Below are positions 1 through 64,000 of a stretch of 64,000 nucleotides of DNA, in pieces. This stretch comes from Eledone cirrhosa (taxonomy: Eukaryota): the NCBI GenBank assembly GCA_964016885.1, contig OZ024742.1, forward strand, positions 341,000,001 through 341,064,000, read 5' to 3'. Position numbers and translations under genes: made by a program. The notes under the pieces are model-generated. The model had not been told where the DNA came from. It was given only the letters and a program-made list of their open reading frames with translations, and did no database searches. Every line of letters begins with the position of its first letter. Position 1 is the stretch's first letter.

Positions 1-259
1 CCAAGATAAATTTGAGTCCCTCTATCACGAATTCTTTTTTGATGCGTTGTGGGAGTTCATTGTGGTAATTATCCAGCCAGAATTGGATAGCTTCTATTCC
101 TAGGTTGGAGTATAGGTTGACTACATCGAACGTCACTAGTAGGGTTTGTTCAGAAAGTGGCATATTAGGGAGGTGATTGAGCATATCTAGGTCGTCCCTT
201 ATATAGCTTTTGATGTGTTTGAGAAAAGGCTTGAGAAGGGTATCAATGAAGTTGCTAAT
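1..259 (-). mobile_element. Penelope-like element RT fragment (runs off the window start)
   Basis: Minus-strand translation ISNFIDTLLKPFLKHIKSYIRDDLDMLNHL...LLVTFDVVNLYSNLGIEAIQFWL...FVIEGLKFIL matches PLE RT motifs (SYIRD, LVTFDVxNLY); abuts a (CA)n tract. Confidence 0.8.
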
Positions 260-871
260 ACACACACACACACACACACACACCCCCACACACACACGCA
301 CACACACTTGTCTTAATAGGCATTTGAACTGTCAACAGGCTGCGGTTCGCACACACATCCCTGCTGACCATTATCACAACAACGAACACTTTACTACTAC
401 TACTACACACACACACACACACACACATATTTGTTGTGAAAGAGTCATTTCTCAGTCAGCCGACACAAACCTACATTGGGCGCAAAATCAATTTTTTACA
501 TTCACATGACCTCTACCGACCAATCAAAATTGTTTTGACCACAAGAATTTTTGCAGCACGAATTGGCGCAAAACTTATTTTAATACCGCTGGAGCCACTT
601 TTTTAACATAAAAACAGGTAGAATTCCCAAAACTAATCAGATCAGAGCAAACATCACGGACGCTCTATCTCAAAATTATTTTTGAAAAGCATTAGAAATG
701 TGCAACCGGTAAAACTTAAAACCAAAACTGAATACTAACCAATACAATTACTAATTCTCACTTATTCCTAATTAAACTATTTTTCACTGTGAACAATTTG
801 TCAGCATTTTCTATTCCGTTTACCAATATATAATAACTTGTGTGTTACACCTCTATTCTTTTATATATATA

Positions 872-1780
872 CTAGCATTAAAGCCCGGCGTTGCTCGGGG
901 TCATTAAGTTACCAAAGTTAGGTTGCACCACCCATTTTATGGCACCACTTTTTTGTCTGCCAGGCACTGGGTGAATGAATTGCAGACCTGGAAGCATGAG
1001 CTGTGCCAGCAGTGACAATTGTAGTTTCGCCTATGGATATTATCTCTGTGCAAAAAAGTGTTAAAATTTATTGTTTCACAGTACTTGCGCAACACGCGCG
1101 TAGACGATGCCAGCCGAACAACAGAGCTGCGATGGAGTTGTTCTGCATGGTTGTCTGTGTGTTTTCTAAATTTAAGACAGTAGGGAGGGTTGTGATATGA
1201 GGGAGAGTTAGCTGTTGTTTCTAGCAGGTTTAGTGACCTCATAGAGGATATGTGTTTTCTAAATTTAAGACAGTAGGGAGGGGTGTGATATGGGGGAGAG
1301 TTAGCTGCTGTTTCTAGCAGGTTTAGTAAACTCATAGAGGATATGTGTTTTCTAAATTTAAGACAGTAGGGAGTGGTGTGGGGAGGGGTGTGATATGGGG
1401 GGAGAGTTAGCTGCTGTTTCTAGCAGGTTTAGTAACCACATAGAGGATATGTGTTTTCTAAATTTAAGACAGTAGGGAGTGGTGTGAACGGACAGTATCA
1501 CCATCAAGCTTGGAAAGAGAAAGTAGCAGAAAGTATGAAGTTGTATAGATTTTGAATGGTAGTAGAAAGAGTTCAGCAGTTTAAATGAGAGAGAAAAATC
1601 GTAAAATATTGAGTTATATCTATTTTTTGCGTAATTGTGGGTGAAATTGAAAAAATTATCTGCGTCAAGACGCAATCGAAACTATTTCGATTACTGAATT
1701 GTAAATTTCAATTGAAGAAATTCTATATCGTAGATTTCTATAACGAAGGAGCATGACCACACACTGAGCTTTATAGATTA

Positions 1781-1783
<3 letters not shown>
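872..1783 (-). mobile_element. Non-autonomous Helitron
   Basis: On minus: 5' TC...ATCTATAAAGCTCAGTGTG, and a 3' GC hairpin CCCGAGCAACGCCGGG followed by CTAG; flanked by A/T within TA tracts; internal minisatellite. Confidence 0.75.
1158..1485. repeat. Tandem repeat of about 95-105 bp, about 3.5 copies, inside the Helitron
   Basis: GTGTTTTCTAAATTTAAGACAGTAGGGAG occurs four times, with GAGTTAGCTG..GTTTCTAGCAGGTTTAGT between copies. Confidence 0.9.
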
Positions 1784-1812
<29 letters not shown>

Positions 1813-1817
<5 letters not shown>

Positions 1818-1925
1818 AAAAAGTATGACCCCGACGGCAGAGCTCAAGCCGTTTCGACGGCTATTTCTGGACTGAAATAGCCGTCGAAACGGGTCGAGAC
1901 CTGCCGTCGCGGTCAAACAGTTTCA
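1813..1925. repeat. Short palindromic derivative of HHR family F (3' half of the ribozyme, mirrored)
   Basis: GACGGCAGAGCTCAAGCCGTTTCGACGGCTATTTC...GAAATAGCCGTCGAAACGG; homologous to 2030-2150 and 26004-26315. Confidence 0.75.
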
Positions 1926-1954
1926 GCGATCTTCGATAATTTTATATATATATA

Positions 1955-2227
1955 TAACGAAGGAGGTGTGGTGGGGAGCGAGATGGACCATAGCGCGCCA
2001 GAGTACTCAATACTTGGGGTGGTAGAATTGGTAATTGGAAACTGTTTGACCCCGACGGCAGGGCTCGAGCCGTTTCGACGGCTATTTCACTCCAGGAATA
2101 GCCGTCGAAACGGCTTGAGCTCTGCCGTCGGAGGTCATACTTTTTCCTATTTCCCACTCTACTACCCTAAGTATTAAGTACTCTGGTGCGTTATGGTCCC
2201 TCTGGTTCCTTACCACAATTCCTTTGT

Positions 2228-2231
<4 letters not shown>
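1955..2231. mobile_element. Imperfect palindromic element of about 275 bp (family F termini, back to back) in (TA)n
   Basis: Starts TATAACGAAGGA and ends TCCTTTGTTATA; arms are reverse complements about a centre near 2092; the same ends recur at 13350-13392, 25924-26040 and 45083-45203. Confidence 0.8.
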
Positions 2232-2264
<33 letters not shown>

Positions 2265-2284
2265 TATATATATATATATATGTT

Positions 2285-4075
2285 TCTATTGAGTGATGAA
2301 TAACTTTTGTTTTATTTTAACATGTCTATTGAGCACTCTTATTCGATATGTGTATTTCCACATTCCCTCGAATTGTTTTCGCGGATATAGAGGTTATCTC
2401 CCTTGTCTAATGCCATATGCATTTTTCACTGGTAGTTAGCCCCTCTACCGCCAGGAAAAAAGCTCGTTGAGAAAGTAAACTCCGTTCCGCTTACTCTAGT
2501 AGGCTTTTATATTTATATGTGAGCTGATAGAGTACAGTCTAAGGATTTACAGAAACCCATGAAGCTAGATTTAACACCTGTCTAGTGGGTCCGGGTATGA
2601 TTTTACATTCATTTAAATTATTGACGTATTGTTTTATTGATATTTTTTATCTGTTTGTCCCGAATCTTCTATTATCGATTTTTTATCGTATGGTTGATTG
2701 TAGACTTGTTCTATATGTGACGGTATTTTAACGATAGTTATAGCTCTGATTCATCTGAATTATTGAGCCCTCTGCCGCTCATTTCGAATCTTGTTTATCG
2801 TGAACTCGTGCGCCGATTTTTCGATACTCGATCTTTCTAATATATTTAGCTCTGGACATAGCTATCCACCAGTTAATTTTATTGCTCATTTTTTGTCGAT
2901 TCTATTGAGTGATGAATAGCTTTTGTTTTATTTTAACATGTCTATTGAGCACTCTTATTCGATATGTGTATTTCCACATTCCCTCGAATTGTTTTCGCGG
3001 ATATAGAGGTTATCTCCCTTGTCTAATGCCATGTGCGTTTTTCACTGGTAGTTAGCCCCTCTACCGCCAGGAAAAAAGCTCGTTGAGAAAGTAAACTCCG
3101 TTCCGCTTACTCTAGTAGGCTTTTATATTTATATGTGAGCTGATAGAGTACAGTCTAAGGATTTACAGAAACCCATGAAGCTAGATTTAACACCTGTCTA
3201 GTGGGTCCGGGTATGATTTTACATTCATTTAAATTATTGACGTATTGTTTTATTGATATTTTTTATCTGTTTGTCCCGAATCTTCTATTATCGATTTTTT
3301 ATCGTATGGTTGATTGTAGACTTGTTCTATATGTGACGGTATTTTAACGATAGTTATAGCTCTGATTCATCTGAATTATTGAGCCCTCTGCCGCTCATTT
3401 CGAATCTTGTTTATCGTGAACTCGTGCGCCGATGTTTCGATACTCGATCTTTCTAATATATTTAGCTCTGGACATAGCTATCCACCAGTTAATTTTATTG
3501 CTCATTTTTTGTCGATTCTATTGAGTGATGAATAGCTTTTGTTTTATTTTAACATGTCTATTGAGCACTCTTATTCGATATGTGTATTTCCACATTCCCT
3601 CGAATTGTTTTCGCGGATATAGAGGTTATCTCCCTTGTCTAATGCCATGTGCGTTTTTCACTGGTAGTTAGCCCCTCTACCGCCAGGAAAAAAGCTCGTT
3701 GAGAAAGTAAACTCCGTTCCGCTTACTCTAGTAGGCTTTTATATTTATATGTGAGCTGATAGAGTACAGTCTAAGGATTTACAGAAACCCATGAAGCTAG
3801 ATTTAACACCTGTCTAGTGGGTCCGGGTATGATTTTACATTCATTTAAATTATTGACGTATTGTTTTATTGATATTTTTTATCTGTTTGTCCCGAATCTT
3901 CTATTATCGATTTTTTATCGTATGGTTGATTGTAGACTTGTTCTATATGTGACGGTATTTTAACGATAGTTATAGCTCTGATTCATCTGAATTATTGAGC
4001 CCTCTGCCGCTCATTTCGAATCTTGTTTATCGTGAACTCGTGCGCCGATTTTTCGATACTCGATCTTTCTAATAT
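2285..4075 (+). repeat. 616-bp tandem repeat, about 2.9 near-identical copies (family L, non-coding, structured)
   Basis: TCTATTGAGTGATGAATA at 2285, 2901 and 3517; flanked by TA tracts; relatives at 16992-17385 and 39153-39800. Confidence 0.92.
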
Positions 4076-4554
4076 ATGTATACATATATAGAATTCAGAG
4101 GAATCAAAGTTATGTTCAAACCATTTATTAGCTTACAATTGTTTCATCCAAACCGAGGGTTGGAGTCTTCGGAGCATTATTTAATGTTTGTATACATTCA
4201 TGACCTCCTTTCCAACGCAAGAGACATACAGATACATATGTATATATTGATGCACAGTGGGGTGACATATATTATATTATTTCTGAATGGCAATTTAAAT
4301 TCAAAAATTAAAATCATATTAAAACAGAATCAAAGCAATTTATCTTACTGGTAATAAGGTAGTAATAAATTACTGCTTTCACTGTTTAGGGTTTAAAATA
4401 TATATAACTATAAAAAGTTTTAGTATATACATAACCATAAATAGTATCCTTAATACTATGTATACATATGTATATATGTATTTATATATATATGATGGCT
4501 GCCTCCTCGTTATCGAGTATGGCCATTGCACGAGAAGAAAAAAAATAAAATAAA

Positions 4555-4611
<57 letters not shown>

Positions 4612-4655
4612 CATATACACACACACACATATATATTAATAACAATAATAATAAT

Positions 4656-4767
4656 AATTGTTTCTACTTTAGGCACAAGGCCAGCAATTACCCAGTGCAT
4701 TACTGGTACTTTATTTTATCGACCCCGTAAGGATGAAAGGCAAAGTTAACCTCGGCGGGATTTGAAC
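4656..4767 (-). mobile_element. tRNA-derived SINE (family S1), 5'-truncated
   Basis: Reverse complement of GTTCAAATCCCGCCGAGGTTAACTTTGCCTTTCATCCTTACGGGGTCGATAAAAT...GTAGAAACAATT. Confidence 0.85.
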
Positions 4768-4877
4768 AACAATAATAATAACGACAACAACAACAATAAT
4801 AATATACATATATATATATATACACAGACACGCACACACATTAACATATCTATACACACACACACACACGATAGCAA

Positions 4878-6702
4878 CTAACAGCGCTGCGATCGAATGT
4901 GGCTTTTTAGCCCAACCAATGATTTAAAATGTCTTGCAATGAGTCGGCAACCAAAACATTCTCTGGGAATAGCCGCCTGTGGTTGGAGTTCATGTACTTT
5001 TGCATGTTGTTTGAACCCCCCTGCTGATTTACATTCTCTACCACATTCTTGGCAAGCATGATGAGTAGCATCTCCAACAGCAGCCTGGTAGTCAACCACT
5101 GGTCTTACTTTATGACTGCGAAGATGACTTTCGAGTCCAGCTTTGCTTAGGCAGAGTCTCGCACAGACGCTGCATGTCAGCACCATAGGAGGACCCTCGC
5201 CGTCTGGAAGTGCAACAGCAATGCCCTTCCTCACATCCCGATTTACTTTCTCTTATGCGATTCGAGATGCCTCAAAGGCAACTTTTCCCTCATATACATT
5301 CTTTCTCCATTTATTACGATCAGCAGCAATATTGTCCGATGTATCAGCAGAGATGTTAGCGTCTCTCAAGGATCCATATACCTCTTTTGGGGTTTATGTG
5401 GGGGTCGTTTTCCTTTAACTAACTCTCCATAAAAGAGTTGTTTTGATATTCTAGAATCCTTCATCCTGGCAAGGTGACCACTCCAACGGAGTCATTGCTT
5501 AAGCACAAGAGCTTCTATACTGTCACACATAGAGCTTTCCAAAATCTCGATATCACTGATGTGGTCCCTCCAGTGAACGCCATGGATCCGTCTGAGACAC
5601 ATCTGATGGAAACGCTTCAATTGCTTAAGGTGGTGTCGATATGTGACCCAGGTCTCGCAGGCATAAAGAAGACAAGAGAGCACACATGCTTTGTACACCT
5701 TTACCTTTGTCTTCTTGCATGCATATGTCTTGCCGACCCCAGAGTCGCCTTTCTAGCTTTCCGAAAGCATCACTTGCTTTCCTAATCCTAAGTGAGATTT
5801 TACTGTCAATGTTGCTGTATCGATTGACAGTGCTCACCAGGTAGACAAACTGATCAACCACTCCAAGTCGATTGCCATACACATAGATATTTGGTTCCCT
5901 GTACTGCTTACCAGGAGCAGGTTGGTACATGACGATGGTTTTCTTGAGACTGACAGTCAATCCTAGGGCAGTGCAAGCGTCAGAAAATGCATTCAAAATG
6001 TGCTGCATATCACTCTCTGTGTGCATACATACACACATACATTTATACATACATACATGCATACACGCACACAAACACACACACACATACATACATACAT
6101 ACATACATACATACATACATACATACATACATACATACATACATACATACATGGCGGCTGCCAACTCGTTTTCGAGTACGGCCACTACTTTATATCCATG
6201 TAGGAGAACCCCTACCGATGCGTTGAACGAATGTGACTTTTTAGTCCAGCCAGCGACTTGAAAACTCTGGTACAAACACTACACTTGTGACAATTATTGA
6301 CACATAGTGCTGGGCCCATGGTACCATGTGACGACAAGTGCAGAGAGATCTCCAGATATAAAGCAATGCCTGTGCCGTGAAGCTTTTATAGTGAGCAAAG
6401 GCACTGCACAAAGCCAGTCCCACTCTCTTAACCAAGATGATATTTACCAAAAAGAAGAACAAGTCAACATCATTGGATACCATCAGGGTTGCAGGTGTTA
6501 TATCAGAGTTTTCCTTCTCCTAGAATTCTGCCTTGACAAAGGCTAAGGGGTCATCTCTCCCGATGATTTTGGATGGCCATTGACTCTTAAGAGCTCCTTT
6601 GCCCTTTGACAGGTTTTGTTTTTAGTCCTGCAGGATGTCCAAAGTCACCCTCCTCACCAAGAAACCTTGGTGGGGTTGCCAGTTTAGTCGCCAACGACCC
6701 GA
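4878..6702 (-). mobile_element. RTE-clade LINE, degenerate and internally deleted
   Basis: RT C-terminal motifs HTESDMQHILNAFSDACTALGLTVSLKKT, VDQFVYL, YKACVLSCLLYACETW, FHQMCLRRIHGVHWRD; C2H2 fingers at 4878-5234; 6150-6702 resembles an RTE 5' UTR (GAAGGAAAACTCTGA), which is inference. Confidence 0.8.
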
Positions 6703-6717
6703 CTATACATACATACA

Positions 6718-6727
<10 letters not shown>

Positions 6728-6748
<21 letters not shown>

Positions 6749-7590
6749 CAATCAGTCGACAATAAATGTAGGCTATGTAAAATAAAGATCGATCATGTAA
6801 GCCACATTGTTGCCCTATGCGAAAGAATGTCGTCTCGCTACTACCTCCCTATGAGACATGATGTGATAGCTAGACCCATCTGGAATGCACTTAGGAAAAC
6901 AAAATCAAAAACAAATGAGTAGGAATATGTTGAGATAGATGACACTAAAGAATACTGGTAGAACCTGAAAATAAAAACTGCCACCAAATTAAAGCACAAC
7001 CGGTCTGATATTGTTGTTTTGGACAACACATTGAAAGTATGCTGTTGTAGAGATCAGTTACCCACTTGATTTCAACATAGTAAGAAAAATACAAGAGCGG
7101 AGGACATCTACGGACTATTGATGAGGAGTTTGCAGATCCAATATATCCAAGATTCACCTTCAGCTTCATACCCATCATTATTAGAGCTACAGGGCGGTGG
7201 ATTGGCAGTATCGGTAGAGGGTTGGACGCCATGCTTTCTAGCATAGTTACGTCCCTTTACAATCTGAGTTCAAATCCCGCCGAGGTTAAATTTGCCTTTC
7301 ATCATTACGGGGTCAATAAAATAAAGTACCAGTAATGTACTGAGTACTTGCTGGCCTTGTGCCTAAAGTAGAAACAATTATTAGAGCTACAGGTTATATA
7401 CCAACCTGCTTGGACCAAAGTACAACTGAACTTGGATTTGTGGACAAAGAACGCAGCTCCCTAATTCATTGGTTACAAATGGCTGCGATAGCTGGCACCT
7501 ACAAAATTTGCAAAACACTCTTGCGATTCAAGGGATGATAATTTCTTTTATTTTACAAACTTAATGTACTCGAAATTAAAAGAAAGAGAA
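6728..7590 (+). mobile_element. R4/Dong-like (restriction-like endonuclease) non-LTR retrotransposon 3' fragment, interrupted by a SINE
   Basis: CRLCKIKIDHVSHIVALC (CCHC) plus RHD, KHNRSDIVVLD (PD-like) and PIIIRATGYIP; flanked by (CATA)n and (CA)n. Confidence 0.75.
7193..7380 (+). mobile_element. tRNA-derived SINE S1, full length, with TSD
   Basis: A-box-like TGGCAGTATCGG, B-box GTTCAAATCC; direct repeat ATTATTAGAGCTACAGG on both sides. Confidence 0.9.
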
Positions 7591-7658
<68 letters not shown>

Positions 7659-8063
7659 TGAGGTGGTTGATGAACACTCGTGCAGACGTCACTTCCACAC
7701 ATGTATTGAATACACGCTATATATGTTAATGTACTTTTGAAAGACATAGGTGTCACGTAGTCTTGTCCCCCCCCCTATCCCCCATCGTCAATATGTTCCG
7801 ACCATTTAAGAAATCACAATTATTGAATGTAGTATAGTGCGGAACGAGAGAATCATTTCCAGTTTGCTGACTTTGATAACATTGAATAGAAATTTATTTC
7901 TTACATATATTCATATTTTTCTTCCATATTTCAATTAATTTCGTATTTCTCAATTTCTTTGACTTCGTCTCAGTCATAACTAAGAACTTACGGTGAATAC
8001 TTTCACCGCCATAATTTAGTAAGGACCATTCATAATATTTTGTCTTCTATACCGTGTCATTGC

Positions 8064-8142
<79 letters not shown>

Positions 8143-8239
8143 TATTTTCATATCCATAGAGCTTGTCAACACAATACGGAAGTTGCGTTTCGCTAATTTC
8201 TACCCGCCGAAATGCGATTCTCGCTAAATTTATATTTAT

Positions 8240-8815
8240 ATTCTGGCTAAATTTTCTTTTGCAATATATATACAGATGTGTTGGTATCATATATATTAGT
8301 TTATACACGGCTCAGGGGTATTTCCTCCTTCGAGCTAATTCCATTGTAAAAGAATTCATTACACTTAATAATATAACTGCTCCTAGTCTGAGCTGAACGT
8401 CGCCTCATATATACGACTGTTATTTCTAGCAGTACGGTTATGAGACTAGCTAGAAACTGTTAAACCATGTGCGTCACACAGTCTTTTAAATTATTTAGAA
8501 GTGAAGCATATCAATTTGTCCCTGGATGTTTTCTGAGGAGAGCAGGACATGATATTCTTACACTTATTTATCTAGAAACATATTTGGATTTTAAAGTTTA
8601 AACTTATCTACGGAACAGGTTTGATTTTGAAATTTAAATGTGTCTAAACATCATAGCCATTTGGCAATGCAGTTCGTCTTTGTTGATTTATTATTTTAAA
8701 TCGATATGGACAAACTGTAGTATATTAATTAGTATACTTCATTCTGGCTAAATTTTCTTTTGCAATATATATACAGATGTGTTGGTATCTGTGTTTCATC
8801 ATATATATTAGTTTA
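8240..8815 (+). mobile_element. ORF-less 501-bp monomer with about 60-bp terminal direct repeat, carrying a hammerhead (retrozyme- or pLTR-like)
   Basis: ATTCTGGCTAAATTTTCTTTTGCAATATATATACAGATGTGTTGGTATC at 8240 and 8741; HHR inside. Confidence 0.7.
8525..8652 (+). ncRNA. Type I hammerhead ribozyme with long stem III
   Basis: Stem I GAUGUUU/AAACAUC, core CUGAGGA, GAAA, stem III CAUAUUU/AAAUGUG with further pairing, GUC site; stem II is weak. Confidence 0.65.
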
Positions 8816-8880
8816 TTTATATTTATATATATATATATATATATAATATAAGATCAAAAGATGGTTAAAAGAGTTCCAAG

Positions 8881-8951
8881 TATTTTATTATGCGCATTTA
8901 AAAAACAAATATCATCATGAGATGATATCTGCGTTTTCATCAAATAAAATA
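8881..8951 (-). ncRNA. Hammerhead, family A, degenerate copy
   Basis: Mirror of 11220-11291 but with core UUGAUGA and loss of the G of GAAA. Confidence 0.6.
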
Positions 8952-10077
8952 GGGATACATGATATGAAGGTTAAAAAAACATTTCTGAATAGTGTAGTTT
9001 TAAATCAACATATGAAAAATAATTTAAGATCAATGTGTGATATTGGGAAAAAGTGAGGGGTGAGGGATGGGGGTGGTGGAAAGGGTAAGGAAAAGGAGAA
9101 GATGAAAGTAAAGAATGGTGGGGGGAGGAGTATAAGAAGGAAGGATGAGAGAGGAGGAGAGATAGGTGATAGAGGGAGAGAGATAGCCTTTACAACAGAG
9201 AAAAATATATATTGTCTCACAGAGATAAGTTAAAAAGCCGTTGGAAGATAATAGATAATTTAAAAGAATTTGAAATTAAAAGTTGATGAAGAGAAAAAGG
9301 GGTTAAGCATAATATTAAATTAAGTTTGTATATTGAAGGGTTTAATAATATGTGCGAGGAAAAGAGATTGTTAATATGCATTATTAAAATAAAAATATTA
9401 ATGTTATTAAGGATATAATGTGAAAAGAGGTAGAAGAGTGGATGAGTTATGAATTTAGAGGAATTAGTTAGTGTTTATGTTTGTTTTTATGTAATGTAAT
9501 ATGTGTGCGTAATATATGAAAATAGTTTGTTTAAGAATGAGCGCAGAAAGCAAAGAAGAAAAGAATGTTTAAGGAAGAAAATATCTAACATCAAAAAATA
9601 TATATGTTTACGAAATATTTTCTAATGGTAATAATATAATATATTAAAGGAAATATGTTAGGGTTTAAGTTTATTTTTATGTTTTGTAATATGTAAAAGT
9701 CAAACGAACATGAAAGGAAGAGATAAGGAATTTAAGGAAGAAAAATCTAACGTCAAAAAATGTTTATGTTTACGAAGGACTATTTAAAAGATAATAATAA
9801 TTTTTATGGCCAATGATATAAAGAAAGATGGAAGAGTGGATAATGTTGTGGTGAGTAATAATAAGAATTGAGAAGTAGTTAGGAAGAAAAAGTACAGATT
9901 AGAGGTTAGAAATTAAAAAGAAAAAAGAAAAGAGGGAGAAAGGAAAATGATAAAGAGGAATGATATAGAATGAGTAACTTGTATTATATAATATATAATA
10001 AATAAGGTAGACAGATGGGTATATTTTAAAAAATATATATAAGCCTTTGAGAAAAAGTATTTTAAACTAGTAAGGTA

Positions 10078-10985
10078 TTAGATATTAGCTGTATACTTTA
10101 TGGAATATTCTGTGGAATTTATGCAAGCAGAGGAAAATAAATCAGTGCGTCTATTTATTATAGAATCTAAATTAGATATAATGGTAAATTTCTCAGATAA
10201 GCAAAGATTACACGTTCTGGATAGGGAGGCATTCAAGTAGGGAGAGGCAGAACAAACTTTCCTCCAAGAGATGTTATAGTTAATATTTTTGTCTTTCAAG
10301 GACCATATGAGTTCTGAGAGTGCCGTGTGAGTTCTTTTAAGTTGGTATCTAAAAGACGAATTGTGATTATAAAATCTCGCTTTGAAGGAGGTGGAAGTGG
10401 AACCGAAATAGGTAAAGGAATTGGTATCAGTTATAACCTTACATTCATAGACTAAGTTTTTTTCAAGACAATGGTTATTGAGAGGACATTTAGTTTTAAC
10501 AGGGCAATTACAATTGCGATTAGAGAAATTAACAGAGTTATTAATACGTGACCTAGTGTTATTTATAGGAGGAATTGGATTGGAGAAGTTATTTACGATA
10601 GGAATAATAGTTTCCTGATTTCGATTGGTATTATGAACATTCAACGAAGTTACGTTTGACGTCGTATTTGAGTTTGCAGAATCTAGCCTAGAGTTAACAA
10701 TGACGTCGGGAGTTCTACTGCTATTATTATGACACTCAGTGTTGGAAGGATGTGATTTAATATTTAATATTTTATTGTTGTGTTTAGAGATAATGTTAGA
10801 GATGTTGGAGGAGGTGGAATAGGAAAATGTTATTGTATGTTTGTTAAAGATTTTACTATAGATATGTGAGGGAGGGAAGCATTTATCTAAGGCCCTAAAA
10901 AATAGTTTAGGAATATTATTATTAATAGAGATAGAGAAAGGAGCATTATACCAGATTATATTTTTGTATCTAGGTCTTTTATTTC
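10078..10985 (-). pseudogene. PLE thumb/linker plus GIY-YIG endonuclease (5'-truncated, frame open)
   Basis: IIWYNAPF...FSYST...CNCPVKTKCPLNNHCLEKNLVYECK...YFGST...HNSSF...CNLC; the frame continues upstream of the listed ORF start. Confidence 0.85.
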
Positions 10986-11219
10986 TCTATCACCCATCAC
11001 CCATCTCTATCACCCATCTCTCCTCCTCTCTCATCCTTCCTTCTTATACTCCTCCCCCACCATTCTTTACTCTCATCTCCTCCTCTTCCTTACCCTTTCC
11101 ACCCCCCCCCCCCTCACTTTTTCCCAATATCACACATCAATCTTAAATTATTTTTCATATGTTCATTTAAAACTTCACTATTCACAAGTGTTTTTTTTAA
11201 CCTTCATATCATGTATCCC

Positions 11220-11291
11220 TATTTTATCTGATGAAAACGCAGATATCATCTCATGATGATATTTGTTTTTTGAAATGCGCATAATAAAATA
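11220..11291 (+). ncRNA. Type I hammerhead ribozyme, family A
   Basis: UAUUUUAU-CUGAUGA-[stem II ...CAGAUAUCAUC ucau GAUGAUAUUUG...]-GAAA-UGCGCA-UA-AUAAAAUA. Confidence 0.88.
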
Positions 11292-11890
11292 CTTGGAACT
11301 CTTTTAACCATCTTTTGATCTTATATTATTTATACTCCAGTCCTACAAACTGTAGAGTGCTACTTATCCGATATTTGCATTGCTTTATTGTGCTACATAT
11401 ATATATATCAAAATATCTGATCACCATTGGTTTTTCATCTTACGGATTCCGCGCAGGAGTAACAAATTTGCTTCCTTGAAGGATTGAAGCAAGACAGAAC
11501 GATCTTTATATGAAGCACTCAAAACATTTTGCTGAACATCATTTTTTGCTTTCCATAGCTAGTTGATCTGATTCGATCAGGCATTAGGTAGAGCTGCCTG
11601 TTCAAAAAATATATTGAAGTTTCGTTTTCATGCTGTAAAAACTGGCGATTGGCTTGCGACCTGGCCCAGGTGGTGTAGGATAGACCAACAAAGATTGATA
11701 TATATATATATATATACAACGGAATTTTCCGTCTACAAAATAGTTCCATTCACAAACATTGGTAGGGCTGGGGCAATAATATAGTAGAAGTCACTTGTCC
11801 AAAGTATTAGGCGGTCGAAGAAAACCTCAAACTGTGATTGCGTAGCGAACGCATCAACAACGTAATCATATATATATATATATATATATA

Positions 11891-13168
11891 CAGGGGTTGG
11901 ACAAAATAATGGAAACACCTTAAAATTTAAAACAAATTTATTTTAATATGGGGTAGGACCGCCTTTGGCAGTAATTACAGTTTGAATTCTACGAGGTATG
12001 GACTCCTACAAAGTTTGAATTGTTTCCAAAGGAATTTTTGTCCATTCTTCAGCTAAAACAATCTCCGGTTCTTGTAGTGATGATGGTGAAGGATATCAAC
12101 TCCTTACTTGTTTTTCTAAAATGCACCATAAATGTTCAATAATATTGAGATCTGGGGACGCTGGTGTCCAGATATGATGTTCAACTTCACTAGAATGTTC
12201 CTCGTACCATTCAGTAACAACTTTAGCTGTGTGAATTGGTTCATTATCACCCTGAAAGATTGCGTTTCCCTCCGGAAACAGTTGCGCAACCATAGGATGA
12301 ATTTGATCAGAAAAAATGCTTAAATAGTCTTGACTATTAAATCTGCCATGATGGGAAACAATTGGGCCGGCGGATTTCGAAGATATAGCCCCCCCCCCAA
12401 CCGATCATCACAGATCCTCCTCCATGTTTAACAGTTGGAAGAAGGCAGTCTGGGTCAAATGCTTCTTTTGTCTGTCTCCACACGTATACTCGTCCGGTGG
12501 TCGGAAATAAGGTAAAGGATGACTTGTCCGAGGAAATAACATTCTTCCACTGCTCTAGGGACCAATTATGTAGGTTTTTTACTCCACTCTAAACACTTTG
12601 CAACGTTTGTTTTGAAAGTAGTGGTTTCATGATTGCAGCCCTCCCGTGAAATGGATTTGTGCAGCTCCCGGAGAACATTTTTTGTGGAAACTGTGTTCTC
12701 GAGGTGGTCATTAAGCTCTGCAGTAATTTTGGGAGCTGTACTTTTGTGATCCTTTCTAATAATTCACGTAAGAGTCCGACGGTCCCTATCTGAAAGTTTT
12801 GGTTTTCTTCCGGAGTTTTGTTTCGACGAGGAGGTTTTTCCCTCTTTCTCAAAGGCTATCATTACTTTCGAGACAGTACTTCTTGATACACCAAACATTT
12901 CGGCTGTTTTCGTTACGCTAGCGCCTGCCATACGAGCACCAACAATTTGACCTCTTTGAAAGTCCGATAGATCTGTCATTTTAATGAATTTTAATTGCCT
13001 TTTTCTGATGATATCTGAAAAGAAACAGCAATTTTAACAAAACATATTAATCAATACTAATAATAAATAAAAAAACATAAAAATAAACAAGCTTTTGACG
13101 GTTTTATAGATATTTCAAAATTATGATGTTATGATGCTAGGTGTTTCCATTATTTTGTCCAACCCCTG
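11891..13168 (-). mobile_element. Tc1-family DNA transposon, full length, transposase disrupted
   Basis: 30-bp TIRs CAGGGGTTGGACAAAATAATGGAAACACCT, TA flanks; MTDLSDFQRGQIVGAR HTH, GRKPK, SPDLNIIEHLW. Confidence 0.95.
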
Positions 13169-13268
<100 letters not shown>

Positions 13269-13388
13269 AAGTACCTCTTGAACAGGATTGAACACAAGAC
13301 CAGGATCTCCACCGTCTCTAGTAACTACCACTAGGCCACTGAGACAGCTACATTATGGTTCACCTGGTTCCTTACCCCACTTCCTTCG

Positions 13389-13474
<86 letters not shown>

Positions 13475-13542
13475 TTATTAATATATATATATATAGATAT
13501 ATACATACATATACATATATATAGATATATTCATATGTATAT

Positions 13543-13604
<62 letters not shown>

Positions 13605-13686
13605 GTTATTCCGGGTTGAATCGGAGGTAACCACAGTAAGTAAGGTACTCAATACATAGCAGAGTATAAAAGTTTTAATATAGATG

Positions 13687-13737
13687 AGATTCTACAGGAC
13701 TAGAACTGTTTCATTCATTAGAAATCATCAGGAATCT
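13687..13737 (-). ncRNA. Type I hammerhead ribozyme, family C
   Basis: Reverse complement of 17991-18041. Confidence 0.85.
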
Positions 13738-14308
13738 GGGTATCAAAAAATAAAAATGGTATTTATAGGTCTCTACAGGTGGTAGGAGAGGGTGGGGAGT
13801 GGGATGGGTGTAGGTCATTGGTTGATAGAGAAGGGAATTCATTAAAAGCTAATTCTACAAAGCTATAGTTTATTTTTATTTATTTATGTTTTTAGAGTAA
13901 CAAAGGCAGACAGAATTCTATAAACAGGTTCTGGATGGCATACCATTCCTTGTCATTAAGTTTCTCTTAAGCTAACAGATGTCTATAAGATCAGTGGGGG
14001 GTCAGTCATGGTCGATAGAATTAAAGAAAAGGGAGATTCTTTAAAAGCTAAAATCACTAAGTGACAAAGGTTTAGAGAATTCTGTAGACAGATTCAAAAT
14101 ACTGAGTGCATATCTTACAATTATCTTCGAACTTCTCTTAAACTAATCAACTATATGCCAGAAATCAACAGACACATTCACAAAAAAACATACTCACTCA
14201 CACACTCACGCACAACCATAAACACACATACACATACACATATACACACATAAAAACACACACACATATATATAAATATATTTATATACATACATATACA
14301 TACACACC

Positions 14309-14360
<52 letters not shown>

Positions 14361-14384
14361 CACACGCATACATATACATACACA

Positions 14385-15571
14385 CGGCTGAAATTAGCGA
14401 CCTTGTGGGCCTGTACATCCTACATAACCTGAAGAACCTCTTTACCGGCCTAACGGGAGGTTTATACCGAGACGACGGCCTCTTCGCCAGGCATAAGGTT
14501 AACCCCAGAACCACCGATGGGTTTCGGAAAAACTTAAGCTCTTTCTTCTCTAATCTAGGATTTAGTATAACTATAGATTCTAATTTGACTAGGGCCAACT
14601 TCTTAGATGTCACTCTCGACCTAGATACTTCCCTCTATTACCCGTACCACAAACCTAACGAGTCCCTTAAATATATTAATGTTAATTCAAACCACCCCCA
14701 AAACATCACTGATAACCTAGTAAAAAGCGTCTCTATTAGAATATCTGGCCTCTCCGCCAACAAAGATATTTTTAATGCATCTGCCTCCTACTACAATGAC
14801 GCCCTCGCCCGTAGCGGATTTAAAGATAAGATAACTTACCTAGAAACCACCGCAAGATTGCAGAGGAGGAATAGACATAGGCAGATTAGCTGGTACAACC
14901 CTCCCTTCAATAGAGAGGTATCTACTCCGATAGCTAGGATTTTCTTCACTTTACTGAAATTACACTTCCCCATACAACATAGGTACCACACCATCTTTAA
15001 TAAGAACACAATAAGACTGTCTTACTCCACCACACCTAACCTAGCTAGGAATATAGCCAACCACAATTCTAAAAAATTAAATAAGCCAACCACCTCCGAA
15101 ACCAATCCCCGGACTGGGGCTCTATGTAATTGCCTAAATAAGGAAGCATGCCCACTTGAAAACAAATGCCTCACAAATGACATCGTATACAAATGCGATG
15201 TCATCTCAGGCACCGAGGATTGCAAAAAAACTTACATCGGCATGACCTCCACCAACTTTAAGACCCGTTGGTATGCCCATACCCACTCCTTCAGAAGACC
15301 GGATAAATCAAATCAGACAACACTCGCCTCCTACGATTGGGACCTCAAAAGGAACTCCACCCCCTTCACGCTTAAATGGAAAATACTCCAGAAAGCGCGC
15401 TCTTACAACGGAGGACAAAAGGGCTGCGACCTTTGTATTTCAGAGAGCTACGAAATTTTATTCGCCAAGGGCCCGCTACTGAACAAACTCTCTGAACACT
15501 GCCCGAACTGCATGCACAAGAACTTTGCAACTTTCAAACACTTTAAGCCAGTGTTAAAGCCCGATGGCTAA
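14385..15571 (+). CDS. PLE RT (C-terminal half) plus GIY-YIG endonuclease; 5'-truncated but uninterrupted; resembles the Hydra clade
   Basis: AEISDLVG, LYRDDG, NFLDV, YHKPN, WYNPPF, CNC-x4-CPL, IVY...YIG, HTHSF, CDLC, CMH. Confidence 0.9.
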
Positions 15572-15719
15572 CAACGACCTCCCCTTATTGGCCCCTATAC
15601 CTCCTCACCACCCTACCCCCACCCCTCCTCAACCTGAAATATTGCCTCTATGGTTATGTGAGTACCTCTTTCGTATCTACATTTTCTGCCTGTAGAGGTG
15701 TTTTTATGTGCCTGCGTAT

Positions 15720-16991
<1,272 letters not shown>

Positions 16992-16992
<1 letters not shown>

Positions 16993-17376
16993 CGCCAGGA
17001 AAAAACTCGTTGACAACGTAAACTCCGTTCCACTTATTCTAGTAGGCTTTTATATTTATATGTGAGCTGATAGAGTACAGTCTAAGGATTTACAGAAACC
17101 CATGAAGCTAGATTTAACACCTTTCTAGTGGGTCCGGGTATGATTTTACATTCATTTAAATTATTGACGTATTGTTTTATTGATATTTTTTATCTGTTTG
17201 GCCCGAATCTTCCTTTATCGATTTTAAATCGTATGGTTGATTGTAGACTTGTTCTATATGTGACGGTATTTTAACGATAGTTATAGCTCTGATTCATCTG
17301 AATTATTGAGCCCTCTGCCGCTCATATCGAATTTCGTTTTTCGTGAACTCGTGCGCCGATTTTTCGATACTCGATC

Positions 17377-17385
<9 letters not shown>
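16992..17385 (+). repeat. Partial copy of the family L 616-bp unit, nested in PLE C
   Basis: Near-identical to about 2448-2845. Confidence 0.9.
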
Positions 17386-17419
<34 letters not shown>

Positions 17420-17990
17420 GGTGTGTATGTATATGTATGTATATAAAGATATTTATATATATGTGTGTGTGTTTTTATGTGTGTATATGTGTATGTGTAT
17501 GTGTGTTTATGGTTGTGCGTGAGTGTGTGAGTGAGTATGTTTTTTTGTGAATGTGTCTGTTGATTTCTGGCATATAGTTGATTAGTTTAAGAGAAGTTCG
17601 AAGATAATTGTAAGATATGCACTCATTATTTTGAAACTGTCTACAGAATTCTCTAAACCTTTGTCACTTAGTGATTTTAGCTTTTAAAGAATCTCCCTTT
17701 TCTTTAATTCTATCGACCATGACTGACCCCCCACTGATCTTATAGACATCTGTTAGCTTAAGAGAAACTTAATGACAAGGAATGGTATGCCATCCAGAAC
17801 CTGTTTATAGAATTCTGTCTGCCTTTGTTACTCTAAAAACATAAATAAATAAAAATAAACTATAGCTTTGTAGAATTTGCTTTTAATGAATTCCCTTTTC
17901 TATCAACCAATGACCTACACCCATCCCACTCCCCACCCTCTCCTACCACTTGTAGAGACCTATAAATACCATTTTTATTTTTTGATACCC

Positions 17991-18041
17991 AGATTCCTGA
18001 TGATTTCTAATGAATGAAACAGTTCTAGTCCTGTAGAATCT
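17991..18041 (+). ncRNA. Type I hammerhead ribozyme, family C
   Basis: AGAUUC-CUGAUGA-uUUC uaau GAAu-GAAA-CAG uucuaguc CUG-UA-GAAUCU. Confidence 0.88.
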
Positions 18042-18053
18042 CATCTATATTAA

Positions 18054-18152
<99 letters not shown>

Positions 18153-18504
18153 TATATATTAATTCAAAATATTAATAAATATAGACATTCAAGTAATCAA
18201 ATATATTTTATTATATATATTTCGGAGGTACTGTGCTGTTTCCTGAGTCAGATAAATTATATAAATTGATGTACGACATACCTCAACTGTGCTGATGGTC
18301 CAATTCCAGTCTTGGCAGTATGAACCTTGTTTAACTGTTGGTTATATATATATATATTTAATACATTAACAGAGAAACCTTTAAACGATACTCTGACCAA
18401 CTCCATCTCATTCAACAAGCATTAGGATATACCTGAGTATAATCCCAATTCAGTGTTTGGGGTGCTAACTATACAGTATTCCGTTGATAATTGGTTGTAT
18501 TATT

Positions 18505-18685
18505 TTGGCAGTATCTGTAGAGCGTCGGACGCCATGCTTTCCAGCATAGTTACGTCCCTTTATGATCTGAGTTCAAATCCCGCCGAGGTTGACTTTGCCT
18601 TTCATCCTTACGGGGTCGATAAAATAAAGTACCAGTAATGCACTGGATAATTGCTGGCCTTGTGCCTAAAAGTAGAAACAATTAT
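18505..18685 (+). mobile_element. tRNA-derived SINE S1
   Basis: Matches the S1 consensus from TTGGCAGTATC to GTAGAAACAATT. Confidence 0.9.
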
Positions 18686-18722
18686 TTTATATGAGACACA
18701 ATTAAATAAATCTCTCTTTCTT

Positions 18723-18837
18723 TCTATACGATCGTTTCGTTATAAGATTTCTAAATCGTGGTATAAATAATGTTCAAGTTATGTAGAAACTTGTATATAA
18801 TCCATAGATATACAGACAAGTATAACTCATCAGTGGA
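18723..18837 (-). ncRNA. Type I hammerhead with long stem II, family E
   Basis: UCCA-CUGAUGA-GUUAUA...about 75 nt...UAUAAC-GAAA-CGAUCG-UA-UAGA; stem I has a mismatch. Confidence 0.7.
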
Positions 18838-19069
18838 TGCCCATGCGATATCAATATAAAATAACTACATCGATATTAATAATCACTGATGGTCTCCGTT
18901 AGTGCTAGAAGGACTGCTAAGTTTGAAAGCCCAGTAGTCCTTCAAAAAGAAATTTCACACTGTCCCCAATAGATTGTTGATCTGATGCGATCAGGCATTA
19001 GGTGCTTGTTGACACCTGGAATATAAATTAAAATAAACTTCACAATAAGGGGAAGCACCCCAAAACTTG

Positions 19070-19555
19070 AACCTTTTTATAGAATTCTTTCTGGCTTTGT
19101 CACCCTAATTTCAGCTTTAAATAATTAGCTTCTAAAGAATTCCCCTTTCTTTAAACCAATGAGCCCCACCCATCCTGTAGACACCTGACTTACAGGCATT
19201 GTTAGTGTAAGAGATAAACTAGGATTGGTACTCCAATTTGAACCTGTTTACAGTATTCTGTCTCCCCTTGTCATTCTTAATAACAATTATAGCCTTAAAG
19301 AATTAGCTTTTAATGAATTCCCTTTTCTTTAAATCCATCAACCAATGACCTCCACCTATCCCAATCCTCACCCTCTCCTACCACCAGAAAAATATAAATA
19401 CCACATTTACTTGGACAGTCAGCTTCCTGATGATTTCTCAGGAATAAAACAGTTCTAGTCCTGTAGAAGCTTTTCTATATTAAAATATTTATACTCTGCT
19501 TTGTATTGAGTACCTTACTTATTGTGGTTACCCCCGATTGAACCCGGAATAACTT
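19070..19555 (+). mobile_element. Solo pLTR related to PLE C
   Basis: Diverged match to about 17640-18057 and to the reverse complement of 13603-13680. Confidence 0.8.
19421..19471 (+). ncRNA. Hammerhead, family C variant (GAAA changed to AAAA, probably inactive)
   Basis: Stem I AGCUUC/GAAGCU is a compensatory change relative to AGAUUC/GAAUCU. Confidence 0.75.
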
Positions 19556-19595
19556 ATATTTATTTATATATATATATACATATATACATACATAC

Positions 19596-19651
<56 letters not shown>

Positions 19652-19988
19652 CTACCTTAAACAAAACCACCATTTCTATCCAGATCTCTACACTCTGTAG
19701 AATATATTGTTTTATAAACAATATCTATGAACATTGTACCTGGAGATATCACATAAATTCACCAATATTCTGATATCAAAAATGTATTCAGTTTATTAAT
19801 TTATCATATTATTTTACGGTGTATTCATATCTAATTCCAATAACAATCTAGCACTCAATACCTGTCTACTCTCTCTCTCTCTCTCACACACTCTCTCTCT
19901 CTCTCTCTCTCTGTGTACATTTACAAACACATACACAGAGATGCACACTTATGCGTAAATGTAATGTATAGGTGAGTATATATGTCTT

Positions 19989-20020
<32 letters not shown>

Positions 20021-20229
20021 GGTGTGTGTATGTGTGTGTGTGTATGTGTCAATGTATAATTATATGTATTAGTATATATGAATATACATATACCGTATGT
20101 GTGGGTGGCTTTTCAAACGAATCAGATAAAGCTGTAATTGAAAGCAACGAAGGAACATACAAAAAAGAAAAAGACATGCGCAGATACACACGTACACACA
20201 CTGGTACACACACACATACACACATATAC

Positions 20230-20299
<70 letters not shown>

Positions 20300-20575
20300 C
20301 TAAGAGATAGATATGTTTCTTTTATTTGCCACCAGGGCATTAAAAGTGGGACAAGTACAATGGGAGGAGTTTACAAAACAAGGCGTCCTCAATAAGGAGG
20401 AGGCAATAACAAAATATAAAAATAAAATAAAATATAACAGAATAAAATATATAACAAAATCCTCAATAGAGAGGAGGCGCCTTGGGGGGTCGCACACACC
20501 CCCGAAAAAAGTGTGCAACCCTTTTCCTCAGGAGCACAAAGAAGGGGTGCTCCCTTGGTCTTTCATCTTCCTCAC

Positions 20576-23498
20576 CTATAGTCTGATGTAGAGTGAAGGC
20601 CCATTCACACGGGCCATTCTCGCCACTTTCACCCATCTTTCATAAAAACGGCTGGGGTGCAGCACCTCTCTCTCCATCCTGATCCTTCTTCCGAAATGAT
20701 ATCGGAAGAAACGGACCAGTTGTTGGCCAGAGAGAAAGGTGTCTGACCTCAGTCCTTTCAGACGCGTCCACCATACAACCTCTTTCGCCATGGCTATTAC
20801 GCACAGAAACACCGCCTCTCCTTCGTTTTTGAAGAGGGGAGGCGGCTTGATCGTTACAATAGACTCGGTGGTCAACCGGATCGGTCCCACCCTTGACAGC
20901 AGTTGTTCGACATAGCCCCACAGATCAGCAATGCCCGAGCAGTGTACCAATGCGTGTGCAATGGTTTCCTCGTCACACACGCATCTGGGACAGATCTTTT
21001 TCGAGGGGTCCCTACCCGGGCGCCGGTGTCTCTATAGCCTTTCTCGAACGAGCAGAGCCCTTCTGTAGCACTGCCAGGCCAGGGACCTCTGGAAGTTATC
21101 CATGGGTCCCGGGCTGAATGTCCTACCGAACATGTTGGCCAGTTCGTCTTCCTCCATGCCTAGGGTTCTCCGAGGGCGTCGTCGCACCTGCTAACCACCA
21201 GCCCTCTATAGAATGACGAGGTGGATTCTCCATTGACAGTCAGGTCCGTCTGCTAGAGAGCCGTGAGCGCCTGGGCACACTCGGTGTGCCAGACGCCCAG
21301 TTTTGTCGGTCTTTGCTTGACCCAGGATTGCAGCTCGGTGAGTGAGACGAGTCTGGGAAAGGCTCGCCTCACAAACGTGGCCCACACCGGTTGACCGGAG
21401 AGGAATACCTGGAGGTGCCGTAGCCTTAATGCGTGTTTACCTATCATTAGCCACGGCATCCCCAGCCCTCCTTTCGAAGGGTGTTGACAGCAGATGGATC
21501 TCCTCACCATAGGAGCCCGCTTCTTCCAAAGGAATTGGAAGAGTACGCGCTCCATTTTGGCGAGCGTTTCCCTTGGGCAAGGCACAACGGTCAGGCGGTA
21601 GTAGATGACGGACGATATATAAGTGTTCGCCACCTCCGCTGTGCATGGCATTGATCCAGCCCCTGAAAACGGGTCCGAAGCCTGCCGCCGCTAGCACCGC
21701 ATCCAGGTAACCATGGTCGACCCTATCGAATGCCTTAGATTGATCCAAGTTGATCAGGGCCCCACCAAAGCCGGGTTCGTTCCCAACCCTCTCTATGATG
21801 TATCGCATGAGGTGGAGGTTGTCGTGGATGGACCTGGACGGGATAGCACATGTCTGCGCATCTCCCACCAGGTTGCCCACGACAAGCGCCAACCTCTTTG
21901 CTAGCACCTTGGCCCAAATCTGTAACTCTGTATTTAGTTATGGGCCTGAAATTATTTATATCGTCCCCTTTGTTCTCGTCCTTCCTCACTAGCGTGACTA
22001 CGCCCTTGGTCACAGCACAGGGAATTCTCCCGTTCTGTTGCCAGTTTCAGTAGACCGCCTTGAGGATATCGGGGAACAAGTCCGGCATAGCTAGATATAG
22101 TTCGTATGGAAGACCATCGAGACCCGGGGATTTGCGTTTGCCGCATTGGCTCAGCACGTCCTCTATCTCAGCGGCTGAAATCGGCTCCTCGCAGGACTTC
22201 ACCTCCCTGTCCGAGAGAAGCGGCAGGCCGTCGAGGTATGGACCGAAGTCCACATCCCCAACCGGCTCCCCGCCCCTTCCGAACAATCCGGCAAAGTGCT
22301 TTTGAGAAGCCTCGCACATCTGCTTGGGTTCAAGGATCACCCGTCCATCCTGGTCTCGCAAAGACCGGATAGTGGATCTGCTCCCTCTTTTGGCTTCTGT
22401 CACGCGGGCCCAGCTAACAGCTTTGGTCCCCTCGTTTCCCAGAGCACGTATTTTGCTTCGGACGATGCAGCCTTCGTGTTTCGCGTCGAAGAACTGGCCC
22501 AGGGCCGTTCTCGACGCTAGCACTCTGGCCACGTCGCCGCTTCTAATTGCCTCTTATACACTATCTACCAACTCCCTTTCCTTCCTATTTCTATTTGAGG
22601 CTAACTCCTTACTAAACTCTATAGAGACTACTCTAATCTCTCTTTTGAGAGATCCCCACCACCTGCTGTTGACGATGGCGCCCGTCAAGCGCTCCTTAAC
22701 TAAAGTGCTAATCCGGTCCCTGTAAGCCTTACTTGCCGGTAAGGACAAGTTGAGCTTCCAGTAACCGGGTCCCTGTCAATGAGTTCGTTCAAGGTTGACC
22801 ATGCAGATCACTAACTTGTGGTCTGTATAGCCAACCATGCGCATTTTTGGACAACTTAAAAAGTCCTTATCCTTAATTCTAACTAAGAACCTATCTAGGT
22901 ACGACCTAGATGATCCGCTACGATTTGCCCAAGTCCAGGTTGGCGCAGTCGGAAAATCTAGTCGATATCTATCGGCCAGATCAAATCGACCGATTAACCC
23001 TTTGAGGCTATTACACACCTCTCTATCGGGACAGGCCCCTACGTAGTCCCAGCGTGCATCTAGGATACCATTCCAGTTCCCCACTAATAGCAAGGAGCGG
23101 GACGTCCCTAGAAAAGTCTCCAGACGATGGAAGAAGTCCGGCCGCATTGACCCGAAAGGGCCGTATGCGGCTACCAACCTAAACGCTCCGCCTTCACCAC
23201 TGCCAAGGTCCAGAACCACTAGACGACCCTCCGGGTCCAAATGTACCATCTGTGTTGCGAGACCCAGATGTTTTTGCAGCAGAACGACAACCCCACCCCC
23301 ACCTCCGGGCTGACAGAGAGATGCGTGCATCTCAAAGTCATCAAAGGTGGGGGCCAGCTGTCGCACGTTGCTGATCCGGGCCTCGCAAATAACCATCACA
23401 TCTATACGTTGTGACATGAGGTCATTTAGAAGCATTGCTTGCTTCCAAGTTGAGCCCAGGCCACGCGCATTTAAACAGCCTACTCTTAGCATAGCCAT
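20576..23498 (-). pseudogene. LINE ORF2: APE endonuclease, RT and C-terminal CCHC; frameshifted, RT core partly deleted
   Basis: CLNARGL, GNWN, SYLDRF, TDH; KSPGLDGLPYELY, NFRPIT, LDQSKAFDRVDH; EETIAHALVHC; the QG/YADD region is missing near 21640. Confidence 0.9.
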
Positions 23499-23522
23499 GT
23501 TGGTGGTGAAGAGAAAAGGCAC

Positions 23523-25284
23523 TTACCTCTCTGCGTCCCGGGTATCGGGATGCACAATTTCCATTAGGGTGAGGGATGGGTTGTTGGGTGGGGTGGTGGT
23601 TTGTGGAAGTGTAGGGGCATCAGTGTGTTGTGTGGTTGGGGTGTTTGGAGTTGTGTGGGTGTTTGGGGAGGGGGTGGGGTAGTTTTTTAGAAGGACGCGG
23701 TTAATGGGCCCGACGCAGGGGGGACTCACGTCCTTTTTAAAGTTGTTTTTTAAAGTTTTATAAGTGTCCTGTGGGGGCTTTAATCATTTTGAGGTGGGGG
23801 AAATCCCCTGCCTGGGTGAAGTTAGGCCCTTGGGTTTTTATTGTATTGTTGTTGTACACAATGTTTAACAGTTTTTTGTTTCTTGTGTTTATGTATGTGT
23901 ATGCCTGTTTTTGTTTTTGTGTGGTGTTTTTTGTATGCTGTTGTTGTGAGCTCTTTTGTGTTGGTGTCAGTGTTATGTTTTGGGGAGGGGTTGTTTTCAT
24001 TTGTGTGTCTGAAGTGTGTTTTCTTTTTTTTCTTTTGATTGTGTGGAAGTGCTCCTCCTCGTCTGACGACGAACTAGGGTCATCTTCCGCGTTGGAGGGG
24101 AGGGGTATATTTTCGGGTTGTGTTTGCGTTGCGGGTGTTTTGGAAATTGTTTTTTTTTTTTAGTGGGGAGGATGGGTTGGACATTGTTTTGTTTTGGTTT
24201 GAGCTGTGGTTGTTGTTTTTGTAGTGGTAGTTGTGGTGATTGTGTTGGTTGTGCAGTTATTGGTGGTGTAGGCAGGATTGGAGTTTTCTTAATAAGTTGG
24301 GGACAGACAGCCCTCAGGTGACCTCTGGTTCCGCAGAGGTAACACGAGGGCCGCCTACCCTCAACGATAATGTTGATGAAAGTTTGATCATCCAGTATAA
24401 CGCGTTCAGGGATCTTGGCGATCCTTTCGGGCCTCATTTGAACTACAAGTTCGAGGCTCGTTCCACTGAACGCGTCACCCGATGCCTTTTCCATGGACAC
24501 CAGCGTGTCATCATCCAGGTTCAGGAAACCTGTCAAAACCCACCATATGTCCATAATCGGCAGGATGGTGTGGATTTTTATTTTTTGTGTTCTACCCATG
24601 TACGTAGGGTAGAAGGTGTATGCGGTGGATGTGATTGGTTTGATGGACAGTTTCACTGCTGTGTCCCTGTCCTTCATGAGAATGGATAGACTCCCGTAGA
24701 GTCTATCCTTCTGAATGTCCTTCATGACGTCTTTTAAAACCAGCTCTATCTAACTCTGTGATGGTTGAGCTGGTTTTTTGCTTTTATTCGAGATTGTCCT
24801 AAACATGACAGTGTTTAGGAGTCTCTGGCTTTTTAGTTCCGGGGGGGAATGGATCTTGAATGAACCATTTTCCCCGTACACTATATATTTTTTGGCATCT
24901 GCCAATAGCTCCTTCGCTTTGGTTATATCTACTGGCAGATAGTCGAGGGTTTTCCTTGCCGTCTGGGCGTAGGAGACCCTTTCCCTGCTTGTGCTGCTGT
25001 TGTTGTTCGTGGTGTTGTTGCTATCATTGTTGTTGTTATCACGGTTATTGGTCTTGTTGTTGTTGTTATTGTTATTGGTGTTGTTTTCGTCCGTCGCATT
25101 GTTGTTGTTGTTGTAGCTCCATCTGCTGACCGACAACGTCAAGTTGTCGGTCAGCAGATGGAGAAAATCCTTCCTCTGGCTGACCTTTGCTTTTGACCTC
25201 TGCTACTGTGACAGTGACAGGGGGCAGCTGTAAGTTTATCTTCCCCTTTCCTCCTTCGAATTTTGGTGAAGAAGCTTCAGCCAT
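23523..25284 (-). pseudogene. LINE ORF1 (gag-like, single zinc knuckle), disrupted
   Basis: SYAQTAR, VEGRRPSCYLCGTRGHLRAVCP, Pro/Thr/Gln-rich tail; split over several frames. Confidence 0.8.
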
Positions 25285-25679
25285 TTTAAAAAATGTAAAC
25301 TTTTCAACAAGAAAAAAAATTTTTTTGTTTAACTATTTCGCCTAAAGGCGTAGAATATTTTGAGAGACTGACCAGATCAAAGTTTGACCTGGCAGTCCCT
25401 CTACAAAATGGTACAAAAATTAAAGTTTACAGACAAGAATTTCTATAGAAATTTAAACAGAACTTACTCAGCAAGTTATACGCGTGTGTCCATCCCAGAG
25501 ATAGATAGAAGAGATAGATAGGGAGGAAATTACTAACATAAAAGGTAGACTTATAGAATGATATTTGATAGATTTTCTGTGGTACATTTAATTATAAGAA
25601 TTTTAATCTTCAGAATTGTTACACATTTCACTATTTATTTAATCTTTCGCACAGGTTTTTAACATTTCTTGCCCAAAAC

Positions 25680-25710
<31 letters not shown>

Positions 25711-26019
25711 GTGAGGTTTTTTTACAAAATGAAAAATAACCGAGGTGTCCTACACGAGTGAAAGTATAAAGAAAATAAGATGAAATCGAAAATGCAACTG
25801 GAGTCTTACTTTTAAAAATATATATATATTTATTTGGTTCCTTTACCGGTTTCGCAGTTCTACTGCTTTTCAAAAGTAGAGTTGAGATGGAGGGTTTGTG
25901 GTTTTTCTCATATATATATAGATATAACGAAGGAAATGTGGTAAGGAACCAGGTGGACCATAACGCACCAAAGAACTCAATACTTAGGGTAGTAGAGTGG
26001 GTAATAGGAACGAGTAGGA

Positions 26020-26113
26020 CCCCAACGGCTGAGCTCAAGCCGTTTCGACGGCTAATTCTGGACTAAATGAACATTTTTATTCTGGTATATGAATAGCCGA
26101 GCTTCTCAGGGGG
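26020..26113 (-). ncRNA. Hammerhead-like motif, family F (mirror copy, GUU site)
   Basis: Reverse complement of 26206-26299. Confidence 0.65.
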
Positions 26114-26205
26114 TAATTCCATATATGGTAAAAGTGATTGTCACAAGGATTGGTCAAATTTTTGACCAATCCTTGTGACAATCACTTTTACCATATATGG
26201 AATTA

Positions 26206-26299
26206 CCCCCTGAGAAGCTCGGCTATTCATATACCAGAATAAAAATGTTCATTTAGTCCAGAATTAGCCGTCGAAACGGCTTGAGCTCAGCCGTCGGGG
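26206..26299 (+). ncRNA. Hammerhead-like motif, family F, variant core CUGAGAA
   Basis: CCCC-CUGAGAA-G..CGGCUA...UAGCCG.C-GAAA-CGGC uugagcuca GCCG-UC-GGGG. Confidence 0.7.
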
Positions 26300-26310
26300 A
26301 CCTACTCGTT

Positions 26311-26364
<54 letters not shown>

Positions 26365-26669
26365 TTAGGAAGAGCAAAAATCCGAAGAGTTTCATAAATC
26401 TAGTAGAGTGAAAGCAGAAATTATTTGCTTAAACTTTAATCTGTACTAATAATATGTATATATATGTGTGTGTGTGTGTATGTACCAGGATTGGACCAGT
26501 TTTAAACCAGTTATACCATCATGTACTCGATGCTTAGGAGAGTAGAGTGTGACTATATTAGAACGAGTGAGAGGGGTTACAATAATTTTATACAACCGAA
26601 ATCTTTGTGATCTTCAGAAATTAGTTGACGAAATAGGGATGCCTCAGCATTTACGTGTAGCACCCATCC

Positions 26670-26996
26670 ACCATCTGATTGAATTTCCTGTATACTCTGA
26701 GGATGAAAAACACAGAGCTGTACAGGAGCCTCCCAAATGTCAGCTCGAAAGTAGAACAGAGGAGACTGAGGTTAGATGGACGTGCTCACCGACATCCAGA
26801 GTTGACACTGCACTCAGTGTTCCCATGGGAGCCCATGCACGGACACACTAGAAGAGGGAGACCGAGGTTGACATATGTTGATGCCCCAAGGGCAGACACT
26901 GGTCTCTTGGAGACGCAGGACATGGCAGTGATGATGAGGAACAGAGACCGCTGGAGAGAACTCGTCCATGGATCTCAGGAATTTTACCCGCCCTAG
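26670..26996 (+). mobile_element. RTE-like LINE 3' fragment
   Basis: QRRLRL-GRAHRHPE...WEPMHGHTRRGRPRLTYVD...MRNRDRWRELV, a typical RTE C-terminus. Confidence 0.75.
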
Positions 26997-27184
26997 ATAA
27001 ATAGATACATTGATATTTCTAATATAGTATGTTGTTTGTGGTAACTTCAAAATAGATCCCAATATTTAAGTGTGTGTATGTTACAGCTCACACCTATGCA
27101 GGTTTAGCTGGCCTCCTCCAAGGTATATCTCGTTGGAGGTGTCTTGGGTGATTTAATGATAGGAAACCCTGTCCCTATCATCTC

Positions 27185-27325
27185 ATTTCTACAGCTGAGA
27201 AAACTGGAGCAACATGAAATAAACTGTCTTGCTTAAGTAAACAACACATAACTCGGTCCAAGAATTGAACTCACAACCGTTCGATTGCAAGCCCATTGCT
27301 CTCACCACTAAGCCATGCGCCTTCA
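27185..27325 (-). mobile_element. Second tRNA-derived SINE family (S2), old copy
   Basis: Minus strand GAAGGCGCATGGCTTAGTGG...GAGTTCAATTC (A/B boxes), then AGCAAGACAGTTTATTTCA; a relative lies at 30350-30465. Confidence 0.65.
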
Positions 27326-27593
27326 CCATTATTTAAGTAGCATTAACTGGAGATCTTTGGAAACTGAAGAGTCTCCTATATGGTCGATTGATTACGTCTG
27401 GGAAGGGAGGCGTTGTTTGGCAGCCAGAGAAATGGTCGATATTGATCTTTTAACATAGTGTTTGATTAAGTCACATAATTACCTCTGATCATATTGTTGA
27501 ATAATTCGGCAATTAGAATACGATTTTGTAACTACTTCCGGCAGATTTAGCTCTCACTTTGTGACTTGTGTGTATTGCATTAGCGTGTCTGTT

Positions 27594-27624
<31 letters not shown>

Positions 27625-27674
27625 CAGTGTGTGTGTGTATGCGTGTATGTGTGTGAGGGAGACAGGGAGAGAGA

Positions 27675-27779
<105 letters not shown>

Positions 27780-28956
27780 TGCTTGACTTAGTGGTTCGGG
27801 TGTTTGGCTGACGATCGTACGTTCAATTCTATTCAAAACGTTCTATTTCCACTTACTCTGAACCCATCAACTTTCGGGTGCTACTGGTAACATGTAACCC
27901 AGTACAACCTGTCACACTACCGGGTCATCGGTGACGAAACCGGCAATCCTATCAAACTCGTTTGGTGAGAAGTGTTGTTTTGGGACACCTTGTGGAATGA
28001 AAGGGTGAGAAATTCAGGACGGCCAAGGGCCATTTAAACATGTCTAAAACAAAATCGGTTGGAAAGAACTCGTCAGCTTTATTTGGCACTCTGACTAGGA
28101 GAAAGATCACTCTGATATCAGAACCGGGGTAAATAGGGCTATGTAGTCACCTTGGTGACAACCTTTGAAATGGCAAACAGCTTCATGCTTGTGGAGAAGT
28201 TGGATGAGCTGCGTTTGGTAGCCAGTTTCAAGTAATGGTCGGACGAGTATTCGGGTCCCCACGAAGTCATAGACATAGAGCATTATATACAAGAGCATTG
28301 GTACAATTGTGCACAGACCATAACCCTCACCAATGACCGCAACCCTCAGCAATGACCACAACCCTACCAATGACCGCAACCCTCAGCAGACTTAGTTGGC
28401 CAAAATTAGTTGTACCTGTAATTCAAAGTTCTAGCCTCGTTACACAGAGTCACGCTGAATTCCACTATTACCTATGTTTAACTTAGAAATGCCTGTGGAA
28501 TTCTCAGTCACTTGCACTTAATTTTACGAGCTGGTTGTTACATTGGTTAAATAACATGAACACTCATCGTCGAAGCCGATGGAGGTCCCACAGTAATATT
28601 ATTGCGAGTGTGCGTGTCTTCCATATAGTCATTTCATGCAAATTATTGGCCCCATCGTTGGAAGCAAAAACTATTCAATAGTCATTGCTTGTTCTGTAAT
28701 GAATAGAAATATGATTAGTAACGGTTCTAAATATCATTACCGAAGGGTATCGCTTTGAAACATTCCAGATTAAATATTATCTCTAACTATTGAAAAAGGC
28801 AGAAGTCGCAGCTGTAGCTTTTCTTAAGAATCTTCCAGCTAAATATATTTTAATTGATATAAAATGTTAGGAAGAAATGTTTATGTGAAATTTTCACATG
28901 AAAGTTGAAAGGCAGGCCTCATTCTTTTAATTTGAAAACTGTAGCGAAAGATATAT

Positions 28957-29059
<103 letters not shown>

Positions 29060-29339
29060 AAAATGGCGTAGACATACAATAGAACAGGAGGAAGATAATA
29101 GTACCACTGATGATGTTGCAGATATGCAACGAAAGAACTTTGTTAGACTATATATGTATTTATATCTGTATTTTTGACCGTTGGTCAGTCAGTGATAAAC
29201 ATTGAGGACCAAATGAATTAACTGTGGAGATATAAAAGATACAGAAACGAAAACCAACTAAACAGTGAGTGTGTTCTGTTATTATTTCTGGCAATATTAT
29301 TACAACAATATGACCCTCCCCAAGTATAACAATTATATA

Positions 29340-30243
29340 TCTATATATCTTATATAATAAAGTTGTAGTTCCTGTCCGTTTGTTTGTTTGTCCACGAACT
29401 CCTATGGTTTTGGAGATAGACCCCATAACCATATATATTATGAGACTACATTGTCCAGGTTACTTGGATAAGTATATTTCATTTTAATCAAAGGGTTCTC
29501 CGGGGGCGCAAACCCCCGCTTGACCCCGCTGAAAAATGTTTCCCTTCGATTTATATGAAATTTAAACAATATGTAAATGACAAGATACAATGCCTATTCA
29601 CAAAATCTCAGCAAATTTCAATAATATTAAGACACCTTAATGGGGGTTAAACGCCCTATAGTGAACATTTTAGAAGCCCATAACTTGAGTAATGGAACCT
29701 CTATTATCACGGGGGTTTTCTATTAATTAAACGTAAATCAACAAAAAAGAATCACCTCTCTTTTATAGTAAAATAGCAGAGTACCTTATTTCATTTTAAT
29801 CAAAGGGTTCCCCGGGGGCATAAACCGCCGCTGAAAATCTTTTCCCTTCGATTTATATGAAATTTAAACCATAGGTAAATGACAAGATATGATGCCTATT
29901 CACAATATTTCAGCAAATTTCAATAATATTAAGACACCCCCTATAGTGAAAATTTTGGAAGCCCATAACTTGAGTATTGGAACCTCTATTATCACGCGGT
30001 TTTTCTATTAATTAAACGTAAATCAACAAAAGAGCACCTCTCTTTTATCGTAAAATTTGGCTAATTTAGTCATTTTATCATCACTAGAATTATGACAACA
30101 AAAATTATTAGTTAATGCCTCTACTTTATTAACATTTTCCCTTTATTTTTTCTCCATAAATTATATCACTGATTTAAAATCAATTATCATTTTCTTACAA
30201 AAAAAATGTGTGAAACGCAGCAAGGCGCGGGTAATTCGGCTAG
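29340..30243 (+). mobile_element. Non-autonomous Helitron with an internal duplication of about 300 bp
   Basis: 5' TCTATATATCTTATATAATAAAG plus (GTTT)n; 3' GC-rich hairpin, then CTAG|T; 29476-29775 is similar to 29788-30055. Confidence 0.8.
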
Positions 30244-30349
30244 TATATATATATATATATCGCCAGTCGAACGACAAGAACTCAGACCTCGTCAAATCGG
30301 AAAACAATGTTTCTATTGGTCTTTCCAGTTGCTAATACTAAGTCCAGGA

Positions 30350-30465
30350 AGAAGGAGCAACGTGAAATAAAACATCTTGCTGAAGGACATAACGCATCAC
30401 GTGGTCCAGGAATCGTACTCACAACCTCCCGATTGCAAATCCAATTCTCTAACCAGCAGCCACGT
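30350..30465 (-). mobile_element. SINE S2 fragment
   Basis: GGAGCAACGTGAAATAAAACATCTTGC...GGTCCAGGAATCGTACTCACAACC is similar to 27205-27290. Confidence 0.6.
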
Positions 30466-31119
30466 GTCTATATCTTAGGGTTCCCTCCTTTCATTTGTCT
30501 ATAAATCAAATACAAATCTAGGTAGATTGACGGAGTTGATAAAGTATCATATGGAATAATTTATGACGTGTTCTCATATCAGTTTATTTTGTCACCAGAA
30601 AAGCGGTGACGCTTCTGCCAAGAGTTACCACTGGTGGATAGTATCAACAATGCTAAGACCAATTGAAATATTTTCCTTGGGTCAATCTGACTATCTGCTT
30701 GTTTAGTTTCCTTCATTTTTCTTTCTGGTTATGAAAACCATGTAATTTGACTTCATTCACCATTCACCATACTTGCATGAGATAATTTAATATCAGAATC
30801 AGTTCATATTAACTTCGTTAGAATGTGGACGGTTGATTGGCTGAATGGTTAGAATGGCAGACGAAATACTTTGCATCATTTAATTACAGACTTTTATATT
30901 TCTGAGATCAAATCTAACTAAGTTTAACCCTACCGTTCATTTGATTAATTTTAGTGCGTAAATATTTTAGTTTTATTTACTTAAACATACAGAAATAGAA
31001 AGTAGTATTGGAAAGAACTATAAATGCAATAGATGAAAGGAAAAGGAGAGAAAGGGCAAGGACTTCTAGATAAAGGAAGAAAGAAAGGGGGAAAGGGAGA
31101 GGGTGTCAAACTCTACACC

Positions 31120-31212
31120 TAGGTCAGAGCCTTGTTTTGGCTACGCCTCACAGTCAAAATGGCAAAGGTATTCCTGCGGTAAATGGCCAATGACACTCGC
31201 TGCGACACCATT
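31120..31212 (-). mobile_element. Extreme 3' end of a CRE-like non-LTR element
   Basis: Minus translation VSQRVSLAIYRRNTFAIL resembles the CRE C-terminal QRxSxAxQRGNA motif. Confidence 0.45.
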
Positions 31213-31310
31213 AAGTAACAGTCAAGTTATGAGTTAATTAACTTAACCTAAATCTGACCACAAAGTTGCTGACTTGGCGTTTGAATTAGAAACCATTATT
31301 TTTCGTCTCA

Positions 31311-31496
31311 GGTGGATTGGCAGTATCAGTAGAGGGTCTGACGGCATGCTTTCCAGCAAAGAGTTACGGCCCTTTATGGTCTGAGTTCAAATCCCGCCGA
31401 GGTTAACTTTGCCTTACATCCTTACGGGGTTGATAAAATAAAGTACCCGTAACACACTGGGTAATTGCTGGCCTTGTGCCAAAAGTAGAAACCATT
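31311..31496 (+). mobile_element. tRNA-derived SINE S1 with long TSD
   Basis: S1 consensus; TAGAAACCATTATTTTTCGTCTCA on both sides. Confidence 0.9.
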
Positions 31497-32049
31497 ATTT
31501 TTCGTCTCAATATTTGTACGTTTATATTAACATAGTAAATCAGATTTTTATTTTGTATTTAAAATAAAAGAGGCTGTCTCGCGCTCAGCACTTCCTGTTT
31601 CTGGAAAAAACAAGTTTCGTTGTGAATGTCTCAGAGAAACAAGATTCATCACATAGCCAAGATAAAGAATATATGTCTGTGTGTGTCTGTGTGTGTCTGT
31701 GTGTGTATATATACTGTGTCGTTTGCTTTGTTATTTCTGTTTACTTTTACATACATGTATACACACATATATATGTGTGTGTGTGTGTATGTGTGTGTGT
31801 GTGTGTGTATACTGTGTCGTTTGCTTTGTTATTTCTGTTTACTTTTACATACTTACATGTACACACACACATATATATGTGTGTGTGTGTGTGTGTATAC
31901 ATGTATATAGATATATATGTATGTCCGTGTGTGTATGTGTGTATGTGTGTATGTGTGTATGTATAGATGCATATCCATTATTTAGTGTTGAATCATTCAA
32001 AATACTGTGCTATTATTTATTATATAGTGTTGTTGTTGCTGTGGTTAAG

Positions 32050-33927
32050 TTTGTGGTGGTAGTGGTGGTGGTGATGGTATGGTGGTGGTGGTATGGTGGT
32101 GGTGGTGGTGGTGGTGGTGGTGGTGGTAGTGGTGGTGGTGGTGGTATGGTGGTGGTGGTGGTGGTGGTGGTGGTGGTGGTGGTGGTGGTGGTGGTGGTGA
32201 TGGTATGGTGGTGGTGATGGTGGTGGTGGTGGTGGTGATGGTGGTAGTGGTGGTGGTGATGGTATGGTGGTGGTGGTGGTGATGATGGTATGGTGGTGGT
32301 GGTGGTGGTATGGTGGTGGTGGTGGTGGTATGGTGGTGGTGGTGGTGGTGGTAGTGGTGGTGGTGGTGGTATGGTGGTGGTGTTGGTGGTATGGTGGTGG
32401 TGGTGGTGGTGGTGGTGATGGTGGTAGTGGTGGTGGTGATGGTATGGTGGTGGTGGTGGTGGTATGGTGGTAGTGGTGGTGGTGATGGTATGGTGGTGGT
32501 GGTGGTGGTATGGTGGTGGTGGTGGTGGTATGGTGGTAGTGGTGGTGGTGATGGTATGGTGGTGGTGGTGGTGGTATGGTGGTGGTGGTGGTGGTGGTGG
32601 TGGTGATGGTATGGTGGTGGTGGTGGTATGGTGGTGGTGGTGGTGGTGGTGGTGGTAGTGGTGGTGGTGATGGTATGGTGGTGGTGGTGGTGGTATGGTG
32701 GTGGTGGTGGTGGTGGTGGTGGTGGTGATGGTATGGTGGTGGTGGTGGTGGTATGGTGGTGGTGGTGGTGGTGATGGTATGGTGGCGGTGGTGGCGGTGA
32801 TGGTATGGGGGTGGTGGTGGTGGTGGTATGGTGGTGTGGTGGTAGTGGTGGTGGTGGTGGTGGTGGTGGTGATGGTATGGTGGTGGTGGTGGTGATGGTA
32901 TGGTGATGGTAGTGGTGGTGGTGGTGGTGATGGTATGGTGATGGTAGTGGTGGTGGTGGTGGTGATGGTATGGTGATGGTAGTGGTGGTGATGGTATGAT
33001 GGTGGTGGTGGTGGTGATGGTATGGTGGTGGTGGTGGTGGTGATGGTATGGTGGTGGTGGTGGTGATGGTATAGTGATGGTAGTGGTGGTGGTGGTGGTG
33101 ATGGTATGGTGATGGTAGTGGTGGTGGTGGTGGTGATGGTATGGTGGTGGTGGTGGTGATGGTATGGTGATGGTAGTGGTGGTGGTGGTGGTGATGGTAT
33201 GGTGATGGTAGTGGTGGTGGTGGTGGTGATGGTATGGTGATGGTAGTGGTGGTGGTGGTGGTGATGGTATGGTGATGGTAGTGGTGGTGATGGTATGATG
33301 GTGGTGGTGGTGGTGATGGTATGGTGGTGGTGGTGGTGGTGGTGATGGTATGGTGGTGGTGGTGGTGGTGGTGATGGTATGGTGGTGCTGATAGTGTTGG
33401 TGGTGGTGATGGTATGGTGGTGGTGATGGTATGGTGGTGGTGGTGGTATGGTGGTGTGGTGGTAGTGGTGGTGGTGGTGAGGGTGGTGGTGGTGGTAATG
33501 GTGGTAGTGGTGGTGGTGGTGGTGGTGGTGGTGGTGGTGGTGGTGGTGGTGGTGGTTGTGGTGGTTGTGGTGGTGGTGGTGGTGGTGGTGGTGGTTGTGG
33601 TGATGTTATGGTGGTGGTGGTGATTGTAGTGGTGTTAGCGGTGGTGATAGTGGTGGTGATGGTATGGTGGTGGTAGTGGTAGTGGTGGTAGTGGTGATGG
33701 TATGGTGATGGTAGTGGTGGTGGTGGTGGTGGTGATGGTATGGTGGTGGTGGTGATGGTATGGTGGTGGTCGTGGTGATAGTATAGTGGTGGTGGTGGTG
33801 ATGGTATGGTGGTGGTGGTGATGGTATGGTGGTGGTGGTGAAGATATGGTGGTGATGGTATGGTGGTGGTGCTGGTGACAGTATGGTGGTGTTGGTGGTG
33901 ATGGTATGGTGGTGGTGGTTGTGGTGG
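32050..33927. repeat. (GGT)n-derived satellite of about 1.9 kb with GATGGTAT/GGTAGT variants
   Basis: Continuous GGT array with higher-order periodicity; a related (CCA)n tract lies at 49600-49735. Confidence 0.95.
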
Positions 33928-34009
33928 GTCCCTCGTTGGTTTCAGTACTCTATAGAATTGTCACTTAAACACAGCCGTATAACACAAGTCTATCCCCCCC
34001 CGTCTCTCA

Positions 34010-34665
34010 CGTTGTGTGTGTATACCTGTGTACGTGTATGTGTGTATGTGCATGTCTGTATGTGCGCGTGTGTGTTGGTGTATGAGTATGTGTGTCGGTG
34101 TATGTGTCTTTGTGTGTGTCCGTGCATGTAGCTGTGTGTGTCTGTGTATGTCTATGTGTGTAAATGTCTGTGCGTATGTATGTGTGTGTATGTGTCTGTG
34201 CTTGTGCTGGTGTAACAGTGTCTCTATCGGTGTATGTGTCAGTGTGTATGTTGGTGTAAGAGTGTGTGTCGGTGTATGGGTTTAAGTGTGTATGGGTGTG
34301 TGTGTGCGTGTGTGTGAGTTGTGTGTGTGCGTGTGTGTGTGCGTGTGTGTATGGGTGGGTGTGGGTGTGGGTGTGGGTGTATGTGTATGTGTGTGAGTGT
34401 GTGTGTGGGCGTATGTGTATGTGTGTGTGCGTGTGTGTATGTGTGTGTGTGCGTGTGTGTGCGTGCGTATCTGTAAGTGGGTGTGTGGGTGTGCGTGTGT
34501 ATGTATGCGTATGTGTGTGTGTGTGTGTGTGTGCGTGTGTGTATGTGTGTGTGTGTGCGTGTGTGTGTGCGTGCGTGCGTGTGTGCGTGTGTGGGTGTAT
34601 GCCGTGTGGGTGTGTGCGTTTGTGTGTGTGTGTGAGTGTGTGAGTGTGTGTGTGTGTATGTGTTT
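34010..34665. repeat. Degenerate (TG)n microsatellite
   Basis: Low complexity. Confidence 0.9.
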
Positions 34666-34999
34666 GTTATACCTCTTCGTAAATCACAAAACAATATATT
34701 TTATATATATATTGAAATGAAACTTATGAAAGAAGAACATAAATTTAACTAAAAAATAGAAAACAAAGGCAACATTAAATATTAAGCAATCAAAAATTGA
34801 AAAGCTCACCACGAAGTCACAATAAAACAGAATAATATGTAAAGATAATGTATGAAACTGCAGCAGATAAGGGAAGATAATCTACAGCAACAAAACACCA
34901 TTGATTTCGGGACTGAATAGGAGGCCCTTGAGGTAGGTAGTCACAATAGGCACAAGTTGGTGTATCTTTAAAACCACTAGAATAGTCACTGTCACTTTT

Positions 35000-35033
<34 letters not shown>

Positions 35034-35039
<6 letters not shown>

Positions 35040-35266
35040 GTACAGTAGTATGTATATACATACATACATGCACACATATATGTACGTATGGGTTTACCGA
35101 ACTCTTATTATAATGTTCGGTTTGTTTGTAAACAAATATATATGTGTACTTGTATATATGTATATACATACTACTGTACGTCTGTATACATATTTGTATG
35201 TACTTATACATACTTATATTTAAGTATCAGCCGTACAAATAGTGAGAAATGAAATTTCATTTTTAG

Positions 35267-35268
<2 letters not shown>
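35034..35268. repeat. Short inverted derivative of family G
   Basis: AGACGTACAGTAGTATG...CATACTACTGTACGTCT; homologous to 37072-37670 and 52255-53108. Confidence 0.75.
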
Positions 35269-35310
<42 letters not shown>

Positions 35311-35698
35311 TAGGCTGTCTGTACGTGTGTAGTACTCATATTTGTGTAGATTTTAAATCTAATTCAATCCTGTGAGATAAACTGGAATAATATTTAATCA
35401 TAATTGAATCTGAGTAAGTAGCAATCCGAAGTTTCTCGTATCTGATCCTCTAATGACTACAGTAAGAAAAAACACCGAGTAACTTTGAAGTTCCCTCCTT
35501 ATTAACAACATTAAATTTGATCTCCCAAATATCGAAAACTATGTCTTTAGAGTCCTCTGTTGAATGTGAGGTCCAATGTTGTAACTTTATTAGCTCATGC
35601 GTATTATAACTTATTAATGTGTTAGTGTAGATAATATATATTTCACACTTTTGTTATATGTAAGACTTCTGTTATATATATATATATATATATATATA

Positions 35699-36970
35699 CA
35701 GGGGTTGGACAAAATAATGGAAACACCTTAAAATTTCAAACAAATTTATTTTAATATGGTGTAGGACCACCTTTGGCAGTAATTACAGTTTGAATTCTAC
35801 GAGGTATGGACTCCTACAAAGTTTGAATTGTTTCCAAAGGAATTTTTGTCCATTCTTCAGCTAAAGCAGTCTCCGGTTCTTGTAGTGATGATGGTGGAGG
35901 ATATTGACTCCTTACTTGTTTTTCTAAAATGCACCATAAATGTTCAATAATATTGAGATCTGGGGACGCTGGTGTCCAGATAAGATGTTCAACTTCACTA
36001 GAATGTTCCTCGTGCCATTCAGTAACAACTTTAGCTGTGTGAATTGGTGCATTTCATCCTGAAAGATTGCGTTTCCCTCCGGAAACATTTCCGCAACCAT
36101 AGGATGAATTTGATCAGATAAAATGCATAAATAGTCTTGACTATTAATTCTGCCATGAAGGGAAACAATTGGGCCGGCGGATTTCCAAGATATAGCCCCG
36201 CCAGATCATCACAGATCCTCCTCCATGTTTAACAGTTGGAAGAAGCCAGTCTGGGTCAAATGCTTCTTTTGGCTGTCTCCACACGTATACTCGGCCAGTG
36301 GTTGGAAATAAGGTAAAGGATGACTTGTCCGAGAAAATAGCATCTTCCACTGCTCTAGGGACCAATTATGTAGGTTTTTTACTCCACTCTGAACGCTTTG
36401 CAACGTTTGTTTTTGAAAGTAGTGGTTTTCTGATTGCAGCCCTCCCGTGAAATCCGGCTTTGTGCAGCTCCCGGCGAACAGTTTTTGTGGAAACTGGGTT
36501 CTCGATGTGGTCATTAAGCTCTGCAGTAATTTTGGGAGCTGTACCTTTGTGATCCTTTCTAACAATTCGCGTAAGAGTCCGACGGTCCCCATCTGAAAGT
36601 TTTGGTTTTCTTCCAGAGTTTTGTTTCGACGAGGAGATTTTTCCCTCTTTCTCAAAGGCTGTCATTACTTTCGAGACAGTACTTCTTGATACACCAAACA
36701 TTTTGGCTGTTTTCGTTACGCTAGCGCCTGCCATACGAGCACCAACAATTTGACCTCTTTGAAAGTCCGATAGATCTGTCATTTTAATGAATTTTAATTG
36801 CCTTTTTCTGATGATATCTGAAAAGAAACAGCAATTTTAACAAAACATATTAATCAATACTAATAATAAATCAAAAAACATAAAAATAAACAAGCTTTGA
36901 AGGTTTTATAGATATTTCAAAATTATGATGCTATGATTCTAGGTGTTTCCATTATTTTGTCCAACACCTG
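35699..36970 (-). mobile_element. Tc1-family DNA transposon, second copy, frameshifted
   Basis: Same TIRs as 11891-13168; transposase pieces at 36366-36782 and 36144-36365 (FSDKS, TVKHGGGSVMIW). Confidence 0.95.
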
Positions 36971-37032
36971 TATATATATATATATATATTTCGTTTCTGA
37001 ATTTGTTTAGCAACATGACCCTCCCAAAGTAT

Positions 37033-37071
<39 letters not shown>

Positions 37072-37075
<4 letters not shown>

Positions 37076-37670
37076 TATGTATACGTACATACATATATGT
37101 ATACAGACGTACAGTAGTATGTATATATATATACATACATGCACACATATATATATATATGTACGTATGGATTCGCCAAACATTTATTATAATGCTCGGT
37201 GTGTTTGTAAACAAACATGCCGTATTAAGCCGTAGTGTCTAGCAACCACCGTTGCTCGTTTGTTCAACACTGACAAAGGAACGCTGTACTAGTTTCACGC
37301 TTGTTAGCTATCGTCAGCAACATATACCTTCCTGCCAGATAGTTGAACGTCCGAAAGTATATACTTTCCTTATGCATATTAACGGCTGAGCAGGCTAATT
37401 TGCATATCGAGTTGGTTAATCGGCCGGGTGCACCGAAAACGATAAACGGAAAAAATGAAACGAAATTTCATTTCCCAACCTTAGTACGGCTGTTACTTAA
37501 ATGTAAGTATGTATACCTGCATACATATATGTATACAGACGTACAGTAGTATGTATATATATATTCATACATGCACACATATATATATGTACGTATAGAT
37601 ACACCAAACATTTATTATAATGCTCGGTGTGTTTGTAAACAAACAACCCGTATTAAGCCGTTGTTCGTTT
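37072..37670 (-). mobile_element. Family G: ORF-less 432-bp monomer, about 1.4 tandem copies, with a hammerhead
   Basis: TAAGTATGTATAC...CAGACGTACAGTAG at 37072 and 37504. Confidence 0.8.
37282..37322 (-). ncRNA. Minimal type I hammerhead, family G
   Basis: UGUUG-CUGACGA-uaGCuaacaaGCgu-GAAA-CUAG-UA-CAGCG. Confidence 0.75.
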
Positions 37671-37882
37671 GTTTATATTTTGTTATTGTGTATGCAAAAA
37701 TATCTGTACATGAATATATAATTATATATATTAAAATAACAGATTAAAGATTAAGCAAAGAATCGCTGCTGTCACCCTTAACGGGATCTTCTGAAACTAA
37801 AAAAAATCAATCTGTGAACGCAGAAGTAAATATTTCGAAAAACGTTACACACTATATATATATTTACACACACACTATATAT

Positions 37883-37995
<113 letters not shown>

Positions 37996-38099
37996 TGTAG
38001 CGTCATAATGTCGTAATGCAGACAGCCAGACATACAGACATATATTATAAGGGCGCAATTTTATATCTAAGTATCTATCTAAAAAGAAAGACTAAGAAT

Positions 38100-38285
38100 T
38101 ATAGAGAGAAATCGCTAAATCGCCTAAGGCGGTCCCTAGGGCATTGAAAATTTGAAACATCTTTTGCCCACAACACTCACAGGACCATAAGTATTACATG
38201 TGTAAAGTTTGAAAACAATCTGTTGGGTGGTTCTCGAGTTTTAGGGAGTCAGACAGACAAACAGACATTCTCTGTTTTAGATATA
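38100..38285 (-). mobile_element. Helitron-like 5' end fragment
   Basis: GTGTAAAGTTTGAAAACAATC...GTTCTCGAGTTTTAG...(CAGA)n...TTTTAGATA, a Lep1-type 5' end architecture. Confidence 0.5.
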
Positions 38286-38506
38286 TATCTAAGACTTCTG
38301 TTATATATACAAAAGACGTCTGTTATATATAGATAAGACTTCTGTTATATATATCTAAGACTTCTGTTATATATATATAAGACTTCTGCTATATATATAT
38401 ATATATATATAAGACTTCTGTGATATATATGTAAGACTTCTGTTATATATAAGATTTCTGTTATATATATATATGTAAGACTTCTGTTATATATACGTAA
38501 GACTTC

Positions 38507-38559
<53 letters not shown>

Positions 38560-38576
38560 CATACTGATGAGAATAG

Positions 38577-38658
38577 ACATCCCTGACGACGGAATGTTTC
38601 TCAGTATCTTGTTCGGAAAATATATTTACTCCATTCCAGAAACTAATTAGTTGGAAGT
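38577..38658 (+). ncRNA. Type I hammerhead, family H
   Basis: ACAUCC-CUGACGA-cGGAAUG...CAUUCCa-GAAA-CUAAUUAG-UU-GGAAGU. Confidence 0.78.
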
Positions 38659-38824
38659 GATATTTTAGTAAGTAAGTTAATTTTATAATTTTCTTAATTT
38701 ACGTCTCTCATATTATTGTTCTGCAACCCCATGCATTGAACCACAATGTTACTAAGACAAAACCTATATATTTGCTAGCATTGATATGCATCTGTATGTA
38801 TATATATGTTACTAGATATTAATT

Positions 38825-38867
<43 letters not shown>

Positions 38868-38898
38868 AATATGCGGGTAGAAAAAACGAAATTAAACG

Positions 38899-38946
<48 letters not shown>

Positions 38947-39003
38947 CGTTTCGTTTCGCTTTTCTACGCGCCGGAATGCGATTCTCAGTGAATTTTATAT
39001 TTC

Positions 39004-39050
<47 letters not shown>

Positions 39051-39103
39051 GAAGTCTTACCTATATATAACAGAAGTCTTACATATATATATATAACAGA
39101 AAT

Positions 39104-39148
<45 letters not shown>

Positions 39149-39152
39149 ATAT

Positions 39153-39800
39153 CTCGGAGGTTGCTTTTCGTTATTTCGTGGGCCGAAATGCGATTCTCGA
39201 TAATTTTTGTTTGTATTTATCTCCAGACTCTAGCTATTGACCAGTTAATTTTCTTGATTTTTTAGTTGATTCTATTGACTGATGAATAGCTTATGTTAAT
39301 TTTAACCCTTCTGTTGAGAAGTCTATTTGATTTGTGATGTTTTTGCATTCTTGCAATAACATACACAACTGAATTCATTCGCCTGATATAGGGTCTGCCT
39401 CCCTTGCCGATCCCCACGTGGGGTCAGTAATAGTCAGTCCTTGTATTAACATTGAACTAAAACCTGTTGAGAAAGTGGCTTCCTTGTTCAATCATCTTAC
39501 CAGAAGCCTAACATTATTTATGTAAGAGGACAGTGTTTGATTTAGGAGGCGCAGAACCCAAATACTGGAATTTACCAACCTTCCAGGGGTCCGGGTAAAT
39601 TTTCAATCACAGATATTTTTTATTTGTTTGACCTGAATTACTTGATCGTTTTTTTGGGCTATGCGAATGTTTGTTTAACAGTGTTTTTGGCCTTTAACGT
39701 TTGTTATAGCTCTGGTTCATCTGAATCATTGAGCACTTGCCACACATCTCGGAGGTTGTTTTTCGTTATTACGTGGGCCGAAATGCGATTCTCGATAATT
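39153..39800 (+). repeat. Diverged family L unit (595-bp period, circularly permuted relative to the 2285 array)
   Basis: CTCGGAGGTTG...CCGAAATGCGATTCTCGATAATTT at 39153 and 39748; colinear motifs shared with the 616-bp unit. Confidence 0.8.
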
Positions 39801-39812
39801 TATATTTATATT

Positions 39813-39917
<105 letters not shown>

Positions 39918-40092
39918 CAGCTGTTATATATGTATAAGACTTCTGTTATATATATAAAACTTCTGTTATATATATATAAAACTGCTGTTATATATATATA
40001 AGATTTCTGTTATATATATATATATATAAGACTTCTGTTATATATATAAAACTTCTGTTATATATATATAAGACTGCTGTTATATATATATA

Positions 40093-40283
40093 AGGCGGTG
40101 GATTGGCAGTATCGGTAGAGGGTCGGACGCCATTCTTTGACGCATAGAGTTACGGCCCTTGCCATTCTGAGTTCAAATCCCGCCGAGGTTAACTTTGCCT
40201 TTCATCCTTACGGGGTCGATAAAATAACGTACCAGTAATGTACTGGGTAATTACTGGCCTTGTGCCAAAAGTAGAAACAATTA
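40093..40283 (+). mobile_element. tRNA-derived SINE S1, full length
   Basis: GGCGGTGGATTGGCAGTATCGG...GTAGAAACAATT. Confidence 0.9.
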
Positions 40284-40712
40284 TAAATTGTAAAATAAAT
40301 AGGATGGGTTGGGAATCTCAGTATGTAACCTTAATGACAAATTCTGGTTTTAAAAAAATGAACGAAGACAACTTTGGAAAATAACTGAATTTCCACCCCC
40401 ACCCCCATCTCCGATTATTTCAATGACCTTGCTTTTCTACCCACACCCTGTTATTTGGGACCCATGAGTAGACCTTGGGAGTTGCTGATGGTATGTGTGA
40501 TTGTATTGTTGCTGTTTAACTTCACGTCAATCATGCAATTTATATTTTCTCAAATCATTTCAACAGCTGTCAGAAATCTGAATTTAGTTTATTCTAAATA
40601 AAGTTGGAAAAACTTGACAGGATCATAATATATTAAAGGAAGGAGTGCGGGAGTGTGTCTTGAATATATGTTTTATCCAGTTAGTAAAATAAGTTGGTTG
40701 ACTTTTAATAAA

Positions 40713-40900
40713 TAATTGTTTCTATTTTAGGCACAAGCCCTGCAATAACCCAGTGCATTACTGGTACTTTATTTTATCGACCCCGTAAGGATGAAAGGCA
40801 AAGTAAACCTCGACGGGATTTGAACTCAGACCGTAAAGGGACGTAACTATGCTGGAAAGCTTGGCGTCCGACCCTCTACCGATACTGCCAATCCACCACC
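40713..40900 (-). mobile_element. tRNA-derived SINE S1 with 16-bp TSD
   Basis: ACTTTTAATAAATAAT at 40701 and 40901. Confidence 0.9.
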
Positions 40901-41042
40901 ACTTTTAATAAATAATGAATGAACATTACATAATTTATGTACTAAATTTCGTGGCTGTTCATTAAACATAGATATTCTTATGTATAATGGTTGCTTAATT
41001 TACGATTCACTTCTTTTAACATTTTCAAATGTCAATACTTCC

Positions 41043-41242
41043 NNNNNNNNNNNNNNNNNNNNNNNNNNNNNNNNNNNNNNNNNNNNNNNNNNNNNNNNNN
41101 NNNNNNNNNNNNNNNNNNNNNNNNNNNNNNNNNNNNNNNNNNNNNNNNNNNNNNNNNNNNNNNNNNNNNNNNNNNNNNNNNNNNNNNNNNNNNNNNNNNN
41201 NNNNNNNNNNNNNNNNNNNNNNNNNNNNNNNNNNNNNNNNNN
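41043..41242. other. Assembly gap (200 N)
   Basis: Run of N. Confidence 1.
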
Positions 41243-42248
<1,006 letters not shown>

Positions 42249-43019
42249 TATCGTCTTTTTTTAATGTATCATGGATTACGTTACTTATTACCTAAGACAG
42301 TGAAACACATTCTCCCTTCAATTTCTGTGTATATTGTCAATTAAGATTTTATTTGATGCATCATATCTACATGCATATATATTTGCGTATAATATCAATA
42401 TACACATTACACATGCTATCAGAAAACCATCCGAAGGCAGAGGTTTCTGCTAGTCTATTATAACAACTAGCAGAAAAACGACCCTTCCGGTAGTTTTCTG
42501 CTAGCATGTGTAGTGTGTAGCTTGATATACGCAAGTATATATATGCATGTAGATATGATGCATCAAATAAAACCGTAATTGACAATATACACAGAAATTG
42601 AACGAAGACTGTGTTACACTTTCTTCTGTAATCAGTAACGTAATCCATGATACATTAAAAAAAGACGATATTATATATAAACTGCATTAGGAGAAAATTA
42701 GTGACGGAAATATATGTATGTTTATTTAAGCGATCGCTAACCGGAAGTGTTGACATTTGAAAATTTTAAAGAAGTGAATTTTTAAATAAACAATAAAATA
42801 TATTTAATAAACATCCACGAAATTTAGTAGATAAATTATGTAATATTCATTCATTATTTATTCAAAGTAATCCAACTTATTTTACTAATGGGGTAAAAAA
42901 TTATATTCTGGACGCAGTCCCGCACTCCTTACTTTATTATAGTTTAGATTCTACAAGTGGGAACTTAACCCTCTTTATACCGAACCACCAAAAACCGTCA
43001 CTGGCTCTATGTAAAAGTA

Positions 43020-44335
43020 ATTCCGGTTTATCGGTGGTCGGATTTTAGGTTAAATATTAGATTCTGGATTTCACGTGGTTGGATAAAAGACGAGAATATG
43101 AATTACATGCCGGATTAGTGTCAGCTTTATGATGAGTTTAGATATTCCGGATTAACGGTGATCGGATTTTAGGTTAGGTGTTTGATTCCGGATTCTAGGT
43201 GGTCGGATTACAGATAAGGTTAGATATTTTATTCCGGACCAACGAGCCGCCTAAAATTCGAAATCTATCATTCAACCAAAAATTGACCTATGTTAATCCG
43301 GAATAATTATTTAACATCCAAAATCCGACCGCCATTTACATGGTACCTAGATTTAACCCAATATTTTGGCAGTATCGATAGAGAGTCTGACGCCATGCTT
43401 TGCAGCAAAGAGTTACAGCCCTTTATGGTCTGAGTTCAAATCCCGCCGAGGTTAACTTTGCCTTTCATCCTTACGGGGTCAATAAAATAATGGACCAGTA
43501 ATACACTGGAATAATTGCTGGCCTTGTGCCAAAAGTAGAAACAAATATTTTATCCGACCACATAAAATAGAAAAATGTTTTGAACCTAAAATCGAAACAC
43601 CGTTGATCGGGAATATATCATCTAACCTGTTTCAAAATCAAATCACCGCTAATCCAGAATAAAATATCTAACCTCACCTGAAATATGAGCACCGTTAATC
43701 CGGCATTTAATTTTAATCCTCATATTTTATTCAACCACATGAAATCTAAAGACCACTATGCTAAATATTCATTCCGAATTAAATATTAGATTCCGGATTT
43801 CAGCTTGTCAAATAAAAGACCAGGATAAAAATCAGACGCTGGATTAGTGGTTGTCGGATGTTGTAGTAGGTTAGATTATTTATCCGGATTAGCGGTGGTC
43901 GGATTTTATGTTGAATATTAGTTTCCGAATTCCAGGTGGTCGGATAAAACACCAGAATAAAAATTAAATGCCGGATTAACGGAGGTCAGATTTTGGATTA
44001 GGTTAGATTACTTATTCTAGATTAGCGGTGGTAGCATTTTATGTTGAATATTTTAATCCGGTTTTAAATTGTACCTTTTTCTTTTCACCTGTAATCTGAA
44101 TCCCTATATTTCATCTAAAATCAAACTACCGCTTATGAAGTCTGACTATGTAAGGTTTGATTTCAGGTTGAATATTAGTTTGCGGGTCTAAGATTGACCC
44201 TAAAATGCGACCACCACTAATCCCGAATACACAATCTATACTCCTCCAATACGTCCAACGCTAATCTGCTGTATATTTTTTATACGGCAACTGTTAATCC
44301 GGAATCTAATATTCAACCTTAAATCCAACCACCGT
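43020..44335. repeat. Degenerate repeat of about 40 bp (TCCGGATT...GGTGGTCGGAT) in alternating orientation
   Basis: Forward about 43020-43230 and 43770-44180; reverse about 43230-43760 and 44200-44335. Confidence 0.7.
43365..43545 (+). mobile_element. tRNA-derived SINE S1
   Basis: S1 consensus. Confidence 0.9.
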
Positions 44336-44339
44336 TTAA

Positions 44340-44698
44340 TAATTGTTTCTACTTTTGGCACAAGGCCAGCAATTCTCCCAGTGTATTACTGGTACTTTAA
44401 TTTATCGACTCCGTAAGGATGAAAGGCAAAGTTAACCTCGGCGGGACTTGAACTAAGACCATAAAGGGCCGTAACTCTTTGCTCCAAACCATGCCGTCCG
44501 ACCCTCTACAGCGTTTAATAATTGTTTCTGCATTTGGCACAAGGCCAGCAATTCTTCCAGTGTATTACTGGTACTTTATTTTATTGACGCCGTAAGGATG
44601 AAAGGCAGAGTTAACCTCGACTGGATTTGAATTCAGACGGTAAAGGGACGTAACTATGCTGCAAAGCATGGCGTCCGACCCTCTACCGATACTGCCAT
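44340..44698 (-). mobile_element. Two tandem SINE S1 copies (44340-44510, 44520-44698)
   Basis: Two S1 reverse complements; CGTTTAATAATT is duplicated around the first. Confidence 0.9.
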
Positions 44699-44909
44699 TC
44701 AACAAAGAGAAATTATTTCACTAAATCCATCCAATTTAATTTTAAATCTTTATTATTTATCAAAACTGTTCATAATAATTGAAACATTATAGGCTGTCTT
44801 CCATTAATTATGTTAACGAAAAGGTAAGTTAAACGTTATCTCTCCCTTTCTCTCTATCTCTCTTTCTTTATGTCTCTCTCTCTCTCACTCACTCTCTCTC
44901 TCTCTCTCC

Positions 44910-44963
<54 letters not shown>

Positions 44964-44986
44964 GACACACACACTCTCTCTCTCTA

Positions 44987-45078
<92 letters not shown>

Positions 45079-45082
45079 CAAA

Positions 45083-45203
45083 TAGGGTGTGGTAAGATAC
45101 CAGGCGAACCATAACGCACCAGAGTACTCAATACTTAGAGTAGCAGAGTCGGTAATAGGAAAAGAGCCAGGACACCGAGGGCTGAGCTTTGGCCGTTTCG
45201 ACA
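45083..45203 (-). repeat. Family F terminal fragment
   Basis: GTGGTAAGATACCAGGCGAACCATAACGCACCAGAGTACTCAATACTTAG...GCCGTTTCGAC. Confidence 0.75.
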
Positions 45204-45215
45204 GATAGATCCGAA

Positions 45216-45265
<50 letters not shown>

Positions 45266-45377
45266 TGTATACGGCGGATCTTCTTTTAAGTGTCTTCACC
45301 CGATTTTCAAAGGTATCTTTAAAGTATCTCGGTGCTCGGGCACTTTCTTTATGCTTGCATACATATATACATACATT

Positions 45378-45420
<43 letters not shown>

Positions 45421-45437
45421 GTGTGTGTGTATGTGTG

Positions 45438-45533
<96 letters not shown>

Positions 45534-45604
45534 CGTGTGTGTGTGTTCTTAGCGCTTAAAAGCCAAAAATTCGGCTTCATACATTGTTTATATATATATA
45601 TATA

Positions 45605-46416
45605 CTAGCAGCAGTATCCAGCGTTGCCTAGGTAGGTAAAATAATATATGCTTTGATGAAAAGGTGTTGATGTTAGCGACTGCTTCTCGATGATTCATCT
45701 ATGGCCACACACAGGCCATGCCGGGGAGGTTAGTTATGACATCTATCACTGAGAAACGCAGGTGACTGACGAAGGGGCATGCTGGGGGACAGAGTTTCGA
45801 ATTTGAACGAAATCGGTTGAAAAATGTGGGAGCTAGAGCCGAAAAGGCGGAAATTTGAGCGAAAAGGTGGTATTTTCGAATATTTAAGCGGCTGCCACGC
45901 CGTTCCTGAACAAAAAATCCAAAATGTAAAGCCACTTTAAGACGTGAAATAATCAGATCTAGCGTAGTGTAAAATTTGAACAAAGTAGGTTGATTAATGT
46001 GGGAGCTAGAGCCGGAAATTTGAGTCTAAAAGTAGTATTTTTGAATATTTAAACGGCTGCCACGCTGTCCCTGAACAACAAATCCAAAATATAAAGCCAT
46101 TACAGGATGTGCAATGATAACTTCTATTTTGCTTTAATGTTTGAACGAAATCAGTGGCAAAATGTGGGAGCTAGAGCCAAAAATCTTACTTTTCGATACC
46201 TAAAAAAGGTGACCCCCCGTCCCTATCGATTTTTATCTGCAGAATGACCCCAGAATAAAAAAAACCATACGCTGATATATAAGAAACACTCCCCGGTGAC
46301 TAATCTATGAGCCTGTAAAGTTTCATGAAAATCGGTCGTAAGATGTAGGCCTCTATAGGTAATACACAGACACACAGACACACAGACACACAGACACACA
46401 CACAGACACACACACA

Positions 46417-46489
<73 letters not shown>

Positions 46490-46515
46490 ACACACACACA
46501 TAATTAATTTTATAT
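45605..46515 (-). mobile_element. Non-autonomous Helitron (Lep1-like architecture)
   Basis: A|CTAG plus degenerate hairpin CCAGCGTTGCCTAGG; internal AATGTGGGAGCTAGAGCC three times; AAGTTTCATGAAAATCGG plus (CA/CAGA)n near the other end. Confidence 0.7.
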
Positions 46516-46516
46516 G

Positions 46517-46634
<118 letters not shown>

Positions 46635-46874
46635 CAACCGTTTTACGTGTGTTGTATTGAAGCGAATAACTATGTGTATACTCTGGGAATGTGTCCTACA
46701 TTACATATTGAGTACGCTGAGATACAACCGGTCCTGGCATTGATAAATATGCTCGGTCAACTCCTTATTGTTATATATATATATTAATAAGGAGTTGACG
46801 GACCCACCATATTTATCAATGCCAGGCCCGGTTGTATCTCGGCGTAAAAATATGCTGGGTTCGTCAACTCCTTA

Positions 46875-46919
<45 letters not shown>

Positions 46920-46924
46920 ATGCC

Positions 46925-48867
46925 AGGACAGGTTAGATATAAAAATATCCCATGGTACAACGCTCCTTTCTCACTTTCAGTTATTAATAATATCCCTAAA
47001 TTATTTTTTAGGGCTTTAGATAACAGCTTCCCCCCTTCACATATATATAGCAAGATTTTCAATAAGCATACTATTAAATTCTCAATTCCACCACTTCCAA
47101 CGTTTCTAAATTATTTCAAGACATAATTCTAAAATATTAAATAATAACTCATATGCATCCAACCATGAGAGTTATAATAATAACACTAAAAGGCCCGACG
47201 TCAACGTAAACTCTAGGCAAAATAACACTAGTATAAATACGACGTCAAATGTAACTTTGAGGAATGCTTCAAATAGTAATGTAAATCTGGAAACTTTAGC
47301 ACCTCCTTTAGCTAATTCCACCACCCCAGTTCCTAATATAATTAATCCTGGGCCACTTGCAAATAACTGTTAATAGTCTTAATCATAAATGCAATTGCCC
47401 TGTTAGAACTAATTGTCCTCTTAGTAATTTGTCTCGATAAAAACCTAATATACGAATGTAAAGTGGTAACTAGTACCAATACCTATACCTACATTGGCTC
47501 TACTTCTACATCTTTTACAGCAAGACTCTATAATCATTCTTTTACATTTAAATATTCACTTAAAAGGACCAGCACCGCACTCTCAGAACTTATTTGGTCG
47601 TTAAAAGACAAAAACATTAATTACGAAATTTCTTGACGCAAAATCTGCAACGCTTCTCCATACTTCAACGCTTCCATATCTAGTGTTTGTAATTTATGTC
47701 TATCTGAAAAATTTACCATTATATCGAATTTCAACTCTATAATAAATAGACGTAAAGATTTATTTGCTCTTTGTAATCATAAATCCTTCAATACCTTCCA
47801 CAAAGTATATAGCTAATGTCCTATAACATATTCCATGAATAACGGTTAATTTTTTACACATATATATTTTTTTACACATATTTTCTTCACACATTTTTTT
47901 CACACATATTTCATTATATTCTACAATGTATTGATTCATTTTTTCCCAGCATAGTTTAAGCGCTTCACCTTTTTCTCTATAGCCTTAAATTTTCGTTCAA
48001 ACCTTCGTAGATTTTGTAAACAAACTATGACGTCATATATTTTACTACCTTTATAAATCATTCTAGCAATTTCCTTTATTTTACTTCTTGATATAAAATA
48101 ATAATTAAATAGTATACCCCACATATATAGATTTTTAATAGAAATTTTTAATTTTGACATAGATAGACTATTCTTATTTTTTTTTTTTTATTCTATCTTA
48201 TTTTATTTTATTTTAAAAAACTTTTTTTTTAAACATTTTTTATAATTATTTTAATTTAATTTAATTTAATTTTATTATTTACTATTTTATTAATACATTT
48301 TTACACTTCTTAATGCAAGTTTCAGTATTTTAACCCAATATAAAATAATATACCCAGTTTCTATATTTTAGACCTCTAATATTTGAATACCATCTATAAT
48401 AGTCGCACATACACCTCATCAATTTATTTTTTAGCCGTTATTTATAGCTGTTTTCATTTTGACAGCGTTCCGGATCAAAAGTCTCTCTCTTTCTCTTTCT
48501 CTTCCTTCTTTCTTTTTTCCTTTCTTCCTCTCTTCTATTTCTTTTTCCTTTTTCCTTCATCCTTCCTTTTCTTCATTTTTCCTACTTTTCTCTTACTCGT
48601 ATATTTTTGTCATATGTAGACTGCACACTTTCTTGTTGACAAGTGTTTTTAGGCCTCATATCATATTACCTTATTTTATCTGATGAGAACACAATTTTTG
48701 TCCCAGGATGATGTTGTTTTCGAAATGCGCATAATAAAATATATTGAACTTTTTTAACCATCTTTTAATTTCTTCTTTAATATATACTCCAGTTCTACCA
48801 ACTGTTGAGTGCTACTTATCTGATATATGCATAGTTTTATTGTTCTACAATATTACTCACCTTCTAC

Positions 48868-48870
<3 letters not shown>
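46925..48870 (+). mobile_element. Penelope-like element B (relative of PLE A), degenerate 3' half
   Basis: WYNAPF...FFRALD..FPPSHIYSKIFNKHTI; frameshifted CNCPVRTNCPL, YIGST and CNLC; 3' region with HHR. Confidence 0.85.
48672..48741 (+). ncRNA. Type I hammerhead, family A variant
   Basis: UAUUUUAU-CUGAUGA-GAAC...UUUC-GAAA-UGCGCA-UA-AUAAAAUA; core and stems I and III are identical to 11220 while stem II has diverged. Confidence 0.85.
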
Positions 48871-48932
<62 letters not shown>

Positions 48933-48990
48933 CTATATGTGTGTGTCTGTGTGTGTGGTGTGGGTGTATGTGGGTGTGTGTGGGGGGTGG

Positions 48991-49064
<74 letters not shown>

Positions 49065-49392
49065 GTGCGTGTGTGCGTGTGTGTCTGTGTGTGTTTCTAA
49101 CTCTCTTTGAATGTGATTTACGAGCAAGCAGTTTCGCTACAGATCATCATTAAAATCTAAGCAAGTTTGACATAAGCCATCCACCATTGTCAATGTACTG
49201 TTTTGAAGAGGATGTATATTATTGATTGAGTTTCTTATTTAATATAGATAGCGAGATCGTTGTTGTTGTTGATGTTGCTGTCATCGTTCTCGTTGTCATC
49301 GTCATCATCGTCGTTGTAATCATCATCACCCTCATCATCATTAGTAATGCAATGACGGTTACCATTATCATCATTATCATCATTATCATCAC

Positions 49393-49580
49393 CGTGGATT
49401 GGCAATATTGGAAGACGGTCGGTCGCAATCATTTGCAGTATAGAGTTACGGCCCTTTACGTTCTGATTTCAAATCCTGAAGAAGTTAACTTTGCCTTTCA
49501 TCCTTACAGGGTCGATAAAATAAAGTACCAGTAATATACTGGAATAATTGCTGCCTTGTGCCAAAAGTAGAAACAATTAT
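49393..49580 (+). mobile_element. tRNA-derived SINE S1, older copy
   Basis: Diverged S1 consensus. Confidence 0.85.
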
Positions 49581-49734
49581 AATCACCGTCATTACCAATA
49601 CCACTACCACCACCACCACCACGATACCGCCATCATCCCCACCACTACCACCACCATACCGCCATCATCCCCAAAACCACCACCACCATACCACCATCAT
49701 CATCACCACCACCACCACCAACACTATCACCACA

Positions 49735-50670
49735 AATGAATTTAATCTAAATCAAAATTATGGGTGTCATACCAGAAAGACATGCGCCATATCACCCGCA
49801 AAATAAGCTCTAAGATTCTAACGAGTAGGTCCGAGCATTTTATAATAACTAGAGATTGATTAACATATAAATAAACATGAATAATCACAGGAGATAATTT
49901 TTACAAGTGTGTAACCACACATAGCTAGGTAGGTAACTAAATAAAGTTGACCAGAACTTCAAAAATAGATACCTTATAATATGATTAATCTTCCCTGTAT
50001 ATATTCCATTAAAGAAATATATTTCACCAATTAATCAGATGGTAAACCACAGAAGTTGATTTGATTTGGATTAAATTCATTTGATTTATCTTAATTTTGG
50101 ATATAGATATATAAATACGGCTCCTTAATTGTAGAGCTAACTCTGTTGAAAGGACTTGACTGCTGTTTCTAGTTGTCGATAACCCTATTCACGCCACTGG
50201 GACGAAGCTAGTATGATGTGTGTATTTCAAGTAAATACAACACGTGCTGACCAGTCGCTGATTTGAACTTGATGTGTAAACACGGATTGCTGAAACATCT
50301 TCCTTGTTGAAAATCCAAGTCTCCACTTCCGTGGTTTACCATCCGATTAATTGGTGAAATATATTTTTTTAATGGAATATATACAGGGAAGATTAATCAT
50401 ATTATAAGGTATCTATTTTTGAAGTTCTGGTCAACTTTATTTAGTTGCCTAGCTAGCTATGTGTGGTTACACACTTGTAAAAATTATCTCCTGTGATTAT
50501 TCATGTTTATTTATATGTTAATCAATCTCTAGTTATTACAAAATGGTCGGACCTACTCTTTGGAAACTTAGAGCTTATTTTGCGGGTGATATGGCGCATG
50601 TCTTTCTGGCATGACACCCATAATTTTGATTTAGATTAAATTCATTTGATTTATCTTAATTTTGGATATA
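49735..50670. repeat. Inverted repeat with arms of about 320 bp and a spacer of about 270 bp
   Basis: 49735-50057 is the reverse complement of 50325-50646; about 50066-50108 is directly repeated at about 50626-50670. Confidence 0.85.
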
Positions 50671-50734
50671 TATATATATATATATGAGAGACGTAAAAAA
50701 AGAAAATTATAAAATTAACTTATCTTATTTTACG

Positions 50735-50776
<42 letters not shown>

Positions 50777-51314
50777 GCCAGATTGATTAATTGGGGGAAT
50801 CGTTATCGGTTATTTTGCCGATTAATCAGTATCGGCTTTCATGCGGATTAATCGGCCAATATTGTTATTGTTTTGTTTTTTCACTAATATGCAAGTCTGC
50901 TGGAGTAAGTAGATTTTGGCTGACAGAGAAGTTCGGAGGATACATTAGATTAAAATTATAGAAATACATAAGAAATTTTTTTTTTTCATAGGACAAAAAC
51001 TCTAATCTCACAACTGCAATATATATATATTTTTTCGATCTTACAAACATCTTACACATCTCTTCACATATAAAGATTTATATAATTTTGTATATACTCT
51101 GTTCCTAATCCATGAATTGAAAATTATTTGTGACTGCTCAGTGCGTTGGTTGTGGGGAGTAACGTCCTTGAGATTGAAGAGTGTTAAGGTAGATGAAACA
51201 CCCTCCTACCCGCCCCATGAGATTACGTAATCACATTGTCATTTCAAAAGAGATTAATTTTAAAGATTCCAATTATATTTTCATTTAAAGGCTTTCAAAA
51301 CATATAGTAGTAAT

Positions 51315-51498
51315 AATTGGTTCTACTTTTGGCACAAGGCCAGCAAATACCCAATGCATTACTGGTACTTTATTTTATCGACCTCGTAAGGATGAAAGGC
51401 AAAGTTAACCACGGCGGGATTTGAACTCAGAATGGCAAGGGCCGTAACTCTATGTATCAAAGCATGGCGTCCGACCCTCTACCGATACTGCCAATCCA
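51315..51498 (-). mobile_element. tRNA-derived SINE S1
   Basis: Reverse complement of the S1 consensus. Confidence 0.9.
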
Positions 51499-51691
51499 AT
51501 AATTCCTATTATCTTAACTTAAACAAACTATAAACTAATATATTGGCGGTGTCACAGCATGGCGTTAGCTTGTCGGCTGGATCCCGTAATAGAGAAATAG
51601 ACTAACCAGCTTGAAGCTAACAACGAATAAGTTTATAGAGATGATACATTTTTTAAGGTTTCCTCTTCAAAAACATTTGCTTCGTTTTGCC

Positions 51692-51790
<99 letters not shown>

Positions 51791-52196
51791 TTAGAACGTT
51801 ATTTGTCAGATATCTTAATGGAAAGATATGTATCAGCTCTGAGAAGCATTTAAACATATTTAATGGAGGAGTATAATTTAGACAAACTTAAATAAGCCAG
51901 TTTCATTCATATAATGTCTCTAGATATAATGACGCTAGAAATAGTACCCCCAAACCACGGCCAAATCTACTCACCAACCGTAGCAAAATATCAACCAAAC
52001 AGTTATTTAACTCTAATATAGGGTTAATGAAAAGATACGTTATCAGCTCAGGGAAACATTTAAACATATTTAACTTATGTGAAAATCTAGAATGAGGGTG
52101 GGGATATAATTTAGAGAAACTAAAATAAGTCAGTTTCACTCATGTCATGTATCCAACTGCGATCTATGGCGTGATTAAAAGCCTGTCATATTGTCT

Positions 52197-52253
<57 letters not shown>

Positions 52254-52471
52254 TATGTATGTATGTATACGTACATACATATATGTATACAGACGTACAG
52301 TAGTATGTATATATATACATACATGCACACATATATATATGCACGTATCGGTTTACCGAACATTTATTATAATGCTCGGTTTGTTTGTTTGTAAACAAAC
52401 AAACAGCCCGAATTACGCCGTACAGTGTTTAGGCAACCACGTCACCTTTTTGTTCAACACTGACACAGGAA

Positions 52472-52512
52472 CGGTGTATTAGTTTCAAGCTTATTAGCTA
52501 TCGTCAGCATCG
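52472..52512 (-). ncRNA. Hammerhead, family G, slightly degenerate
   Basis: CGAUG-CUGACGA-...-GAAA-CUAA-UA-CACCG. Confidence 0.65.
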
Positions 52513-52793
52513 TATACCTTCCTGCCAGATGGTTGAACGTCTGAAAGTATATACTTTCCTTATGCATATTAACGGCTGAGCAGCCTAATTTGCATATCGA
52601 GTGAGTTCAGTCGGCCGGGCACACTGTACTAAGAGTGAGTATTTGAAATTTCGTTTCATTCTATTCCATTTATCGTTTTCGGTGCGCCCGGCCGACTTAA
52701 CTCACTCGATATGCAAATTAGGCTGCTCAGCCGTTAATATGCATAAGGAAAGTATATACTTTCAGACGTTCAACCATCTGGCAGGAAGATATA

Positions 52794-52834
52794 CGATGCT
52801 GACGATAGCTAATAAGCTTGAAACTAGTACATCG
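52794..52834 (+). ncRNA. Minimal type I hammerhead, family G
   Basis: CGAUG-CUGACGA-uAGCU aaua AGCUu-GAAA-CUAG-UA-CAUCG. Confidence 0.88.
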
Positions 52835-53103
52835 ATCCTGTGTCAGTGTTGAACAAAAAGGTGACGTGGTTGCCTAAACACTGTACGGCGTAATTCGGGC
52901 TGTTTTTTTGTTTACAAACAAACAAATCGAGCATTATAATAAATGTTCGGTAAACTGATACGTGCATATATATATGTGTGCATGTATGTATATATATATG
53001 CATACTACTGTCCGTCTGTATACATATATGTATGTACGTATACATACATTTAAGTAAGTGCCGTACTAAGAGTGAGAAATGAAATTTCGTTTAATTCTAT
53101 TCC

Positions 53104-53143
<40 letters not shown>

Positions 53144-53195
53144 TAATAAAAACAATGAAATAAAAACAAAGAACAAGTTCCTTATATTAAAAAAT

Positions 53196-53331
53196 TCATC
53201 CTTTTACGATCGTTTCTAAGATGTATATGTTTGTTGGTATGTATATCATATAGATCTATGTAAAAATATTACAAACTATCAGACGAAATATACATACCTT
53301 CACATATACATGCTGTCTTCAGAAATGATGA
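53196..53331 (-). ncRNA. Type I hammerhead with stem II region of about 100 nt, family D
   Basis: UCAUCAUUU-CUGAAGA-...AUGUAUAUG...CAUAUACAU...-GAAA-CGAUCG-UA-AAAGGAUGA. Confidence 0.75.
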
Positions 53332-54126
53332 GATTTGTTTATTGAAAAAAAAAACAACAAAGATTTAATATAAAAGGTCTGTTTGGGAACAGGTTTTGAA
53401 TTGACCGATAGAAAAGTAGTTAGAGGTCAAGTTGATAGAATAGTAGTAGTAGAAATTTTATTTGAGGGGTAGAGGAGTGCAGACTTAAGTTTTGAATGAC
53501 AATAATACTTTGAATGAAAAGAATACTTTGAATGAAAAGAATACTTTAGGGATGAAAAGAGATCAAGCCAGTGAAAGGTACACAAAAATTTGATGTTATT
53601 AAAGAATAATGTTAAAAACGAAGGAAAATAAAATTAAAATAAAAGGGTAAGGGTATTAGTGAGAAATACCAATCTTATTTAAACCACAAGGAATCTAGAT
53701 CTATAACAAGAAATTAAATTAATTGATAGGTATACTTATAGGGATAAATTTATATTAATTCATATGAATGTGATAAATAAGAATTTGATGTTATTAAAGA
53801 GTGTTGTTAAAAACAAAGGAGTGTAACATTTTGGGATAAGGGTAGAGTGAGAAATGCCAATCTTATATAAACTACAAGGAATCTAGATTCATAACAGGAA
53901 ATTAAATTAATTTAGAGGTATAGTTTTAGGTATTAATTTTAGGAAAAGAGAGCTGTAAGAGGGAAATAAAATTATGAAGTTCTCTGTAGTAAAGTACTAA
54001 TTATAGGTTAACTAAATTCAAAATACTAATGATAATAATATGTAAAATATAAGTGTAAGGTGTATATTAATTAGGTTTATAATATTTGAAGGTTCTTCTA
54101 ATTCTATGATTGCAAGATATAATTAA

Positions 54127-55902
54127 TTACTGTCGCTTATTTAATAGGATATCCTTAGATTTCATGATTTCAAAAAGTTCCTGGGAACATAATCTACACT
54201 CGTATCTGTTATTTTGATAAGGGGTGGCCCTTTTGAGCACACTCCATGTCAGGTTGTAATCGATATTCTTCTTTCTATAATTATTAATTGTTTCAGCCAA
54301 GGAAGTTGTATTAGCTAATGCGGCATTTTTAAAACTATGTTTGTGGGTATTAAATCTTACTTTAAATTGGTTATACGTAGCTCCTATATATGAACAAGTG
54401 GAGTGCTTAGTGCAAATTTCACATTTATAGACTATGTTATTAATAAGACAATGTCCCTTTAATTGGCAATTTCTTTGTATTCTGCAGTTACAACCACTCG
54501 TGAATATTATATCAGAGGAGTTAGTCAAATTTGGTGTGGAATTTACTCGACTTGTTATAGGTGAAGGAGATGGTGGTTTGTGCGGTTTATTTTAGCATTA
54601 TGGTTGGTTTGATGTGTTGTTGGTATATTTGTGTTTTTTTTACATTTATATGCGTTGTACGCACTTATATTTTGCTGTATATTTTTGGTAGTGGAGTAGG
54701 AAAATTTGACAGTTGATATATTTATAATGTGATGGTATTTATGGTTTGGCGGGAAGCTTTTGTCTAGGATAGTATAAACATTTTTTTAGGGATATTATCT
54801 TTAATTTGTAGATTAAATGAATCATTATACCAAGTAACCCGTCTATTACGGTTTCGATATTGTTTTTTATATTTATACGATGTATCAGGATGTGTACTAA
54901 GAGAGTTACTATTAGTGAATTTATTATATATAGGTTTAGTTAGATTAACTGATTTAGGTGTTTTAGTCTGATTATTAGGAATTTTTTTAGTAATGTTGTT
55001 AACATATATTGGAATATTAGGATGAATGGTTTTTTGAAAGTCATTATATTTTATGTGAGAAGAGGTAGAGAAATTAAGTTTTAGGTTGGTATTTTGGGGT
55101 GTAGTGTGAGTGGCATTTAGGTGTGGGTTTTTCATTTGGTGTTTGTTGGTAATATTGGGTTGTATGTTTGAAGTATTATTGGTGCAAGGTATATAGACTA
55201 ATTTGTTTTTGTGGCCGCTTCTAGCTAAAGCTTCGTTATAAAAGGGCGCGTTTTTATCGAATACATCTTGGTTAGATGGAAGGTTAGAGATTCTGAGTGA
55301 GATATTATATGCTCGGTTTTTAAGGATATATCTAGGGTGATTGTATTGTGAGTGTATGTAATGTAAGTTTTGGTTAGGTTTATGGTAAGGTTGGTAGATA
55401 CCCGTAGATAAGTCTAAAGTTATATCTAGGAAATTGACTATTTTACTGGTGTTTTCAAATGTAATAGTGAGACTTTAATAGTCTTTGAGGAAAGTTCTAA
55501 GTTTTGTATTTTTTCAATTTCTGATAGGCTAAGGTTAGTGGAAAGAAGAAGACAGTCATCGCGATATAAACCACCTTTAAGGTGGGGAAAAGAGGAATTA
55601 ATGTTAAATAGAAGAAAGAGGCCCACAAGATCGTTAATTTGGGCAGATTCACTAGAGCCTATAGTAATGTCGAAGAGATTACTATATGTATTTCTGGTCC
55701 AGTATTCCTTCTGAAATACCAGTAGTGTTTGTCTAGCGTGCGTTATACTATTAATGTCATCCATAGTTAAGTTTGATCTATTTTTGGCAAATATCAAGGC
55801 TTTGTTCGGGAGTATGGGTGATATAGAGGAATAATAAGCATCTATATCAAATTGTAGAAATGAAGCAGATGATTTATTTCTAATATTAGTAAACCTAACC
55901 AA
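54127..55902 (-). pseudogene. PLE RT plus GIY-YIG, frameshifted
   Basis: ORF pieces 55438-55902, 54764-55135 and 54127-54528 (CNC, IVY...YIG, HKHSF, CRLC). Confidence 0.88.
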
Positions 55903-57809
55903 AACTTACATTACATACACTCACAATCCAATCACCCTAGATCTATCCTTAAAAACCTAGCATATAATATCTCACTCAGAATCTCTAACCTTTCATCTAA
56001 CCAGGATGTATTCGATAAAAACGCACCTTTATATAACGAAGCTTTAGCTAGAAGCGGCCACAAAAACAAATTAGTCTATATACCTTGCACCAATAATACT
56101 TCAAACATACAACCCAATATTACCAACAAACACCAAATGAAAAACCCACACCTAAATGCCACTCATACTACACCCCAAAATATCAACCTAAAACTTAATT
56201 TCTCTACCTCTTCTCACATAAAATATAATGACTTTCAAAAAACCATTCATCCTAATATTCCAATATATGTTAACAACATTACTAAAAAAATTCCTAATAA
56301 TCAGACTAGAACACCTAAATCAGTTAATCTAACTAAACCTATATATAATAAATTCACTAATAGTAACTCTCTTAGTAAACATCCTGATACATCGTATAAA
56401 TATAAAAAACAATATCGAAACCGTAATAGACGGGTTACTTGGTATAATGATTCATTTAATCTACAAATTAAAGATAATATCCCTAAAAAAATGTTTATAC
56501 TATCCTAGACAAAAGCTTCCCGCCAAACCATAAATACCATCACATTATAAATATATCAACAGTCAAATTTTCATACTCCACTACCAAAAATATACAGCAA
56601 AATATAAGTGCGTACAACGCATATAAATGTAAAAATAAACACAAATATACCAACAACACATTAATCCAACCATAATACTAAAATAAACCGCAACAAACCA
56701 CCATCTCCTTCACCTATAACAAGTCGAGTAAATTCCACACCAAATTTGACTAACTCCTCTGATATAATATTCACGAGTGGTTGTAACTGTAGAATCCAAA
56801 GAAATTGCCCATTAAAGGGACATTGTCTTATTAATAACATAGTCTATAAATGTGAAATTTGCACTAAGGACTCAACTTATTCATATATAGGAGCTACGTA
56901 TAACCAATTTAAAGTAAGATTTTATACCCACAAACAGTTTTTAAAATGCCGCATTAGCTAATATAACATCCTTGGCTGAAACAATTAATAATTATAGAAA
57001 GAAAAATATCGATTACAACCTGACATGGAGTGTGCTCAAAAGGGCCACCCCTTATCAAAATAACAGATACGAGTGTAGACTATGCACCCAGGAACTTTTT
57101 GAAATCATGAAATCTAAGAATATCCTATTAAATAAGCGACAGTAATTAATTATATCTTGCAATCATAGAATTAGAAGAACCTTCAAATATTATAAACCTA
57201 ATTAATACACTTATATTTTACATATTATTATAATTAGTTTTTAAATGTAGTTAACCTATAATTAGTACTTTACTACAGAGAACTTCATAATTTTATTTCC
57301 CTCTTACAGCTGTCTTTTCCTAAAATTAATACCTAAAACTATACCTCTAAATTAATTTAATTTCCTGTTATGAATCTAGATTCCTTGTAGTTTATATAAG
57401 ATTGGCATTTCTCACTCTACCCTTATCCCAAAATGTTACACTCCTTTGTTTTTAACAACACTCTTTAATAACATCAAATTCTTATTTATCACATTCATAT
57501 GAATTGATATAAATTTATCCCTATAAGTATACCTATCAATTAATTTAATTTCTTGTTATAGATCTAGATTCCTTGTGGTTTAAATAAGATTGGTATTTCT
57601 CACTAATACCCTTACCCTAAAATTATATCCCCAAAGTATTATTTTCATTCAAAACGTAAGGCTGCACTCCTCTACCCCTAAATACAATTTCTACTACTAC
57701 TATTCTATCAACTTGACCTCTAACTACTTTTCTATTGGTCAATTCAAAACCTGTTCCCAAACTGACCTTTTATATTAAATCTTTGTTGGTTTTTTTCAAT
57801 AAACAAATC

Positions 57810-57945
57810 TCATCATTTCTGAAGACAACATGTATATGTGAAGGTCTGTATATTTCCTCTGATAGTTTGTAATATTTTTACATAGATCTATATGATATAC
57901 ATACCAACAAACATATACATCTTAGAAACGATCGGAAAATGATGA
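57810..57945 (+). ncRNA. Hammerhead, family D, mirror copy (cleavage-site U changed to G)
   Basis: Perfect stem I UCAUCAUUU/AAAUGAUGA, but CGAUCG-GA at the site. Confidence 0.65.
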
Positions 57946-58091
57946 ATTTTTTAATATAAGGAACTTGTTCTTTGTTTTTATTTCATTGTTTTTATTAATT
58001 TATCTTGATTTTCATCGAAAATCTTTTAATGCATCTTCTCTTTTCATGATATTTGGATTACATTGAGTTCTTCATACTTTGGTAGATTTAT

Positions 58092-58200
<109 letters not shown>

Positions 58201-58768
58201 TTAACTAGTTGAATGACGCACGCAGTCGGACGAACCAAGATGTTTCGACAACGGTATGCTCTGTATACTATCCAATATTTTCCAAAACTATTCAATATAT
58301 TCGCCAAAACTTCGGACAGCGTGACCTTCCCCTTCTGAGATAGGTCATGTGATATCACAGGCTGGATTACTACAATGGCGAGAATGCCTCTGTTGTCAGA
58401 CCGAGCTTTAGATATAAAGGAACAAAGCCTGCCGACGAAGGGATCTCCGGTTCCATCGTGCAAGAGCACACATGTATTGGATGGACATTATGCAACTTGT
58501 TATATAACTTTCCGTGGTCCTAGAAACCTATCTGAGGTTTTTTTCAATTATATCGATTTTAATCAATATGAGATAGTCTCAGTATGTTTTCAACTTTTCT
58601 ATATTTATCGTTGTTGTGGTATATTTATGGCCACTACCTTCGGCCGTGTTTCGTCGTGTCACACTTTTTAACTGTTGTGTTTACTCTGGAGGTAAATGAG
58701 TAATTTGTGATTGCCTCAAACCACTTGATTAGAACTTGCTGTATGGCAGCTACATCTTCGATTCATAC

Positions 58769-58799
<31 letters not shown>

Positions 58800-58830
58800 T
58801 TCGTTTCTGAACATGACCCTCCCAAAGTAT

Positions 58831-58899
<69 letters not shown>

Positions 58900-59019
58900 T
58901 ATAGACATAGAATATTCGAAAATATTCTGTATGTTTATAATAAACATTTTGAAGACCTAATCGCTATAGAATAGAATACGTCACGTATTACAATTAGATT
59001 CTCGATAAAAGCAAGGGAA

Positions 59020-59062
59020 GTAATCTACGCGTTTCATTCTCGTAAGAAATCATCAGGACTAC
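59020..59062 (-). ncRNA. Minimal type I hammerhead, family I
   Basis: GUAGUC-CUGAUGA-uUUCU uacg AGAAu-GAAA-CGCG-UA-GAUUAC. Confidence 0.9.
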
Positions 59063-59329
59063 ATATCCAGTGCTTTTATCGAGAATGACACAGCTAGAGA
59101 CTTATAGAATACTTAGCTGTGTACAGGAACTGGTTTGAAAGAGCGGTTGCCGGTCCGGCAGAAATTAGAAATTGGAATAAATGCTCTGAAATAGCGATAT
59201 ATATGTGAATATAGACATAGAATATTCGAAAATATTCTGTATGTTTATAATAAACATTTTGAAGACCTAATCGCTATAGAATAGAATACGTCACGTATTA
59301 CAATTAGATTCTCGATAAAAGCAAGGGAA

Positions 59330-59372
59330 GTAATCTACGCGTTTCATTCTCGTAAGAAATCATCAGGACTAC
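59330..59372 (-). ncRNA. Minimal type I hammerhead, family I
   Basis: Identical to 59020-59062, 310 bp away. Confidence 0.9.
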
Positions 59373-59641
59373 ATATCCAGTGCTTTTATCGAGAATCTAA
59401 TTGTAATACGTGACGTATTCTATTCTATAGCGATTAGGTCTTCAAAATGTTTATTATAAACATACAGAATATTTTCGAATATTCTATGTCTATATTCACA
59501 TATATATCGCTATTTCAGAGCATTTATTCCAATTTCTAATTTCTGCCGGACCGGCAACCGCTCTTTCAAACCAGTTCCTGTACACAGCTAAGTATTCTAT
59601 AAGTCTCTAGCTGTGTCATTCTCGATAAAAGCACTGGATAT

Positions 59642-59684
59642 GTAGTCCTGATGATTTCTTACGAGAATGATACGCGTAGATTAC
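59642..59684 (+). ncRNA. Hammerhead, family I, inverted copy (GAAA changed to GAUA)
   Basis: Same sequence with one core substitution. Confidence 0.75.
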
Positions 59685-59837
59685 TTCCCTTGCTTTTATC
59701 GAGAATCTAATTGTAATACGTGACGTATTCTATTCTATAGCGATTAGGTCTTCAAAATGTTTATTATAAACATACAGAATATTCTCGAATATTCTATGTC
59801 TATATTCACATATATATCGCTATTTCAGAGCATTTAT

Positions 59838-59884
<47 letters not shown>

Positions 59885-61075
59885 TATATATGAGGTATGA
59901 ATCGAAGTTGTAGCTGCGATACAGCAAGTTCTAATCAAGTGCCCCCCCCCCCCCCGGGAGTGGCCCACACAAGAAGAACAATTATCCCAAGGTACTAACC
60001 CTATACGCATGAATGAGTGCCCGCAACCGTGCACTGTGTGTGTATACTTGGATTACGTGAATGTACGCACTCATGTGAACGCAACGAAATACTAATACCC
60101 AGGTTGCATTTGAAAAATGTTCGAGTGTATGCTTAAGAGTATATTTGTATATGCTCTCTTGTATGAGTGCACATGTGTATATAGACATACACGCGCATCC
60201 AGAGATATAAACGTGTGGGTGGGTATATATGTCTGTACTAAGGGATTCGCCTAAGCTCCAAAACCCCCAAGCTATTGCTGTGAAGATATATATCACACTC
60301 TACTTTTGTCTAGTCTAAACAATAACTTTTCCAAACACCCACTTTACTTGTCTTTAAAAATACCCACCTAGTTTTATGTCTGCCTTATACTTGGATTTGG
60401 GGGCCTCTGTTGTATATATATGTGCACTTGTGCGTACATATATATATATACACACCTGTATGGATTTGTGTGTGTAGATGTGTGTGTGTGTCTGAGGGGC
60501 TAGGTGTGAGTGTATGTACAAGTCAACCAACATAAGTCTTTTTATTTCTAAAATTTCTAAACTTTCTAAGTATTTGAATCTAACCATAATTTTCAGTATT
60601 ACCACCCCACATTAATTCCTCAATTTGTATGTGTGGATGTGTGTGTGTGTGTCTGTTGGGGTGGGTGTGAGTGAATGTCCAAGTCAACCAACATAAGTCT
60701 TTTTATATGTAAATTTTCTAGTATTCTACTCTAACCATAATTTTCAGTAGTACCACTCCACATAAATTCATCAATTTAAGAATGACCTGTAGTATCGAAT
60801 TTCATACTATAAACCTCAATTGAATATATATCTGACCAGGAATGCTTTTGTGAAAATCAGTCATATGGAACTATTGTCATCTTGCCTGGCGGTTTGAACT
60901 TTACAACACCACCTGCCTCTTTGAGGTCAAATACCAACTCTACTAGCATCTACAAACTGACCAATGAGAATTAAGACTATTCCTGCTGACAACATTAAAT
61001 TATTCCTAACATGTCCCAAGGCTCTGATACCATCAACACCATAAATACAGAGCTGTCATATCTAAGAACTGACTA

Positions 61076-61131
61076 ACTGCCTGATGAGGTCATAGCCATT
61101 CAATGGCTATCATCGAAATATATATAGCAGT
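61076..61131 (+). ncRNA. Type I hammerhead, family J
   Basis: ACUGC-CUGAUGA-G...AUAGCCAU uca AUGGCUAU...C-GAAA-UAUAUA-UA-GCAGU, followed by AATAAA. Confidence 0.88.
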
Positions 61132-61187
61132 AAATAAAGGATTATGAGTTCATGCAATTGACTTATGTTTCGTCACTATATATATAT

Positions 61188-61306
61188 ATATAATAGAAAA
61201 AAAACGAGGAAGTTTTATTTACATATGAAAAATATTTATTGCGTATCGATACGTAATAAATAATTTTCATATGTAAACGAAACTTCCTCGTTTTTTTCTA
61301 TTATAT
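61188..61306. repeat. Palindrome of about 118 bp
   Basis: TAATAGAAAAAAAACGAGGAAGTTT...CGTATCGATACG...AAACTTCCTCGTTTTTTTCTATTA. Confidence 0.85.
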
Positions 61307-61387
61307 ACACTCTGCCTGTGCATAGAGTGCTTGATTTGGTACCAACACCAGTATTTCACCGTACTACCTACACTATATATATATATA

Positions 61388-61646
61388 CGAGGGCTGGCTG
61401 AAAGGTTCATAGGCTGCCCAACATACTCTCATAAAATGTGACCAAATGAGATTTATTTTTCAATATAGCTTCCCTTGCGGTCCATACACCCCTTCCGTCG
61501 TTTTTGCAGCGTTTGTATACCATTGGTGAAGAAGCTTTCATCCTGTTGGTCAAAAACGTCATCAACAAAGACATGACGATGCAAGATTTCACAGCTCTAG
61601 CATCACTCCTTTATAATCAGTCTCTGAAATGTTCAGCCTACCCTCG
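61388..61646 (-). mobile_element. Internally deleted mariner element
   Basis: TA|CGAGGG.TGGCTGAA...TTCAGCCTACCCTCG|TA; minus GIQTLQKRRKGCMDRKGSYIEK* resembles the mariner transposase C-terminus. Confidence 0.8.
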
Positions 61647-62700
61647 TATACGCTATATATTGCAGTGTCGTTGCAGTAGTGTGAAGACTTCTCTAGAATG
61701 TGTTTCCCTTCTTGAAACGAAATCGATATTTTAATGAGAAATAGAGTGATAAGTTTGCAGTAACAGTAAAGGTAAATATTTTATAGTATTTAATCACCTT
61801 ATTTTATATTCTGAGATTTCACATTCCAAGTTTGATCTCTTGATGATCGATAAAATACACATAAATAATTGAAAGACGTAAAACAATCAACTATACACTC
61901 ACCTCCAGAAAGTTGAAACTTGTTTTGTGTCAAAAAGAAACAATAATTTAATAGAAAATGAGATGACCTATTGAAGTGGGGCGAAATAGTAGGTGCGCTA
62001 GAATATTAGAAAAAATACCTGGTGATATTTATTCTGGCTCATTGTTATCATAATGAAAAAGATCTATTCATTTATTCAACACTAAATCTTCATCAACAAT
62101 AAGTGCCTTTCTTGCAATTGTGTTATATATATATTTATATTATTCTGAAGAAAAAACCTTACAGCATTTATTTTAGCAAATATTCTAGTGGGAATTTAAC
62201 CCTTTTAATACTAAACCGCATCAAGTTCTTCCTGGTTCTACAAAACAAAGCTTTTAAAGTGTTTATATTTATGTAAAAACTTCCTATCATAATTTTATGC
62301 AAGAAATTGTTTTGCTCCAAACATCAATTTAATATTATATTACTAAATCCGTTCAAATTCTAGATTATTCTAAAGATTAAGTGTAAATCGTATACATAAC
62401 TTGACTTATGTGGGTGATATATCTGTGATCATTGGGATAAAAGAAAACATAAACTATTCGTTTATTCAACAACAATAAAACTCATTACAGTTCGTGTGCT
62501 TTATAAATGTTAATTTGAAGAGATAAAGCATTTCATGTGTTTATGTATATAGGAATATATAATATACATAAGAGGTCTTCTGTAAGTGGCAATTAGATAA
62601 ATGCGTTACGCACTTTCAACAGATTTTTCAGCTACTAATGAAGTGCCTATAACTAATCATATGTGGATACTTATACAAATATTTCTGTTAATATATAGTC

Positions 62701-62767
<67 letters not shown>

Positions 62768-62935
62768 ATGTATATATGTAACTATGTATGTATGTATATA
62801 TATGTCTGTGTGTACATATATACATACATACTTACATATATCAATTATTCATACATAAGTATATTGATGAGCCAGTAAGGTCGGTGAAACTTTGAACATA
62901 ACAGTCACTATTGATAAAATATTGTATATATATAT

Positions 62936-63034
62936 AGGGTGTCCCAAAAAAATCTATACACACATCAACAGCATTCTAATAAATATTGCCTGTACAGGTA
63001 ATCATTGTAGGTATATATTTTGGGGGACACCCTG
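62936..63034. mobile_element. Tc1/mariner-type MITE of about 100 bp
   Basis: AGGGTGTCCCAAAAA...TTTGGGGGACACCCTG flanked by TA. Confidence 0.7.
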
Positions 63035-63097
63035 TATATATATGTGTGTGTGGTGTGTATGTGTGTATGTGTCAGGGGGAGATAGAGAGAGGGGGAG

Positions 63098-63176
<79 letters not shown>

Positions 63177-63590
63177 AAGAACGGCAGTTAGACAGAGACA
63201 GTAACGAAATAGAACGAGAGAGAAAGAAAGGGAGAGAGTGAGAGAGAATGAGAGAGAGATAGAGAGAGAGAGAGAGAAGGAAAGGCAGTTAGACAGAGAC
63301 AATAACGAAATAGAACGAGAGAGAGAGTGAGAGATAGAAAGAGAGAGAGAGAGTAAGAGAGAAAGAGAGTAAGAGAGAGTGAGATAAAAAGATAAAGAGA
63401 CAGAGAGAGAGGGAGAGTGAGTGAGAGAGAGAGAGCAAGAGAGAAGGGGAGAGGAGAGAGAGATGTTGTAGCGATTTAATTAGAGAAAAGACGATGACAA
63501 TTTTTTGAAGCTGCTTGTTTCAAATGGAATACATCTCAATTGCACATTTTAAGGACCGAAAATAAATTTACTCCTTGAATACACACACAT

Positions 63591-63643
<53 letters not shown>

Positions 63644-63649
63644 CATACA

Positions 63650-63729
<80 letters not shown>

Positions 63730-63732
<3 letters not shown>

Positions 63733-63802
63733 AAGTATAGAATTTTATTATAATAAAACAAAATTGCAAACTTGAAAAAGATGGAAAATAGGGAATAATA
63801 AT

Positions 63803-63885
<83 letters not shown>

Positions 63886-63951
63886 ATATAATTTTATTAT
63901 AATAAAACAAAATTGCAAACTTGAAAAAGATGGAAAATAGGGAATAATAAT

Positions 63952-63960
<9 letters not shown>
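63730..63960. repeat. Segment of about 78 bp duplicated around a (TA)n tract
   Basis: TTTTATTATAATAAAACAAAATTGCAAACTTGAAAAAGATGGAAAATAGGGAATAATAATT occurs twice. Confidence 0.85.

Positions 63961-64000
<40 letters not shown>

Follow-up and report, generated by a model that had tools for sequence, protein, structure and literature searches.

The tandem array at positions 2285-4075 of the window (the whole stretch of 64,000 nucleotides analysed here, part of a 3.0-Gb genome and rich in TA microsatellites) represents a clade of repeats, termed here Family L, each unit of which holds a complete predicted type I hammerhead motif with stem II split by a 77-nt insert. Judged by its sequence, Family L fits a described group, the non-LTR retrozymes, as a large form with a variant hammerhead. 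It is very likely to be a retrozyme with a working variant hammerhead, be its RNA copied as a rolling circle or as a linear molecule, and we regard it as probable that this non-LTR retrozyme was copied by rolling-circle, target-primed reverse transcription into (TA)n, presumably by a Penelope-like enzyme. How animal retrozymes spread is still a matter of hypothesis, circle-templated tandem cDNA and local DNA amplification both having been proposed, and the clade offers testable genomic marks: a fixed priming site, 5' ends at the cut and array-specific haplotypes.

The units of the array differ from one another at 1-4 positions. The copies and derived features recognised in the window are as follows:

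2285-4075 (+): family A array, 2.9 units of 616 bp, 5'-truncated, with the fixed 3' end running into a short TA-rich flank
2592-3207 (+): predicted 616-nt monomer RNA between two cuts (putative circle), deduced from the cut positions
4010-4075 (+): 3'-terminal segment with the UA-rich end, about 248 nt after the cut; putative priming site on (TA)n
8141-8236 (+): 3'-end fragment of family C, whose unit elsewhere is about 615 nt
16993-17391 (+): 5'-truncated family A copy, a 96% identical fragment with a complete motif (U3 17010, C17 17134)
38868-38995 (no strand assigned): a pair of short 3'-end fragments from a C-like family, in head-to-head orientation across (TA)n
39153-39800 (+): family B copy, 1.1 units, core at 39467, decayed (one A of GAAA lost)

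The sequence-only reading had described the 616-bp unit in 2.9 copies, a fragment near 16992 and a diverged relative at 39153-39800, all set in microsatellites, and these observations hold: the fragment corresponds to 16993-17391 at 96% identity, and TA/TG microsatellites flank the family A array, the fragment and the B relative alike. The fragment, which has C as the extra base after A9, sits in the microsatellite-rich 3' region of a Penelope-like element. The ORF check of the window revealed no ORF of at least 150 aa overlapping the copies, which are in this respect non-coding, as are non-LTR retrozymes. The anatomy of the arrays shows no LTR-internal-LTR layout.

The hammerhead motif is present in all three units of the window array (predicted cuts after 2591, 3207 and 3823), and its parts are distributed as follows:

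2462-2466 (+): 5' strand of stem I (GCUCG), unit 1, pairing with CGGGU 2592-2596
2467-2474 (+): core strand U3 U4 G5 A6 G7 A8 A9 and one extra A
2475-2551 (+): stem II (GUAAA/UUUAC at the foot) with its branched insert, 77 nt in total, ending in an extra A before G12
2552-2591 (+): GAAA, stem III (CCC/GGG, extended by the covarying CUAG/CUAG) and the GUC triplet, with the cut predicted after 2591
2592-2596 (+): 3' strand of stem I (CGGGU), the predicted 5' end of the cut RNA
3078-3212 (+): hammerhead motif of unit 2 (U3 3083, C17 3207)
3694-3828 (+): hammerhead motif of unit 3 (U3 3699, C17 3823)

Only a "half-hammerhead" had previously been seen at 2552-2591, preceded by a non-canonical CUGAUAGA (2525) and lacking a stem I partner. 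The motif is in fact complete. UUGAGAA at 2467, with U3-A8 as an already known variation, supplies the 5' side of the core, GCUCG 2462-2466 forms stem I together with CGGGU 2592-2596, and CUGAUAGA belongs to the stem II insert. The loss of one A of GAAA in the B copy of the window helps to explain why a comparison of two copies hid the motif. A descriptor that tolerated U3, R8, an elongated stem II and a single additional base to either side matched the window at 2467, 3083, 3699 and 17010, with one further AT-rich match at 50307, and gave no match in any of 10 shuffled windows. CUGAUGA at about 39279 in family B was rejected as a core strand because it is part of a conserved helix. Readings as a hairpin, twister, pistol, HDV-like or type II hammerhead ribozyme were dropped on a by-eye comparison with the consensus motifs. 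A search against Rfam gave no match at the gathering score and no ribozyme family at E<=10, only microsatellite noise.

Three stems surround the core, with stem I open, and the core has U4 G5 A6 N7 A9, G12 A13 A14, the A15.1-U16.1 pair and an NUH triplet. Among 166 distinct motif sequences, a sample partly selected by the GAAAC...GUC half itself, positions 3 and 8 are Watson-Crick paired in 141 (125 U-A and 16 C-G, most of the latter from a search that demanded a C3-G8 core), form U-G in 23 and are mismatched (C-A) in 2, so that 164 can pair. The U3-G8 combination predominates in family A2 (21/29), and the C3-A8 mismatch occurs in two related copies (L194 and L227, of one subfamily), a relative of which (L376) has C3-G8. 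The G10.1-C11.1 pair is G-C in 18/18 copies, but instead of lying directly next to A9 and G12 it is separated from them by one extra base on each side (the one after A9 is C in 10/58 family A sequences), and the motif is therefore filed as a hammerhead variant. At the level of sequence, then, Family L appears to have the properties of a retrozyme and to depart from the canonical hammerhead in one feature, the foot of stem II; the sequence-only reading had missed the ribozyme motif.

Some of these deviations have precedents. U3-A8 is a natural variant active in vitro, and the foot of stem II can accommodate a U-U mismatch (Perreault et al. 2011, PMC3088659), while A opposite A (or C) at this place is not described in the parts of PMC3088659 available to us. 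We found no precedent for the extra base before G12, and no description of this hammerhead variant or of such elements, in the main texts of the papers searched. Family L shares with the hammerheads of Penelope-like pLTRs, among them the U3-A8 variant of Schistosoma Cercyon, the U3-A8 covariation, an unpaired base 5' of stem II and a short stem I (PMC4209133). The pLTR hammerheads are, however, minimal and dimer-acting, with little or no helix III and a helix II of 7-8 bp (PMC4209133), whereas in Family L stem III is complete, stem II is long and branched, and a second extra base precedes G12. If the variant with A opposite A and a long stem II cleaves, the known rules for the hammerhead core would be widened.

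Beyond the window, the motif CAGAAACCC-N24-34-GGGTCCGGGTA has 4,873 exact matches in the genome and none for the reversed control; this figure counts units rather than loci and is a lower bound for the clade. The fragment at 8141-8236 led to family C, and the flanks of copies gave families A2 and E. Units are 604-617 nt long across the clade, and the family consensus sequences are 57-86% identical to one another. Since thousands of hammerhead motifs in one genome escape Rfam, existing censuses are likely undercounts. With a short-loop version of the motif 21 matches were obtained; of the 8 inspected, 7 are members of another old family, termed M, in which a canonical CUGACGA about 100 nt upstream takes part in stems I and II, at the place occupied by UUGAGAA in Family L. 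A search for a CUGANGA core in the same architecture returned 14 genome matches (control 0), including two members of Family L together with M and another family, N, both of which barely align to Family L outside the hammerhead motif. These old low-copy families (L257, L264-L293, L363-L375; 43 first-look candidates for M) have an extra-A, long-stem-II hammerhead with the canonical C3-G8 core and also end in TA. Three sequencing runs contain related DNA as contigs; the matches in a further run, X1, are mostly short and AT-rich and carry no weight as evidence. Motif scans elsewhere gave 2 metagenome and 9 viral matches, which we treated as chance: for 10 of the 11 the 140 nt upstream contain no core strand, and the remaining one (L301) is absent among the descriptor matches listed.

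Conservation and covariation provide evidence of selection on the hammerhead motif. In 212 distinct copies (A 58, A2 29, B 69, E 34, C 22), a sample for which the 3' half of the motif had served in part as a selection criterion, the core agrees with the family consensus at 97-99%, as against 93-98% elsewhere, and it is more conserved than the remainder in each of the five families; position 7 is G or A depending on the family, as expected for a hammerhead. In a MAFFT alignment of 18 diverse copies 93.3% of the pair cells are paired, and double-sided changes affect 6 of 15 pairs (4/5 in stem II, 1/5 in stem I and the 3/8 pair), with no compensatory change in stem III. The covariation score of 0.339 compares with 0.235 in shuffles (0/500) and with at most 0.115 when the structure is slid along the alignment; the structure was named only after the families had been inspected. 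Two of the covarying stems noticed previously between the two versions in the window recur as family differences: CUAG/CUAG in 81/85 A units versus CUGG/CCAG in 22/35 B units (13 unmatched by the regular expression), and UGAUUC/GAAUUA in 82/85 A versus UGGUUC/GAAUCA in 21/35 B. The third fails, as GACU/AGUC occurs in just one of the 22 matched B copies and the other 21 have GACU/ACUC (13/35 unmatched).

The assignment of the plus strand as the RNA is borne out by the hammerhead and the fixed 3' end, both of which lie on it; folding z-scores favour the plus strand in 4/5 families and the minus strand in family C (25 shuffles each). The isolated 153-nt segment folds into the three-way junction of the hammerhead in both the MFE and the centroid structure, with a z-score of only -1.6. 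With 30 nt of upstream context the predicted probability of stem I is at most 0.3 in 19/20 folds, and the hammerhead fold lies above the MFE by 0-3.6 kcal/mol in families A, B, C and E and by 6-9 kcal/mol in A2. All five families contain GWCCCG 35-66 nt after the cut, which can pair with CGGG in place of stem I. A stem I that is seldom dominant, together with such a competitor, implies either slow cleavage or an off-switch acting after transcription, and GWCCCG may be this switch.

The ends of the insertions are asymmetric. All 21 family A arrays analysed (that of the window and 20 fetched) end at unit position 614-616 and have scattered 5' ends, and the 3' flanks listed are TA-rich; families B and C likewise combine the same fixed 3' end, about 220-250 nt after the predicted cut, with variable 5' ends. 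What had been taken for circular permutation is consequently 5' truncation, since A and B arrays stop at almost identical unit positions and differ only in their 5' starts. Truncation at the 5' side from one fixed 3' end is a mark of target-primed reverse transcription. To the 5' side, 22 of 75 ends fall within +1..+30 of the predicted cut (5.6 expected, p ~2e-8) and one falls within -30..-1 (4.3 expected); the loci were chosen by 3'-end queries of 88-96 bases, and 90 loci yielded 76 distinct 5' ends, one of which was lost at a locus edge. Terminal copies alone give 19/59 in +1..+30. The pile-up is strong in families C and B; in family A taken by itself it is weak (p 0.04-0.08). Other stretches at 70-73% AT have about one fifth of its rate, but it could instead reflect stalling of the enzyme at GC-rich stems or AT microhomology. 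Among terminal copies 31/59 run on across the cut (10/13 A, 11/22 B and 10/24 C), so the template must have been circular or uncut. Old copies have median lengths of 248 nt in B and 226 nt in C, and head-to-head inversions were found at 2 distinct loci, a pattern that matches a hallmark of Penelope-like elements (PMC8557442).

Units of one array resemble one another much more than units of different arrays: in 98 full units from 21 arrays, which were the top matches to the window unit, the average number of differing sites is 1.7 within arrays versus 13.1 between them. A distinct fixed haplotype characterises 20 of the 21 arrays, and 10 of the 21 have a fixed variant absent from the other sampled arrays. 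Two arrays (L127, L132) show period-3 patterns, and in five (L129, L131, L135, L138, L140) variants are common to adjacent units, which suggests exchange at the DNA level; trimeric templates or such exchange would seem to act in addition to the main process. One young haplotype of family A is present in 5 of 6 arrays examined, in 8-19 near-identical units with different flanks and 5' ends, although 2 of these five arrays touch assembly gaps and long identical arrays may be mis-sized by the assembler; one array of the set starts exactly at the predicted cut. The loci of this haplotype, which has C as the extra base after A9, are on C1 at 13.09, 36.02, 36.13, 44.27 and 49.83 Mb (L241, L242, L377-L383). 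So young a subfamily is a handle for finding the partner enzyme.

The rolling-circle history that we prefer would begin with read-through transcription of an array and one cut per unit at GUC, after which the monomer would be ligated into a circle of probably 616 nt, by RtcB if the analogy with other retrozymes applies. The downstream GWCCCG may then capture the CGGG of stem I, which would inactivate the ribozyme. Copying would be primed by an endonuclease nick in (TA)n, on the UA-rich segment that lies about 220-250 nt past the cut, and the enzyme would go on for anything from less than one round to about 19 rounds. Its frequent stops at the cut site would reflect either the end of a linear template or stalling at the junction. 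We think it unlikely that the retrozyme moves instead as linear RNA, with partly cleaved multimers copied once and the arrays later lengthened and homogenised by unequal crossover. A 5' pile-up at the cut is expected for RNA starting there, one haplotype is common to five young arrays, the adjacent-unit variants and the period-3 patterns (L127, L132) could be DNA duplication, and local amplification is discussed in preprint 10.64898/2026.07.22.740005; but the distinct fixed haplotypes of 20/21 arrays would demand homogenisation about once per insertion, and array length is greatest in the youngest arrays and short in old B and C copies, the opposite of slow local growth. The rolling-circle version is better supported than the linear-RNA version.

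There is little to recommend the possibility that the hammerhead is a slow or dead relic recognised by the reverse transcriptase, with arrays produced in the manner of MRC1 by template jumping on uncut RNA. Head-to-tail arrays of the MRC1 type need no ribozyme (PMC8557442), stem I is rarely favoured in the longer folds, and the non-canonical features, including C3-A8 in 2 copies and U3-G8 in A2, would suit a relic; against this, the core bases are kept across families of 57-86% identity and in M and N, nearly all motif sequences (164/166) remain pairable at 3/8, and 5' ends mark the predicted cut. We give hardly any credence to the units being pLTRs of an autonomous Penelope-like element whose ORF-bearing copies escaped sampling. 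Penelope-like ORFs are frequent (57 of 377 sequences match), and pLTR hammerheads are known with U3-A8 and with an additional base 5' of stem II (PMC4209133). However, no ORF of at least 150 aa covers the window copies, arrays of up to 19 pure units exist, and no copy is joined directly to a Penelope-like ORF in the 377 sequences (a small sample relative to thousands of copies), the one near case being separated by that element's own hammerhead and a microsatellite.

The rolling-circle retrozyme reading agrees in several respects with what is known of the group. Family L has in common with animal non-LTR retrozymes the non-coding units in tandem (up to 19 per array), each bearing a type I hammerhead, the low GC content, the co-occurrence with Penelope-like elements, and the circle-templated tandem cDNA proposed for both (PMC7229834). 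Non-LTR retrozymes self-cleave, accumulate as circles and are ligated by RtcB in vitro, and their mobilisation by Penelope-like elements is put forward as a proposal (PMC7229834); preprint 10.64898/2026.07.22.740005 supports a Penelope-like origin of retrozymes and reports cleavage in 1 of 9 predicted ones and none in 8 of 9. The unit of 604-617 nt exceeds the ~170-400 nt of invertebrate retrozymes (PMC7229834), retrozyme units of 51-972 bp being on record (preprint 10.64898/2026.07.22.740005), and Family L differs from known retrozymes in its 75-80-nt stem II insert, long stem III and U3-A8 core. Neither a fixed 3' end remote from the cut nor a strict preference for (TA)n targets is described in the available portions of PMC7229834 and preprint 10.64898/2026.07.22.740005. 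Like MRC1 and the non-autonomous Chlamys/Naiad elements, Family L shows head-to-tail insertions, 5' truncation, inversions and microsatellite targets (PMC8557442). The Chlamys/Naiad clades, however, are mostly without canonical hammerheads (Craig et al. 2021, PMC8557442), whereas Family L does not share this hammerhead-less state; because its motif is present and covarying, derivation from a hammerhead-less PLE clade, considered earlier, is unsupported. The companion idea of a structured-RNA retro-parasite with a divergent self-processing motif named the right kind of element, which turns out to be a hammerhead variant in a described group and not a new class.

A bolder reading, somewhat less probable than even, is that Family L represents a distinct hammerhead subtype, overlooked by standard searches, that drives a still-active lineage; the insertions of this lineage would document how RNA circles made by the ribozyme were copied, in a target-primed rolling-circle process, into arrays of more than 10 kb. 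On this reading the subtype would be marked by an A facing an A at the base of stem II, by a branched stem II of 75-115 nt and by a core in transition from C3-G8 through U3-G8 to U3-A8.

The window itself contains Penelope-like elements, recognised by eye from RT/GIY-YIG-like ORFs and accompanied by pLTR-type hammerheads at 11222 and 48674, so that they co-occur with Family L. The ORF pieces, also identified by eye, are:

10078-10986 (-): Penelope-like RT/GIY-YIG ORF piece
14276-15571 (+): Penelope-like RT/GIY-YIG ORF piece
54127-56508 (-): Penelope-like RT/GIY-YIG ORF piece

Pfam assigned no family to 4/4 Penelope-like ORF pieces. The element at 14276-15571 was rejected as the partner, since its downstream region is a long microsatellite tract; in 30 fetched loci no Family L sequence lies downstream of it, except for the inserted fragment in the window. 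Copies of this young Penelope-like family (window 15572-16992; L091-L120) are 97-98% identical and have more than 1 kb of TA/TG microsatellite after the ORF, a complex tract that is an insertion target of other elements. The hammerheads at 11222 and 48674 are minimal, and one with a long stem II lies near 53320 on the minus strand. The tandem element at 58897-59843, with a unit of 310 nt, bears a type I hammerhead of canonical sequence (CUGAUGA ... GAAAC GCGU A), (TA)n flanks and a head-to-head inversion at 59396/59397, and by its sequence is an ordinary non-LTR retrozyme. Long perfect hairpin elements occur beside TA microsatellites at 1830-1910 and 2050-2130, and also near many of the fetched copies, and a repeat of about 490 nt, partly duplicated, is found just upstream of a family C array (L082:330-900). 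Other residents of the window are fragments of a LINE-type element at 20576-24749 (-), with an endonuclease domain (PF03372), and a Tc1-type transposase fragment at 36366-36836 (-), with PF01498.

What the first reader, a model, noticed from the sequence alone, without database searches (positions are those of the whole stretch)
52255..53108. Family G: a second retrozyme-like monomer (about 432-437 nt) seen as a tandem, an inverted dimer and a mini-palindrome
Seen: the same ORF-less unit occurs as 1.4 direct copies (37072-37670), an inverted dimer (52255-53108) and a short foldback (35034-35268). Its 41-nt HHR keeps stem I pairing despite sequence change (UGUUG/CAGCG versus CGAUG/CAUCG). Inference: selection on the ribozyme fold, and PLE-style tandem or inverted integration of a small RNA parasite.
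Basis: partly seen in the sequence, partly recalled or inferred. Interest (0 to 1): 0.75.

Follow-up and report, generated by a model that had tools for sequence, protein, structure and literature searches.

The report
Penelope-style hammerhead retrozyme family
This is a head-to-head double copy of a 436-base, protein-free repeat with a hammerhead ribozyme motif that occurs over 23,000 times in this animal genome next to TA microsatellites, in the pattern that Penelope-like retrotransposons leave, so those elements likely copy it from an RNA that is predicted to cut itself; it is a new member of a known kind of element (animal retrozymes).

Summary
Window 52259-53109 holds two copies of a 436-nt ORF-less unit joined head-to-head between (TA)n runs. 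37075-37661 is a 1.4-unit direct copy. 35004-35268 is a short head-to-head pair.

Each unit carries a minimal type I hammerhead: CUGACGA core, a U.U mismatch at the base of helix II, and a one-pair helix III with the palindromic loop CUAG. Rfam does not call it. Three related families in this genome keep the same 48-nt frame with compensatory changes in all helices (94.9% of cells paired against 79.5% in shuffles).

The core occurs 23,602 to 27,060 times in the 3.0-Gb genome. Copies show the Penelope-like footprint:
- two fixed 3' ends;
- variable 5' truncation;
- continuous tandems of up to 7 units in one arm;
- only head-to-head inversions (14 of 14);
- a 48-nt tail at one end;
- TA-microsatellite flanks.

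The genome is rich in Penelope-like elements, which also end at (TA)n. Copy ends avoid the predicted cleavage site (4 and 0 hits against 1,488 at the fixed end), so the template crosses it uncut or religated.

Self-cleavage, circular RNA and the helper element are untested. Verdict: a new member of the animal non-LTR retrozymes, of moderate interest.

The parts
52200..52251 (.). Left (TA)n microsatellite flank
   Evidence: Read directly. TA runs flank most of the sampled copies.
52259..52626 (-). Inverted, 5'-truncated arm (unit about 56-430). Its 3' end (class B) faces the left (TA)n.
   Evidence: BLAST to the unit gives 58-425 at 97%. The junction was read; two CpG transitions hide unit 56-57.
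52470..52517 (-). Hammerhead frame of the left arm, damaged: the helix III loop reads CUAA and stem I has a mismatch.
   Evidence: row window_52442_-. The changed G is invariant in 42 of 42 rows of alignment A1.
52626..53060 (+). Full unit of family G, on the hammerhead sense strand
   Evidence: Genome copies are 93-97% identical to it.
52633..52707 (+). Predicted 3' domain. Closing stem 52633-52640 / 52700-52707 encloses the unpaired AU-rich stretch that holds fixed end A (…CCAUUUAU, 52666-52673).
   Evidence: Fold. The stem GAGUGAG/CUCACUC becomes GAGUGGG/CCCACUC in the 85% subfamily and GCGAG/CUCGC in family G2.
52790..52837 (+). 48-nt minimal type I hammerhead frame. Stem I is ACGAUG/CAUCGA; core CUGACGA; helix II is U.U plus AGCU/AGCU; then GAAA and helix III A[CUAG]U. 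Predicted cut lies between 52829 and 52830.
   Evidence: Best Rfam match is Hammerhead_HH9 at 14.5 bits, E 0.21 in an 81-nt search.
52966..53052 (+). TA/TG-rich hairpin module (unit about 342-428), resembling the (TA)n target. It holds fixed end B and many 5' ends.
   Evidence: It gives spurious mir-297-type Rfam matches.
53063..53109 (+). 48-nt tail (unit 2-49) ending …TTCCATTTAT at fixed 3' end A, present at one end only
   Evidence: The same junction to (AT)n occurs 1,488 times genome-wide.
53110..53140 (.). Right (TA)n microsatellite flank
   Evidence: Read directly.
37075..37661 (-). Older 1.4-unit direct copy (84-86%). Its 3' end lies at (TA)n 37037-37072 and its 5' end is truncated at unit 261. 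Its hammerhead frame is 37279-37326.
35004..35268 (.). Short head-to-head pair of an older subfamily: minus-strand unit 283-425, plus-strand unit 341-432, then a tail, between two (TA)n runs. Neither arm reaches the hammerhead.

Best explanation
Family G is a non-coding, hammerhead-bearing retroelement of the animal non-LTR retrozyme kind, and its copies were likely made by the reverse transcriptase-endonuclease of a Penelope-like element (PLE) acting at TA microsatellites.

Shown:
- The unit is 436 nt and has no ORF.
- It carries a minimal type I hammerhead frame kept by covariation.
- There are at least 23,602 copies of the core.
- Insertions lie next to (TA)n and have one of two fixed 3' ends. 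End A is …CCATTTAT at unit 49, which adds a 48-nt tail. End B lies at about unit 425-430, at the edge of a TA-rich module.
- 5' ends vary.
- Tandems are continuous across unit borders.
- Inversions are only head-to-head, usually with one A end and one B end.
- Copy ends are almost never at the predicted ribozyme cut.

Inferred mechanism:
1. Genomic copies are transcribed.
2. Hammerheads of neighbouring units pair through the palindromic ACUAGU to form active dimers, which would cut the RNA into monomers.
3. A host RNA ligase would close the monomers into circles.
4. A PLE enzyme nicks (TA)n. Both nicked strands carry the same self-complementary sequence and would prime cDNA at the AU-rich sites A and B (twin priming).
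5. The polymerase would run round the circle, or along an uncut multimer, giving multimers.
6. Synthesis stops at variable points, and the two cDNAs are joined head-to-head.
For: Hammerhead.
- Core words are present.
- The 48-nt frame is shared without gaps by family G, its subfamilies, family G2 and the L015/L077 family.
- On 42 distinct rows, 94.9% of cells pair, against 79.5 +/- 1.1% in shuffles (0 of 500 reach the observed value). 9 of 13 pairs change on both sides. Slid registers give 23-40%.
- At stem I position 4, 98 of the 100 listed genome copies pair: about 48 U.G, 40 G.U and 10 A-U. This tally was made by eye.
- The palindromic loop changes from CUAG to CAUG: 25 U-A against 16 A-U.
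- The one-pair helix III costs +5.4 kcal/mol in cis, whereas the 6-bp trans duplex gives -6.8 kcal/mol.
- A U.U mismatch at the base of helix II, and a one-pair helix III with a palindromic tetraloop, are both described for axolotl retrozyme hammerheads that cut as dimers (PMC7229834, passages read).

Copy number. Exact hits number 23,602 and 27,060; controls give 0.

Footprint.
- In 32 complexes, 18 are head-to-head, 14 are in one orientation and 0 are tail-to-tail. Of the 18, 12 have one A and one B end.
- In the first 22 Mb of contig C1, 100 hammerheads fall into 58 clusters. All 14 opposite-strand neighbours are (-,+), with spacings of 115-711 nt. The 28 same-strand neighbours are spaced 420-538 nt.
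- The end A junction occurs 1,488 times; the internal continuation occurs 1,774 times.
- Ends at the predicted cut: 4 on the 3' side and 0 on the 5' side.
- Arrays are homogeneous across both arms, at 98-100% identity.

PLE context.
- There are 10,595 GIY-YIG candidates; 150 of 150 scored pass the Pfam cut-off.
- The endonuclease sits at the C-terminus of the long ORFs, and the ORF architecture is PLE-like.
- In 18 of 24 distinct PLE loci the first microsatellite downstream of the endonuclease is (TA)n, reached by three recurrent 3' end sequences.
- 5' truncation, partial tandems, an adjacent inverted 5'-truncated copy, a 30-40-bp tail at one end and a (TA)n bias are the published PLE hallmarks (PMC8557442, passages read).

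Unit RNA. The fold is -129.6 kcal/mol, z -5.47.
Against: - No Rfam hammerhead model reaches its threshold: none at gathering, none at E<=10 in a 1-kb search, and only 14.5 bits against a cut-off of 52 in an 81-nt search.
- Position 10.1/11.1 is U.U (A.A in G2). In the axolotl this goes with weak monomer activity (PMC7229834).
- The covariation rests on few independent events (three families and a few subfamilies). The rows were also picked by a regex that required the core.
- No RNA data exist, so transcription, cleavage and circles are untested.
- DNA ends do not coincide with the ribozyme cut. A role of the hammerhead in mobilisation is therefore not demonstrated.
- A linear read-through transcript carrying a (UA)n tail would explain end A equally well.
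- No helper PLE sharing sequence with family G was found among 24 distinct PLE loci.
- The best non-self copies are 97% identical and the two arms here differ by 3%. This subfamily may no longer be active.
- The hammerhead of the left arm is mutated.
- The 30 sampled loci are the best-scoring ones, so they are biased towards full-length copies.
Confidence: 0.75

Rival explanations
1. Same element and same PLE-type insertion, but the template is a linear read-through transcript of a genomic copy that carries the flanking (UA)n as a 3' tail, as in LINE/SINE pairs with microsatellite tails. On this reading the hammerhead is a passenger or regulates RNA level, and no circle is needed. Multimers come from transcribing existing arrays or from template jumps.
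For: - End A is always followed by (AT)n (1,488 junctions), as expected if the tail is part of the RNA.
- Several one-orientation copies start at about unit 405-421, right after (TA)n (L008, L017, L028, L030). That fits a defined RNA 5' end and a terminally redundant transcript.
- Copy ends ignore the hammerhead cut.
- Craig et al. note that hammerheads may simply parasitise PLEs (PMC8557442, passage read).
Against: - The hammerhead frame is kept by compensatory change across three families that are about 67% alike, which argues for function.
- Arrays of up to 7.35 units in one arm with 99-100% identical units are what rolling round a small circle predicts, though they do not prove it.
- Animal retrozymes studied at the bench do accumulate as circles (PMC7229834, abstract and passages).
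Confidence: 0.2
2. A SINE-like repeat moved by a LINE (AP-endonuclease type) rather than by a PLE. The inversions would be ordinary L1-style twin priming.
For: - Fixed 3' ends and 5' truncation are general features of target-primed reverse transcription.
- LINE fragments with Exo_endo_phos and RVT_1 domains lie in the window at 21437-23522.
- Twin priming is known for L1 (recalled, not read here).
Against: - The full set of features is the published PLE signature: partial tandems, an adjacent inverted 5'-truncated copy in 18 of 32 complexes, a tail at one end and a (TA)n bias (PMC8557442).
- Resident PLE families end at (TA)n.
- Type I hammerheads are tied to PLEs and retrozymes (PMC7761336; bioRxiv 10.64898/2026.07.22.740005).
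Confidence: 0.04
3. A DNA-level repeat, in which the hammerhead-like words are fortuitous. Candidates are a foldback or MITE-type transposon, a Helitron-associated satellite, or a satellite spread by recombination.
For: - There are inverted arms, AT-rich targets and tandem arrays.
- Rfam does not call the ribozyme.
Against: - Inverted junctions vary: hammerhead-to-hammerhead spacings run from 115 to 711 nt and junction positions are scattered. There are therefore no fixed terminal inverted repeats.
- 5' ends vary and there are no TC…CTRR ends.
- About 58 dispersed clusters lie in 22 Mb, which is not one satellite block.
- Covariation supports the ribozyme frame.
Confidence: 0.01

Closest known systems
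Animal non-LTR retrozymes (coral, mussel, axolotl Rtz_331/Rtz_353): Cervera & de la Pena 2020, PMC7229834; review PMC7761336
   Same: - Short, AT-rich (36.9% GC), ORF-less units in tandem.
- One type I hammerhead per unit.
- A one-pair helix III with a palindromic tetraloop, as in HHR_Amex1.
- A U.U mismatch at the base of helix II, as in HHR_Amex2.
- A strongly self-paired unit RNA.
- Co-occurrence with PLEs.
   Different: - The unit is longer (436 nt; subfamilies 420-538 nt) than the 150-400 nt quoted.
- Both weak features (the U.U mismatch and the one-pair helix III) occur in the same motif.
- RNA, circles and cleavage are not tested here.
- The review states that the animal repeats show no motif pointing to the helper element. 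Here the insertion footprint (two fixed 3' ends, a tail, (TA)n, head-to-head only) points to a PLE.
Penelope-like elements and their insertion anatomy (Craig et al. 2021, PMC8557442); retrozymes as PLE derivatives (Li, Clavereau & Pollet 2026, bioRxiv 10.64898/2026.07.22.740005)
   Same: - Heavy 5' truncation.
- Partial tandems.
- An inverted 5'-truncated copy at the 5' side.
- A short tail at one end only.
- TA-microsatellite targets, so no readable target-site duplication.
- Hammerhead association.
   Different: - There is no reverse transcriptase or GIY-YIG ORF.
- The tail is 48 nt rather than 30-40 bp.
- The (TA)n bias was reported for Naiads (N-terminal endonuclease, no canonical hammerhead), whereas the PLEs sampled here have a C-terminal endonuclease.
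[quoted passage not shown]
Minimal dimeric hammerheads of PLE pseudo-LTRs (Cervera & de la Pena 2014; Lunse et al. 2017; both known only through citations in PMC7761336 and from recall)
   Same: A type I motif without a stable helix III, predicted to act as a dimer between tandem copies.
   Different: Family G keeps a 6-bp stem I and a 4-bp helix II inside a dedicated non-coding unit, not in a PLE terminus. I did not read these two papers.
L1 twin priming (recalled; no paper read)
   Same: Two target strands prime on one template, giving an inversion with both 3' ends outward.
   Different: - Here it affects over half of the sampled complexes.
- It uses two fixed internal sites.
- It yields arms that together can exceed one unit many times over.
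- It is favoured by a self-complementary (TA)n target (inference).
Plant LTR retrozymes (PMC4918200; search listing and review text only)
   Same: Non-autonomous elements whose hammerheads yield circular RNA intermediates.
   Different: The plant elements have type III hammerheads inside LTRs of about 350 bp, PBS and PPT motifs, 4-bp TSDs and Ty3/Gypsy helpers. None of these is present here.

Membership tests
Animal non-LTR retrozyme | A type I hammerhead motif with a complete catalytic core in each unit | tested here: met
   CUGA(C/U)GA, GAAA, A15.1-U16.1 and H17 (A or U) are present, and stem I is open (type I). Covariation supports all helices. No Rfam threshold is reached.
Animal non-LTR retrozyme | Units of a few hundred bp in head-to-tail repeats, AT-rich, without LTR/PBS/PPT and without an ORF | tested here: met
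   Tandem spacings are 420-538 nt, with up to 7.35 units in one arm. GC is 36.9% and the longest sense ATG ORF is 37 aa. LTR, PBS and PPT were not searched for formally; none was seen on reading.
Animal non-LTR retrozyme | Self-cleavage of the transcript at the hammerhead | not testable with these tools
   Only predicted. The monomer fold is unfavourable and the trans helix III is favourable.
Animal non-LTR retrozyme | Expression as linear and circular RNA of unit length | tested here: inconclusive
   No run is on record as RNA. The runs laid are contigs of unknown kind and cannot show ends or circles.
Animal non-LTR retrozyme | Co-occurrence with Penelope-like elements in the genome | tested here: met
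   There are 10,595 GIY-YIG candidates, and 150 of 150 scored pass the cut-off. Long RT-EN ORFs are present.
PLE-mobilised (non-autonomous PLE) insertion | Fixed 3' end, variable 5' truncation and partial tandems | tested here: met
   The end A junction occurs 1,488 times.
PLE-mobilised (non-autonomous PLE) insertion | An inverted 5'-truncated copy adjacent at the 5' side, and a short tail at one end only | tested here: met
   18 of 32 complexes are head-to-head and 0 are tail-to-tail; 12 of the 18 have one A (tail) end and one B end. 14 of 14 opposite-strand neighbours are head-to-head.
PLE-mobilised (non-autonomous PLE) insertion | Sequence shared with the terminus (pseudo-LTR) of an autonomous PLE of the same genome | tested here: not met
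   BLAST of units G and G2 against 24 distinct PLE loci found only separate family G arrays lying nearby. The sample is tiny against more than 10,000 candidates, so this lowers the claim but does not exclude it.
PLE-mobilised (non-autonomous PLE) insertion | Same target preference as the resident PLEs | tested here: met
   In 18 of 24 distinct PLE loci (TA)n is the first microsatellite after the endonuclease, abutted by recurrent 3' end sequences.
MITE / foldback DNA transposon | Constant terminal inverted repeats and target-site duplications | tested here: not met
   Junctions and arm lengths vary. TSDs are unreadable inside (TA)n.

The most novel reading that the evidence does not exclude
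The Penelope-type enzyme does not start at an RNA end. It aligns the two identical 3' ends of a nicked, self-complementary (TA)n target on two fixed internal AU-rich sites of a circular retrozyme RNA. Site A is …CCAUUUAU, in the open loop of a stem kept by covariation; site B is at the edge of a TA-rich module that mimics the target. This resembles the internal templating of telomerase, the enzyme's relative. The polymerase then runs round the circle. This single scheme would explain the head-to-head-only arrays, the one-sided 48-nt tail, the multimers of identical units and the near absence of copy ends at the ribozyme cut. By extension it would explain the long-puzzling tandem/inverted/tail anatomy of Penelope-like elements themselves.
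Probability: 0.3. Interest if true: 0.7.

Novelty: new member of a known kind. Interest (0 to 1): 0.42.

Why it matters
Animal retrozymes are known, and their link to Penelope-like elements has been proposed from co-occurrence and, in Xenopus, from sequence similarity. How they are copied is still unknown.

This family offers tens of thousands of copies with an unusually readable footprint:
- two fixed 3' ends;
- a strict head-to-head rule;
- a one-sided tail;
- arrays of identical units;
- ends that avoid the ribozyme cut.

Together these turn 'what is the template and where does reverse transcription start?' into a question that a bench assay with a (TA)n target could answer. The family also shows a hammerhead variant that standard covariance models miss. 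Genome annotations of such species therefore under-count ribozymes.

Tried and rejected
Rfam.
- The whole window at gathering gave nothing.
- A 1-kb scan at E<=10 gave only low-complexity miRNA-type matches to the TA-rich hairpin, which I treat as spurious.
- 14 PLE loci at gathering gave nothing, although they hold canonical-looking hammerheads. One of these scores 31.7 bits against a cut-off of 34. An Rfam blank is therefore uninformative here.

RNA evidence. No RNA holder is listed. Contigs of four runs of unknown kind cover the repeat in thousands of short pieces. They show neither ends, strand nor circles, and their joints are what a high-copy repeat gives.

Helper element. BLAST of units G and G2 against 12 + 14 PLE loci (24 distinct) found only neighbouring family G arrays (L073, L074). 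The PLE ORFs beside those arrays are unrelated to each other. A hammerhead 940 nt downstream of one PLE turned out to belong to yet another small head-to-head element.

Protein atlas. It confirmed the PLE architecture but gave no usable taxon.

Target-site duplications cannot be read inside microsatellites.

Rejected readings.
- MITE, foldback and Helitron were rejected because the junctions vary and there are no fixed 5' ends.
- The idea that copies are primed at the 3' end of hammerhead-cut linear monomers was rejected: 4 junctions and 0 junctions, against 1,488 at end A.
- A snap-back origin of the inverted arm was considered because two complexes have near-symmetric junctions (285|283 and 279|278). 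Most junctions are asymmetric and the arms end at different sites, so twin priming is preferred.

Failed or empty calls.
- A first circular-fold script timed out in my shuffling routine. The z-score was taken from strand folding instead.
- The search of earlier findings by place and by sequence returned nothing.
Full report
**What is in the window.**
The stretch 52259-53109 is two copies of one non-coding unit joined head-to-head. The repeat finder gives arms 52308-52624 and 52682-52998 (317 nt, 97% complementary, 57 nt apart). They are extended by 52259-52340 / 52968-53049. A 436-nt direct period shows at 52644-52673 / 53080-53109.

I took window 52625-53060 as the unit, with its plus strand as the hammerhead sense strand. 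Against it:
- the left arm is minus-strand unit 58-425;
- the right arm is unit 1-436, followed by a second start, unit 2-49, ending …TTCCATTTAT at 53109.

On reading the junction, the left arm reaches unit 56 (two CpG transitions) and the right arm starts at unit 2. (TA)n runs lie outside both arms, at 52200-52251 and 53110-53140.

- 37075-37661 is a minus-strand 1.4-mer (84-86% to the unit). Its 3' end lies at (TA)n and its 5' end is cut at unit 261.
- 35004-35268 is a short head-to-head pair of an older subfamily (79-85%) between two (TA)n runs.

A head-to-tail trimer of the unit has no sense ATG ORF above 37 aa. GC is 36.9%.

**The hammerhead.**
The window has 15 CUGANGA…GAAA matches against 1.57 expected. 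Three of them belong to this family.

The motif fits a 48-nt frame (52790-52837):
- stem I ACGAUG/CAUCG(U);
- core CUGACGA;
- helix II: a U.U mismatch, then AGCU/AGCU, with loop AAUA;
- GAAA;
- helix III: the single pair A-U around the palindromic loop CUAG;
- A17, with the predicted cut between 52829 and 52830.

Rfam does not call it. There is nothing at gathering and no hammerhead at E<=10 in 1 kb. In an 81-nt search the best match is Hammerhead_HH9 at 14.5 bits, E 0.21, against a cut-off of 52. Rfam also stays silent at gathering on 140 kb of PLE loci. A canonical hammerhead there reaches only 31.7 of the 34 bits needed. The blank therefore carries little weight.

The positive evidence is comparative. 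The genome holds two further families with the same gapless frame:
- Family G2 (L018:420-800; about 67% identical to G overall; 2,644 first-look candidates). Its frame reads ACAGUC-CUGAUGA-A.GGGU-AAUG-ACCC.A-GAAA-CAUG-U-U / GAUUGU.
- A 467-nt family in L015/L077, which has a canonical G-C at the base of helix II.

A regex that demanded only the core words and spacing found 71 frames, 45 of them distinct, in everything fetched. I aligned 42 of the 45. Three were left out:
- L009:2211, by oversight;
- L021:2112, where an indel shifts the 3' strand;
- L022:1322, a copy cut inside stem I by a junction.

On those 42 rows, 94.9% of cells form standard pairs, against 79.5 +/- 1.1% after shuffling partners (0 of 500 shuffles reach it). 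9 of 13 pairs change on both sides. Sliding the partners by 1-3 columns drops pairing to 23-40% (one search was my own mis-registered string).

The trans pair inside the palindromic loop switches between U-A (25 rows) and A-U (16 rows), so ACUAGU becomes ACAUGU and stays self-complementary.

Within family G, stem I position 4 takes three paired forms. In the 100 genome copies listed, I counted by eye about 48 U.G, 40 G.U, 10 A-U and 2 U/U mismatches.

These are few independent events inherited by many copies, so they are evidence for a maintained fold in the source copies, not a statistic.

Folding agrees with a dimer. Closing helix III in cis costs 5.4 kcal/mol, while the 6-bp trans duplex gives -6.8 kcal/mol.

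Both odd features have bench precedents in axolotl retrozymes, where dimeric constructs cut far better than monomers (PMC7229834, passages read):
- a one-pair helix III capped by a palindromic tetraloop (HHR_Amex1);
- a U.U mismatch at the base of helix II (HHR_Amex2, 22% cleavage in an hour as a monomer).

**Abundance.**
The window lies at C3:341,000,001-341,064,000 of a 2.996-Gb assembly.
- The 35-nt core pattern has 12,150 + 11,452 exact hits. The looser frame has 13,963 + 13,097. The reversed-pattern controls give 0.
- Subfamilies differ at N7 (C or U), in loop II, and in unit length (tandem spacings 420-538 nt).
- The best non-self copies are 97% identical to the window unit.

**Insertion anatomy.**
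I examined 32 complexes. They comprise the 30 best-scoring loci of 40 scored among 3,540 candidates (the window's own included, so biased to long, similar copies), plus two arrays chosen from the pattern listing.
- 18 are head-to-head, 14 are in one orientation and none is tail-to-tail.
- 3' ends fall in two classes. End A is at unit 49, the 48-nt tail. End B is at about unit 425-430, at the edge of the TA-rich module.
- Of the 18 head-to-head complexes, 12 have one A and one B end. Two of the four scored 'B+B' (L014, L078) show a diverged tail in their flank on inspection.
- The window copy follows the rule: B on the left, A on the right.
- 5' ends and junctions are scattered (units 34, 56, 114, 119, 123, 165, 176, 194, 225, 231, 258, 276-296, 311, 342 …). 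They show an excess inside or at the edge of the TA-rich module in one-orientation copies.
- Tandem units are continuous across unit borders.

A less selected sample is the first 100 hammerheads along contig C1 (22 Mb).
- They form 58 clusters: 37 single and 21 multiple.
- All 14 opposite-strand neighbour pairs are (-,+), that is 5' ends facing each other, with spacings of 115-711 nt.
- None is (+,-).
- The 28 same-strand neighbours are 420-538 nt apart.

Genome-wide counts for the subfamily-specific word before end A:
- followed by (AT)n: 1,488 times (control 2);
- followed by the internal continuation: 1,774 times (control 0).

Counts for ends at the predicted ribozyme cut:
- cut followed by (TA)n: 4 times;
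- (TA)n followed by the first bases after the cut: 0 times.

The reverse-transcribed RNA therefore crosses the ribozyme site intact, either uncut or religated.

Two arrays show that a whole complex comes from one template:
- In L078 (2.35 units inverted plus 7.35 units direct), all units of both arms are 98-100% identical to each other but only 84-85% identical to the window subfamily.
- In L079, two variants alternate along the array.

**Link to Penelope-like elements.**
Craig et al. list the hallmarks of PLE insertions (PMC8557442, passages read):
- heavy 5' truncation;
- partial tandems;
- an inverted 5'-truncated copy at the 5' side;
- a 30-40-bp tail, often at one end only;
- for Naiads, (TA)n targets that hide the TSDs.

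Family G shows every one of them.

The genome is full of PLEs:
- PF01541 finds 10,595 candidates, and all 150 scored pass the cut-off.
- The long ORFs (up to 1,096 aa) carry the endonuclease at the C-terminus and resemble RT/HTH_animal/DUF8422/GIY-YIG clusters.
- In 18 of 24 distinct PLE loci the first microsatellite downstream of the endonuclease is (TA)n, reached through three recurrent 3' end sequences. The resident PLEs therefore share the target.

I did not find the helper. No PLE locus shares sequence with units G or G2 beyond separate arrays lying nearby. That is 24 loci out of more than 10,000.

The 2026 preprint by Li, Clavereau and Pollet (Results read) shows co-occurrence across 35 species. 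It also shows similarity to PLE termini for 24 of 57 Xenopus retrozyme families. The 2020 review (section 7 read) states that the animal repeats show no motif pointing to the helper.

**A conserved 3' domain.**
End A lies in an unpaired AU-rich stretch inside a small domain closed by a stem (52633-52640 / 52700-52707).
- The stem reads GAGUGAG/CUCACUC in the window subfamily and GAGUGGG/CCCACUC in the 85% subfamily (11 units, mostly from a few arrays).
- It reads GUGAGU/ACUCAC in the 467-nt family.
- Family G2 has a GGGCGAG…CUCGCCC hairpin, and its tail also ends …UUUUAU before the 3' arm.
- z-scores are modest, -2.2 to -3.9.

I read this domain as the likely recognition and start site for reverse transcription. 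That is inference.

The whole unit RNA folds at -129.6 kcal/mol (z -5.47), as described for retrozyme circles. Much of that energy comes from the TA-rich hairpin.

**Mechanism I commit to.**
Shown: the footprint described above.

Inferred:
1. Genomic copies are transcribed.
2. Hammerheads of neighbouring units pair through ACUAGU and would cut the RNA into monomers.
3. A host ligase would circularise the monomers.
4. A PLE RT-EN nicks (TA)n.
5. Because (TA)n is self-complementary, both nicked strands present the same primer. One would start at site A and the other at site B (twin priming).
6. The polymerase travels round the circle, or along an uncut multimer, for a variable distance. The two cDNAs are joined at their growing ends. 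In one-orientation copies, the TA-rich cDNA tip would instead anneal to the target.

This gives head-to-head arrays with a tail on one side.

The main rival keeps the PLE machinery but uses a linear read-through transcript with a (UA)n tail and treats the hammerhead as a passenger. It explains end A and the cluster of 5' ends near unit 405-421 equally well. I give it 0.2.

**Comparison and verdict.**
This works like, and by the testable criteria belongs to, the animal non-LTR retrozymes. It is inserted in the manner of a non-autonomous PLE. The untested membership criteria are cleavage and circular RNA. The one unmet criterion is sequence shared with a helper PLE.

Notes by other agents of this scan report the same footprint for other hammerhead families, in this genome (310-nt and 487-nt units) and in other genomes. 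I treat them as leads that agree with my reading, not as support.

The finding is real and correctly interpreted. It is a new member of a known kind. Its value lies in the clean, high-copy footprint, which makes the copying mechanism testable.

Noticed in passing
window 13709-13731 (-), 17997-18019 (+), 59032-59056 (-), 59342-59366 (-), 29107-29134 (+), 61081-61118 (+): Other hammerhead-like motifs from different families. Two share the 'CUGAUGA-U…U-GAAA' layout, with a U.U mismatch at the base of helix II. The pair at 59032/59342 is a 310-nt tandem. The window total is 15 matches against 1.57 expected.
   Followed up: no
L018:420-800 and loci L031-L050: Family G2 is an older relative, with copies 83-88% alike and 2,644 candidates. 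It has the same architecture and its own hammerhead (A.A at the base of helix II, loop CAUG). Its tail ends …TTTTAT at (TA)n.
   Followed up: partly
L015:2524-3423 continuing in L077:1-1000: A 467-nt relative with a canonical G-C at the base of helix II. Two units are 99% identical. A 32-nt inverted fragment sits at its 5' side, and its tail ends …TTTGTTTTTAT at a long (TA)n.
   Followed up: partly
L076:5940-6300: Yet another small hammerhead element, present as a head-to-head pair beside (TA)n, about 940 nt downstream of a PLE endonuclease. It is not part of that PLE.
   Followed up: no
L051-L076 (PLE loci): Three PLE families have recurrent 3' ends that directly abut (TA)n: …CCCTGTTTTCA, …CACACACACAA and …GTATGTATATATG. 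They are candidate helpers for the TA-targeting retrozymes.
   Followed up: partly
L079 (G000:C1:5539000-5546999): Units of one array alternate between two variants (a, c, a, c, a). This is what copying a dimeric circle, or duplicating dimers, would give. Unit lengths in the same array vary from 453 to 491 nt within the TA-rich module.
   Followed up: no
G000:C1:70058295-70076374: The internal family G word recurs ten times on one strand at spacings of about 1.3-2.7 kb. This suggests a higher-order repeat that contains a family G unit.
   Followed up: no
L009 and L014 flanks; L003 and L028 flanks: The (TA)n runs that received family G copies are themselves bordered by recurring sequences: …TCAGATAGGGTGTGGTAAA in one pair and …GATATTAA(T)AAATGGAAACTATATTTATA in the other. 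Many target microsatellites therefore belong to other repeat families.
   Followed up: no
window 21437-23522 (-): LINE fragments: an ORF with an RVT_1 match (E 1.1e-05, below the cut-off) and an ORF with Exo_endo_phos (E 5.8e-06).
   Followed up: no
window 52256-52340 and 52966-53052: The TA/TG-rich hairpin of the unit gives sub-threshold Rfam matches to mir-297, mir-466 and similar families, up to 62 bits against a cut-off of 90. These are low-complexity look-alikes, not miRNA genes.
   Followed up: no
run X5 (organism B): A run labelled as a different organism holds six contigs that are 90-99% like the family. A related species probably carries relatives.
   Followed up: no
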